The notes: generated by a model from the sequence alone, not told the origin. Positions 1 to 64,000 are shown, counted from the first letter of the stretch. The stretch: 64,000 nt of DNA from Adineta vaga (GCA_021613535.1 CP075493.1:15128001-15192000); one strand, 5' to 3'. Numbers and translations: made by a program.

Positions 1-394
1 AAAACTTTTTCTAAAATCTAGTTCCAATAGCCTTTAAACTATAATGCATATTAAATTCCGGACACTTCGATAACAAGTTCAAGATTCTGGTTCTTTTCCT
101 CCTACAAAATATTCAAGATTGTGTACCGAGTGCTGTTTGAGAATTATTTCTAAGTATATGATTATGATACATACTTATCTAAAACTATAGCTTCTCTGAG
201 CTACTAATATGAAAATGGGTCTCTTGACGGTATTGCGATTCTTCTTTCAACCAAATCATTTATTTATGCGTTGTTTGCACTCTAGATAGGAGGAGATCAA
301 TCTGCTACGTTAGACTGCCAAATTGAAAGTGATTTGGTCGTGAATTGGATATCTATAATGCTTTCTTTAAAAACGGGTATTCGATAGTAAACAT

Positions 395-454
395 TGGGTG
401 AGTGGGTGTGGGTGAGAATTTATGGATGATATCTTCATAACTCATCCACACCCT
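395..454. repeat. Inverted telomere-like cassette (likely intronic)
   Basis: GGGTGAGTGGGTGTGGGTGAG ... CTCATCCACACCC. Confidence 0.7.
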
Positions 455-627
455 GCGTCTATAGTAGATTGTGCTACATGTACATATGACTGAAGAACAG
501 CAAGAAGAAAGTCAATGTAAACCATGTAGTAGCTGTGATATTATGCGATTTGAAGTCTCTTGTGTCTGTCTATTGCTTGTGTCTGAATAGTATAAACGAC
601 ATTTATTTAATAGTCTTTTATTTTCAG

Positions 628-3600
628 GTACTTCAAACAGTACTACAATGATATTTGCAGGTATCACAAACAGTATTACAATTAACACGACAACTATTGG
701 TTTGACAAGTACAGGTATAGCACATAGATGAGTTCATTTATATAAATATAAAACATCGTGTATTCGTACACATAGCTTTAAAAATGTATTATTTCAACTG
801 AAAAAGTTAATTCTCCATGTTAAGAAAAATATGAGAAATATCCTTGACAAAGTATCGTCAGTTATCACTGAACACCTTTTATAAACAGATATTTAATGTA
901 TCTAACTTCCTAATGAACATCATTTTGAACGCCTTTTCCGATCAAAACTGCCATTAAATGTGCATAATCTTACAGTTGTTCGAATCGTCCAAAAAGAAAA
1001 TACCACATAATCTCTGGATTAATCCGATCGTCAATCATGATTAGTGTTAACAAAAGTAGACAAACATCTTTCTGGAATCGTATTGGCTGATAGGAACGAT
1101 ACCTAACCAATTAAAGGGTGGATAAGGATATGAAGAAGATGGATCGTAAGCGATGAAAGTCTTCTTTTTTGCTGTTCCCTTATTTCACATCTTCATACTC
1201 TTCGGTTCACCTGTTATTTAAAAAAAAAAAACGATCAAATCAAATGAAGAAACTAACATAATTTTCTATTTATCAAATAGTTACTTCATTGGCAGTGCAG
1301 TCGAATTACTCTTCTACTTTGACAAGGTCTAGTTCAGTATATATCCGTCCCAAAAGCTACTGGTCAACATCAGGCTTTTTCTACGAAGCTATTGAAATCA
1401 ACGTAGCGACAACAGGAATGTATACTATCTCATCCGATAGCACTATGGATACACAGGGCTTTATATACAATAATAGTTTTAACCCTTCACTTCCGGATCA
1501 GAATTTAATGTCATTCGACGATGATGCTGGTGTTAATAAACAATTTATACTCACAGTTGTTCTTCAAGCTACGACAAAGTATATTTTATTTGTAACTAGC
1601 TATGCGGGAAATACATTAGGAGAATTTTCAATCATCGGACTTGGTCCAGCAACAATCAATTTTTCGGCAAGTAAGCAAAATATATAAAATACAAACTGAC
1701 ACTATGAGAAAACTTTTATCCAATAAAAAGAATATTCTCGATATGTTTGTTGGTGAAAACTTTATCGTTAACATGAGTCGATAAAGTTATAGCAAGACTT
1801 TCGCGACATTCTGTTTGAGTATAACAAATTATACAGTCATCCAAAGAGACCGACTTGACCGAAAGAAATTCTAAGAACTTTAAGTCATCTATATCAGTTT
1901 TATAGACATTTATCGTTGTCGCACAAAATTTATTTTATGAAACACAATAATGTCAAAACTGGAAGGTGAATTCAACTATTCACTTGAACACCCTTCGTGC
2001 CAATCTCATGCCGTTCAAGTAAGGCATCACCCTTTCCTAGCAATTTCGCACTATCCCACTAGTCAAAACACCTGTGTAGTGCCATCGCGCCGCCAACTAA
2101 CCAATACACTCCCATACACCCCAACGAAGACTCAGTTGCATTTGAAGTATTTTTCTGAACAGTTCATTAGTCAAATGCAACTTTTTAGTTTTTCATATAT
2201 GAGATGCTAAAGCATCATAGGCTGTAACTAATATAACCAACCAAATTCGATTAAATAAGACAGTGTGAATATTATCCATTAACTATCACTAATTAATGGC
2301 AATTTATTGATTAGTTATGACTAGTTCGTCGATTAATATTAATCGGCATTAGTAGATATGACAGTCTCCTACAGGTACTTACCGTAGACTATGAGGCGCA
2401 CAATTACTGGAGATTAGTAGTATAACCATCGTTAGTTCGTGTTTCCCATTTTAAGCTCGTAGAGATGGCGCTAACAATTACTTTGTTTTATCTCAAACGT
2501 CGAAGTCAAATAAAAATTTGAGGGTGTGAGTGTCTCTATTATATTTCTACCCACACCCTCAAATATATATAGATCAATGGAAATCAAAATCCACTGTAAT
2601 TTTGCATTTTGGCTAGCTTACATGGTGAATTTGACCATAGCTTTCGTTTAGTAATTATTTTAACGAAAGGCAGATAATTGCACTTGACTTTAGGTTTCTA
2701 CACCCCATCCTTTCAGTCTAATGAATATATTTGTTTTTTACTCATTAGTAAATTCATCGAAAATCGAATTTAAATCGAATTACTCATCTGCTCTGACAGT
2801 AGATAGCCCATTTTATGTTCGTTCTTATGGTTCCACGATACGATTTTGCTATCAAGCTATCGAAATCAGTGTGTCAACGACAGGAATTTATACTATTTCA
2901 AGCAATAGTACTATAGATACATATGGCGTTCTATACAATAATACATTCAATCCTGCAGATCCAGATCGAAATCAGCTATCATCGGACGATCAGACTGGAG
3001 GCAATGACCAGTTCCTTCTCGCAAATATTCTTCAGGCTATGACGACCTATATTTTGGTTGTAACAACATATTATGATGGAGTCACGGGAGACTTTTCGCT
3101 GGTGGGAGAAGGTCCTGATTCGATTAGTTTTTCACCAAGTAAGGAATATATTAAGTAAGAATTCAAGGTATAAGAAAACATTTTTTCGATTGAATGGGAT
3201 ATCTATCAAAAGAAGAATTTACTCAGTTTCACAGAGAATGACGAATTGTTTCCATATTAAACGTTTTTTCATGATCATCGGTGACACCCATTCAACATTT
3301 TACACTTGCATTCAAGTATTACCTCTAGTCAAATACTGAAAACCTCAAAGTTTAAATCATGTCTCTAGACATTTTCTTGAGTTAAACTATTAGAAGCACA
3401 CATTTTATCTTTCTTTCCCTAGTCAACTCATCAAGGACCCAATCACGTTACTCATCTGCTCTGACTGTGGATAGCGCGTTTTATATTGGTTCTTATGGTT
3501 CTAAGTTAATAGTATATTATGAAGCTCTTGAGATCAGTGTGTCAACGACAGGAATTTATGCTCTTTTCACCAATAGTACCATAGATACATATGGTGCTAT

Positions 3601-5227
3601 ATACAATAATACATTCAATCCTGCAGATCCAGATCAAAATCAGCTATCGTCGGACAATCAGGCTGGAGGCAATAACCAGTTCCTTCTCACAAATATTCTT
3701 CAAGCTATGACGACCTATATTATGGTTGTAACAACATATTATAATGGAGTCACTGGAAAATTTTCACTAATTGGACAGGGTCCTGATTCGATTAGTTTTT
3801 CACCAAGTAAGGAATATATTAAGTAAGAATTCAAGGTATAAGAAAACATTTTTTCGATTGAATGGGATATCTATCAAAAGAAGAATTTACTCAGTTTCAC
3901 AGAGAATGACGAATTGTTTCCATATTAAACGTTTTTTCATGATCATCGGTGACACCCACTCAACATTTTACACTTGCATTCAAGTATTACCTCTAGTCAA
4001 ATACTGGAAACCTCAAAGTCTAAATCCTGTCTCTCTAGACGTTTTCTTGAGTTAAACTATTAGAAGTACACATTTTATCTTTCTTTCCCTAGTCAACTCA
4101 TCAATGGTAAAATCGAAATACTCATCTGCTCTGACTGTAAATAGTCAGTCATATACTCGGGCCACTGCTTCGCCAGGATCAGTTTTTTATTATGAAGCTC
4201 TTGAGATCAGTGTGTCAACGACAGGAATTTATACTTTTTTAAGCGATAGTACCATGGATACGTTTGGCTATATATATAATAGTACTTGGAATCCTGTCGA
4301 TCCATATGAAAATCTACTGTCAATGGATGATGATACTGGAGGTAATGGGCAGTTCCTTCTCGCAAATGTTCTTCAAGCTATGACTACCTATATGGTGGTT
4401 CTATCAGCATATGATGAAAGGGTTACGGGACGCTTTTCACTGATTGGATACGGCCCAGATTCGATTAGTCTTGTTCGAGTTAATATAACTAGTAAGTACT
4501 GAAGCAATTCATATAGAGAATTTTCAGCGATTTAGATGGACTAACAGGGAGGTTTTGATCGTTTTCCGAGTCTTTTAATTGTTTTGCGATTGTGCGAAAT
4601 CAATATACTGTCGCTTGAGATTCAGCTTAGATATTATCAGTTCTATTTATTTAATATGAACACTATATTGTGATTACGTACAATTATTCTTAAACTCTTC
4701 CACTATGAGCGGTAGAAACGTGAAAAATTTGACGTTTTTGTTTCTGATTTTGCGACGTTCAATTAATAATGTAATAGAATGATCATCTTTTATTTCATTT
4801 TAATTCTAAAACACATGTTTCTTTTGTGTGACTAGCTAATTCATCGAAAGTGAAATCAATTTATTCATCAACTTTGACTACCAGGAGTCCGCAGTTTTGT
4901 CATAGACCTACTTGTCCAACAGCAACATACTTTTATCAACCCATTCAAGTTATCGTGTCCACAACTGGAACATATACGGTTTTATGCTCTAGCAATATGG
5001 ATTCAACAGGATATATATACAACAACACTTTCTATTCCTCGTTTCCAATCTTAAATCAATTTGCATCAGATGATGATAGTGGTGGTGGTCGCCAGTTTAT
5101 GTTCAGAGTTTTTCTTCAGACTGTAGGAAAGTATATTTTGATTGTAACAACATACAAACAAAATGCAACAGGATCATTTTCAATTAGGATCATTGGTGAC
5201 GGTCCTGTTAATTTTGTTAGTCCATAG
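628..5227 (+). CDS. 3' part of a multi-exon gene: Thr-rich linker exon plus five tandem ~130-aa PPC/DVUA0089-like beta-sandwich domain exons; 5' end not resolved
   Basis: Phase 1-1 exons with AG/GT borders at 628-714, 1281-1670, 2749-3138, 3423-3806 and 4093-4491; terminal exon 4836-5227 (TAG). Each domain repeats the pattern Y.(E/Q).I.I.V.TTG.YT..S.S..DT.G..YN..F.P......S.DD..GG..QF.....LQ....YILVVT.Y. Confidence 0.8.
2516..2564. repeat. Inverted telomere-like cassette (intronic), 13-bp perfect arms
   Basis: ATTTGAGGGTGTG-23 nt-CACACCCTCAAAT. Confidence 0.9.
3139..4092 (+). repeat. Recent tandem duplication (~670 bp exon+intron unit); introns 3139-3422 and 3807-4092 nearly identical
   Basis: By-eye comparison shows about 7 differences over ~285 bp of intron; this also explains the duplicated spurious ORFs 3073..3339 and 3771..4055. 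Confidence 0.95.
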
Positions 5228-5877
5228 GATTTGTAATGCTTTGACTAAAATTCATCAGCTTCTTTCTTTATTGTCAATATTTTCTTTTTTTCCGCGCTTT
5301 GCAATAATCATGTTTTTTTTTGTTTTCTCTTGTCGCTTTGTCATGAGCTTTGCTTTTCAACTAATTATTTTGAATATACTGTTCGATAAAACGAGATATG
5401 CCTATCAATATCATCTTTATTTCAGTTCTTTTCTCCAATTCCCCCGACTAAAGAAAGGGTTATATGAAAACAAAATTAGTTTATGTGTCTGCGTGTGTTT
5501 GTCGCAGATCAAAGGTCAGAAAAACATAATTCAGATGAAAGCGAGAAGAACGAAAGATTTTCAGGGTTCGAGAATCGATTGCCCCTAATCCTTTTTCGCG
5601 TGTTGAATTATGACTTCGCGGCTTAGGAAAGACAATTATTAACGACAACCACATTCTTTCCCTCGACTATCAGTGAAAAAATGACTACTGAAATTGGATG
5701 GATTGGTTTTCCTGTGGTCGCCCACACTGATACACTCATACTCAACGGAATTACCTCGACGTAGAAAAAATCTACGAATGAGGTGCGATCAGTTTTGAAC
5801 GACTACGGAAGCAGATTGATCATGCGTGAATAAGTCAATTTCAACCGCCCTATTCCTATCTAGAAGATTGTTCGGTT

Positions 5878-5980
5878 GGGTGTGGGTGTGGGTGTGGATG
5901 TGGGTTCATGTGAGTTTGAGGGTGTGAGTATGTGAGCGGTATATTTATTGATCAATCCCACCCTCATCCACCCTCAAGAT
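5878..5980. repeat. Inverted telomere-like cassette (intergenic)
   Basis: (GGGTGT)3 run, TTGAGGGTGTGAG ... CCCACCCTCATCCACCCTCAAGAT. Confidence 0.85.
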
Positions 5981-6417
5981 TGTTTATTTTCCTTAACACT
6001 ATATCTACGAATGTGTTCGATTGAAGCGAAAAGTCAAACAACCTGATTGTAATCGATTCACCATCCCGTTCCAATAATTTCACAAGCCAAACGAAATATT
6101 CGAATATGATATCGTACTCGATGATTTTGCTCAATAATTTGACGAGTGAACATTTACTTGCAATAAATCTTATTTACAATCGACTAGGTTTACCAATCGA
6201 AGAATGCTGTTCGCCCATGCAGTATCTTTTTGGAAAAAGAATAAACATCAATATAAAAAAGCTTGATTCTCAAAGTAAAATATTTCATCCACAAAATGCA
6301 TGTTTAAGATGTCGTTTGTTATCTCCTAACGTTCTTTAAACTAATATCATGTCATTGTTATCGATGACGAGAATATAAATATAGAATCCTATTTCAAGAC
6401 AACATTCATTAATAATA

Positions 6418-7605
6418 ATGAAACATTTTGTTCCCATCACATTCTTTTTTTTACCTTTGCAATTTATTTCACCACTGAAAGTATTTCGAATGATATTGTT
6501 GTGAGTGGTTTGAATGGTCCAATAAATTTTACTCGACCAGAAGGTGAACGTTATTTCTATTATTATGTTCCATCTCTATATACACGAAATACTCCTCTTC
6601 CATTCGTTATTTATTTTCATGGTTATGGTCGTAATTGGACTAATGGAATCTTATTTAATATGACTGTTGATGCTGAAACGAATGGCTACATCATTGCATT
6701 TGGTCAGGGAACACCAAGTGCTGAAAGTAGTCATGCCATGGGATGGAATAGTGGTAGATGTTGTTTATTTAATACGACAATTTCTGTTGATGATGTAGAA
6801 TTTGCTAAAATGGTTATTAAATTAACAGCCGAACGAGTTTCTATTGCAATGAATCGTATTTATGCAATTGGATGGTCAGATGGTGGTTTCATGGCTGAAC
6901 GTTTAGTTTGTGAAGCATCAAATGTATTCGCCGGTGTCGCAGTTGCTGGAAGTGCAATAGTACTTGAAAATGGGTATGGAGATGGATTGACAAAATGTGA
7001 TAGAGCATTTCGAAATGGACATATTGATTATATTCATTTTCATGGTACACTTGATTTCGTTATTCCATGGGTTGGTGGGCATAATAGTCGTGACCGATTG
7101 TGACAATCTCTCTGACATACGCTGTACGCGTGATACAGTTTTTCTCATCTAATGGATTATCCTTATCTATGTACATTCTGATGTACTTTGATAGAATATT
7201 TTCCTGCGTTCTCTTCTGTAGGGACGAGTATATAAACGCGTGTCTTGTATCAGAACGATGCGATTTTAGAGGAAGAAATAAATAAACGCGTAGTTCCATC
7301 AGCGCATACATCTCTTCCATCAAAAATCGTCACACCGATTACCATCAGTTTATGAAGATCTTAGTCGATGGGTTACGAGAAATGGATGTGATCATGTACA
7401 AACGCAAACATATAATGATAAACAAAATTTTACAAATATTCGATGGCCAAATTGTCGAGGAAATACATCCGTCGAATTGATGACAGTCTGGAATGCAGGT
7501 CCTACTTGGTGGACTTTAGCAAATAGTAATTTCTCAATGACTGATTATGTTATGAAATCATTTACTCAAGGATTTTTACAAAGACAAAATCATCCAAATG
7601 ATTGA
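6418..7605 (+). pseudogene. Secreted PHB-depolymerase/LpqC-type (feruloyl-esterase-like) alpha/beta hydrolase, disrupted
   Basis: Motifs PLPFVIYFHGYG, WNSGRCC, DDVEF, GWSDGG (nucleophile elbow), HFHGTLD. ATG at 6418 joins the frame only with +1 nt in the T-run at ~6445-6452. Solo LTR at 7099-7334; removing it restores the frame to TGA 7603-7605. Confidence 0.85.
7099..7334 (+). mobile_element. Solo LTR (236 bp) inserted in the esterase CDS
   Basis: TGTGACAAT...ATCGTCACA termini; 5-bp TSD CCGAT at 7094-7098 and 7335-7339; internal TATATAAA followed by AATAAA. Confidence 0.9.
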
Positions 7606-8862
7606 GATAATTTTGTCAAATTCTCTTTCAATATCCATTGAATAATATTCATAGAGAAAATAAAATTGTTCGAGGTCATATTCATCTTTATTCTTTTTCG
7701 TTTATCTTCACTGCCATAATTTATTCAAAAGCAAAAAAGAACAGACAAGAAAAGGAAATTGCTTTGTAAAACTATTCAATCATTTCGATTTTTCAACTGC
7801 AACAACAAAGGAAGCGTTGAATTGCAATTTTCTTCATTATTTTTCTAATTGGTAAATATCGTGAAATTTGATCTGATGTTCTCGCTCCAGATGGAAATAC
7901 CTTCGCTAATCGTGGATATTACAATATGCATAGTTATATTGCTTATCCAGAAAGTGGGTTTGCGTTTAATCAATCTTGGAATCCATATTTTCCAAATAAT
8001 CGATTCAATAATTTTAATCGTAAAATTAATTTTTTATCTTTGTCCTTTAGCCTTTATTTCATATAATCAAATGTTTCCACATGGAAGAATAAATCCGTTG
8101 ATTCCTTCGAATCTCATTAATAAATGATCAAATTAGAATGTTCATATAACTAACAAATGATGGAATCAATATTCTACACATGTGCGTTTTTTTCGTTGGT
8201 AATTGAAAAATAAAATGGAGTGAAGAAATTTATTCATCGAATCAGAAAGAGAACATAGAGATTTATTTTTTAGTTCTAAGTGAGTTTCTTCATGGAAAAA
8301 AAAGAAGATTTATCAAGTAAATCAGAAGAATATATCGAATACGAATAAAATAATATTTTCATTGAAAAATATCTAAATATGAAAGTTTACGGTTACCGTT
8401 ATGTTGACTTGTTCCTATATATTATGTTCTATATATATTGTGAACTATTCACCTAGCATTGATCTTCAGTTCAATGTGCTCCATCCATGTTTTCCTATGT
8501 GTAACCGCTTGACCTCTGTCTGTGTCTATATAATGCGTATGTAGCGCAGGCACTTACATGGCAGCTTCACCTTAAATTGACCTCTCTTTAGTTGTATGTT
8601 CGATGTACAACGAAAGACATATTTCGAGTGATGAACTATAGCCATCTATAAATACCATACCAAATGACATAGACAGACAATCATTACAATTTATTCATTA
8701 AAAACATTTTTGTGGTATGTCTCCAGATATTATAGACGAGTAACAGTAAACTTTTACGTTTCAATATTCGTGAATAGAAACATTCTTTTATTGATGTTTA
8801 ATTGTTTTAATTTATAGTTTGATAATATCATTTTATTTTTCTTATTCTAGTTTATCTATACA

Positions 8863-9742
8863 ATGGATATTCATAATGAACAATCGATATCCGATATAAG
8901 TAAATGTACTAAATAAATCATCGTCAGTGATTGGAATTTTTATTTAGAATCTTGTGTAATTGAATCTGAGATTGAAAGACAAATATTTGAATATAAACGT
9001 GAAAATCCATCCATCGTTGGATGGGAAATTCGTAATCGTCTTTCGAAAGAAATGAATTGCAAGTTAGAAGACTTTCTAAGTGTATGTCATTTGATTAATT
9101 ATTCTGAAGAAAACTTTTCTATTCTTAATATATTTTCTCATTTCAGGTATTATCAATCAATGAAGTTTTAAAAAATCTTGATTCAACTGAAAATTCAAAT
9201 TCCAAAGATAAATATCAAATCAATAATACAGATCATGAACACACTCAAGATTCAGCAGGTAATAAAATATATTGTTTCGAAAATTACAGATATATTCACA
9301 ATTTTCAAATAGTCTGTAGAAGAAAATATGAGTTTCCTAAGTTAATTAACTCTTACGATAGTATTGATTTTTTCGATCATTAGAATATAACAAACCAATT
9401 ATACAAGATGATTTAAATGAAAATAATTTAGGAGAACGTGTCAAAGTACAAAGTAATTAAACATGATTTACACAAAAACAAATCGATGTTTTAGAACAAG
9501 GTATTTGTTTTCCATATGAAAATAAAAATGAGTAAATCCAATTTCTATATTAGTTTTTAATATTAAACATTATCCAGATTTATTTGAACGTGAAGAAGTT
9601 GCATTAGAACTCAATGTATCTGAACCAAGAATTCAAGTACAAAATTAATATTTTCTTTAGAAGAAATTTATTTATTTGTTTTTTTATATTAAAGATATGG
9701 TTTTATAATCGTCGAATGAAATATCGTGAATCTGGAAAGTAA
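8863..9742 (+). pseudogene. Pax-like gene with only the RED half of the paired domain plus a PRD-class homeodomain; two in-frame stops
   Basis: Exons 8863-8899, 8948-9081, 9147-9258, 9384-9500, 9554-9636, 9695-9742. Translation includes IFEYKRENPSIVGWEIRNRL...FLS/VLSINEVLKN and FTQKQIDVLEQ/VFNIKHYPDLFEREEVALELNVSEPRIQ/IWFYNRR, with the canonical PRD-class intron before WF. TAA at 9458-9460 and TGA at 9464-9466 are in frame. Confidence 0.85.
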
Positions 9743-9954
9743 AAATTCATCAGCAAGATCAACCTAAGTTGCCAACTCCTCTGCGTTTAGCAGATAAATT
9801 TTGTTCTTTAAAAAAAGAATTTTCTCTTGTTGTTGTTTCGATATTATTCTGTTGTTTTTCTTGTTATGCTGTAGGCAATGTTCTCTTTCTTCAAAATTAT
9901 TTCTTGTCATATCACGATTAATCAATGCTTAATAAAATAAAAATAGAAATGTGA

Positions 9955-10010
9955 GAGGGTGTGGGTGTGGGGTATGGATTCTATGCTATCATCCACACCC
10001 ACATCCACCC
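9955..10010. repeat. Inverted telomere-like cassette (intergenic)
   Basis: GAGGGTGTGGGTGTGGGG ... ATCCACACCCACATCCACCC. Confidence 0.85.
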
Positions 10011-10537
10011 AATTATCCTAGTTATAAGTACTAGTACTAGATGTAATGATTTTTTTCATTTCGATAATTGCTTCTAGAGTTGTCGTGAAAAAATAATTTT
10101 GTGAGGTACATTATCAGAAGAAACTTATCGTATTGATATCATAATTCGAAAGATCGATGAATGATAATAGTAATAGACAAGATCATGTGGCTTTGTAGTG
10201 ATGTGTTCTATAGTCGATTTGGTATTTTTAATTAAATAGAAATCGTGCAGATAATTCTGCTCAAGAATTGTCGCAAGATCTTCTAATACTTGACTGAAGT
10301 TGATAACGTTAATGTGAGCAAAGAAATAATAGTTTGCCTAGTCATGTAACGAACGAAAGATAAGAATATTGTGCTTCAAACTACCTTAGTATAAAGAATG
10401 ATATCTATGTGTGAAATATCATTCTTTCAGTACTCTATCACGAACAGACCATACGAAAATAAAATATATCTTTGGATTTGAGATTTTATTTCTATTCCTA
10501 ACTTCAGATTATTTCGAAGAACAATTAGAAATACGAA

Positions 10538-11571
10538 ATGACACAATCCACTACCGATAAAGATCAACTCGTACTTGGCTATTGGGCAGCGCGTGGTCGA
10601 GCGGAATCATCACGATTACTACTTCACTATACTAAGACACCTTTTGTTGATAAAATGTATCAGATGGGTGATGCTCCAGATTATAATCGTGACGATTGGC
10701 TCAATGAAAAGTATAAACTTGGTCTAGGTAAATTTATTTATATATATATATATAATCATTTTCTATCCTAAAATGACATTATATCTGCTTAGATTTTCCC
10801 AATTTACCCTATTTGATTGATGGTGATTTGAAACTGACACAATCGACTGCTATCTTATACTACCTTGGTCGTAAATTTCAACTAATGGGTACGTAGGTAA
10901 AGTTGTGCTGGCATTCGGAAAGGCTGTGTCAGATGCAGAATTTAATTCTTTGTCGAGTGCGATGTTATTTTCGATGGAAGTCATCGCGAGAAAATAATCG
11001 ATACATCCACAGAACCTTTCCGAAAGCCAGCACAAGTAATATTTGAATATGGTGCTAACTTTTCTTACGTCTAATAGGTAGTAATCCAAAAGAGGAAGCT
11101 CTAATAATCATGTTGTGTGAACAAGCATATGATCTTCGCTTAAAATTTATCATGCTCTGTTACAGTTCAAATGGAAATTCACCGAATGAACAGAACAATT
11201 TTATTAAGACAACTCTAACAGAATATTTAGAACAATTTGATCGATATTTTAACGAGAATACCAGTCAATTTGCTGTTGGTGATCGACCAACTGTGGCTGA
11301 TTTTCAATTGTTTTATTGTATTGATTGTGCTTGTTCGTTTGATGGTAGCCAAGTATTGCTTGACAAATATACCTATGTGAAAGCATTTCTTCAACGAATT
11401 CGTGAACTACCTGAACTGAAAGATTATATTATTCGATCAGAAACGCAAGTACCAATGCTACTCAAAAGTCAGTAATAAGTTCGCAATTACATGTATTTAT
11501 TATATCTATGCGTTTTCTTTATCTTCATTCTAGACGCTAATTTCGCAGGCCAAGTACCCGAACAAAAATGA
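10538..11571 (+). CDS. Glutathione S-transferase, mu-class-like
   Basis: Exons 10538-10727, 10793-10888, 11078-11467, 11534-11571. Motifs [22 protein letters not shown] (mu loop), [27 protein letters not shown]. Confidence 0.93.
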
Positions 11572-12095
11572 CTCAAAATTGAACGCTATTTGATCATTAT
11601 AATCACTATCTTTTACAGAAATTATTTTAAATAATATATCGATACATACTTCTGTAATACTTTTAAGACAAAAATAAAAATGAATTGATCACTCTAGACA
11701 TTAATTGATATTGTAGGGTGTGAGTCATCACTCGAAATATGAAGCAGTGCTGCGTATTCTATCCTGCCATTCGATCACTACACGTCTGATTATATTCTAT
11801 GGGAAACTGAAATGAAAATGTGGGGTGCTCTGTGAGCATTCCTTCTATTGTGTTTCTCCGTAAGTCTGAGTCCTATGTACAAGATGATTGTCTACAGAAC
11901 ATCAAATAAGTTTATACTGAAAAGTGTAGGTTGAGCTATTTTTCAGATGATTCTTTCACAGAAAGTTTGACAAAACAACAGAAAAATAAATTCAAAAAAT
12001 TTGTTCCAGGTTAAATTGAAAACGTATGAGCAACATGTTTTTCATTTTGTTCGCTGAACCCATAGTCCTACGATCTAGCTTGGACGATAAGCGGA

Positions 12096-12572
12096 TCACT
12101 GATGTTTGTAATAAGTGCCACCACCACCACCACAAAAACAAAGAAAGAGACTGACACCAATTAGAGGATAATCCACTTGGGCTTGACCCTTGGCAGCAAA
12201 AACAATACCAGTAATAAGGGGAGCAACGAAGATAAGAAGACAACAAAACAAAGCAATAGCAATAACAAAACCATCACCACCACCACCACCTCGAACTTTG
12301 TTAACGTTCTCTTGCGAAAGAGAAGAAGAATTATCAGGTATGGTAATTAGCACCGATTCTAAATGTACGTAAACCATCTTATCGATCACTTAGAAGACAA
12401 ATGATTCGATTTCTTGAGAAGGGTGTGGTGAGTTAAAAGAGAACACTCACAAATACAGCGTTTACCCACACCCACATCGTCAAGATGATTGAAGAAGAGA
12501 AAGAGATGTGTAGTTATTTGGATTTTACCTGTAGTTTTGGCACTGGTTGTCGCATCAGTAATGGTAGAAATC
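12096..12572 (-). CDS. Small membrane protein (two hydrophobic helices flanked by poly-Gly); 5' exons uncertain
   Basis: ORF 12096..12389 with GGGGGDG-FVIAIALFCCLLIFVAPLITGIVFA and YPLIGVSLFLCFCGGGGG; upstream AG/GT-bounded Thr-rich exon ~12530-12572. Confidence 0.5.
12411..12486. repeat. Inverted telomere-like cassette (in probable intron)
   Basis: TCTTGAGAAGGGTGTGG ... CCCACACCCACATCGTCAAGAT. Confidence 0.8.
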
Positions 12573-14667
12573 TAAAATAAGACATTATCTCATGCATACG
12601 TAGGTTATACAGAAAGTTATGAGCAGGAGAAAAACTCGAGCCGTTTCCTTTCTACGAACTAGTCTCGGATGATAACTTTGATATAGACGTTTAGGAAGTA
12701 TACGCGAGTAATGGTAAATCTCTCTATCTCTTCTAACTAACACAAACAACATACTCAGTTTTACCATTACTTCGGTACAGCCGTTGCATTTCTTTATCAA
12801 AGCTGGTACTCAAAAGCAATTTGTCAACACTTCTTTGCTGAGGATAAAAAACGATGTCACAGCACTACTGACCTAGCCTGTGGCTGCGATTTCTGTTACT
12901 GATGAAGGGATACACACAAATATCAATCCGAATATGCAGTTTCCAAGATTAGTTTCGTTTTATTCCGGAGTTGGGATCCGTACAAGTACATCAGAGAAAA
13001 ACCTTTTACGTGGTTTTCAAGTACTTTGATATCTTATCATCGATTTCATTACTGATTATAGGTCTGTATATCATTTCTATTTCACAACTAAACCCGCATT
13101 TGCATTCCTCAACCTTCTCAAATCTTTTTGCGATGCGATGGTTAGAGCGATGCATGTTAGTGAAGAAGTAAAGTAATTAGAAAATCGGGTAGTCTCTGAC
13201 CTCAAGTCAACTCCTAATAATTATAAACATTCTTTTTCTCATCGATGGTACTACTAGTTATATTGAAAATCAGATGATCCCGCACAAGGATATGGATAAC
13301 TTTTCAGAATAAACAGAGACACAGAGTGCGTGAAAAACTACCTTTATTGTACTTAAGGTATAAGTAAATCTGTTTTTGAATGGTGTATCAGTATAGGTAG
13401 CAGTATTCTTTGTGAAGTACAAGTAAACGTATTTGCATCCTTCCTCTGCAGTAAAATCGTGTAGTAAACATCCAAAATGTTAGCCCTTAAAAATTCGGTC
13501 AACATTTTATACAATAAGAGTATTCTTCATTATGTCTTGGTGGTACGACCGCGATCTCTCGAAGTCGGGCTCGATAGCTTAGAATCTTTGAGTTTTATGT
13601 GAGAAAAGAGCTGATGAAAAGCGTTATATCGATAATTTTGATTAGTTCTTCGAAGACTACCATTCTCGATGGTCATTGTTCGGTTGCAGGGAAAAAATCA
13701 AATCTATCAATGCCAGACTGTACATAAATATATCAGATTCGTGTTTCCGACCGAGTTCGACCCAGCTATCGATCAGTCTAAGCTCCATATCGCATCTGAG
13801 CAAAAAAAATTTTCGGATCTTTTTCAGCATTTCGTAGAGCATGAAAACTTTCATTACATGTTCCCGAATCGCCCGGGACTGATCTCGTTTAAGGAAATAC
13901 CAGGCGACCTATTGTTGAATCCGAGATGTCATGATAAGCTATTTCTAACGCCTTTGCTACGTTAGCGTCTGAATCAATAAAAGATTTACACTATTTCGAA
14001 CATGTTCTTTTCTCCAATTCTCACACTTTATCTTCTGGTATTTTCGACAGAAAACATTTTTAATCTATCCTAGAGTTGTCTCAATAAATATCTATGGCAT
14101 CATTATTTCACTGAAGATGACCAACACTACAAACTCGACTCTGACTAACTTTTCAATGGTAGATTGAAATGAGCTAGAAAGTTGAATTTAGTAGTTTCTG
14201 AACTTGATCTCTCAAATTCATGTCAAATGTCGAAAATATTTTTTTTGTTCAGTGTCTCGACTAAATTAATTGGTGATGGCGAATTCCTCTAAACTTTTAA
14301 GAACAAAGACTGAAAGAGGAAAACATTTCTGTACAGAACTCGTTTACTGGAAACTGAAGCTATTTTGCGTTCTCGTGTAGGACTTAATAATGCTTCCTAA
14401 AATAGTCTAAAAACTGACTCTAGCAGTAAAAATTATAACGTTCGACTGAATCTGAAGTACTCACCTGCATCGTTTTGCTTTACACAAGAGCGAGTTTGTC
14501 GTCAAATGAGAAATTGAAAGTTATTAAATATTCTCTTATTCAGAGATAACATTACACATTTCTCGTCTTTCGACGAAGAAAAGATCACTTTTTCCAAATT
14601 CTTAGAAGCTGCTCGACGCTCGCTTATCTGTTTTTTATTGTCGGGTTATTTTTTGAATGGAAAAAGC

Positions 14668-14833
14668 TGTTATGTTCGCTATATCGAGATAGAAAGACGT
14701 GAGTGAATATAGTCCGTTAGAACATAACTGCCCGTTATCTTTATTTTCCAACAACTTATATAATAACAGTAACAAAGAGAAAATGAAAACGAAAGAAATA
14801 ACAAAATGTAGATAGATGTCATCAACTATAACA
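14668..14833 (-). repeat. 3' LTR
   Basis: TGTTATGTTCGC...CTATAACA; purine tract GGAACAGGAAGGG (minus strand, ~14834-14846) immediately upstream. Confidence 0.95.
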
Positions 14834-15025
14834 CCCTTCCTGTTCCAGAAAAAAAGGTTTTTAGTTAACAAAAAACTTTTTTTTGAAAGACTAGATGAAG
14901 AATTCGACAAAAGAATCTGACATTTCACGACTAGAAAATAACAATTTCAAATATCACAAAGAAAGAACACATAGGCACAGGAAAGGAGAGAAAGAAAGAG
15001 AAAATTAACACCGGCAGCTGGAAGA

Positions 15026-16903
15026 TCACCATCGGTATTTGTTTTTGTAATAATAAAAGCTTCGACGATTAAAGATGTTTGTTGCTAAATCATGTTCAGC
15101 TTGTCGTTGAGTATCTTCATTTCGTAAGCCCACTACCACGTCATCATTATCCTTCTTCATATGTACAAATGGTATTTGGTACAATCGAAGAATTTTTCGA
15201 ATCATAAATGCTTTGAATCGATAATAGGATTTTCTTCGTATTGGATGATCGAATCTGTGTTTCTTTTGTTGTCGAGCGTGTTTTCTGTTGTGTCGAATTT
15301 TTGCTGGTCGACTTCTTCTTTGATAAGCGGATTTTCGTTGAGATTCAGCTGGTTCATTCGATTCAATTTGTTGATCATCAATAATATCTTGAACATCTTG
15401 TATAACTAAAACTCCATCGGATTCAACTTGTTGATTTGTATCATCAGCAGCTGCTAATGTAATTGTTTCACGTGGACCATCAGGAATATTTTCAGGATCA
15501 AGTCGAGGTTCATCGACTGATCCCAATTTATGTTCAGCATCTAATGGCTCTACCAGTTGATGGAGATAAATTTCTTCATTTCCATCTTCATCCGATATAT
15601 CTTCTAAATCATCGTTCAATACTTTTCTAAATAATTGACCATCTATATTCTTGACTTTTTTCCCATTCCTTGTGTTACTGTTGTTGATGATTGATGAGGT
15701 AAATGGTGTTGTAGAAGATCTAAATGGTGCAGGTGTTGAAGATGGTATACATGAAGATGTTGGTAAAGCTAGAAATAATTCAACAAGATTAGTTTTTTCT
15801 AATTTTTCAAATGTCCAATATTCCATGACAGGTTTAACTAGATATGTTGTCGCCAAGCAATCATAAATCAAATAATTCGCCCATTTCTCTCGTGTTGAAC
15901 TTGATAATGGCGAGTGTTTTGGATCAATCGATGTAGACCAGTGATTAACGGTTATCGATTTGTCGATAAAAACATGAGCAACATAAGCCAATGCTAATTG
16001 CAGCGACCATTTTTCGGTTAATCGATATGGACTAGCTTCATGACATGTGCAGCTAGATAAAGAGTTGTTCATTCTTGTTGCTACAACAGTATCAACATGT
16101 TGATCATCCGACAGGTCACTTGTCCCGCATCGGGACAGTGCCCAATTATACCATGATGGAAATAATAATTGAATATTTCTTTGAGTTGCTTCAATTGGAT
16201 ATTTAAATAAATCATTGATTTTAATCAACGATAATTCGTAATCCATTGAGCCCCAAGAATAAATTGTATTAGTAGATCTAAAGATTAATTCAAACAATTG
16301 TTTAATCGTTACTTTACTCGATGAATCATTTGATGGCATGTGCTCGAGTTCGAATAGAATTACAAACATCGGCAGAACACGTGGTAATGATTGTACTTGG
16401 ATGATCACTACGTTGTTCGTAGCTTTTTCTCCTTCAGTATCAATGGTGAACTGATTACATTGCTTAACGTGATTAATTATCGTATGAATTTTATCACTGG
16501 TAGTATATTTATTAACATATTTTATCTCAAACATATCTGGTGGTACATGAAATGGTCTATATTTTTGTTGAAGTTGGAAATTTCTGTCCGCTTTTGCTGT
16601 TGTACGTTGTTGACTAAAAGATCGATGATATGGTGATGATGTTGATGGATGTTCAGGAGCCGATCGATGATATGGTGATGATGTTGATGGATGTTCACGA
16701 GCAGATCGATGATATGGTGATGATGTTGATGGATGTTCACGAGCAGATCGATGATATGGTGATGATGTTGATGGATGTTCACGAGCCGATCGATGATATG
16801 GTGATGATGTTGATGGATGTTCACGAGCAGATCGATGATATGGTGATGATGTTGATGAATGATGATAATGTGCTGGTGAATGTTGACGATGTGATCCAGA
16901 CAT
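15026..16903 (-). CDS. LTR element ORF3: DEDDy (RNase D-like) 3'-5' exonuclease with N-terminal 14-aa repeats and basic C-terminal domain
   Basis: ExoI FTIDTEG, ExoII WGSMDYE, ExoIII YLIYDCLAT; lies between pol and the 3' LTR in the same orientation. Confidence 0.8.
   Translation of the reverse strand: MSGSHRQHSPAHYHHSSTSSPYHRSAREHPSTSSPYHRSAREHPSTSSPYHRSAREHPSTSSPYHRSAREHPSTSSPYHRSAPEHPSTSSPYHRSFSQQRTTAKADRNFQLQQKYRPFHVPPDMFEIKYVNKYTTSDKIHTIINHVKQCNQFTIDTEGEKATNNVVIIQVQSLPRVLPMFVILFELEHMPSNDSSSKVTIKQLFELIFRSTNTIYSWGSMDYELSLIKINDLFKYPIEATQRNIQLLFPSWYNWALSRCGTSDLSDDQHVDTVVATRMNNSLSSCTCHEASPYRLTEKWSLQLALAYVAHVFIDKSITVNHWSTSIDPKHSPLSSSTREKWANYLIYDCLATTYLVKPVMEYWTFEKLEKTNLVELFLALPTSSCIPSSTPAPFRSSTTPFTSSIINNSNTRNGKKVKNIDGQLFRKVLNDDLEDISDEDGNEEIYLHQLVEPLDAEHKLGSVDEPRLDPENIPDGPRETITLAAADDTNQQVESDGVLVIQDVQDIIDDQQIESNEPAESQRKSAYQRRSRPAKIRHNRKHARQQKKHRFDHPIRRKSYYRFKAFMIRKILRLYQIPFVHMKKDNDDVVVGLRNEDTQRQAEHDLATNIFNRRSFYYYKNKYRW
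16620..16870. repeat. 42-bp coding tandem repeat (~6 copies; HPSTSSPYHRSARE)
   Basis: Unit gatcgatgatatggtgatgatgttgatggatgttcacgagca repeated directly. Confidence 0.95.
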
Positions 16904-16997
16904 AATAATGTTTATTTAAGAAAATATAATTCCCAAAGTAATAAATCAATAGATGAACAAATTTGACCAGATCGATCAGGAATTAAATAATCATGTC

Positions 16998-17087
16998 CAG
17001 GTTCACGAACAAATAAATGAATATAATCAGGTTCACGAACAAATAAATGAATATAATCAGGTTCACGAACAAATAAATGAATATAAT
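16998..17087. repeat. 30-bp tandem repeat x3 upstream of ORF3
   Basis: caggttcacgaacaaataaatgaatataat repeated three times. Confidence 0.9.
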
Positions 17088-18194
17088 GTAATAAACAAAT
17101 ACACTATATAATAATTCAAAATGTTTGTTCTTTCTTCCACTTAGTTCATAATAAGTAAGTCATATTCAACATAGATAAACATATAGTGTAATTCAATATA
17201 TGAAGATAGATTTTGAAGATAAACCATGATCTCGGTGAATAATTGAATTTTTCGATAGAAAGCCAAATAACAATGAAGATAGATGAGCAAGTAGATGAAT
17301 TGTTGGGAGAATTTGACCAATAACAATATAATTCAAATTCGAATAAACAACAATTGATAATGAATTTTTCGTACGAGATGAAGATGAAGGTGTAAGTGAA
17401 ACAATAAATCGATCCAACAAAAAGAAAATAATTCTTGATAAATAAACCAGATGTTCAAGTAAACGATTTAAATTGAATCGTTAATGAAGATTTAGATTTG
17501 AATTAAAAAATGTGTTGATGTATGTGAACGAATCTAAACATAAATAGAAATAATAAATAATTATGTGTGCAAGTAAACAAATGATTAATGTCAATGAACA
17601 ATGGAAATAAATAATAAATAATAAGCAAGTGAACCATGGATTATATCGATCAGTTCATTGTTAATTCATGGAATATAATTACTATTGATTGGCCGAAAAC
17701 TATCAGCGATAGCCATTGGTCAAGAGATGTGATCAATAGCCGTTGGTCATTCTGTTGGACGAAATTCACTTGTTACATAATGTTGATCATAGATGTCATT
17801 AACATCTTGATGAGTTAATCCTTAATCTGGTTGGCTCGACTCAGGAACGAATCTCGAAAGAAGGTTCCCATTCAATTTATTTCGTAAATTTTGATTTTTC
17901 ATTCCTAAATTTTAACCCTTTTCACAATTAATATTCTTGATATAACATTGATAATTCAGTGTGCACTTATTGAAATTTCAATGTACTTCATTTCTTGATA
18001 TTCCATATTGTTTTATATCAGTCGTTGCGCACCAACTAATTCAAATCAATACAAATATCATATGATGATTCATTTCCAATATTAACATGAAAATAATTAT
18101 CAATTAATAAATGATAATGGTGATAAAATCATCGATAAAAATACTTGTAAAAATATTAATAAAGATATTACTAAAATTATTGAAACATTTGGTT

Positions 18195-21100
18195 TTATTG
18201 ATTTGATTTCACGACATAAATGGGTCTAATATCATTTATGTGTACTTGTGTTTCAATTTGAGTTATTTCATCTTTAACGATATAAACAGGATGTTGATCA
18301 CGAATAATAATTTGTGGTGTTACTGAATATTTTGGTTCTAATTTATTCTTTAATCCATGTTTTCGAATCAAAACTCGATCATCAATTGAGTAATGAGGAT
18401 CAGAACGTTGTTTATCATAACGTGTTTTGTATTGATGTTGTCGATTCATAATGTTTTCGTGTGCATTCCGATGTATCAACTTCACATTTTTCTTCAATTG
18501 CTCATAATAATCGTTTGGCTTTCGAAATGTAAATGCTGATGTTGGTCGATCTGCAGGTAATCTTGGTTCTCGTCCAAATAATAATTCAAATGGTGAATAT
18601 TGAGTTGTCGAATGGCATCCAGTATTATATGCAAATACTACTGGTGCTAAAAATTCATCCCAATTATTGTTTTCTCTGTCTTGAAGTTTGGCAATCTGTG
18701 GAATAAATGTAGCATTAAATCGTTCCACCATTCCATTCGATTGCGGGTGATATGTAGTTGAATACGTGTGGTTATATCCAACTAAATTTGACATCGCTTC
18801 CATCAATTGATTGTGGAAGTGTGTTCCTTGATCGGATAATATAACTGCCGGTACCCCGTATTTGCAAATATATTCATTAAATAATGTTTCAGCAGTTGTT
18901 TGTGCTGAGCAATCAGGTACAGCAACAGCCACTATCCATCTTGTAAAGTAATCTGTAATGCATAATACATATTGATTTCCGCGAGGTGTTTGCTTAAGTG
19001 GACCACAATAGTCTATTCCGATTAATTGAAACGGTCCTTCAGGTGGAGGAATTGGTTGTAATCGACCAGGTTTCTTCAATCGACTAACATTGTATTGTTG
19101 ACAAGGTAAACATGATTGTATATATTGAGTAATCGACTGCTTCATATTTGGCCACCAAAATCTATTTTTGATCTTTAAATATGTTCTTTGAACACCAAAA
19201 TGTCCACTGAGTGGATGACTATGATAGATTTGAAGAATATTCTGTATCATAGATGAAGGTAAATAAATTACTTTCTTCTTCGTATTACAACTAACATGCA
19301 TCATTAATAATTTGTATAATAAACCATCTTTTACTTCATAAGAGCTTGCACCTGGATTCTTCTTGACTTCCACGATTTTCTGCTGAATAATTTGATCTTT
19401 TTCTTGTTCAATTTTCAATTGTTCCATATCGAATTCTTTTTTCTCACCATCTTGAGATGGAGAATCTTTCTTTTCATCGGTTTCTTCTATTGCAATTGAT
19501 GATGGTGTTTTCTTTTTCTTTGTTGGTACGCTTGTTGTTGAATGTTGATCTTGTGTTAATTGTAATTTCTTTGTTTTTGATCTTGTTACAACAGCTCCAG
19601 CTAGTGGAGGAATTCCATCAGGAACACGTCCGATATCAGTCGGTTCCCCTAGGTTTCGTCGAATAATACCATAATCTTCATCAAATATTTCTTCTTCTCT
19701 CCGAATCGGATTACGAGATAGATAATCAGCTAAACAATTATGTTGACCTTTGATGTGAATAATTTTTTCGATGTTAAATTCTTGTAATAATATTGATATA
19801 CGATCAACTCTTCGATTCTTCACACTCGAATTCATCATGTTACATAATGGACAATGATCAGTGTAAATAATAATTGATCTTCCTATTAAATAAGGTCGCA
19901 TACGTTGAAAACACATCCATATTGCTAATGCTTCTAGTTCAATTGGATCATATCTTCTTTGGGTGGAAGATGTTACTTGTGAATGATAATAAAGATTCTT
20001 AATTTCACCATTAATGTTTTGCTGTAAGGTTCCTCCAATACCAAGTTTCGATGCATCCGTTGTCAAGATAACTGGATAATTATCATTCGGATAATCGAGA
20101 AATAATGGTGTTGTTGTTAGAAATTGTTTCAATCGTAGGAATGCTTCATGTTGTGGTTCTTGCCATTTGAAATTTTTCCTATTTTCTTTGGTTAAATTTG
20201 TTACTTTATGTATAGGTGCAGCTATAGATGCAAACTGAGGAATGAACTTCCTATACCATGATAAAGCTCCCAGGAACTTATTTGCTTCTACTAATGTAGA
20301 AGGTTCCCTTAAATTCATAATTGATTGTATTCTTTCGTTATTTGGTTGAAAACCTTCTTCTGATATAATATGAGATAAATAATCGATTTTCCGATGGAAG
20401 AATTTGCATTTCGGTGGATTCAGTTGAAAATTATATTTGGATAACACATATAATAATTGTCGTATGTGATCGAGATGTTCTTCGAATGAATGAGAGAATA
20501 CGACTATATCATCAATATAAACTAATGAAAATTCTCGACAAGGTTTTAAAATATCTGCCATAACTCTTTGAAATGATGGTGGACTATTCTTCAATCCTTG
20601 AGCTAATACATTCCATTCATATAAACCATCAGCAGTAATAAATGCTGTTTTATGTTTATCTTCTTCTTTGATTGGTATCTGCCAAAATCCACTCTTCATA
20701 TCTAATTTGGAGAAGAATTTGTAACCACTACCTAATCTTCGTATTGTTTGTTCCATGTTTGGTAATGGATGATTATCTTTAATTGTGATGTTGTTTAATT
20801 TCTTGTAATCAACCACCATACGCCATGATCCATCATGTTTAGCTACCAGTAATGCTGGTGCTGCGTATGGAGAATAAGATTTCCGAATTAAACCATGATA
20901 TAATAGTTCCTGAACGAGCTTGTACATTTCTTCTTCTTTGTGAGGAGTTGAATAATATGGTCTTGATGATGGTGGTGGATGATCAAGTGTTTTAATTTCA
21001 TGTAGCTTCACATTAATAGCTATTGCAGGTTTGCTTGTATCGAGAAGTTTTTCATGTTGATGGAGGATCGTCTCGATTTCTTCTCTTTGTGTTGAATTGG

Positions 21101-21887
21101 TAATGTGTCGAGTTAACTTGTTGATGTTGTCGTTAACTAGCTGACGATCAATAGATGTACATTTGTTAAAGGATAATGCAGGAACTGTTGTTGTACCAAG
21201 TATGAGACCTTTTGGTACAGTATAAGAATATGATGTTGGATTATATATTGAAATATGTGATGTCTGTTGATTGACAATTGCTATATTGTTTAATAAAATC
21301 ATTGGTGATCGTCGTGATAATTCATATGATGGACGAAATGAAACCTTGGCTGATGATATTCCTACATTAACTGGTATTGAAACTGTTCTCCTTGGTGGAA
21401 TATAAGTATGGCGAATTGTTCGCGCTGGATAACGAATTTCTTCTTGATTAACATCGAATTGTAATGATATACGTTTTTCGTTATCACATATTGATATAAC
21501 CCGATCATTGGCATTGATTATAACTTTATATTTACTAATAAAATCCATTCCTAATATACATTCAGTACATAAATCTTTCACTAAATATGCTCTAATCGAA
21601 GTTGTCATATCACCTATAACAATATGTAAATCTAAAGTACCTAAGATAGAAATGGATGATTGTCCATCAGCCAAAGATGCACTCTTATGTTTTCGATTAA
21701 TAAATTGTTTACTATTTAACGTAGGTAATGCTTGTAAGGAAATAAAAGTTCGGTTTGCGCCTGTATCAATCATTGCTTTCATACATTTATTATTTATAAG
21801 AACATCAAGATAAAGCAATGATGTGTTTAATGTCGATGGATTGTCATGTAAAGTTTTGGAAGCAACACCATCGACCGATGCTTCCAT
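18195..21887 (-). CDS. pol: Ty3/Gypsy pol polyprotein
   Basis: Protease MIDTGA; RT YIDDIV; RNase H TDAS/ELEALAI/YTDH; integrase HHCC and GIDYCGP/SDQG/VERFN. First ATG (MEASVDG) at 21887. Confidence 0.97.
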   Translation of the reverse strand: MEASVDGVASKTLHDNPSTLNTSLLYLDVLINNKCMKAMIDTGANRTFISLQALPTLNSKQFINRKHKSASLADGQSSISILGTLDLHIVIGDMTTSIRAYLVKDLCTECILGMDFISKYKVIINANDRVISICDNEKRISLQFDVNQEEIRYPARTIRHTYIPPRRTVSIPVNVGISSAKVSFRPSYELSRRSPMILLNNIAIVNQQTSHISIYNPTSYSYTVPKGLILGTTTVPALSFNKCTSIDRQLVNDNINKLTRHITNSTQREEIETILHQHEKLLDTSKPAIAINVKLHEIKTLDHPPPSSRPYYSTPHKEEEMYKLVQELLYHGLIRKSYSPYAAPALLVAKHDGSWRMVVDYKKLNNITIKDNHPLPNMEQTIRRLGSGYKFFSKLDMKSGFWQIPIKEEDKHKTAFITADGLYEWNVLAQGLKNSPPSFQRVMADILKPCREFSLVYIDDIVVFSHSFEEHLDHIRQLLYVLSKYNFQLNPPKCKFFHRKIDYLSHIISEEGFQPNNERIQSIMNLREPSTLVEANKFLGALSWYRKFIPQFASIAAPIHKVTNLTKENRKNFKWQEPQHEAFLRLKQFLTTTPLFLDYPNDNYPVILTTDASKLGIGGTLQQNINGEIKNLYYHSQVTSSTQRRYDPIELEALAIWMCFQRMRPYLIGRSIIIYTDHCPLCNMMNSSVKNRRVDRISILLQEFNIEKIIHIKGQHNCLADYLSRNPIRREEEIFDEDYGIIRRNLGEPTDIGRVPDGIPPLAGAVVTRSKTKKLQLTQDQHSTTSVPTKKKKTPSSIAIEETDEKKDSPSQDGEKKEFDMEQLKIEQEKDQIIQQKIVEVKKNPGASSYEVKDGLLYKLLMMHVSCNTKKKVIYLPSSMIQNILQIYHSHPLSGHFGVQRTYLKIKNRFWWPNMKQSITQYIQSCLPCQQYNVSRLKKPGRLQPIPPPEGPFQLIGIDYCGPLKQTPRGNQYVLCITDYFTRWIVAVAVPDCSAQTTAETLFNEYICKYGVPAVILSDQGTHFHNQLMEAMSNLVGYNHTYSTTYHPQSNGMVERFNATFIPQIAKLQDRENNNWDEFLAPVVFAYNTGCHSTTQYSPFELLFGREPRLPADRPTSAFTFRKPNDYYEQLKKNVKLIHRNAHENIMNRQHQYKTRYDKQRSDPHYSIDDRVLIRKHGLKNKLEPKYSVTPQIIIRDQHPVYIVKDEITQIETQVHINDIRPIYVVKSNQ

Positions 21888-23404
21888 TACTGAAAATGGG
21901 GACGGGTACAATCTCGGGCATAATGGCCGAAAGTACCACAATTAAAACAAGCATTCGATCGTTGTGTTGATTTGGTGTACTTCGAAAATTTATTCTGACG
22001 ATTTGCATTATTTCCACCTGATGTGTTTCGATTGTAAGTTGTACGAGTCTGTGCTGTATTCCCATATTGAGAATTCTGATCAAATGTATCATTAGATGTT
22101 CGTTGGAAGGTTGTTTGATTTGATGATTGTTTTTGATAAGTGGCTGCATTTATGATGGTAAAATCATTGTCGACTAATTCATTACTTGTACTTGTGAGTG
22201 ATAATACATCTTCAATCTTCCTCGCTGATGATAAGAATGCTGCTGATGTTTGAGGATCTTGTAATGCAACATGTGTCTTCAATGATTGTTTAATTCCAGC
22301 CATTAAATATTTCAATTTCAAAGAATCAGGCATTGCAGAATCAACTTTTTTACATAATTCAATAATTTTGTCATAGTATTGTGTAATAGATTGATTAACT
22401 GTTTGTTCGTACCATTTCAATTGTTCAAATGCTAATTCTTGTGCTCGTGTTGAACCAAACGCTTGTGTAACTGCATTTGTAAATGAAGACCAAGTTTTAA
22501 TTGTTGAAGATGTTTGTATCCACCATCGATAAGCATCATCTTGTAGATGTATGGATATGTAATGTAATTTATTTTCATCACTCCATTGTGCCATTGCAAA
22601 TCGTTGTTCTAATTTATCCAACCATTCATGTACATCATCTTGCGATCCACGAAAATATGTTGGTCGTTTAATAATCTCATCTGCCATAGTTCGTTGTAAG
22701 TGTGATGTAGATGAATTGTCAGGTACAGCCGATATTGAACCAACTGTACCCTCTGTAATATTTTCCTTCAATAATGTTGTTGATGAATATTGTTGAAGAA
22801 GCATCTTGCTAAATTTTTCAAAATTAAAAATTGTTTCTGCATGTTCAGCATACCATAAATAAGCATCTTCTTCTAATAATAAAGGTACAGCTACAAATTG
22901 ATCAGCTCGTCTTAAACCAGTTTCCTTAAATTTATTCATGGTTTGTAACAGCCAAATTTTTGCATCACCAATACCGGAATATTTGTTGAATTTCGTGTCG
23001 ATTAGTTCCTCTAACATAACCGACTCAGTATGACTTACCATTGAACTATCTGTAGTCGAAATATTCACCGGATTTATCTTGTGGTCAGATGCATATTGTT
23101 TCAGTCGTTCACAAAAACATGTCCAATCTTCATTAATTTCAATTTTATTTTTATCATACCATGCTTTTTGATCGACATTCAGATGTGCAACAACATTAAT
23201 TAAACGTTGTGATGATGAATACTTCCAACCATCATAAAATGTGTTTAACGTGGATAACCATTTATCTATCTCAGATGAATCTTTTTCACCTAGACTATGA
23301 ATATGTCTTCGTACCATTTCTTGATCATAGGACTGCTGTTCTTGTGACGTCATAACTGCTTTGTTTGTGATAGCCATTCTTTCTTCTTCTGTGGTATCCA
23401 TCAT
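21887..23404 (-). CDS. gag: Ty3/Gypsy gag
   Basis: Capsid-like segments, MHR-like YEQTVNQSITQYYDKI, zinc knuckle CFNCGTFGHYARDC. Confidence 0.93.
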   Translation of the reverse strand: MMDTTEEERMAITNKAVMTSQEQQSYDQEMVRRHIHSLGEKDSSEIDKWLSTLNTFYDGWKYSSSQRLINVVAHLNVDQKAWYDKNKIEINEDWTCFCERLKQYASDHKINPVNISTTDSSMVSHTESVMLEELIDTKFNKYSGIGDAKIWLLQTMNKFKETGLRRADQFVAVPLLLEEDAYLWYAEHAETIFNFEKFSKMLLQQYSSTTLLKENITEGTVGSISAVPDNSSTSHLQRTMADEIIKRPTYFRGSQDDVHEWLDKLEQRFAMAQWSDENKLHYISIHLQDDAYRWWIQTSSTIKTWSSFTNAVTQAFGSTRAQELAFEQLKWYEQTVNQSITQYYDKIIELCKKVDSAMPDSLKLKYLMAGIKQSLKTHVALQDPQTSAAFLSSARKIEDVLSLTSTSNELVDNDFTIINAATYQKQSSNQTTFQRTSNDTFDQNSQYGNTAQTRTTYNRNTSGGNNANRQNKFSKYTKSTQRSNACFNCGTFGHYARDCTRPHFQ

Positions 23405-23554
23405 GAATATATTATCAGATCAAAATGTGAGTGGATACTATGTAGATTCGAATGTGCAACGACGACAGAATCTACTCCTAATAAAGAAGGATTCCTTCTT
23501 CAAGATTTTGTAGTTGTTTCCGAATTTAAAGAGATAATTAAACCTCTTTACAAA

Positions 23555-23566
23555 CCGCTGTCACCA
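23555..23566 (-). promoter_or_regulatory. Primer binding site (TGGTGACAGCGG), resembles tRNA-Leu-type PBS
   Basis: TGG-starting motif 1 nt downstream of the 5' LTR; tRNA identity from recall only. Confidence 0.75.
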
Positions 23567-23567
23567 C

Positions 23568-23733
23568 TGTTATGTTCGCTATATCGAGATAGAAAGACGT
23601 GAGTGAATATAGTCCGTTAGAACATAACTGCCCGTTATCTTTATTTTCCAACAACTTATATAATAACAGTAACAAAGAGAAAATGAAAACGAAAGAAATA
23701 ACAAAATGTAGATAGATGTCATCAACTATAACA
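23568..23733 (-). repeat. 5' LTR
   Basis: Identical by eye to 14668-14833. Confidence 0.95.
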
Positions 23734-23903
23734 AAAGCCAACATAGAAAGATAAGGAATCGAAAAGTCATTCTGATGAATTCGATATCAGTAGGAAACGG
23801 TAGTAGTATCAATCGTCGACAAATTGTTGCCAACAACATTTCGTCGACAAGACATTTCATTGCCTAATATTAGAGGAGACATTATTGATGTTCAATGAGT
23901 AAT

Positions 23904-23977
23904 CATCTTGAGAGTGTGCGTGGGTGTGGGTGTGTATGTTAATATTACATCTATCTAACACCCACACCCACACCCTC
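23904..23977. repeat. Inverted telomere-like cassette
   Basis: CATCTTGAGAGTGTGCGTGGGTGTGGGTGT ... ACACCCACACCCACACCCTC. Confidence 0.88.
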
Positions 23978-24576
23978 TTTTCATCTATTTGATCAGTGCA
24001 AAATTGGATTATGAGCTTAGTTTCAGTGATAAAATAAATATACAACCATTGGGACAAAGGATTGATTGCTGACGAAATATTTGTCGATGAATGATATGTA
24101 ATTCGTAGAAAGCAAGGGAGAACGACATGGATTTCATTAATGAAGTCTTGGATGTGAGGGTGAAAGTGTCAAATAGAGTTTTAAAATACAGAAAGCAGTA
24201 AAAGACATGACGCCTTTTAAAGAACTGAAAATCATTAAACAGGTTGGATGCAGTAAGAGGACTAGCAGCTAGTGTCCTGAAAGAATGATATTGTAATTCA
24301 ATCATTGAAGATATAGTTTTCTGTTTCATAATCACTTTCTAAATTGGCAGCATCAAAACTATCTTGCAATTCATCATTTTTATCATCTTCCAGTAACACA
24401 TCATAAATATCATATTCTTGTGATAAATCGATATCACCACTATTATCTATTGAATATCTTCTCTTTTTCACTTATTCAATTAATTGTTTCACTTTACTTG
24501 TTTATAAACGTGTACGACGATTTGTAATTGTGTTTTCACTGTTAGAAAAGGTCTTTCAACTGAGGGGTTTCAAAGA

Positions 24577-24647
24577 ATCTGAGGGTGTTGGTAGAAGTGA
24601 GTTAAGAAGATATACTCACACCCACACCACACCCACACCCACCCTCG
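24577..24647. repeat. Inverted telomere-like cassette
   Basis: ATCTGAGGGTGTTGG ... CACACCCACACCACACCCACACCCACCCTC. Confidence 0.82.
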
Positions 24648-25106
24648 GAAACCGCTCAAAAATTTTTAAAACTATTGAGAGATTTTAATACGTCATCTAC
24701 GTTGCTCACCTCATAGGTATTCTAACACGAAGAACTTCTACTATAGAGAAGGTTAGAAATTTCTCTTATTTACTACATAGAAAAAAATAAAGTTTTATGA
24801 ATTTACAGCGTACAAAAAAAACCTTTCTTTCGTTTTCGAAGTGTCTCATAAACGAAAAAAAGATTTATAGTCTCGTCAAATACGGTTGAGAAAGGATTTA
24901 TTATACGTTACAAATTCATAAACTCTGTTTTCGTTTATAACGACATCAAAATCACAGATGCCCACGCGGACACTTCAGTCGCCCTCTCGGAAAATAAAAT
25001 CTAGATAAAACACTGGTTCTTTGTTTGTTGATCAAAGCTTTCTTCTGCGAACGTCAACAAGAAGCAAACAACTGTATTATAGATACAACATTTATTAGAT
25101 AAAAGT

Positions 25107-28100
25107 CTATTGTCTTCCAATAAGGGTTCGAAATCTTTTAGTTGCAGCATAGAATTCGTTTGTATATGATTCGGAAGGTACAACAAATACGAGGAATGTA
25201 AGAGATGGTGGAATAAATGATATGAAATATCCAACTAAATAAAGAGCTGGATTTCGTGCCGATTTCATACAACCAGACATGAATGAAATGATCAAACGAG
25301 GTGTAGCAAATATAACTAAGATCATAGAACTAACAATTAGATGATTATGTCGATGAAATTGTTCTTTTAAATGTTGTTGATAAGTTTGCTGTTGTTGAGC
25401 TGCAGCACGACTTCGAGCAGCAACAAATATTATAATAATAGCCGTAACAAGATTTATTATAAAGGGAACCAAAAAATGAAATATATTTATTGCTGAATTA
25501 TATATTTGAAGTGAAGATGAATATTGAATTAAACACCATCTTCGATTTTCTTCTTCATCCTCAATAAGTTGTCGATTTATTGGATCATGTAAAATACTGC
25601 CCATGGTAAATAACAAAATACTAATAATAGCCCATTTAACTGCTCGTCTACTTTGATTCTTATCATATTTGGTACTCATTATTAGTGAAAGTGCTCTATC
25701 AATGGCTACACTTGCATTCAACCAATCTATAATAATTGGTATCAATCGAAGTAAAAAATCAATTGAAACGCATGAGATACGCAGAATAATGATGTTTGTA
25801 ATAATTGACATTTGTGAAAGAATTAGCATCAAGAGTTTAATCGAAAATATAAATGTTGAAAATAATGAAACGATTGATGTAGCTAAAAGATATTGTCTAC
25901 AACCTGATTCATTTTTAGTTTTTCTTTGAAATGTTATTGTGGATAAAATACTATTGACAAGACCAATAACTAACATGATAATAGTTAAAGCAATGGTAAT
26001 TTTTACAATATTTGGTTGATGATTTATCGATAAATGTGGTTGAATTTGATAACCAAGAATAGCATCGAGAGAAAGGCCAAATCCTTTTGTAGTAAATTGA
26101 CATTTACTTCCATAAAAACAATCTTCACAAACACAGAATGTCGAAAATGGACAATTTGGACGATCTGAAAAACATCGAGCATTATTTTGGCAATCTCCAT
26201 ATGTTTTACAGGTGTATTTTATATTGAAATCAAATGGAAAACAATTTGCATGTCCTTCTTCATTGCATAGACACATGAATGCTTCTTTATCATAAAAACA
26301 TTTTAATTGAGATTTATTTTTACAAAATAAATGATAATATTTGACACGATGTAATAATGAATATTTTGCTACTGTTTCATTATTAAATAATTTTAGAACA
26401 TGCAAACATCGTTGTTCCATCTTCATCTGAACTATACTGACAGATGAGGGAGTGTTGTTTGTATTGACATATGTCAGATAATATTCATTGGAAATTTGAG
26501 CAATGATAATATGAAATAATGTCGATATTTCAACTATTGCTTCATTTTGATCAAAAGGAATTTTGGCATTAATGATTGTACGTATTGGATCATATTCTGT
26601 TTGCACAGTAATAAAATGGACAAGTAAAGAACTAGGAATTTCTATATCAATAAATGATATATGAACTTTCGTTTGTATTGTTTCACAAGTTGGACCTGAA
26701 TATCCAATAGGACATAGACATATAAAACTATTTCTTGACACTCGTTCATTTTCAGATATGCATTGTCCACCATTCTTGCAAGTTCTATTTTGACAAATAG
26801 ATTGAAGACGACAATGTGAACCATACTTTTCAACTGGACAAAGACACATTGATTGATTATTAATTTTGCCGAGACATTTCGCATCTGCTGAACAATCAGA
26901 TTTATATGAAATTGTACAATTTATACCTGACCAACCAGAATTACACAAACAAAAATATTCATTCGGACTATTTATATATGCAAAACATCGACCATAATCA
27001 CAGAACACTGGACAATGCTTGAATGAATTAACTGGATGAGAAGGAATAATTAAATGCGCAGATATTCGATTTACAGGAAGAAAAAGAAATTGAACTGGTA
27101 AAATCCAACTTGCATAATAAGTTAAATTGATTTTGCTATAAGCATCAATTCTTACTATATACTTTTTTGTTATATTTTTTGGTCGCGATTGAAAGAGTAA
27201 ATAAGTGAAAAATTTCTTTTCACATTCATATGTTGATAAGTATGTTAATTGTTCATATGCATGAATGATATTATCTTGATCAATAAGACTAATAATAATA
27301 CCAAATACACCATAACAAGTTGGCGTACATTTTCGACTAAATTGAAGTGTTAAACTAACTCGTTGACTTTGATATTGACATCGATCTCCAAAATAACTCG
27401 GAGGACAAAGACAATGGATTTTCAACGAAATTCCAACATAAATCAAAATACCACGATTACATGTTTCAGTTTGTTTTATAGTAAACGTTTTATTTAATGC
27501 CATATTTTCTTGATCTGCAGTCAATCTAACTATAGAATTAGATATTAATTCAATCGAGTCTTTTTTCTTTACCATCGATGATGAAAGATTTGTTTTAAGA
27601 TGATCAAGCATAAAATATTTATACACAGGAAACTTAAGTTTCTCATCTTCATTTAGACGATTCAAAACATATTCGATATCTGGCGAGCAATATATTTTTT
27701 CTTCTATAAAACATACACCTTCCATACAAACATGAATGTTGTAAACACACGAAGTATCATTCCAACATTTATATCTCATCTGATGACGCTGTGGTTTCTG
27801 CAGTCGACAATATTCTCTCTCATCTGTAGATCCGAGACAATCTACAATTCCATTTCCAGCTTGATGATAAGGTAAACATATGACTTTCGTTGTTATAGGA
27901 GAGATGCATTCATGAGTATCGGGTGGACATGTGGATGGTAAACAGTTAAGTTCATCAATACCATTTGGACAATTCCAAGCTCCATCACATCGAGTATATA
28001 AATTATTGCATGGCCAATTATCACAATGTGTCTCATCTGTTTCAATAAACCCATCGATCATAGTAGGCTGTAGATGAACATATCCATTACACAAATTTTG

Positions 28101-29777
28101 AAATGTTATTTGTTGAGAAATACTCGTAGTTTCATCTTCACCTTCACGACAATCTTTTTTATCATTTTGAACTAGAATGAATGAAATACATTTTTGTTCT
28201 GTTGAGCATTTAAAACGGTGTTTATGATTCCATTGACAAGCATCAACATCTTGTTCATCAGTACCTTTATAACAATCTGAAATACCATCGAAAACTCGAT
28301 GGGTCGAAATGTACTTCGTCGTGCCTGGACATTGAAAGAGTGTTGATCGATTATGATTAATTTCATGTTCGTTTTCAATTATAATGAGGCAAGATTGAAA
28401 AAGATTAATAATATCAGTAAATGCAAGAAGATTTAACTCTTGAGTAGATCGACAGGTTGTACCGTTTATATTCAATATTGAATTAGATGGAAGAAAAGGA
28501 CATTTTTTCACATCATAACAAACATAGTCGGGAAATATGCTTATCTCCCCATAACTAGAAAATATTGTTTTGTTTGTTAAATATACTAATGATACATGAC
28601 CATGAATAATAGGTCGCTGCGGAAAAATAACAAATATTGTCTGACATGTATCTGCCATGCTAATGTTACAACCTTCGTCTCCATTATCATCACATAATGT
28701 GGTGCATTTGGGTATATTATAGTAATTAAAATCGCCGTTAAGATATAAGTTGCTAGCCATACTGCATAGTAGCAAAAACCAGCAGTTGTAAGATAGTTGA
28801 GAATGTTCAACGTATGAAAATAACGATCTTTTAATAATCACATTTCGTTCATTGTTGCACTGCAGGCCACCTTCTAGATTTGAATCATCGGTGATTTCTC
28901 CGTCACCACAAACAAAACTTTGAGGATTCTTTCTATGAGTGCTTTCTTCACACCAATAACCTGGGGTTTTTGAACACTTTGTGTGACGGTGTGCAAATAA
29001 AGTATTTTCATCCGTGCCATCAATACAGTCTGAATAAAAGTAACCTTCGCCCAAGAATTCTTCTGGTATGCATATTCCATTGTGACAACGATATTCGTTT
29101 TCTTTGCATTCATTTATTTCGAGTTCAAAACAATTCATTTCATCTGCATCATTCCCTAAACAATCGACTTTCCTATCACAAATTTCACGCCAATCAAGAC
29201 AAGCAGGTGCTGGTCCTCGATCACAATCTAAATGTAAATAACATGTTATAGCCGATTTATTCGTAAAACGTTTGTCGGTAAACGTTTTGTTAACGATTAT
29301 GTTCAGTGACAGACTTATATTAAATGTGTATTGACAAAATGTTCCAAACCATGGTACAGAACAATTGTAGAACTTTTGAAGTCTCAATGAAACATTTGAC
29401 GGTACATCAAGATATTCATCATACAATTCAACAAGATCAATTGACGCTGACCATGAAAGTAGATCAGATGTGGTAACTTGTTGTCTTCTTAATTCTTGAA
29501 ATGTGAATATAGCTAACACTTCTCCTTTTGTTCCTTCGTTATATACTTTTTCAGTTTCTGAAAATGGACGAATACAATATGGAATGACTTGATACCATGT
29601 TTTTAAATCGTCTTTTATTCCAAACGCTTGAATTGTATGGTTAACTACTTTGTAATACAAACAATCATAGTACAAACCATTATTATTCGTTTGATCCATA
29701 TAATACAAATGCAAATGACCTTGAACATCTTGGCCAAATAATATTAAAAGTCCGACAATATAGATTAACCATCCCAT
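25107..29777 (-). CDS. Intronless LDLa-repeat/EGF-repeat class A GPCR (1556 aa)
   Basis: Signal peptide; LDLa motifs (CLDWREICDRKVDC...DE, CDGAWNCPNGIDE); EGF motifs (CLCPPSYFGDRC, CKNGGQC...CLCPIGYSGPTC); 7TM with AIDRA and ...PF/PR/PP helices. Confidence 0.9.
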   Translation of the reverse strand: MGWLIYIVGLLILFGQDVQGHLHLYYMDQTNNNGLYYDCLYYKVVNHTIQAFGIKDDLKTWYQVIPYCIRPFSETEKVYNEGTKGEVLAIFTFQELRRQQVTTSDLLSWSASIDLVELYDEYLDVPSNVSLRLQKFYNCSVPWFGTFCQYTFNISLSLNIIVNKTFTDKRFTNKSAITCYLHLDCDRGPAPACLDWREICDRKVDCLGNDADEMNCFELEINECKENEYRCHNGICIPEEFLGEGYFYSDCIDGTDENTLFAHRHTKCSKTPGYWCEESTHRKNPQSFVCGDGEITDDSNLEGGLQCNNERNVIIKRSLFSYVEHSQLSYNCWFLLLCSMASNLYLNGDFNYYNIPKCTTLCDDNGDEGCNISMADTCQTIFVIFPQRPIIHGHVSLVYLTNKTIFSSYGEISIFPDYVCYDVKKCPFLPSNSILNINGTTCRSTQELNLLAFTDIINLFQSCLIIIENEHEINHNRSTLFQCPGTTKYISTHRVFDGISDCYKGTDEQDVDACQWNHKHRFKCSTEQKCISFILVQNDKKDCREGEDETTSISQQITFQNLCNGYVHLQPTMIDGFIETDETHCDNWPCNNLYTRCDGAWNCPNGIDELNCLPSTCPPDTHECISPITTKVICLPYHQAGNGIVDCLGSTDEREYCRLQKPQRHQMRYKCWNDTSCVYNIHVCMEGVCFIEEKIYCSPDIEYVLNRLNEDEKLKFPVYKYFMLDHLKTNLSSSMVKKKDSIELISNSIVRLTADQENMALNKTFTIKQTETCNRGILIYVGISLKIHCLCPPSYFGDRCQYQSQRVSLTLQFSRKCTPTCYGVFGIIISLIDQDNIIHAYEQLTYLSTYECEKKFFTYLLFQSRPKNITKKYIVRIDAYSKINLTYYASWILPVQFLFLPVNRISAHLIIPSHPVNSFKHCPVFCDYGRCFAYINSPNEYFCLCNSGWSGINCTISYKSDCSADAKCLGKINNQSMCLCPVEKYGSHCRLQSICQNRTCKNGGQCISENERVSRNSFICLCPIGYSGPTCETIQTKVHISFIDIEIPSSLLVHFITVQTEYDPIRTIINAKIPFDQNEAIVEISTLFHIIIAQISNEYYLTYVNTNNTPSSVSIVQMKMEQRCLHVLKLFNNETVAKYSLLHRVKYYHLFCKNKSQLKCFYDKEAFMCLCNEEGHANCFPFDFNIKYTCKTYGDCQNNARCFSDRPNCPFSTFCVCEDCFYGSKCQFTTKGFGLSLDAILGYQIQPHLSINHQPNIVKITIALTIIMLVIGLVNSILSTITFQRKTKNESGCRQYLLATSIVSLFSTFIFSIKLLMLILSQMSIITNIIILRISCVSIDFLLRLIPIIIDWLNASVAIDRALSLIMSTKYDKNQSRRAVKWAIISILLFTMGSILHDPINRQLIEDEEENRRWCLIQYSSSLQIYNSAINIFHFLVPFIINLVTAIIIIFVAARSRAAAQQQQTYQQHLKEQFHRHNHLIVSSMILVIFATPRLIISFMSGCMKSARNPALYLVGYFISFIPPSLTFLVFVVPSESYTNEFYAATKRFRTLIGRQ

Positions 29778-31965
29778 ATTGACAGCAAGGATAAATGTAT
29801 GTAAATAAAGGTCAAATAGAATCTATTAAACAATACAAGATTATAGATAAGCAATATATATATATGCAACAAAAATTAACAAGCCTAGAGGATGCTAAGA
29901 GACAAGGCGTTTAGAAAAAAAATTTACTCCTGAAGCTTTACTTACCTGAATGCATCAATAATTATTCTCCCAGAGAACTGAACAAATAAAATGATTATTC
30001 TTTTTGTGGGTAGTTTCATTTTATCTTTCTGAGTAAAATAATTTTGTTACGCTTTTCTCGTTTCCGCTTTCTGATAAAAGCTAACGTTCACTATTAGTGA
30101 TTTTTATTGAAAAACGGAAATGGTGAAACTTAGCTAGTTTAACTGCCTTCATATGGTTCTATTTATCTTTGAAAAGTTAATAAGAATATAAAGTTAGTTG
30201 TTTCTCATTTTATGTGAATTAGTTTTATTTTGCCATGTATATAAAAGCTCTAGCTGAGACATCTACCGAATTCGAACTCAAGTTTGATGGAGTGTGGGAT
30301 GAAAAGATCTATGTTCGGGATTCACTGATGTCTTCAACTATTGTCTGTCATTTCACAATGGAGAATTATAGTAAACCAAAAGAAAAAGTTTCAGGGTTAG
30401 TTGTAGACGGCTTACAAATAATGAAAAATAATAATGCAAAAACTTAAGATTGATGGATGTCCTAAAAAAACTATCAACATAGTTTCTTTTGAATCTTGAT
30501 CATAAAATTCTGTGTCACTATAAGTACTGCAGATTAACATCTCTTTCAAGTAAAACAAAATACGTTTATAAATATAAAGTGAACTTGTTTTTCTTGAGAT
30601 TAATTGATTGATTTCAATTTATTCAAGCATGTGAAGAGCCCTGATATTACAAAGCGTATATATTTAATAAAATGTAACTCTTTTTCGTCTTTTGGAGTAC
30701 TTGTTTTACATAGTAATGATATTTACGGAATAATTCAGAGATTACATACATGATTAATAAACAATATTGTTCGGTTGATATTAAAGATAAATATTAGTAA
30801 TCACGACATAAGAAGATATTTGGCGATTCGTCATTAATTTGATACTGATCGACATGATCGATGATATCGGTTACTTTTTCATTGTATTTAAGAAAAGATA
30901 AGCCTAACTATACAAGAGTTAAAATAACATACGATCTAATTAAACACAATCAAATATAAAATTACTAAACCGTATGCTTATGAATGATATATACGCATAA
31001 GTGAATGGCAAAAAGATTGACGTAGAAATCACAAACAAAGAAAAAAACTATTATCTTGATAAACGGTGATTCTATTAATCCGTTTACTACTGGCGACGTA
31101 TATGTATACTTCTGGATGTGTACAAACAGCCATGACGCGTTTCGACCTTATCATAGATCTCATCAAATGGCTTAACATCTTTCTTTCGTCAAGTAAATAA
31201 AAGAAACTCAATTCCAATAAGAATTAAATTCGTGTATGATCGGATAAAAATAAGAATTGTGATATATCTCTATGCTTATCAGTGAATCTATATAAGTTAA
31301 ATAAAGATATACTACTCATTTGGTTTGTATTCTGTTGGTTAGAAATTATTAGAAAAACGCTGGTTTTTATGCTGTTGCGGTATATAACCGAGTGAGAAAA
31401 AACTCTCTCTTTTTGCGTAGTTGCATAGTTTTACGCCTCCGTTGACAACAGTTATTATCCATCATGACTAATGGGGCTAATGGGAGCGTGCTGCTATGCA
31501 ATGTGTGAGGGTGTGGGTAAGTTTTCGAAGATAATTCCAAGCTAGTTACGACTCGTTTCGTCGTTGCCTAAGGGACTCATCAGATACGTTCAGAATCTCA
31601 ATACACAATCTAGTAGAGAAACCTAGTATTGAAAATAAGAATTATAATAGACAAAAAATTGAATATATTATTTCAAAGATTTTGACATCTTTGGAAAACT
31701 AAATAAAGTATCGTGAATCTCATTGAAAGAGCTAACTGCGACTGATTGTGTCCTGACTCAAGATAATCGATAGGCATGTTCACAAAGTTTTATTACATAA
31801 AAAGATTAAAATTCTTCCGTTCTTACTGGGGAGATCCAACAGATGACTTCGTTCAAATTCAATAAGTCAATCTTATGCAAACTACATCAACCTCTATTAG
31901 TAGAGCATGAACAATATAAACTGTTTAATATTAATAATTTTTCTTCTTTTTTATCAACCTGTACC

Positions 31966-32016
31966 TGAGTGTGTGGGTAATGGGTGACAACCACCTAGTC
32001 ATCTACACCCTCAAAT
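31966..32016. repeat. Inverted telomere-like cassette
   Basis: TGAGTGTGTGGG ... CTACACCCTCAAATA. Confidence 0.7.
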
Positions 32017-32422
32017 ATTGGACCCATTTTACGGATTAACTCTTGGAAGACCGGGTTATTTCTTTCTAAACAATTATAACGCATTGAATCTAACAAAAAC
32101 AACCGATTAAATTACATGAAAATAAAAACATTTTGCAAAGAAAGTTCTTCAATAGTAGAGGTCTGTCACGTTGCACATGATCTTGTGTATACCAAACGGT
32201 TTGCACCATTGAAGAGGTTAGTAGCAACTTATTTCTGAAGAAACGTATACAAACGCACATATGTGTCTCCGGTCTTCGAAGGGATAAAATAAACGTAGAA
32301 CTTTACATATGAAGTTTACAATAACGAACAATATATAATACGTTGGTCAACTATAACTAATGTTTGTTCATATTCTAAATTCTTTCGTTTCTATGATGAA
32401 CACTGCATGTTTGTTGTTGTTT

Positions 32423-33370
32423 TTACACCTGTTGCTGAGCATTTCGACGACTTGCAGTTAACACTTGTATGGGACCCACAGTATGTCTTCTTTGCCAAAA
32501 TAATATTACATTTCGACATTTAGTTAATAATTCAGGTAATGATATAACACATGCAAATGGAGTGAAGAATATAACCCAATGGACAAAAAAGATCGCATCA
32601 CTGTAATAATCGGGTGCCACAGTTCGCGGTAAGCCACCTGAATAAGCGGCATACATAATCATCGGTGGTAATACTAAAACAGTATAGAGAAAAGATATTG
32701 GAAATAATTGATAGGCCATTTTCTTATAATTTCTCCAATCGATTCTTTGATGAATACGGTATTTTTGACATAAAACACGTACAAATAGAGCTGCACTAAA
32801 TATGGCAATCGCAAATGCAGGTAAAATACAATGTGCAATACTATCATATAATGAAATCTCAGGAATACGAGTAACACATGAATAGCGACCACATTGTCTA
32901 GCTGTGTATTTCAATGGAATATCACAAGAAACAATGAAGATCATAACAAAATAAAATATTACAGGATATAAGATGCACATCATCAAAGGAATATAATGAA
33001 AGAAAAGACGTTTCATTCTTGTTGCAAACCAATCTGAATGGAAAATTAAGATATGACGTTCCATCGATGCCCAAGTCATTAAAATATAATTTGATACGAT
33101 TGTTATTGAATCCATAAATGTCCAAGTATAACACAAGGCAGTCGTTGATACTATAGCAATACCATTACGATAAAAATAAATGTTCCACAAAACAGCAGTA
33201 AGCTCTTCAATCAGTCCAACAAATAGAAGAAGTATGATAACATGATTGTGAAGTGCTGTACGAAGTGCTCTGTTTTTGAGAAAATGATAAAGAACAAAGA
33301 AAGTAACAATCATAGATGGAATAAGAGGCACTAGTTGAAGCCAGAAACGTATATAAGAGGGTATTGCCAT
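32423..33370 (-). CDS. Rhodopsin-like (class A) GPCR
   Basis: Seven hydrophobic segments, MTWASMERH (DRY-like), FFTPFAC..LPEL; likely start MAIPSYIRFW at 33370. Confidence 0.85.
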   Translation of the reverse strand: MAIPSYIRFWLQLVPLIPSMIVTFFVLYHFLKNRALRTALHNHVIILLLFVGLIEELTAVLWNIYFYRNGIAIVSTTALCYTWTFMDSITIVSNYILMTWASMERHILIFHSDWFATRMKRLFFHYIPLMMCILYPVIFYFVMIFIVSCDIPLKYTARQCGRYSCVTRIPEISLYDSIAHCILPAFAIAIFSAALFVRVLCQKYRIHQRIDWRNYKKMAYQLFPISFLYTVLVLPPMIMYAAYSGGLPRTVAPDYYSDAIFFVHWVIFFTPFACVISLPELLTKCRNVILFWQRRHTVGPIQVLTASRRNAQQQV

Positions 33371-34942
33371 ATGATATTTGTATTCTCCGTCAAATATTAA
33401 TGAAAAATGAAAAATAAGATATTTTGAATTGAACTCTGAATGAATATATTTTTCTAATATATATCTCAAATGAAATGAAGAAACTTTCTATAGAATAATA
33501 AAAATATCTCTCCTATATATACGTTTTCTAGTCTATAGATGTAAATACAAATACAATTTCATCTAAAGATTAAACAACTTAGCGAGTATTTGTCAAAAGT
33601 AAATGCTCTCATCGAAACTGAATAAGAATATTACACTATAGAGGAACCAGTTTTATTTATATTTGTAAACCTACGTTATTAATTTAAAGCTTATTGTCAT
33701 TTTATGCAATTTCTAATTACCTACTGTACGACGTATAAGTATCAATCTTTTTCTTGAATATGGAACCTTTGATAATACACTTAAACGAGTAATACTTTAT
33801 GGAAAATGAAATTATTTCTGAACATGTAAAATATTTCAAAATTAATCAGAAAAAAATTCTATATCGAAAAGCATCGTCTTGTTCAGACATATGTCATAAT
33901 TCTATACTCTTAGTAATTATATTTATTAATAGATTGTTTGTTATGTCAATCAAGTAAATATCTCACAAAAGATGGAAATTGAAATATGAAGAAATATTCT
34001 ACTTACAATTTTTAATTAGTAGATTTACAGTAAAATCATTGAGTTCAACTAAGAAAGTCAAAGAAAAGTTTTGATATATAAAATTTATTTAATTAAGTTT
34101 GTAAAAATACAAACTCGTGATTTTTCAAGTAGAAATAAAACAGAATAAATGTACTATAGAAGATTCGAAAGACCTGATATAAATTTGAATTAGTTTTCTG
34201 AGTGAAGTTTTTTTCTGATGAATAGACTATTGGTTACTACGCAAGAAATAATACATCAAATAAACATTCGAATTTTTCTTAAAGGAAACCCTATATTAAA
34301 ATTTTGAATTTACCGTGATTTGATGATCATTGAGAGAAAAAACCAATGTATAATTCAAGGAATAGAGGATTAAATTATCGGGAAAAAAGATGAAGCTAGT
34401 GTGGAAACATGATATAGAATTCTGAGGAAGATCTTTTAATAGAAAGATAGTCTTATCATATAGTTCGATGTCATCTATATGTCTTTTTGCTAGTGGAAAG
34501 TAGTGATGTAACCAAGGTATGGCGCATGACTAGGTGGCGCCCCCTCACCCGAATATTTTTGCAATGAAAACTTACCGCTATGATAGATTCGATCACCTCA
34601 ACTATTCGTAGATGATTTTTGCTATCCGAATAGAATTCTTGCACATTTTGAAGAAATTGTCTTTCAAAACATAGTCGGTATAAATAGCAATGAAAGTTCG
34701 AGTGATGCTATCTCGTTTAATTAAATTATGTCAATTTTCATCTTCTTTAAAATCATTATCAGTAGATTTAAGTCAATGTATTGTCGATGAAGTTAAAATT
34801 ATTGCTTTAATAGTTTATGAAAAACTTTGCAAATCTATGAAACAATCAAAAATCTTAAATCTTTAATTGGAATTATAAAATAAAGTATCCTGATATTAAA
34901 TCGATTGCATCTTCAGAGAACACTTCCTATTCGCGAAATGTA

Positions 34943-35356
34943 TAGGGTGAATCCATGAGGACCCATCCACTTTTTTGGAAAGGTCTTTTTTTTTCGATTT
35001 TTTTTTGTTCACAAGACTGATCTCGACTAGAAAACACTTTCGGTTAAAAAAAATGAAGTACTCTTACCCAAAAATTCCGAGTTTTCGGGCATTTTCGCGG
35101 AACATTTGACTAGTTTTCATGTCATTTTATCAATTTTTTTTCACAGTAATTGACCGAAAAAGACGTATGTTCCGAAAGAATATTCTATATGTTGGTGCTT
35201 TCCGCTTATAAGAAAGCTGAAAATGACTCCTTAGCTATTTTTCATCGAGGATCAGCCTGAAGCGCTGAAAAAATCGTGAAAAAAAGATTTCTTCAATGAT
35301 TTTATTCGAAAATTAAATTTTCCAAAAACTGGATGGCTTCTTATGGATTCACCCTA
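34943..35356. mobile_element. Non-autonomous Tc1/mariner-type MITE (~414 bp)
   Basis: Imperfect TIRs TAGGGTGAATCCAT(..)CCATCCA..TTTTTGGAAA and TTTCCAAAAACTGGATGG..ATGGATTCACCCTA; TA flanks at 34941-34942 and 35357-35358. Confidence 0.85.
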
Positions 35357-35392
35357 TACATTCTTGTACAGCATTGCCATCCAGAATCGAGT

Positions 35393-35601
35393 TGTAACGA
35401 CAAACTGGTTGAGTAGCTGACCGCTTCTCTCGGTCTAGATGTTTATTCGGCTATCTCACATACTCAGAGTGTAACCACTCTACAATACAATGAACGCTTA
35501 TATAGAGAGAGGAAGAGAGAGAAGAACAAGAGGATACGCATGATTGGGAGAGATGATCATATATTGATATCACCACATGGGCTGATATCTTTATCGTTAC
35601 A
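35393..35601 (-). mobile_element. Solo LTR (209 bp)
   Basis: TGTAACGA...TCGTTACA termini; TSD CGAGT at 35388-35392 and 35602-35606; TATATAAG then AATAAA on the minus strand. Confidence 0.88.
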
Positions 35602-36430
35602 CGAGTGCCAGCAATTTCGGGTGTGGGTGTGGGTGAGAGTGTATCATTGTTGCAATAAATAACATGAAACGTGTCGGTGAATCAAACATCTGCATATATT
35701 TACATTTTCACAAGAATAAATTCATTTATTTGTGTTATTTTTTACTTAGTATATCGATTGTTGACAAGCAAGAGTTATTGAGACAGAGATTGAATTCAGA
35801 CGGATTAATCAGTAGCTGAAACATCTTGAAATCTAAAAATGATATCATTTACTTTTTGTTTTATAGAATATTAGTTTTATCGTTTCTCCCCAGGTCGATG
35901 ATTCCGAGGGCCGTTTCCGGCATCGTTTAAGGCATGAAACGGCTAGAAAACGACCCAATTCATGCCCGAAACGGGCATAAACGACTGGCGTTTTTCGCCG
36001 TTTTCCATCGTAATCCGTTAACCCAGATTTGTATATGTAGTTTCACCGGAACGGAAACGGCGCCGTTTCAGTTCGTTTCCGATGATATGCGGTGGACCGT
36101 ATCGATCCCCTTTTCAAGCCTTTTTATGCCTGAAACGAGACGTTTTTCAGACGTTTTACGCCGGAAGTAGTAATCTTCATTTATTTGTTCCATTATAACT
36201 ATAAGCTGTTTCATTTCCACATATAATCTTTTATTGAAATACAACATGTTCGAACACATAAGCAAAAACACAGCTTTTATCACTACCAGTTTCATAAATG
36301 ACACGAAAACACACAATAAAAAAAGACGCGTACAATAAAACAAAATATTTTCAGAATAATCAAACAACATACAAAATATATAGTTCAAACAAAATGAATA
36401 TCTAAGAAATTCAAATAACATACCATTTTA

Positions 36431-38374
36431 TTAATCTTTATGTTCCACATCAACTGTTTCTAAATCTGGATAAGAATTTTGTGTATTCGTGATTATAAAA
36501 TCAGGATCTCGAGGAATTTCATTAGTTGTTGCAGCTTGTCTTTGAACAGTTCGTTGTCTTTCTTTTCTTGAACCAAAATCATATAAAAATCGACTAAGTT
36601 TTACTCGAAGTGAATTAGTGTAATAACGACGATATCCATCATGAGATAATTTGTATTTTACTCGAATAGCTTCTAAAAGATAGAAATAGAATCAGTAATT
36701 CATTGTCATGTTAAACGATAAGTAATAAATAGATTTTTAATCAACATTAGATTATGTTCATTCTTCACAGCTATAGAAATAGTTTGTGCTTATCTATCCA
36801 AAAGTTAAAACTAGTGTTACTGTTCAAGAGAAGATCACTACTAAATAAACTATCTCAATGATGAAAACAAACGACTGTTTGGTTCTGAGTGTCATAAAAT
36901 ATTTATGAAGCTTACCATTTAATTTTTCAAAACGTGCTGGATCTAAAACATCTTTCTGGTACAGATGAGCCGATTGTGATGGTAATAAACTAGATTTTAA
37001 TTCAGCTTCTGTAAATAGTTCACGTAGAAGTTGCCTTCCATAGTCACCAGGATCTCGACCAACTATATTCAACAAATTTATATTCTTCCATATCTACAAT
37101 GATAAGACAAAAGATAAAATACTCGAACCATCGTATTCATTACTTACAACTTCAGATGGAAAATTTTCTGAATCATTTTCAGTACGAAAAGCATCTAAAC
37201 TATCAGATTTCTAGAAAAATTCAATCACAGATAGCATTTGGATTGTAAATGGTAAAAAGCTGAAAACATACGGATGATGATGGTACTGTTAAATTAGCAA
37301 CTTTTTTTGTTAATTTCGATATGTTTTGTTGAACTAAACGCATACCAGCAACCATTTGACGTTTAAAATCAGAATCTAAAAAAATTGTATCAATAAGTGG
37401 TTTATATAAAAATGGTACCATACCACCAACATTAATATCAGCATTATCAATATTTTCATTGGAATGAACATTAGCAGTTTGAAGTACATGATCTGATCTT
37501 GCATCATCAACTTAACATATGGAAACAAAATCAACATCGATTACGAATAGTAAAATATTGACTAAGCAACTCAATTTTACCTGCAATATTTTCTTGACGT
37601 GAACGATGTGTAGTTGTCTTACCATTATTGTTATGAGCAACATGAATAGAGGATCGAATTGGTTGATTTCTGTCTAATGAAAAATCTAAACGTAAGATCA
37701 GTTTAAAAATATAATATTCTTCACTAATAAACAAACTGACTTCGAGCACGATTTTCATTTTCACCAATTTTCTTCGATCGTTTCAAAGCAGCTGAAAAAT
37801 GATACAAAATGATTCATCAAAATATATAATGAAAATATTTACGCGTTCGAAAACCATCAGAAGGTCGTTTCATAACATTTGTCGACAAATTATTGTATGA
37901 TGAACAATCATTATTGTTATCATCATCATCGTGCTCATCATCGTCATTAGTTTCATCATCTAAAGATAAACTTTAAAGTAGTCTTAATAATGCATCAAAC
38001 AAATAAGTTACATTCATCATTTTCAACATCGTCATCTTCCAATTGTGATTCTTGCATTCTTAAATTTAATTCTTGTCGACATTGATCAAGAGTACCTGTA
38101 AATATAGAAAATTAATGTTTTTTTTTCAATGATATTGTTATCAGTTGCGAAAAAGTGAGTTCTTACCAGAGGTTATCACTTGTACTTGACCATTTACATT
38201 ATTTATTACAGCTTTATCATTTGTTAATTGCTGAATACTTGTACGACCAATTATTCGATATTTTGCTGGATAATCATAAGAAACCAAATAATAATGTGGT
38301 TGAATAGGATCAGATGGAGAAAATATTTGTTTGGGTTTTTTCGAGCGTTCACTTCGATGACGTATAGTTTCCAT
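36431..38374 (-). CDS. Multi-exon accessory (TnpA-position) gene of the CACTA element, C-terminal BEN-like domain
   Basis: Spliced product includes an acidic linker, coiled-coil MVAGMRLVQQNISKLTKKV and DYGRQLLRELFTEAELKSSLLP...VLDPARFEKLN/EAIRVKY; stop at 36431-36433. Confidence 0.65.
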
Positions 38375-38498
38375 GAAAATTTAGAGAGAGGTAAGAGTTT
38401 AGATCTGAAATAACAAAGAAGATTTAGATAAAAAAGTTTTCTTAAGAATTATCACAAGGTTTCAACTTCAGATAATAAACAAAACTTATTCAAAAGAT

Positions 38499-40891
38499 TT
38501 AATCGTGTTCGTTATATGTCGAGATAGGTGTAACAATTATACAACTATTCATTTGAAAGACAATGCAATGTTTTTTAATTAATTCTATACACACAAAATT
38601 TCTTTTACTAGGATGATTTTCTAGAACAAAGAAAAACATATCTAACGGTTTTTCTAATACGTGAAAATACTTAGAGTCCTTAAAGTTACTACTGTACTTT
38701 TGCTGTATACGGTGTTCATTAATACAAGCATAAGATTTATCTTGACTTCGAGTGGTTAAGAAAAATTCAATGGTTCCAAATTTCGGACACATTTGATCAC
38801 TAAAATATTGAACAAAATAACTAATTGAACGACCACGCTTGTTGTATAACAAAGCATGATACATCTGTTGATTAATAATAAAACGTCGATAAATACTAAA
38901 ACAGTCATGTACCTGTTCACAGTTACATAACTGTTTATGAACAATATCATTATTGATAATTGAATCAAGCACTAGATCATATGGTTCATTATCAATTTTT
39001 AAACATGTTGATGGTTTATCATGTAAAGAATAATCAATATTATAATAAAATGTAATTAATTCTCCATGATATCGACTACCATGATGATTTGATCCGATTT
39101 TACCAATTAAACCTTCTTGTCCAAAACAACCTATATTTGATAATGAACCATAATATTTATAAATAGTTACCATATGTTGATGCAAATGTAATACCAAGTT
39201 TTGTAAACCATCAAAATAATCGTCATGATCATGATAAAATAATTTGAATAGTTCATCAGCTATTGTACTTGTTTCTGGTCCTAGTACTGGTGCTGTATGT
39301 AATAAACGGAGAAAACATATATATAAAGCAAAATGTGACAATCGTTCAATTGACAAATACAATTGGAAATGTGGTAAAAATCCATATAGCAAAATATTTT
39401 TTATTTCATTAGCTTTCACATTTGCAAACTTGTTTATACACCTCATTTTTCGATTAAAATAATGTGGAAATTGTTGTTGACTTATTATTTGATCAAGTTC
39501 TACACGTTCACGTGGTGTGAGACGTTGATACAGACTTAATATACATGCTTTACCATGTCCTAGTAAACTTACATGCATATAATCGATTAAAACTGATTCA
39601 GGTAATGGTAAATCTAATATTGTTTGAAGCATTGATAAACCTTTATGTCCTAATATAACATTTTTCTTGTCATGTGCCATAAGTGATTGTTGTAAATATG
39701 AATGTGAACGTCGAAGAACTAATGATGATTGATATTTATACTGACGTTTGTTATCAATATGTTCGCCACGAATGTAACAAAAGAAACAGCAGTTGTAGCC
39801 ACCATGTCCTATAAAATTCAGAATCTTAGCCAACGCTGGACAATCTCCAGTAATCGAGAATATTTTTAGTTTGTAACTCAGATGCTTCTTGACATAAAAA
39901 TCTAAAATACAAAAGGCAAATTATTAATGTCAAAGACACAAAGAACTAAGGTAATCATAACAGATATATTATTAAAATAAAATGAAAGATGCACTTCTGA
40001 AATTCCCATGATAATAAGTTTCTCATTAAATTATTTCCGCTAAGAAAGATGATTAATAACGATAGACAATAAATACTGTAAACAATAATGAGATTAATGC
40101 TAAAACGTATGTTTGATTTTTCAGTCATATTCAAAGAAATATTTGTTGATGTCTAATATATAGTACGTTACGAAACACCATCATACAATACAAAATTTAA
40201 AAAATATTTTGTACATATTTTTGCTCTAAATAAAGAGCTACTATCTGTAAAGAGAAACTACCTGTCAGATTTGTGCTTTTCTGTCTTGCTTTTTTTTCAA
40301 AACTAGGTACATACCTTGTTTTTTGATACTATGTAATTCATTTATAATCGGTTTCAGCCAAAGATCTGGATCAGGTTCAACATATCCAATCCATATTGAT
40401 AACGAAATCATGTTATGACGTCGATATCGAAGTATTGATGGTAATTCAACAAATGCACCACTAAATAACCACATTTTTAATCCAGTTGATTTCGTCAGAG
40501 AAATTCCATCCAAATGTAATATCAAACTAATCATATTTTCTGTTCCAAATTGATCGAGTAACTGTTTGTATAAAATGCCGAATGGAATATCTTGTGTATT
40601 ATCAGCATCAATACCATTTAAAAATTTTTCTTTATATTCTTCAATAGAAGGAAATAAACGTCGTAACATACCTGTTAATACAGTTCGAATATCGATATCA
40701 TAAATATTGGCTTGCATTTTTTCGTTGGTAACACGGCATGTTAAACATTTTTTTTCTTCAGGATATATAATTGATTTACACATCAAACAAATAGTTCTAC
40801 GGACAAACAGATTTTGAATATTTAATGAAAATAATAAATCTTCATATGTGGATGGAAAGTTATGTGGAATAGGTAAAATTGATTTAATTAA
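38499..40891 (-). CDS. EnSpm/CACTA (Tnp2-like) transposase, N-terminus missing
   Basis: Exons 40891-40315 and 39901-38499; motifs CLMC..CLTC, LHLDG, GDCPALAKILNFIGHGGYNCCFFC, DYMH, HLHQH, CFGQEG. Confidence 0.85.
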
Positions 40892-43759
40892 CCCTGAAAC
40901 GCCCACCTGGGGTCCATGCGGACCCCAGTTAGTTTCATTCTAATGTTTTACATATACGATGACAGATTATATCACGCCACTCTAGATATGCTCTAGTGAA
41001 GAGTAGTAGAGTATACTATAGAAAGCATTCGCTTATCTCTTTAAGTCATCTATGAGATAAATTACTTCAAAATGCATATATACGTATATTGCCCACCTGG
41101 GGTCCAACTGGACCCCATATTATAACATTAGTTTTCTCCTAATATTTGATTATAAATTTTTCATTCTCATATTTTATACATCTGTCCATTCCTGTGGGAA
41201 TATTCTATAGCTGTCTAATAAACTATGAATCATATCAGTCGCATTACAACGGTATATTCTGCATATCTGACTATTCTTACAACTCTTCTGTTATTTTTTT
41301 AAATAATTATGTCTCCAATGTAAAATTTGAATATTTTCATGAATAATACTATTGTGCAGTACCACTCTACATGCATAGGTTTTTCTTTCTGCTATTGCTA
41401 TGACGTCATTATATATACATACTATATGTATATCTTATTTCGTTCTGCTATCATACGTGCATACGTACATCATTTTTCTGGTATGTTCAAGTACACATGT
41501 TTTTGTTCTCGTTCTTTCTATATGGATGAGATATGCTCTCTCTTGTAGCTTCTAGTAATTCCACTTATTTCTGCCATTTTCTAGCGAGTTCTTCGATTTT
41601 CTTCATAAAAACCTATATAAACCCATTCACTGAAATAGTAAAGTCATTATATATCTCACTAAATTACGACTATTATACGAAAACATATGGATTTGAAGAA
41701 ACGCTCTAATTTCAATCAATCGAAACACGGATCTCGATATTCTAAGCACTTCAACGATGAGTCGAACGACGAAGATGATGATGTTGATAATGATTCTGAA
41801 GATGACGAAACACCTTCTACTCTTCAAGACAGTTCTGATGAATCAGATGGTGGCGTGGTTGAAATGGATTCAGATGATGAATCTGGTACAAGTACTGTTG
41901 AAACTGGAAGTAACAGTGATGATGAACCACCTAGACGTCGAGCAAAACGTCAACCAAAGGTTGAGCAATCGCCGGTTCAAATATTTACAGCAAAATCTGG
42001 ACGTCAATGGACATCAAAGGAACCTCCCAAACGACAAATACCATCAGCCAATATCTTACGCCAGCAAAATGGTGTTGGACGACCTGCTGCAGGTATACAA
42101 ACAGTGAAAGAAGCATTTCAGGTTCTGATCACTCAAGCAATGGTTCTTATTTTGGTTAAGGAAACTAATCGACGAGCGCATCTGATCTTGGAACAATGGA
42201 ATAAGAAAAATTCTGGTAAAGAATACCAATGGAGGGATACGGATCTCGAAGAAATGTGGGCTTTCATTGGGTTATTACTCCTCGCAGGTGTTCATCGAGC
42301 AAAGAATGAAAGTTTGAATGAATTGTGGTCAATGATCAATGGACGGCCTATATTTCGAGCAACTATGTCCAAGAATCGTTTCAAAGCCTTACTTCAGTTT
42401 TGCCGATTTGACGATACAACAACACGAGAGGAAAGACAAAAGTCAGATAAACTAGCAGCAATACGAGATTTATGGACAATGTTCTTAGGCCGACTACAAA
42501 TATGCTACACGCCTGGTGGATCGCTTACGGTAGACGAACAGCTTATTCCAACTCGTGGTCGATGCAATTTTCGTCAATATATGCCTAGTAAACCGGGAAA
42601 ATATGGACTGAAGATCTTTTGGTGTTGTGATTCAGATACAGCATATCCTTTAAATGCTGAAGTTTATCTCGGTCATCAACCTGGAGCAGCAGCAGCTGCA
42701 GCTAAAGATACAAATCGAATTCGTAATTTAGTGAAACGATTAGTACATCCTTGGATCAATACAGGACGAACCATTACTACAGACAACTATTTTACCAGCG
42801 CAGATTTAGCAGAAGATCTTCTAGGTGTTCAAACAACTCTTGTAGGAACTATTCGACGAAACAAAAAGGAAATTCCACAGGAGCTGCAGCCAAATACACA
42901 ACGTCCCGAGCAATCATCGATATTTTGTTTCGATCGACAGCTAACACTAGTTAGTTATGTACCTAAAAAGTCACATGCCGTGATTCTGCTGTCATCTCTT
43001 CATCATGATCAGACAATTGTCGACGATGAAAAGAAAAAGCCAGAGATTATTTTATATTATAATAGCACAAAAGGTGGTGTTGATCATATGGACCAAATGG
43101 TTCAAACTTATTCGTGCAAGCGAAAGACAAAACGATGGCCAATGACTTTCTTTTTCAACATACTTGATCTTGGTGCTCTTGCTGCTTTTGTGGTATGGAC
43201 AACTAAAAATCCTCAATGGAATGAAAAGAAAAACTACCGTCGACGTCTATTTCTAATGGAATTAGGTTATGATTTTGTTCAGTTGCATTTGGATAGACGA
43301 CGACATCAACCACAGGCACTTCAAAAGAACGTTCTGATGGCTATACAAGCGATTGGACTAACTGTTACTACTTCACACCCATCTATCGTTTCAACGACTA
43401 CTACCAAACAACGTTGTCATTTTTGCCCAAGAGAGCGTGATCGCAAGGTTATTACTCACTGCTCAAGTTGTAATGCTCCCTGTTGTCCAGATCATCACAA
43501 AGTTGTTTGCACGACGTGTAGTGAAACATTTTTAGGATGAAAGTAGATTATACGAAAATGTTTTAGAAATAAACGATAAAATAACGAAATATAGTTTCTT
43601 TTTATAAGCTTATGAGTGTCTAAGAGACAAGCTATATACCACATAATACTACCATAGTAGACTACTTAAAAGGTGTATTATATCTATCTTATTGGGTTGG
43701 GGTCCATGCGGACCCCAGGTGGGTTATAAGTGGTAGTCCTACAGGTGGGCGTATGAGGG
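40892..43759 (+). mobile_element. Intact piggyBac transposon (2868 bp)
   Basis: TTAA at 40888-40891 and 43760-43763; TIR CCCT(G/C)A(A/T)ACGCCCACCTG; internal palindromes GGGGTCC...GGACCCC near both ends and at ~41100. Confidence 0.96.
41687..43540 (+). CDS. piggyBac transposase (617 aa)
   Basis: Acidic N-terminus; DDD triad in VDEQL, TDNYF, GGVDHMD; C-terminal Cys-rich domain CHFC...CSSC...CPDH...CTTC. Confidence 0.96.
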   Translation: MDLKKRSNFNQSKHGSRYSKHFNDESNDEDDDVDNDSEDDETPSTLQDSSDESDGGVVEMDSDDESGTSTVETGSNSDDEPPRRRAKRQPKVEQSPVQIFTAKSGRQWTSKEPPKRQIPSANILRQQNGVGRPAAGIQTVKEAFQVLITQAMVLILVKETNRRAHLILEQWNKKNSGKEYQWRDTDLEEMWAFIGLLLLAGVHRAKNESLNELWSMINGRPIFRATMSKNRFKALLQFCRFDDTTTREERQKSDKLAAIRDLWTMFLGRLQICYTPGGSLTVDEQLIPTRGRCNFRQYMPSKPGKYGLKIFWCCDSDTAYPLNAEVYLGHQPGAAAAAAKDTNRIRNLVKRLVHPWINTGRTITTDNYFTSADLAEDLLGVQTTLVGTIRRNKKEIPQELQPNTQRPEQSSIFCFDRQLTLVSYVPKKSHAVILLSSLHHDQTIVDDEKKKPEIILYYNSTKGGVDHMDQMVQTYSCKRKTKRWPMTFFFNILDLGALAAFVVWTTKNPQWNEKKNYRRRLFLMELGYDFVQLHLDRRRHQPQALQKNVLMAIQAIGLTVTTSHPSIVSTTTTKQRCHFCPRERDRKVITHCSSCNAPCCPDHHKVVCTTCSETFLG

Positions 43760-43835
43760 TTAAAAGGATATTCATGTACACACCCTCAATATAAATGATA
43801 CAATCTATGAATATACTGTCATCAATTTTGTTCAA

Positions 43836-44262
43836 TTAACTTGTACCACAAAACGTCAACTGCTGACTGTAATTATGTTGTGCATGACATCCAGGTGATG
43901 GACCAGCGGTAAATGATTCACCTTCATTACAATTGCTCATCATTATAAAACATTGATATGCATCCGCTGTCTAAATACAACGCAGTTGTTAGATACTGTA
44001 GTTCGATAAGTTTTACCAACAAATTGCGTAGCTATACAATTTAAAACTGCATTTGTCACTCTTTGATAACTATTTGCACAATTTCCACTTGAATCATCTA
44101 GATAATAATAATGATTATTTCAAGATACTTCATAACTTTGACAAGTCGCAACGAACGTTGTTGTTGTTGTTGTACATGCTAAATATGGTTCAAAATTTAT
44201 TCTATAAGATATTCGATCAAAACTTACGTGTTGCTACAGTAGCATTACAAGTAGTTGTAGAT
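43836..44262 (-). pseudogene. 3' fragment of an uncharacterised Cys-rich protein gene (Thr-rich linker + Cys domain), with stops and frameshifts
   Basis: Minus-strand reading STTTCNATVAT (donor GTAAG) / CTTTTTTFVATCQSYEVS*..YYYLDDSSGNCANSYQRVTNAVLNCIATQFVGKTYRTTVSNNC..I*TADAYQC...QLTFCGTS*. Confidence 0.6.
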
Positions 44263-44320
44263 GGGTGTGGGTGTGGGTGTGGGTATTGCCCTTATCCATC
44301 TTCACCCACACCCTCAAGAT
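44261..44320. repeat. Inverted telomere-like cassette at the junction of two broken genes
   Basis: (GGGTGT)3GGGT ... CACCCACACCCTCAAGAT. Confidence 0.9.
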
Positions 44321-45278
44321 GTAAATGGTCGACTGCGTTGCTCTTCTTCACTTTGAGTACATAGATCGACAATGAATGGACGAAATAAAAGGAGAGCATC
44401 AATATCTTCAGTACGTAAAGCTGCATTTAATCGATGATAGAGAAATGAATCACGAGTATACCATCGAATTGCATCATATGGTTCGTATGTTGAACGAAAT
44501 TCTTCGATCATTTTCAGTTGAGCTGCATTATCTCTGTAATAATCAGCACACATATCAAGCATATCATCAAGAGTTTGTTTGGAAGATGGAATTTCTTTGA
44601 GTACATCCAATAGAATTAAAGACCACATAAATGAAGCAGCTTCAGCTGTAACATCTCGTATTGCGCGTTGCTTTTGTTCAAAAAAACGAAATGCTAATGA
44701 TTGTCGACGCCATGGAAATATATCCGCCGCTAATTCTTGTAACAAAATATTCCAGTCATCAAAATAATGTAATCTTTTATTAGATGTCGATGAGTCTGAA
44801 GATGTTTTCTGATGAATATAAATGCCTTTTAGCCATGAACATTGATTACACGATTCAGCTATCTCTTGACCTTCTTGTGTTGACAGAGTAATAACGAAAA
44901 TTCTATCTCTTTTTGACGCCATTCGAATATACTCAATACAAGAGTCAAGTTCAGTGAAATATTGATAATCTTTAATAACACATTTTATTCGTTGTTCAGG
45001 TGGTATTGTTAGAGGATAAAGTGATTCATCTTTAAAAAAATAAGTAATATAATATCATCATGGCGTTCATCATTCGATGGGATAGAAATCGTTGTAAAAG
45101 ATGAAGAAATCGATGTTGATCGAGACCATAATCCACTTGAATCTGATTGTACCTCGCAATTATCAGTACTCGGTGCTTGTATGAGCACAAATTGTGAATT
45201 GATTTCGAGCGAGTTTGATGATGTTGTCGCTAGAGATTCTGATTCAGATTCGGTAGATTGATTACTAACAAATGCCAT
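44314..45278 (-). pseudogene. Truncated ADP-ribosyltransferase-like gene (N-terminal part only)
   Basis: ASFMWSLILLDVL..DMLDMCADYYRDN...AIRWYTRDSFLYHRLNAALRTEDID..FRPFIVDL, which normally precedes an ART catalytic (V)YRG strand; frameshift in the A7 run at 45034-45040; stop supplied by the telomere-like cassette. Confidence 0.7.
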
Positions 45279-45571
45279 ACTCTCACACGATCAAAGAAAG
45301 AATAAAACGATAATTTTCAATTTGTAAACTGAATTTCTTTCTTTCCTTCTTTACACAACATCCTTGAGTTTTTATTTTATAATGTTAGGCATTCAGTAAC
45401 CATTATCCGAGTAATAGGCAAATTATTATAATAGTTCGCGTATTCTTTACCTTTCGTAAGCATATTTGCCTTGTACAGGTATAAAACGTACACAAAAAAG
45501 ACAAATTTCCTTTTTTTTCATTTATTGAAAAGAAACGAAAAATTTAGATGATGAATAGAAGAAAAAGAAAG

Positions 45572-47569
45572 TTAAAGTTTATGTTCAATATTTGTTTCAT
45601 CTTTTTTCCATCGATATTTAATTATTCCATAACCTGTTATACCTAATATAAGCATAATAAGTAGAATAATTAATGCAATTCGAATACGAATAAATGGCAT
45701 TATTATATAAAATACCAGATAACCAAATGATTCCCAAAGACAAAAATTTGCAAAAGCAATTTCATTTTTTTCGGGAAATAAAATTCCATAAAGAACAGTT
45801 ATTTGTGTCAACCAAATTCCATCCGTTATACCCCAAAGTCCAATAATAACACAAAGAATAACTAATGTATTATCACCTGGCTTCCAAATAAGCATTGTAA
45901 TCACTAAAGAACAATCAATAAGAACTGCACAAATAAGAAATGGACAACGTCCAATAATTTTAATCAATTGGCCAAAAGTAAAACATCCAATAGAATTACA
46001 AACGCCATAGACAATAAAAACTAAACCAACATATTTCGGATTATTTGTGCAACTTATAAAAGCTTTTGAGAACATTGCAGAAAGAAATGCTTGTTCAAGA
46101 CCAATTAAAATTGTGATTGGAATAAGAAGAACTTGTGTTACATTTCCTATTTGTTTTATTGTAGATAAAAATAATTTCGTTGATTTACGAACCATTATTG
46201 AGAATTTTTCTGAAAAAAAAAACAACCAAATCAATTCATTTTAAGACCTAAATCAAAATTACCTCGAGATCGAACATGTCGTTGATCAAGAAAAATTAAT
46301 GTTAAAAGAATTGAACAAAAACATATACCAATATAAATAAAACATAGCATATCAATCTAAAACAATTCATAGAAGATTACATTCAAAATTGAACGAAATA
46401 ATTTACCGTTTTTCGCTCAACTGAATGAATATTTGAAGTATCATTATATTCTTTTTCATTAAAATCAGCACCACATTTGTCATACATAGTCGCATTTCCA
46501 TCGTATTGTTCTTCAGGTGATAGAATAAGATATGATAAAAGATTTCCCCAAATTTGTGCTTAAAAACAAAACCATTTGAATTAATTGAAAAAACAAAAAT
46601 AATATTCAAACCTGATTGATCAAACATATAGAAAATTCCCATCAATCGACTTGTCATTACTTCCTTTTTAACATTCGTATTTTGAGCATATACAGATGCT
46701 AAATCTGTTATATAACTATATGCTGATGTCCATAGTAATGGTGAAGATAAACCAACAAGAACAGAAGCTTAAATAAAAATATTCTCATTTATTTCCAAAT
46801 CGATTAATACGATCCCTCAGAAACTATATAAGGACCATCATTTCATCACAATAGAGCTCTAGTCGTACAGCGAGCGATATTTTCATGAAATGTTGATCTA
46901 TATTTTTTCACTTGGGATTTACCTGGATACATTATATATGCTTTTGGATAATAATTTGCGGCTACCATCAATAAAAACCTATAAAATATAAAAACAATGA
47001 ATATATATGTTCATCAATTTCTTTCGTTCTTTCTCGTAGAAATACCAGTTTGTATTATACTCTCTCCTCACATGCATTGTTCATAGAGATGAATATTCAA
47101 ATTTGAGTCCCATGATCTGGAAAAGTTTTATGAGAAATTGTCTGACCAATCCGTAAAGTTCAATAAGATAATTATTATATTTGTGTTCAAAATCTTTTCT
47201 ATAAGAAAGAGAAAAATGAGTCATGAAATTTTATTATACGTACGGTATTTGACTTAGAAATAGTGTCCATTTGAAGCCAAATACAGATATAATTGGATGT
47301 GTTAAAAATAATGATGAGAAAAGAAAACATCCATGAATTATTGATAATGAGTTAACGCCAATATTTCCATCTGTATTGATTGAACTTTGAAGGTTTTTGA
47401 TTGAATCATATGCAATATATTGAAGAAGAAATGTTAAAGATATGACTAATAAATTTTTATATGTTAAAAATCGAATATTTTCCGTCTTCTCCACTTGTTG
47501 TACGTCAATTTCAATACTGACGTTTACGCGAACTTCTACCGAATCTTCAATAGCTGAAACGATTGACAT
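45572..47569 (-). CDS. UNC-93-like MFS membrane protein (6 coding exons)
   Basis: KNLLVISLTFLLQYIAYDSIKNLQSSIN, ANYYP, PLLWTSAYSYIT, AQIWGNLLSYLIL, CGADF, GLEQAF, AFANFCLWESFG; GT-AG introns keep the frame. Confidence 0.92.
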
Positions 47570-48520
47570 TGTTCTCTTCTTATTACCGATGTGGAAATAA
47601 AACAATATTCATATATTGAATACTTTTTAAATAATCTATAATAGAAAAAAACTTCTTTATAGGCGACCAGCAAAGCAATTTGACTTCTAAAATGCATTTT
47701 CTTCAACTGGAAAGAAGTTTTTCGCCAACTTAAAAAGTTCATACTCGTGATCCCCACAGCTAACATTGTACCAAATAACGTAAAAATTTTGTACTTGACG
47801 TACATCGATTGATACGCGTTATATCTTGTGAGGATATGTATTTATTGAAGAAGAGAAACGAGTAAAATGACGAACATGGTTTTGCTTTGTTGATTTTGTC
47901 CTTAAATGACATCATCGATAATTATTGAAGATAGAAGATGACGAAAAATACCATAGTTTTCTTTTATTTACTGTGTCTAAGCAAATTTTCAAAACGTTTC
48001 TTTTTCCATATATGATTTGATAGATCTCATTGAACTCTTCAAACTGTGCATAGGAAAAAAATAGGTGAATCAACCTGTTTAATAAAATAAAAATATTCAT
48101 TCTTGATTTGCTTCTATCTTTCATTAAAATTCAAATCTAAACTTGTGAAATGTTTGAAAGTAAAGTAGAACAATATTATTTGCTTACGTCAAATTCATCT
48201 ATTTAAGTTTAACTTTATCTACTTTATTATTGAAAGTAAAATAGACTTGATCTAGTTATTTCGAAAAAAGAACAGGACAAGGTAAAATGAAATACTTCAT
48301 TAAATAGAGATAAAAGTCCTATTCATAGTCACATGTTTAATGTCTTTTGAATAAAAAAAAGAAGAAGAAGCCTCTTCGATATCTTCTTTATTGATAAAAC
48401 AAATTCTTTTTTTTCTTAAGTACTATACCTTTGTTGGTTAACTCGCGAATATATATAGTCAAGACACAACTATGTAAATTCATTCCTTTTTTTAAACATC
48501 GAACAACAACAACAACAGCA

Positions 48521-49075
48521 ATGGATAAGACTACTCAATTCATTTATATTATGGGTTTAATGTTATTAATGGTAACATTCATGACAGGAACTGCATTTGG
48601 TCATCGTCCAAGACATTTGAATAAAAAACTTCAAGATACAGATTGTGTAACAACAACAATACGTAATCAAGCATGTCATCGTGATCATTGCGGTAATAGT
48701 ACAACTTATGTTCGTGGATGTGATACATATGATGGTGGATCATGTGACAATTTAACTGTTACATATACTGTCCATAATTCAAGCAGTTGGCGTAATACAA
48801 CTTGTGATCTTTATGCTTGTCAAGATTATATCGATAATGATGACTGTGCAAATGCAAATTTAACATTTCGTTCTTGTACAAATGGAGATTGTTATAGTGG
48901 TATAACTCATATTCATGGTTGTTTTAGTTCGTCTTATATCATAAATCAATTGACTGGTCCATCTGTTCTTACTATTCTTGGTATTAATGATAATCTCAAA
49001 GATTATTTTAATATTCCTTGTCTTAATTTTCTTTTCGACACTCTTCATCAACGTCATTCGAATAAGAAGAAATAG
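48521..49075 (+). CDS. Secreted Cys/Thr-rich protein of unknown family (184 aa)
   Basis: ATG 48521, signal-like MDKTTQFIYIMGLMLLMVTFMTGTAFG, ~12 Cys, several NxS/T sites, no introns. Confidence 0.7.
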   Translation: MDKTTQFIYIMGLMLLMVTFMTGTAFGHRPRHLNKKLQDTDCVTTTIRNQACHRDHCGNSTTYVRGCDTYDGGSCDNLTVTYTVHNSSSWRNTTCDLYACQDYIDNDDCANANLTFRSCTNGDCYSGITHIHGCFSSSYIINQLTGPSVLTILGINDNLKDYFNIPCLNFLFDTLHQRHSNKKK

Positions 49076-50486
49076 GAGTAAGTCTTCGAAATAATTTATT
49101 ATTTACAATTAATTTTCATTATTCTAGAAAATATATGGCACAACGATCGTATATTCATTCTTTCTTCATATTGCTATCAAAGATTAGTTTTTTTTCCTTC
49201 TTTTTTTCAATAAATTAATTTCGAAATGTAATCATCATGGATGTGCGGTATAAAGCTATCGTCTAGATAAAAAGAATCTTGTTTTCGAGCTTAATTCCAA
49301 ATGATAATTCATCGTTTTGATTAACAACTTGTCTAAGAAGAGAACTACTCAACTGTGTAAATGAAACAGTATGGAAGTGACCTCTAAATGAAGAAAACAG
49401 ATGACAATAACTATTCTTTGACATTTTTATCTTATAGCTTACTAATGAACCGAAACTCGCATAACTTTTCTCAAGATAAAGCTTATTTTCTTTTTGTTTA
49501 ATATCATGTGATAACGATTGCTTTCCCAAATCGTCAACATAATCAATATTCATACAATCTTCGAAAATATTCTTTGGGACCAAAAAAGAACATATCTGAA
49601 TATGAGTCCTCATTGACTCGTATAATTGTATACAGAAAGATTTTCTCTTCTTTTTATTATTATTTTCAGTAGAGTTGTTGTCATATTTATAAAAACACCG
49701 TCCATTACGAATGTAGCGTTGATTGATATCTTTTTGTCGTCGATTGCTCTTACTATCTTACATGTTTAGCTAGGGATTAACGATCTAAGACAAATAGCAA
49801 GTTTATTCAAAGGAAAGGTTATCAATTATTCTCATTTATTTCCACATAAACGATACTTTGAATATGATATTATGACGATATGTAGATATTTTATTTATAT
49901 GCAAAACTATGATTATGAGTTGTTGGTTTTTTTTCATTCTATATAGATACAAGAATCGAGAAAAGAAGTAGTTCAAGGATTAATTTGTATGCTTCCACAA
50001 ATAACAATGCCCTTATAGAACGAAAGAAAAACAATCATCGAATAACTATATCGATGACAAGCAAGAATTAGGTGTTATAAATATATAAGTGAAAGGAAAG
50101 AGAGAATTCGGTACTTTGAACTCGTGGTATATAAATATACAAGCGAGAAGAAAAGAAGAATATACACTAAGAAGTAAGAATACAAACATATCAAAAGAAA
50201 AGAAAAGGTGAGAGTTTATTCAATAATAATTCTTTCTATTTTTGTTTTCTTTTTCTACCATAGCCCATATATGATATCCATCTGGTTTTCTTCCATACTA
50301 TACTGCTCTATTTATCGTATAATTAATTATTGATGGTAACGAAATTAACATGCAGGTAGAGAAAGTAATACATATGCGTAATGAATAGTCTGATATGAAA
50401 TTGACCTCACATCGTATTATTCTAAATATTGTGTTTCAGATCTTCTATATTCGTTATTATCATCATGAACTAATTACATACAGAAA

Positions 50487-51350
50487 ATGGTATTGTCTTT
50501 GGTAATTGTTATATGTATCGTTATTGTTATTGGGACTGGTAGTCTGTATTTACTGAAGTATTTCATAAGACATCGTCATTCTTATATGAATATAGAACAG
50601 TTTTGTGAATTGGCACATCAACATGAACAATGTAGTACTAATGATGAAGACGGAGTGACAAGTGTTATCGAAGAGATGTTCAATGAATCTCCATTTTACA
50701 AAGCAAATCATGTTAGATCAAATTTAGATTATATTCATTTATACAAATATCTTCGTGAATTTTGTTGTCAAAAATCTTTATATACAAACCGTCAAGGACC
50801 TGTCTGTCCATTTCTACCGCGTGCGTTCAAAGAACAATCGATTTATTTTTTTGATGATATTTACAGTGAAACGAAACAAGAATTAATTGAAATTGTTCGA
50901 CAATGTAGAAATGATTATCTTTCTGTTTTAAAACCAATTGAATTTGAAAACAGAAGTTTAATAGTTTATAAAACTTTGATTATTCTCATACGAAACACAT
51001 CAATATCACATGAAATAGTCGATCAAATACAAATGGAACTCAAATCAGAATTTATTTTAAAATATGGCCTTATGTTGGGTGAATTTCATTTATCATCAAA
51101 TTCATCTGCAATTAAAAACAAAGATTTTTATCCATTACGTACGAAAACACCACTCTTAGTTATACGACGTTTGGTTGCAAATGATATCATATTTTTAAAT
51201 CAAAAAGATAGATATTCCAAAGATATACGTTCAAAAATGATCAAAATGTACATTGATTTAGATAAAAATGGATTGTTACATTCAAGAAAGGATCATTATT
51301 TACGTACAGCACATGAACTTCTTCACGAATTGAATAACAATGATGAGTAA
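50487..51350 (+). CDS. DUF6875-like (bacterial-type) protein with N-terminal membrane anchor
   Basis: YLREFCC...RQGPVCPFLP, Q.ELKSEF..YGLMLGEFH...N.DFYPLRTKTPLLVIRRLV..D..FL match the motif string I recall for this family; intronless CDS. Confidence 0.6.
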   Translation: MVLSLVIVICIVIVIGTGSLYLLKYFIRHRHSYMNIEQFCELAHQHEQCSTNDEDGVTSVIEEMFNESPFYKANHVRSNLDYIHLYKYLREFCCQKSLYTNRQGPVCPFLPRAFKEQSIYFFDDIYSETKQELIEIVRQCRNDYLSVLKPIEFENRSLIVYKTLIILIRNTSISHEIVDQIQMELKSEFILKYGLMLGEFHLSSNSSAIKNKDFYPLRTKTPLLVIRRLVANDIIFLNQKDRYSKDIRSKMIKMYIDLDKNGLLHSRKDHYLRTAHELLHELNNNDE

Positions 51351-52202
51351 TTTCGAATCGCATTGTAAATATCATCATAGATGATTTACATTAAATTCTT
51401 TATTTTTCGTAGAAATAAACTTGAGATTAATCTTCGAAATTTTCATAAATATTTATACAACTGATATACGACTTTCAAAAATCGAGGATTCACGCGAACA
51501 TCACATAAAACATGTGCATCCTAAAGATTCTATGAACAGCGTATTTCGTATTGATCAAGTGATAAAAAATCAGAACAAAAATCATTGGAATGTTATGCTT
51601 ACAGACTATATTCGAAGTGAAACTAAAGGATCTACTATGGTTGGCATCGTTTGGGTCAAATATTAATTCGAATGGGAAAATGGGAGAAAGGAAATGAAAT
51701 CTATCAAAATTTACTTGCATCCGCTTCAGAAATGAATGTCATATCGATCTGGCTCTTTTCAACAATTAATTTGATATTATTTGGGAAAAGAGTAGCAATT
51801 ATGAGAAATCACTAGTCTATTACCGTAAAACACTGGAAATAACTGAAAGAAATTCGATAGATATGGTGAGTCAATTTTTTCTACGATTCTGCAGTCTTCG
51901 TATTTTTGAGTTAAAGTATTTCAAAATGACTGCTATCAAAGTAATAATGAAATATGTTCGGCTAATAATCATAAAAGTCAAAGTTAATATACTTTTCTAT
52001 GATATCAAAACGTAATGTGGTTCGAATGTGTAACATCAGTTATATTCGTTTTCAAGGTGTTTATGATCTTTGTTTTTGAGAAGAATATTTTATCGCTTTC
52101 GTTTCTTAGCTATCGCTAGAGCACTTACTCATATGTATATATATATACAAGTATATACCATTATACTCAATAGTTCTTAACAGAGAATTTTGTCTTTACT
52201 TG

Positions 52203-52974
52203 ATGATCATGATGAAAAATATCATTGGCAAAATTAGTTCGAACAGTTTACTGACGATTGGTATTTTTGTTCTTATTCTAAATTTAATACCGATTGTAGC
52301 AAGTGCAGATGCTTCTGGTGATGATGAAGGAAAAAATCTCAAGGCTAAACTTGCATCAACGGTAACTGAATTGGATTTGCAAGCTCTCTTAACCGATGAA
52401 CAGTTTGTGTTTGATTTTAATAAAACTACTGAGGGTGTCGCGTTAGGAGATGGTGGTCGAATCGTGGTTGCATCAGTAAGTTTGATGAATTATTCTATTT
52501 CGTTTCTATTCATTTTTATGCTTTTAGGCTGCAGTTTTTCCAGCTTTAATCAAACATGATATTGCCATGGCTGTAGGTTCTATTGAACCATGTGGATTAG
52601 TTCTACCGCATACTCATCGAGCTACTGAACTCGTTTATGTTTCTCAAGGCAAATTTGAAGCTGGTTTCATTCAAGAAAATGGAGGTCGTTTTATTAAGAA
52701 TGTCATCGTTGCTGGTCAAGTTGTTGTTTTTCCTGAAGGTTCAATTCATTTTGCACAAAATTTAAATTGTGAACCAGCTTTCTTTATTGCATCATTCAAT
52801 TCAGCTGATCCCGGGGTTCAAATAACAGCAGATAATGCTATTAAAGGTTTACCTGTTGATATTGTAGCAGCAAGTCTGGGAATTAGCATCAAAGCAGCAA
52901 AGGATTTAAGAGATTCGTTACCTGCAGTACCATCACTTGGATCGCAAGAATGTCGAAAAAAGTGTAAACTCTGA
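52203..52974 (+). CDS. Secreted germin/spherulin-like cupin (copy 1)
   Basis: Exons 52203-52475 and 52528-52974; signal peptide; FVFDF, FPAL, PCGLVLPHTHRATE, GFIQENG, FPEGSIH, FNSADPG. Confidence 0.9.
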
Positions 52975-53518
52975 TTTATATCGATTAATGAACTAAAAAA
53001 AGAATGATATTTTTCTTTTTTTCTTTTTTCTTTTTCGAAATAAACAATGCTGAAAAACTTAATGAAATCGTTTGCTTAGATTATGTTTAACCAAGTCTGA
53101 TACTGAGTGATAAAACAAGCATATGTTTCACGTATGATCATCAAGGGTCATTATTATTGATGCCCTTAGAAGACAAATATCTGAAGTGCTAATAATCTTT
53201 CAGCAGAGTATTGAGTTCGTTTTTAATGATATAGACAATAAATCTTTAAGTAATAAATCATAAAATTAATCCGAACATATAATCTATTTTATGATGATGA
53301 AAACACACTTGTATACATGGCATGGTACTTGAAAACATCTAAAGGTAGAATGTTTTATTTGTGAATATATAAAGAATATACGAAGAGTGGACTGATTATA
53401 CTTTCGAACATTGATCGGGTATGTGTGCTGTCAATAGCTATTTATTTACTTAAGAATTCCTAGAAAGAAATATCGTATTATTCGAATTTAGAATTGAACG
53501 AAATAGTTTACTCGTACA

Positions 53519-55516
53519 ATGAAATTTAACGCTGTGTCTGTATGTGATGAACAAGAAGATGGGCTGGAATTGCAAGACATGACAATGTTAACTAAACAAC
53601 GAAGATCATTTGTAAGACCAGTAGGATATAAACAATCGTAAGATTTGATATAATAATCTACAAGAAGAAAATACACTGGAATTATGTTGCTTATGTTTAT
53701 AGAGATTCACAAAAACGAAAACTTCTGGTCGTTGTGACCTTAATGTTGATCGTGGTGAGTGGCTTCGCGGTTTTATTCATTTCACGCCATTCAAATAAGG
53801 AAAATGTTGATGATCAAAACGGTAAGAAATTAACATTTATAGCATTTCTTAAAAATAAATCCCATTGCATTCATTACAGAAAATACAAATGAATGGGGTT
53901 TGGATGAAGATGTTTCGATGGACAATGGAACTCTTCGAGTGAAATCATATTCGGAATATGTCAGTAATATTCTGTTGTTCATGTATACATAAAAGGATTG
54001 TCTTGTTCAATGTAGCAACAGTCCAAAAGACCTGAAAAGGTTGGCTTCACGAATATATTTGTTCGTAAGCCGAACAAGGCTGGTAGTGGAAAATCATCAG
54101 CAGATCGAATTCGATTTCCAACTGCTCGTTATACTCGTCACAATTTTCGTATATCGCTTTAATCTATTTGATATTGCGATATAATCATGACTTTTTTTCT
54201 AGCTTTAAGAGGACAATTTATTAATTTACTTCCGCAAGTTCCGATTTATTTTGACCGACGTACTCGACAAACAATCATTTATTCACCAGCAGGTGGATGT
54301 GAGTAATTCTATTTGAGAAAGTTATTGATGATAATAGATTATTCGTTTCAGACTACATTTTACCACCTTTAATCAATTTCTATGGAGAGTTATTTTCCAT
54401 TGCGGAATTGATTGCATCGGGCTATGCCAGTTTAGTTAGTAGTGGAAGTCAACCAATCGGTCCAATCAATATGGCACCAATTTTTCAGCCAACACCAAGT
54501 GAGTTAGTCTCCTTCAAAATCTGTATTGCTATGTTTTAATAATTGTTAGTAATCGGTCATGGTATACCTCAGATCAATAGATTCACTGGAAGTTTTCGAG
54601 GTGGTTATCGAACAAACTATGGTCGATTTCCACTTCGCAAATATCCAGAGAAACGTGTCACCTTAGATTTCGATGATGAAACCGATGAAGAGGACAGTTA
54701 CGAATCGCCATCATATTCACGTGACAATTATAAAGCACCGTCATATTCTAACAAATACTACAAAAGACCATCATATTCACGTTTCAAGGATGATAAACCA
54801 CGGACGAATCAAAGTAATGTAGAGTATGCTATTATCACTGTTATTGTCATTGCGATTTTAGGTATTCCAAAAGTTGATAAAGCTGCACTTCAACTTGCAG
54901 TTACTGAACTTGATCGACAAGCTCTATTAACTGATGAACAATTTGTCTTCGATTATCGTAATGCTTGGACAGGAGTTGCCAGTGGAAAAGGTGGCCGTAT
55001 TACTCTTGCAACGGTATTATCAAAACATAAACTTGCTTTTTCGTCAGATAATTATTTTTGCTTTAGGCAAATAACTTTCCGGCTCTGATTGGTCGCGGTT
55101 CGGCCATGAGCATTGGAAATATTAAACCGTGTGGTTTCGTTCTACCACATTTACATCCACGCGCCGATGAACTTTTCTTCATGATTTCGGGTGAAATGCA
55201 AGCAGGTTTCATTCAAGAAAATGGAGGCCGATTCATTGTTAATACACTAGTTGCGGGTCAATGTATGGTGTTTCCTCAAGGTTCCATTCACTATGAACTA
55301 AACTTAAGCTGCAAGCCAGCTATATATCTAGCAGCTTTCAATTCAGCCGATCCAGGTTCACAAGCCGTACTCAATCGGCTTATCGGAGACTTACCATTAG
55401 ATATAGTTAGTGCAAGTCTTGGCGTTGATAGCAAAACCGTGAAAACTATCAACGCTACCATACCGCAAAATCCAGCACTCGGAACTGAAGATTGTCGAAA
55501 ACGGTGTGGTCTATAA
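53519..55516 (+). CDS. Type II membrane module fused to germin/spherulin-like cupin (copy 2)
   Basis: Exons 53519-53637, 53703-53821, 53880-53959, 54016-54148, 54203-54298, 54352-54498, 54550-54813, 54862-55013, 55067-55516, all GT-AG and in frame; cupin PCGFVLPHLHPRADE...FPQGSIH. Confidence 0.85.
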
Positions 55517-56032
55517 GACAGATGTATTTGAGAGAAAATTAACTCTTTTCTTTTTCGAAATAAATAATCATGAAAAAATAGTATTGTTCAATCTTCGCAA
55601 ATTCTTGAAAGATGCATATTTTTCTTTTGAATGCTTCCACTGTTTATCTGAAAAAGCACTCAGAGTTCAAACGTAAATGTCGGTCATCTTTGTCCTCTTT
55701 CTTTCGTTCGTTTTGTTGACTATGATAAAGGTTAAAACATAATTTCATTTTCTCAACAATTTATCTTTGATAATAAGCATGAAGACAGTGTATGACTATT
55801 AGTTATATTATCTAACATCATGTGATCAAGAAAGTAACAAAAAAGCACAAGACGCATTTTTCTTATCATTATTGTTTTACTTTAGATACTTTAAAAACGA
55901 ATCTTTTGTATAAAAGAAGTAATCAACATTTCATATTCAAAACATTGAAAAATTCGAAGGTAAAGATAGTGTTGAATTGTACTAGAATTCTGAATAAAAT
56001 TCACTTTTTGAATCACGTATCGACATCTAGAA

Positions 56033-58712
56033 ATGGAATTGAATTCTTTACCAGTACATAAAGAACAGCAAAAGAATGAGTACCATTTTCAAGATATGTC
56101 ATTGAATAATGAACAAGAACAAACTTTCATAAGAATAGAAAAACAAACAAATACACGAAATTCACGGTGAGTAATCAATAACAAACATAGGTTTTTCTTT
56201 CTATTGCTGATTACTCGTAGATCATGGTGGAAACACACTTCTGCATTACTAATGATAGTCGTTATAAGTAGCATGTTTATTCTTTGGATTAAACATGACA
56301 CAACAGTCTCAAACGATAGTGATACAAATCTTCAATTGAAATCATATTCAGAACGAGTAACTATCGACTACATTTGTTTTTCTTCGTTACATATTTCATT
56401 CGCACAGGATTCCGATTCATCAGTAACTCTTGGTTATATAAATATATACATTCATAAATCTCGTAGAAATGGTTATAAAAGATCATCGGAATTAATTCGA
56501 TTTCCGGTTGCTCATTTTCTTCGTCATCATTTTCGTTTGTTTTTCTTTTATTTTTCGAGATACTTTAATTCTATTTCTCTACATAGGACATAGTCATCAA
56601 TATCGAAGTATTAAACCATGGCCTAGTGTTTATGTCGATCGATATACTCAACATACATTGTTTACTTCAACGAAAGGTCGAGGTAAGTGTCTAATGAAAC
56701 ATTTATTTAGTTTTTTTTAATATAAACTATTCAATCATTTTAGCTTATCTTCTACCACCAATAATGAACGGTCATGATGAAGTCTTCTCAATAGCTGACC
56801 TCCTTCTGTCAGAAGATGTTAGTTTTGCTAGTAATGGTATTCCGCGAAGAGGTGATTTGGATTTAACACCGTATTTCAAATCAGTTCAATGTAAGTGAAT
56901 CATTGTTGCATTCGATTTTGTTGAGGAAAACTGCATTAAAAAGCTTTTTTATCTTGTATACTTCTTTATTTTAATAGTGATGGGACCGGGCATACCAAAA
57001 TTTAGTTATACCAAAGGAATTTTCATGGGTGGTGTTCGTACAAAATATGAATCATTTTCGAGATACGAAAATTCAGAAGATGAAGATTCATATAACAATG
57101 ATGATAAACCGCGAACACATTATACAAGTATTGAACTAAATTCTTAAAAGAATTGTTTTTCTAATTTTAGCTTTTTATTCCAATAGAACCATCAGCAAAA
57201 TCAACCGACAAGAAAACGTTCGTCAATTAACTTTTCTTCTTAAGAAATCCTATTTTTTATTTCTTTAGACTAAATTGTCCAATCGTAATCTTAGGTGCTG
57301 GAATGGGTGGAGCCCATAGTGCTTATCGTTTATCTCCAATTCATAAAGATAATGTTTGTATCTTTGAACGTGAAAATTATGTTGGCGGTCGTGCATATGA
57401 TCTTGATTATAAAGGAAATATTCCTGATGCCTATTCAACAACTCCAATATCACCATTAGGTTCTATACGATTTTATAAAGGTCAACCTGTGATGAAAGAA
57501 TTAATTGACGAATTGAATATAACCTATTATCCCTATGATTATCAAACACAATTGATAAAAGCACGTGGACAACTTTATACATCGTATAATGAAATGTGTA
57601 CGAAATCTTATGTTAATTTAACTTGTACTGATGATTCCGATGGAAATAATCCACCTGATCAATTATGGTTGAAATTATTAGATGCATATGAAACTAATCC
57701 GAAAGATTTATATAAATATGCTGATGTAAATGCATTTTGTCGTGCTTTATTTGGTGATGAAGCAACGGAATATTTAAGAGATTCATTTCGATTTCGTGCA
57801 GATTTTCATACAGATGTTTATTCATATTTAGAATATTTAAAACAAGAATGGAATCTTGTTGGAACAATTTATTATCCATTCAATGGTCTTTCACAAGTTG
57901 TTAAACGAATGATTTATAAATCAACAAAAATCAATAAAGCACGATTGTATTTAAATGAAGAAGTTCTTCGAATTGATGAAGTTTCGAATAGTTTTCTTAT
58001 TGAAACAACCAATTATAAAGTTTATTGTAAACAATTAATCATAACAATTCCACCAGCACATTGGACAAATATTCATGGAACAATTGCGAATGAGATTAAA
58101 TCAAGTAAACAATTTCAAGCAATTTTACCAGTAACAACAGTTGTAATTAATAATTATTGGTCGGAAAGATGGTGGGAAAAAACTTCCTTAACGGAGAAAA
58201 TTGTCGATCGAGCTTGGACAAGTCAAAATTGTATTAATTTTATAGAAATTCTATCGCGACATCCAGAAAAAATGAATCAAAATGTGACACGAAGTGTTTA
58301 TGATGACGGTCTATGTACCGATGTTTGGTCAGCTTTAGTTAATCGTTCATCAAATCGAGATTTAATTGATGAATTATTAAGAGGTTTAAGATCCATTTAT
58401 ACTGATGTAACAATTCCATCACCGAAAAAAACACAAGTTCAAATATGGCACGGTGCATGGCATTTACAAAGACGAAATAGTCAATTTACGAATAAAGATA
58501 TTGCTCGTTGGGCTTTGAGACCATTGAAAAAATTCAATAAAAACCAAATAACATTAGTAGGTGAAGCATATAATATTGATCGATCTGGTTGGAGTGATGG
58601 AGCAATTAAATCATCATTGATGTCACTTTATTCACAATTTAATTTTAAGAAATCTTGTTATCAAAATGATCAAGCTGTTGAAGGAGAATATTGTAGTAAT
58701 ATGTTTATTTAA
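56033..58712 (+). CDS. Type II membrane module fused to flavin amine oxidase (L-amino-acid-oxidase-like)
   Basis: Exons 56033-56166, 56221-56356, 56408-56534, 56587-56682, 56744-56890, 56978-57127, 57187-57217, 57269-58712. FAD motif IVILGAGMGGAHSAYRL, FERENYVGGR, LGSIRF, GLSQVV, GAWH, VGEAY...GWSDGA. Confidence 0.87.
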
Positions 58713-59204
58713 TGTACCTTTCTTATGTGTTTTTCTATCAAAATAAAATATTTTTCAAACATTCGACATCATCGTCATAATAAGTTACTAAAAAGCGTCT
58801 AGAAGGGTGTGTATGAGGACGGGGATGAATACAAGATGCCCACATCCATTCGGATATTATTAACGCTGTGGCAGGTCGACAACTACTAAAACGAAAGAAC
58901 GAACCATTGAGCAAACACTTATATAATTTGGTTTAAAATACATATCCAAATGTGCAAGATCAATTAAAACACATTGAACGTTTATCACATATGCGAACAA
59001 TTGACCGTCTTCCGTGTTTTTCTCTCTCAACAAGAATCACACATTTCATTTAAAAAAATACTTCACTTTGTTTTCTTTGGAAAACGCCTCATGAAATTTT
59101 GTCATTCTATATAAATATTCATTTGCAAGTTTTCTTTCGTTTAAATCAGATAATTAATTTCATTAGCCATATTATTCAAACTAATGACAATGAAAGTTGA
59201 AATT

Positions 59205-59263
59205 ATCATCTTGAGTGTGGGCAAGAGTATGGATCTCTTGTTAACCCACACCTTCAAGATGGT
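59205..59263. repeat. Inverted telomere-like cassette with both conserved outer ends
   Basis: ATCATCTTGAGTGTGGG ... CCCACACCTTCAAGATGGT. Confidence 0.88.
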
Positions 59264-59488
59264 ATTCGATTTCTTTTGTTTTTATTAGACAAAGAACGTG
59301 AGTAGACAATATTAAGACAACAACAAACTAACTAGTTCACAATAGATTTGCAAATATAGATGAAATAGAAATATTTTTATGCGAGGAAATCAGTAAATTA
59401 TAATTGTAGACTATTAATTCTCAGGTCATTTTGTAAAAAGAGAGTCTCCTTGAGAAAACACATCTCAACATATGAACTAAACAGTTTT

Positions 59489-60502
59489 CTATTGTACACG
59501 ATGTGCTTTCGAGATCATTGGTAACATGTTGCCTTCAGCAGGACGCTGTATATTTTCTACATTTGTCGGTGCAATCTTTTTCCCTCTTGATACGAAACTA
59601 ATCAATTCTTGACGAAATTCAGTAAATGTAATTAGATAAATTGGAAAATTTAAAATAGGAAATGTGTATTGAATTATATCAATTGCATTGAGTATATGAC
59701 GACCCCATTCATTTGCAAAAAGAGTATCATAAAAGAAAGCGTAATTGATCGAAGATGGCGTACGGGTTATTATGAATAAAAAGCCCGTAGTTATAAGAGT
59801 GATTGAAACAGATCGATGACGAATTTGCGAATTTCTTACAGTAGTTGTGCGTCGTAATTGAGCAAGATGATAAATTGAAATAATATTGAACAAGATTATG
59901 AAGAATGATGGGATGAGATTATAAATACATAAATGTATTAGATGATATAGAGGAAAAATTCGATATAGCTTAGAATTCAGAATAATTCGTCCAGTAGTAT
60001 TTCTATAACAGACGAATAGTAAAAAGTGAAGATGGAAAAGAGAAAAGAATCCGATGAGACAACCAATAATAAATAAAACATTTTTTGATCGATTAAACCA
60101 AGTATTAGGATTTACACGACTTAAAACTAAATATCGATCAAAACAAATCAAAACATGTAACCATGCTAAAATATGAAGTGTAAAATAATTGAAAAATAAA
60201 GCGAATTTACATGATGCAACTGTATATGAAGCATATAATGTAAATCCATGAACAATACTAAAATAATTATCTAAAGTCCATCCATATAATCCAAGAAAAT
60301 CGATCATTGCAATTGCACGCATATAATGAATCGTTGGACGGACTTGAGTATTTCGAAATTTTGATTGACATAAAATAACAAATGTTAAGAGATTAAATAT
60401 TGTACCAATGATGACCATTGATAAGGAATAATATCCTGCAAAAGTTATATCAGTTGAAGATGAATATATATTTGTATTATTTGAATTATTGGTAGCTGTC
60501 AT
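59489..60502 (-). CDS. Rhodopsin-like (class A) GPCR
   Basis: 7 TM segments, GTIFNLLTF, CFDRY, NLIPSF, NFPIY...EFRQEL. Confidence 0.88.
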   Translation of the reverse strand: MTATNNSNNTNIYSSSTDITFAGYYSLSMVIIGTIFNLLTFVILCQSKFRNTQVRPTIHYMRAIAMIDFLGLYGWTLDNYFSIVHGFTLYASYTVASCKFALFFNYFTLHILAWLHVLICFDRYLVLSRVNPNTWFNRSKNVLFIIGCLIGFFSLFHLHFLLFVCYRNTTGRIILNSKLYRIFPLYHLIHLCIYNLIPSFFIILFNIISIYHLAQLRRTTTVRNSQIRHRSVSITLITTGFLFIITRTPSSINYAFFYDTLFANEWGRHILNAIDIIQYTFPILNFPIYLITFTEFRQELISFVSRGKKIAPTNVENIQRPAEGNMLPMISKAHRVQ

Positions 60503-61259
60503 TATATTGATATGAGTGATGTTACTGATTTTGTTGAAGAAAATATGTAAGTGTATCTTTGTTTCAATTCTTTGTTTACAATGAAATAAGAAAGGAGACG
60601 CGTTTTTAGAGTTTTATAAATGCATTTTCTCAATTATTAATTTATATTTATATCTTTTGACTATAGGCTTAAAATTAGCTGACGTCGGTTTTTATATTTA
60701 TAACTTTTTTTAATGAAATATTCTCGCAATAAACTATTCCTACCGAACATGATGTATGGTTGTTAATGTATAAGATGCGCGATTATTGCATTTATAGATT
60801 AATTTTATTGCCGAAGGATGTAATATATTTTTTCACATTTTAGATTGTTTTCAATCTTGAAAATACTTTCAAAATTAATAAAGTAAAATAAAGCTCCTCT
60901 GACCTTTAATCACTTTTTTATATAATTGTTAGTAATTTTACACATTTACAAGTGTTTTTTTTTCTATTTTTGTCTCAAATATAATTAGAAGAGTCATCTA
61001 TGTATTTGTCACGATTTTGTTGTGCACTAATGCGCAAGATAGAGAATGATGATTAGATGTGAAAAATACGAAGATTAGTGCTAATGGTGAGTCATCACAG
61101 GATTGTTGAAAATGTTTGATATCATTACTAGTGAGGATAATCGATGATAAATAATGTATAAGTACATACAAATTTTACATGTTGAAAAAAGATTTGATAA
61201 CTACCACTCCCATCTTATATCATTGATATTTTAAACATATTTTCACTGTAAATTCACGT

Positions 61260-61408
61260 CGTGGGTGAGGGTGTGGTTGAGGGTGTGGTTGTGGGTGACT
61301 AGAGAATTCTGCGACGCGTTTCGACCTTGCTGAAGGATCTCATCAGGTAGTTTTAGGATGGATGTGGGCGAAGAGAAGAGTATTATCCACACCCACACCC
61401 TCAAGATG
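61260..61408. repeat. Inverted telomere-like cassette (compound)
   Basis: GTGGGTGAGGGTGTGGTTGAGGGTGTGG ... ATCCACACCCACACCCTCAAGATG. Confidence 0.85.
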
Positions 61409-61540
61409 AACAAATCAAGAGAATTTTGCAATTATGTATTTATCTAAGTGAATAAAATATATATATCTCCGACGTGATCTATTAATCTACGTGCTCTTAA
61501 TATAATAACAAGTATTTATTATTGATATAGACATTTTAAA

Positions 61541-64000
61541 ATGTTAATAGCAATCAATAGAAGAAATGTTTTCTTCATTATTTTATTAATTCCTACTGTT
61601 AAAAATCAATTTAATTTATATAATACTGATCAAAATCAAAATTCATTCTTATACTTCGATTGTCTTCAATATTTTATACAATTAAAGTTCGATTTTCTAT
61701 CGGAATCGAAAGAATTCTCATTACCTTTTCAGACTATTTCTTACTGCATTCGTCCTGTTGCTAATGAAATCGATAATGATCAATCAATCAATGAAATTTT
61801 TACTTCATACACATTCGATCAATTGATTCAAATGAATATTACAATAGAAGATCTTCTCAAATGGTCAATATCTTTTGATATGATGGAAAATTATCAAGAA
61901 TATCTTAATACATTGGATCCTATTCTATCTACACATGTTTTAAATAATTGCTCTAATCGATGGTTTGGTTCATACTGTCAGTACAGAATAAATCAAAATA
62001 GCGTTCAATATTTTGTAAGTCATGTGTTTAATGGTAAAGAACGACAAATCGCTGATCAATTATTGTCTACTCATCGCGTTTGTTACACTCTATTGAAATG
62101 TAATCGTTGTCTCGATTGGCGCGAAATATATGATGGAAAAATCGACTGTACAATCGATGGAATAGACGAAGAGAATTGTTTATCTTTAGAAATGAATGAA
62201 TGTAATGAGAATGAATATCGATGTCATAATGGATTATGTATCCCTAAAGATTTTCTCGATGATTACTCATTTAGTCCAGATTGTTTAGATGGCGCTGATG
62301 AATATATACCAAACCAAATGAGCAATACACTTTCTACTTATCCTGGTTGCTATCGAGATCCATCATTTCGATGTGAAGAATCTCATCATCCTCTACGATT
62401 GAAAAGTTTTCCTTGTGGTGACGGTGAAACATTATTTACATTTGCATCATGTGCCAATGGTCGTCATTTTCTCGAATTTGAAATACTTTACTCTTTCGAC
62501 CAAAATAATGCTCTATCATTCAATTGTTGGCTTTTATTATATTGTGCTACTGCATTTGATCGCCAATTTGATCAATGTAAAACAATTTGTAAATCTTACG
62601 AATGTAGTTATAATTTATCTGAACAATGTCATTCAACATATATTTTCTTTCCACAAACTGCGATTCTTCATAATCATATTCGATTTGCTTATGCAACAAA
62701 TGAAACTATACGAAGAAAACGTTATCAACGAGCATTATTACCTCATTTTGTTTGTTATGAGTTTCAACGATGTCCGTTTTTAATACCGACATTATTCATC
62801 AATGGTTTACCTTGTCAACGTACTTTAGAATTAAATATTAAACAATATTATGAAATTGATCAATACTTTCGAGCATGTATAAATGAATATAAAACCAAAA
62901 AATCTACTCTTATTCAATGTTCAAATACAGGAAAATTTATTTCAAAATATCGTCTTTTAGATGGAATCATTGATTGTTATAATGCGACTGATGAAAATGG
63001 TATCGATGGATGTTCGTTAAATGATCCATATCGATTTGTATGTTCATCCGAAAAGAAGTGTATTTCACGTGTTGCTAAATATGATTCTGTACCAGATTGT
63101 TTCAAAGATGAAGATGAAAGGCGTTACAAAAAAATCAGATTTTCCTTTCAAGAATTATGTAATGGATTTACACATATGAATAGAGAAATTATCGATAATC
63201 AAACGGAAACAGATGAAACGAATTGTGACGAATGGCCATGTGATAATCTCTACACACGTTGTGATAAAGCCTGGTCTTGTTTAAATGGAGCTGATGAATC
63301 AAAATGTACGGCTTTACAGTGTTCTCCTACAGATGATACCATACCATGTATTTCGCCATATAATTTTACTGAATTTTGTTTACCGATTTCTCGTGCGAAT
63401 GATGGAATCATCGATTGTCTTGGTTCAAGTGATGAACGATCATATTGTCGATCGAAATATGAAGGACAACTTCTCAATCCATACCGATGTTGGAATGATT
63501 CGAAGTGTATTCAAGCTGAAGTTATATGTTTAAAAGGATTTTGTCCTTTTGAAGATCTTTCAAATCAATGTAAAGAAAATCATTTGGATTATCTTATATT
63601 AAGTATGAAAAAAGATTATCATCGATCGCAATTTCCATATGAAAAATTTTTCTTTCTCGAAGATCAAAATATATCATTACGATCGTTCGAACAAAAATTT
63701 CCGATAGAGGAAATCGTTTCTGATTCTTATCTGATACAATTTGACCATTGGAAATGTAATCGTGGTATACCAGTTGAAATGAATAATACTTATCGTTGTT
63801 TTTGTCCACCAAGTTATTATGGAAATCAATGTCAATTTCAAAGTCAACGCGTTAGTTTAACTTTACAAATACGAAAAATCTGTGCACCAAGTTGTCATGG
63901 TGTGTTTCAACTTCTATTAACTTTATTTGATAATAAACAAATGATACATTCTCAAGAACAATTAACCTATCATACAACCACAGATTGTAAAAGAAAACTC
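61541..64000 (+). CDS. Second LDLa/EGF GPCR paralogue, N-terminal part (runs off window)
   Basis: ATG 61541; same frame at 63842 (CQFQSQRVSLTLQ); shares YCIRP, WFG..CQY, CLDWREI.DG, ECNENEYRCHNG.CIP and ETDET.C..WPC.NLYTRCD with 25107..29777. Probably missing from the ORF track because it has no stop in the window (start, end and scattered motifs checked, not every codon). Confidence 0.88.
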   Translation, partial: MLIAINRRNVFFIILLIPTVKNQFNLYNTDQNQNSFLYFDCLQYFIQLKFDFLSESKEFSLPFQTISYCIRPVANEIDNDQSINEIFTSYTFDQLIQMNITIEDLLKWSISFDMMENYQEYLNTLDPILSTHVLNNCSNRWFGSYCQYRINQNSVQYFVSHVFNGKERQIADQLLSTHRVCYTLLKCNRCLDWREIYDGKIDCTIDGIDEENCLSLEMNECNENEYRCHNGLCIPKDFLDDYSFSPDCLDGADEYIPNQMSNTLSTYPGCYRDPSFRCEESHHPLRLKSFPCGDGETLFTFASCANGRHFLEFEILYSFDQNNALSFNCWLLLYCATAFDRQFDQCKTICKSYECSYNLSEQCHSTYIFFPQTAILHNHIRFAYATNETIRRKRYQRALLPHFVCYEFQRCPFLIPTLFINGLPCQRTLELNIKQYYEIDQYFRACINEYKTKKSTLIQCSNTGKFISKYRLLDGIIDCYNATDENGIDGCSLNDPYRFVCSSEKKCISRVAKYDSVPDCFKDEDERRYKKIRFSFQELCNGFTHMNREIIDNQTETDETNCDEWPCDNLYTRCDKAWSCLNGADESKCTALQCSPTDDTIPCISPYNFTEFCLPISRANDGIIDCLGSSDERSYCRSKYEGQLLNPYRCWNDSKCIQAEVICLKGFCPFEDLSNQCKENHLDYLILSMKKDYHRSQFPYEKFFFLEDQNISLRSFEQKFPIEEIVSDSYLIQFDHWKCNRGIPVEMNNTYRCFCPPSYYGNQCQFQSQRVSLTLQIRKICAPSCHGVFQLLLTLFDNKQMIHSQEQLTYHTTTDCKRKL

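Follow-up and report, generated by a model that had tools for sequence, protein, structure and literature searches.

One intron-rich N-terminal module, predicted to be a membrane anchor, is joined to unrelated enzymes in two adjacent genes and many further loci of Adineta vaga

Bdelloid rotifers possess many genes acquired from bacteria and fungi, and two adjacent genes on the plus strand of the Adineta vaga genome raise the question of why two unrelated enzymes, a germin-type cupin (gene A) and a flavin amine oxidase (gene B), should begin with what looks like the same N-terminal module. Both lie in the window, by which we mean the whole 64,000-nucleotide stretch that was analysed (CP075493.1:15128001-15192000; positions are counted from its first letter). 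In our view it is likely that the module is a portable cassette which provides secretory entry and a membrane tether, has been repeatedly spliced onto acquired enzymes, and displays its cargo on the lumenal or outer side of a membrane.

Gene A (53519-55516, plus strand) was modelled by hand using GT-AG splice sites as nine exons encoding 519 aa. Exons 1-7 (53519-53637, 53703-53821, 53880-53959, 54016-54148, 54203-54298, 54352-54498 and 54550-54813) make up the module, which encodes a putative cytosolic tail, a predicted signal-anchor helix (exon 2), a conserved core (exons 4-7) and an acidic, Tyr-rich tail leading to the sequence DDKPRT. The cargo is encoded by exons 8 and 9 (54862-55013 and 55067-55516) and is a clear Pfam member of the germin/oxalate oxidase family, with Cupin_1 found in the last exon (E 9.4e-23; 80.9 bits against a cut-off of 22) and barley oxalate oxidase as its best PDB match (1e-12). 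The metal-binding motifs of germins are defined as HxH...E and G(x)5PxG(x)2H(x)3N, and both are intact in the translation of exon 9, as HLHPRADE and G-Q-C-M-V-F-P-Q-G-S-I-H-Y-E-L-N. The cargo is a germin-like cupin, probably of the Mn oxalate oxidase or SOD type. Contigs from public runs contain exact GT..AG spliced joints at five of the eight introns, those of the module being 53637|53703, 54148|54203, 54298|54352 and 54813|54862, and a single contig (54630-54813|54862-55012|55066-55228) joins exons 7, 8 and 9 and thereby the module to the cupin. The introns after 53821, 53959 and 54498, absent among the joints listed, are placed by their GT-AG ends, the reading frame and conservation in the family. 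Just upstream on the same strand, cupin-1 (52203-52974; exons 52203-52475 and 52528-52974; Cupin_1 4.5e-24 in Pfam) is a module-less tandem paralogue of this cargo, 55-62% identical to it and with an intron at the identical position and phase. Its N-terminus is merely hydrophobic and signal-peptide-like, and the cupin thus also exists free of the module, as an earlier reading of the sequence alone had noticed.

Gene B (56033-58712, plus strand) was also modelled by hand with GT-AG introns, giving eight coding exons and 754 aa. Upstream of the coding sequence there is a 5'UTR exon whose minimum extent from contigs is 55894-55959, followed by a UTR intron (55960-56030) with GT at 55960 and AG at 56029-56030; runs X8 and X10 both contain this joint, at 55957->56029 (cut +2). 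The module occupies exons 1-6 (56031-56166 with the ATG at 56033, 56221-56356, 56408-56534, 56587-56682, 56744-56890 and 56978-57127) and likewise encodes the tail, the predicted signal-anchor helix, the core and an acidic tail leading to DDKPRT. Module and cargo are bridged by a micro-exon of only 31 nt (57187-57217), which is required because the FAD-binding strand and the GxGxxG motif would otherwise be out of frame; with it included, the dinucleotide-binding motif reads I-L-G-A-G-M-G-G. Its transcript support is threefold: contigs have loose ends at 57127 and at 57187, they contain the joint 57217|57269, and the 1451-nt contig in which the end of exon 6 and the micro-exon precede 57269-58672 starts with 47 additional letters. 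All intron joints of gene B are present in contigs from runs X1, X8 and X10. Taking both genes together, the exact joints come from three runs and two studies; the runs are presumed to be RNA, and the exact removal of introns shows that they contain spliced transcripts. Module exons and catalytic exons are therefore joined in the transcripts of both genes.

The cargo of gene B lies in one exon (57269-58712) and belongs to the FAD-dependent amine oxidase family, with Pfam matches to Amino_oxidase (1.4e-11) and NAD_binding_8 (7.5e-07). It had been suggested to be an L-amino-acid oxidase of the aplysianin/achacin type, which our searches do not bear out. The closest non-rotifer relatives are bacterial FAD oxidoreductases of Myxococcales, Sandaracinaceae and Chitinophagaceae (35-38% identity), and matches to characterised MAO and LAAO proteins in the PDB are weak (5e-7 to 1e-5), covering for the most part just the N-terminal, FAD-binding region. 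None of the homologues returned for the oxidase exon bears the module, and paralogues of the oxidase have other N-termini.

BLASTP of one spliced protein against the other, with compositional adjustment, gave an alignment of 140 bits (E 1e-39) in which 31% of 300 columns are identical (A 1-296, B 1-266), so that some 270-300 N-terminal residues are shared, and the C-terminal parts showed zero similarity. The N-termini are thus homologous, as the segment-by-segment resemblance seen in the sequence-only reading had implied, and they precede entirely different cargos (Cupin_1 and Amino_oxidase). The intron phases of homologous introns agree throughout (2, then 0, 1, 1, 1, 1), and the two exon pairs that had been picked out for their equal lengths match exactly: 54203-54298 and 56587-56682 at 96 nt, and 54352-54498 and 56744-56890 at 147 nt. 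An extra intron in gene A (53822-53879) divides an exon that is single in gene B. All introns of the two genes are GT-AG and 48-87 nt long, with a module density of six to seven per 1.1 kb, whereas the cargos lie in single long open frames. The spliced proteins were used for translation, this one pairwise comparison and one tree; queries in the database and fold searches were single exons of genes A and B or annotated relatives.

The module is not restricted to this locus. A search with its most conserved exon, a 48-aa core exon, located 28 copies in the A. vaga genome, 26 of them additional to genes A and B, and the AG/GT boundaries of this exon are conserved; exon 4 matches at 16 places, and exon 6 retains its 147 nt, 1-1 phase and AG/GT flanks in nearly all 28 copies. 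Most of these copies stand just upstream of a differing enzyme, many of them bacterial or fungal in type, and the Pfam families found directly downstream include SBP_bac_3, Abhydrolase_1 with TAP, FG-GAP_3 (twice), multicopper oxidase (twice), Abhydrolase_10, NHL, PA with M28, and DyP. The same module-cargo fusions appear in independent NCBI gene models of A. vaga, A. steineri and A. ricciae, which extend the list with S8, S53, A1 and GMC oxidoreductase (all by Pfam) and a protein named as an LPMO at source. At least 15 unrelated cargo types are served by the module. The sequence-only reading had envisaged redox enzymes as the cargo, and this needs widening, given that peptidases, hydrolases, a solute-binding domain and propeller repeats are also served. 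The cargos are mostly encoded by single exons. Foreign origin was examined for two of them, the gene B oxidase and the FG-GAP protein at locus L028, and both have bacterial non-rotifer relatives, the search with the latter being dominated by bacterial VCBS repeats; no module proteins were found in the homologue search with the L028 module-plus-FG-GAP frame.

In the tree of the module, anchored members and secreted, stand-alone members form two clades, each supported at 100/100, and close modules carry unlike cargos: S8, NHL and MCO fall within one tight clade, S53 is sister to an alpha/beta hydrolase, and genes A and B are not each other's nearest module relatives. Conserved intron positions and phases, unrelated partners and a module tree incongruent with the partners are the pattern expected of an exon-shuffled module, and together with the 28 copies, the many cargos and the bacterial relatives of the oxidase they sustain the proposal that a reusable module has been spliced onto unrelated and partly foreign enzymes. 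The secreted sister clade consists of a signal peptide and the core alone and is also present in Rotaria. Fusions of module and cargo were not found in Rotaria or other bdelloids using a 48-column profile and one word-based search, so the membrane-anchored form of this bdelloid multigene family has so far been seen in Adineta only. The notion that all of this reflects chance or compositional similarity, or errors of annotation and assembly, draws on the 32% GC of the window, the low-complexity parts of the module and some truncated or intron-retaining database models, and has a negligible probability, having been refuted by the composition-adjusted E-value and the exact spliced joints, with 87 library matches below 1e-10 and, at L028, a single open frame that runs through module exon 7 into the FG-GAP cargo and needs no splicing to fuse them.

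What, then, is the module? The cassette starts with a short tail, predicted to be cytosolic, and a single signal-anchor helix in N-in orientation. These are followed by a core of ~150 residues that is rich in beta structure, and then by linkers that are first acidic and Tyr-rich and later Thr-rich; nearly all members have the acidic Tyr-rich segments after the core. By a simple hydrophobicity and charge count, 25 of the 28 full-length members have a TM helix, which lies within residues 30-81 (36-60 in most of them); its N-terminal side is richer in K+R in 24 of these 25, with equal counts in the other. This positive-inside bias predicts a type II protein with its N-terminus in the cytosol and its C-terminus lumenal or outside, in keeping with the type II helix earlier ascribed to exon 2. 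Two AF2 models of the core (pLDDT 78 and 77, pTM 0.70) are mostly beta. A hydrophobic stretch in exon 6 was considered as a second TM helix and rejected, because both models bury it inside the folded domain with pLDDT >90.

As the sequence-only reading had suspected, the core does not resemble any domain that we could match. Pfam gave no match to single exons or whole modules at E<=1, and a 34-sequence core profile returned 0 PDB matches at E<=10 with hmmsearch. Structural comparison of the two core models was similarly negative, with best E-values of 0.05 and 1.8 for Foldseek against the PDB and best Z-scores of 2.7 and 2.9 for VIA-align wide; comparison with ESM Atlas structures gave TM <=0.35. 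In the ESM Atlas feature search all scores were below 0.9, too low to be informative. No description of the module was found in the literature searched. The core is a new protein domain, specific to this lineage, that is confidently modelled and lacks a known fold. A homodimer prediction for the core scored 0.00, which counts neither for nor against oligomerisation.

The explanation that we prefer is of a conserved intron-rich 5' cassette spliced onto unrelated 3' cargo with few or no introns. The cassette would comprise a cytosolic tail of about 40-60 residues, one signal-anchor helix with a K+R-richer N side, a mostly beta domain of about 150 residues lacking any known relative, and an acidic Tyr-rich stretch followed by a basic or Thr-rich linker. 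It would provide a promoter and a start codon, let the product enter the ER and hold it to a membrane on a stalk, such that secreted-type enzymes and binding domains, many of them bacterial or fungal and devoid of a eukaryotic targeting signal, could be delivered to the lumenal or outer membrane face. Gene A would then display a germin-like cupin and gene B a bacterial-type flavin amine oxidase, both of which would make H2O2. As to where this may occur, we favour a digestive or otherwise exposed surface, since the cargo set resembles a microbial degradative secretome. Secretome-like cargos include laccase, DyP peroxidase, GMC oxidase, the source-named LPMO, sedolisins, aspartic and subtilisin proteases, and lipase-like hydrolases. 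That genes A and B share the same site is something we would only infer, given the separate positions of their modules in the tree, and the cuticle, eggshell or antimicrobial setting proposed in the sequence-only reading finds no support in these results. The stand-alone secreted clade indicates a separate function for the core, which a pure anchor role leaves unexplained.

It is possible, if improbable, that the core is, in line with the scaffolding and cross-linking ideas of the sequence-only reading, a matrix component that assembles or cross-links eggshell, trophi or a surface coat, with the fusions importing oxidative cross-linkers and remodelling proteases and the acidic Tyr stretches acting as dityrosine substrates. 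The secreted sister proteins would suit this, their core being accompanied by low-complexity stretches rich in G, Y, N, D and S, a composition typical of structural proteins, as would the Tyr-rich segments that follow the core and a cargo set including H2O2 producers (cupin, amine oxidase, GMC), DyP peroxidase and laccases. However, the TM helix of the anchored members looks uncleaved, and S53, A1 and M28 peptidases, alpha/beta hydrolases and SBP_bac_3 fit poorly with cross-linking. Delivery to endolysosomes or food vacuoles, in which a sorting signal in the tail would direct acid-active hydrolases and H2O2-generating oxidases to digestive vacuoles to kill and digest ingested microbes, is similarly doubtful. 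Genes A and B and some relatives do share a conserved tail motif (L-E-L-Q-D-M and variants), and the acid peptidase families S53 and A1 accompany the H2O2 producers among the cargos, but most members lack the motif, it matches no sorting consensus against which we could compare it, and the laccase, solute-binding and FG-GAP/NHL cargos are atypical of lysosomes.

Cassette display could also be extended by supposing that the core is a domestication adaptor, plugging newly acquired foreign secreted enzymes, each given this cassette, into one shared membrane-bound degradative or oxidative assembly held by contacts between cores or between cores and their secreted paralogues. We regard this as speculative and unlikely to be correct. 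Here, H2O2 producers (germin-like cupin, amine oxidase and GMC oxidase) would sit beside H2O2 users (DyP and the source-named LPMO), laccases and peptidases, and the result, if true, would be an animal-built, membrane-tethered counterpart of the fungal secretome made from horizontally transferred parts.

We think it quite improbable that the module is a cleavable pro-region keeping enzymes tethered or inactive until a protease cut in the basic stretch near DDKPRT frees a soluble cargo. Many members do have a basic, Pro-rich stretch between the acidic tail and the cargo, with a recurrent K-P-[RKY]-x-T motif, yet no conserved dibasic convertase site aligns across members, and any such shedding would add to the anchoring role rather than replace it. 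R-F-R-F-P-V-A-R-Y was considered as a convertase site and rejected, this basic stretch being a beta strand of the folded core in the AF2 model. The pro-domain role raised in the sequence-only reading is in any case unlikely, because so many unrelated cargo types are served and several bring an activation domain of their own (the Pro-kumamolisin activation domain).

Returning to the cassette as an anchor, its closest parallels are membrane-anchored type II ectoenzymes that sit on a juxtamembrane stalk, among them the brush-border hydrolases of vertebrates and those type II transmembrane serine proteases that contain a SEA domain. These share a short cytosolic N-terminus, one signal-anchor helix, a juxtamembrane domain, a Ser/Thr-rich linker and an extracellular catalytic domain, the same order being predicted for the rotifer cassette. 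The rotifer juxtamembrane core, however, is not recognisably similar to SEA, nor to anything in Pfam or the PDB, and a single cassette serves its many unrelated cargo families, often of bacterial or fungal type, unlike in those ectoenzymes. Portable targeting modules that exon shuffling has brought to the N-terminus are known from the ~200-aa chromatophore transit peptide (crTP) of Paulinella and the N-termini of oomycete RXLR and CRN effectors, where, as here, a long, conserved, lineage-specific module precedes many unrelated C-terminal proteins, some of them horizontally acquired, and module and cargo evolve as separable units. The rotifer module differs from these in sequence and organism, and also in its predicted topology, which is that of a membrane anchor and not of an import signal; its core also exists as a stand-alone secreted version. 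To our knowledge, neither germin cupins nor flavin amine oxidases are otherwise known with this N-terminal cassette.

If our explanation is right, the cassette would represent a concrete and testable route by which acquired genes become expressed, targeted and useful in an animal cell, and, should the enzymes sit together, a membrane-anchored oxidative and hydrolytic toolkit relevant to bdelloid feeding or defence. The presence of about 28 loci in one genome also offers a resource for dating cargo swaps and reconstructing their breakpoints. Two members of the list call for comment in this context. A 'FAD-binding' protein (P0329) that sits in a module cluster lacks the module itself and was dropped as a cargo. 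One annotated cargo (P0308) speaks against display outside the cytosol, being made of MORN repeats, which are normally cytosolic; in the genomic copy of P0308 the core exon is interrupted by stops.

Two adjacent genes of Adineta vaga begin with the same intron-rich module, which is joined in gene A to a germin-type cupin and in gene B to a flavin amine oxidase. The window (G000:C1:15128001-15192000, 32% GC) belongs to a 100.8-Mb assembly of six contigs, and we assembled the splice models of both genes manually, guided by GT-AG sites and reading frames. Gene A (53519-55516) is modelled with nine exons encoding 519 aa and gene B (56033-58712) with eight coding exons encoding 754 aa, including a 31-nt micro-exon (57187-57217) next after the module exons, which is needed since the FAD-binding strand and GxGxxG motif would otherwise be out of frame. 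Comparison of the conceptual proteins by BLASTP with compositional adjustment gave one strong alignment, covering only the N-terminal regions (140 bits, E 1e-39, 31% identity over 300 columns), and so the N-terminal homology proposed in an earlier, sequence-only reading holds once composition is accounted for. The two exon pairs which that reading gave as equal in length (96 nt, 54203-54298 and 56587-56682; 147 nt, 54352-54498 and 56744-56890) proved exact in coordinates and lengths, and intron phases are indeed the same at homologous introns, with one additional intron in gene A. Pfam identifies Cupin_1 in the last exon of gene A and Amino_oxidase with NAD_binding_8 in the last exon of gene B, and matches none of the module exons of either gene. 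Database and structure searches were run with single exons or with annotated relatives, and the joined conceptual proteins served for translation, the pairwise BLASTP and a tree.

Contigs of four public sequencing runs, which we guessed to be RNA, were compared with 53400-58800. In three runs from two studies there were spliced contigs whose joints coincide exactly with the GT..AG borders of the models, and since exact intron removal is possible from spliced RNA only, spliced RNA must be present in these runs. Joints were seen for five of the eight gene A introns and for all gene B introns, among them one in the 5'UTR (55960-56030); the three gene A introns absent among the listed joints are modelled from sequence and family-wide conservation. 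A 498-nt contig connects gene A module exon 7 with exons 8 and 9, and a 1451-nt contig runs from the end of gene B exon 6 through the micro-exon into the oxidase exon. Because these contigs span module into cargo, both fusions exist in processed transcripts, and the splice models, checked in this way on RNA, join module exons to catalytic exons in both genes. The 48-nt intron between the module and cupin exons of gene A (54814-54861) is in frame and stop-free, and would add a 16-residue hydrophobic stretch if retained; RNA contigs of two runs contain its spliced form only. Over the compared interval, the contigs of one run (X1) carry about 30 single-position differences from the window, a pattern compatible with a second allele or strain rather than editing. 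Two further runs (X8 and X10) also include contigs identical to the window.

Matches to the 48-aa gene A core exon (54354-54497) lie at 28 places, spread over five of the assembly's six contigs; module exon 4 matched at 16. With many unrelated cargos at these 28 places, the module is reusable, as had been suggested from the two genes. All 24 loci retrieved for inspection hold the conserved module exons in the same order, and in nearly every copy exon 6 is of the same length and flanked by AG and GT. A frame for a hydrophobic helix lies upstream of the core in the copies examined, many of which also have a P-Q-L-R-S-Y-like motif. Six or seven introns interrupt the module within about 1.1 kb, and the cargos are typically single open frames of 300-800 codons. 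Genes A and B are not sisters within the family: the gene A core exon shares 81% identity with one copy at a distance of 207 kb and only 38% with the core exon of gene B. By raw count, 22 of the 28 loci fall within the terminal quarter of a contig and none is on contig C4, in line with the subtelomeric bias that is known for foreign genes in bdelloids.

A cupin or amine oxidase downstream of the module was absent at all other loci examined. In long open frames directly downstream of other copies, Pfam identified SBP_bac_3, Abhydrolase_1 with a TAP-like domain, Abhydrolase_10, NHL repeats, PA with Peptidase_M28 and, at two loci each, FG-GAP_3 and multicopper oxidase. Frames in this position also encode a DyP peroxidase and a Thr-rich mucin-like sequence, and several have no Pfam match. 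At one FG-GAP locus (L028) a single open frame covers both the cargo and the module exon before it, the last one, and this fusion therefore requires no splicing. The linker to the DyP peroxidase (L049:961-1530; G000:C1 ~14.092 Mb) is a long acidic E-E-Q-E-A-type repeat, unlike the usual Thr-rich linker.

A core-exon profile (alignment A1) searched against 1.84 billion representative proteins matched 135 at E<=1e-3 and 87 at E<=1e-10; many matches are exon-sized fragments, and the long ones are gene models of A. vaga, A. steineri and A. ricciae. The cargos in annotated models comprise NHL, Peptidase_S8, Pro-kumamolisin/S53, Abhydrolase_1, three SBP_bac_3 domains, PA-M28, aspartic peptidase, multicopper oxidase, GMC oxidoreductase and MORN repeats, and one cluster member is annotated under the source name lytic cellulose monooxygenase. 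No Pfam family covers the module in these fusion proteins, even at E<=1. MORN repeats, normally a cytosolic domain, are joined to the module in the NCBI model P0308; the locus L045 has two in-frame stop codons in its core exon as framed here (L045:4858-5001; G000:C1 ~11.39 Mb), and L045/P0308 could represent either a copy in decay or a wrongly joined gene model.

A tree of the core separates two clades, each with 100/100 support. The anchored clade (24 rows, genes A and B among them) has a single helix within residues 30-81 (36-60 in most) with K+R higher on its N side, and its members are ordered as cytosolic tail, helix, core, acidic Tyr-rich stretch, basic or Thr-rich linker and cargo. The secreted clade (12 rows) consists of proteins of about 250-430 aa with a signal-peptide-like N-terminus, low-complexity N/D/Y/G/S-rich sequence and a core without cargo; among its members are proteins of Rotaria socialis and an old A. 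vaga entry from a telomeric clone (B3G3W6/ACD88937). In view of this stand-alone secreted clade and of the Tyr-rich linkers, a matrix or cross-linking role is also a candidate. Within the anchored clade, modules bearing S8, NHL and multicopper oxidase cargos form one tight clade, and one module with an S53 cargo is the sister of a module with an alpha/beta hydrolase; the S53 class also occurs on distant modules. Close modules with different cargos and the same cargo class on distant modules together indicate repeated cargo exchange. Two secreted-type members lie 4.4 kb apart on the minus strand of L038 (G000:C5:13467809-13477808; core exons 4858-5001 and 9298-9441); their core exons are identical in sequence, and the pair looks like a recent tandem duplication.

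We modelled the core twice with AlphaFold2, using two alignments headed by one anchored and one secreted member (mean pLDDT 78 and 77, pTM 0.70). Both models have the same strand order and a single helix, and in both the folded domain takes in the hydrophobic conserved part of exon 6 as well as the basic part of exon 4. We therefore rejected a second TM helix for the former and an exposed cleavage loop for the latter. No meaningful match to the models was returned by Foldseek against the PDB (best E 0.05 and 1.8), by VIA-align over 48,161 PDB representatives (best Z 2.7 and 2.9) or by an ESM Atlas shape search (TM <=0.35), and a PDB profile search with the core had no match. The module was described earlier as unrecognised, and neither Pfam, PDB profiles nor fold comparison changes this; nor was a description of it found in the literature searched. 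Given the shallow alignments (31-34 rows), the core can be called only provisionally a domain of no known fold.

The closest solved structure to the gene A cupin is barley oxalate oxidase (1e-12), and both germin metal motifs are kept. Its tandem paralogue cupin-1 (52203-52475, 52528-52974) shares the intron position of the gene A cargo and has a signal-like N-terminus and no module, in agreement with the earlier view that this cupin also exists module-free next door. The proposed aplysianin-type L-amino-acid oxidase identity of gene B did not stand up: its nearest non-rotifer relatives are bacterial (35-38% identity) and its similarity to MAO and LAAO structures is weak, and so we call it, more generally, a flavin amine oxidase. 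Other bdelloid paralogues of this oxidase (P0007, which is I4U23_004052 of Adineta vaga on the same contig as gene B, P0003 and P0006) have N-termini of another kind: an extension of about 200 aa made up of a TM helix and an unrecognised region or, in Rotaria copies, a short anchor only. Counting the module, N-termini of at least three kinds thus occur in this foreign enzyme family.

Taken together, the N-terminal cassette is lineage-specific, multicopy and cargo-swapping, is spliced to unrelated cargos and has no known relative. We infer that its anchored members have type II topology, and the cassette would give secretory entry and membrane display to enzymes whose source organisms secrete them, and may help to make horizontally acquired genes functional. 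As a set, the cargos are similar to the degradative secretome of a microbe, and for this reason we favour a digestive or exposed surface as the putative site of display.

Two other frames were noted in the window. On the plus strand, 50487-51350 is a 287-aa open frame with a hydrophobic helix at its N-terminus. On the minus strand, 59489-60502 is an intronless 337-aa open frame with several hydrophobic stretches, which looks like a 7-TM receptor.
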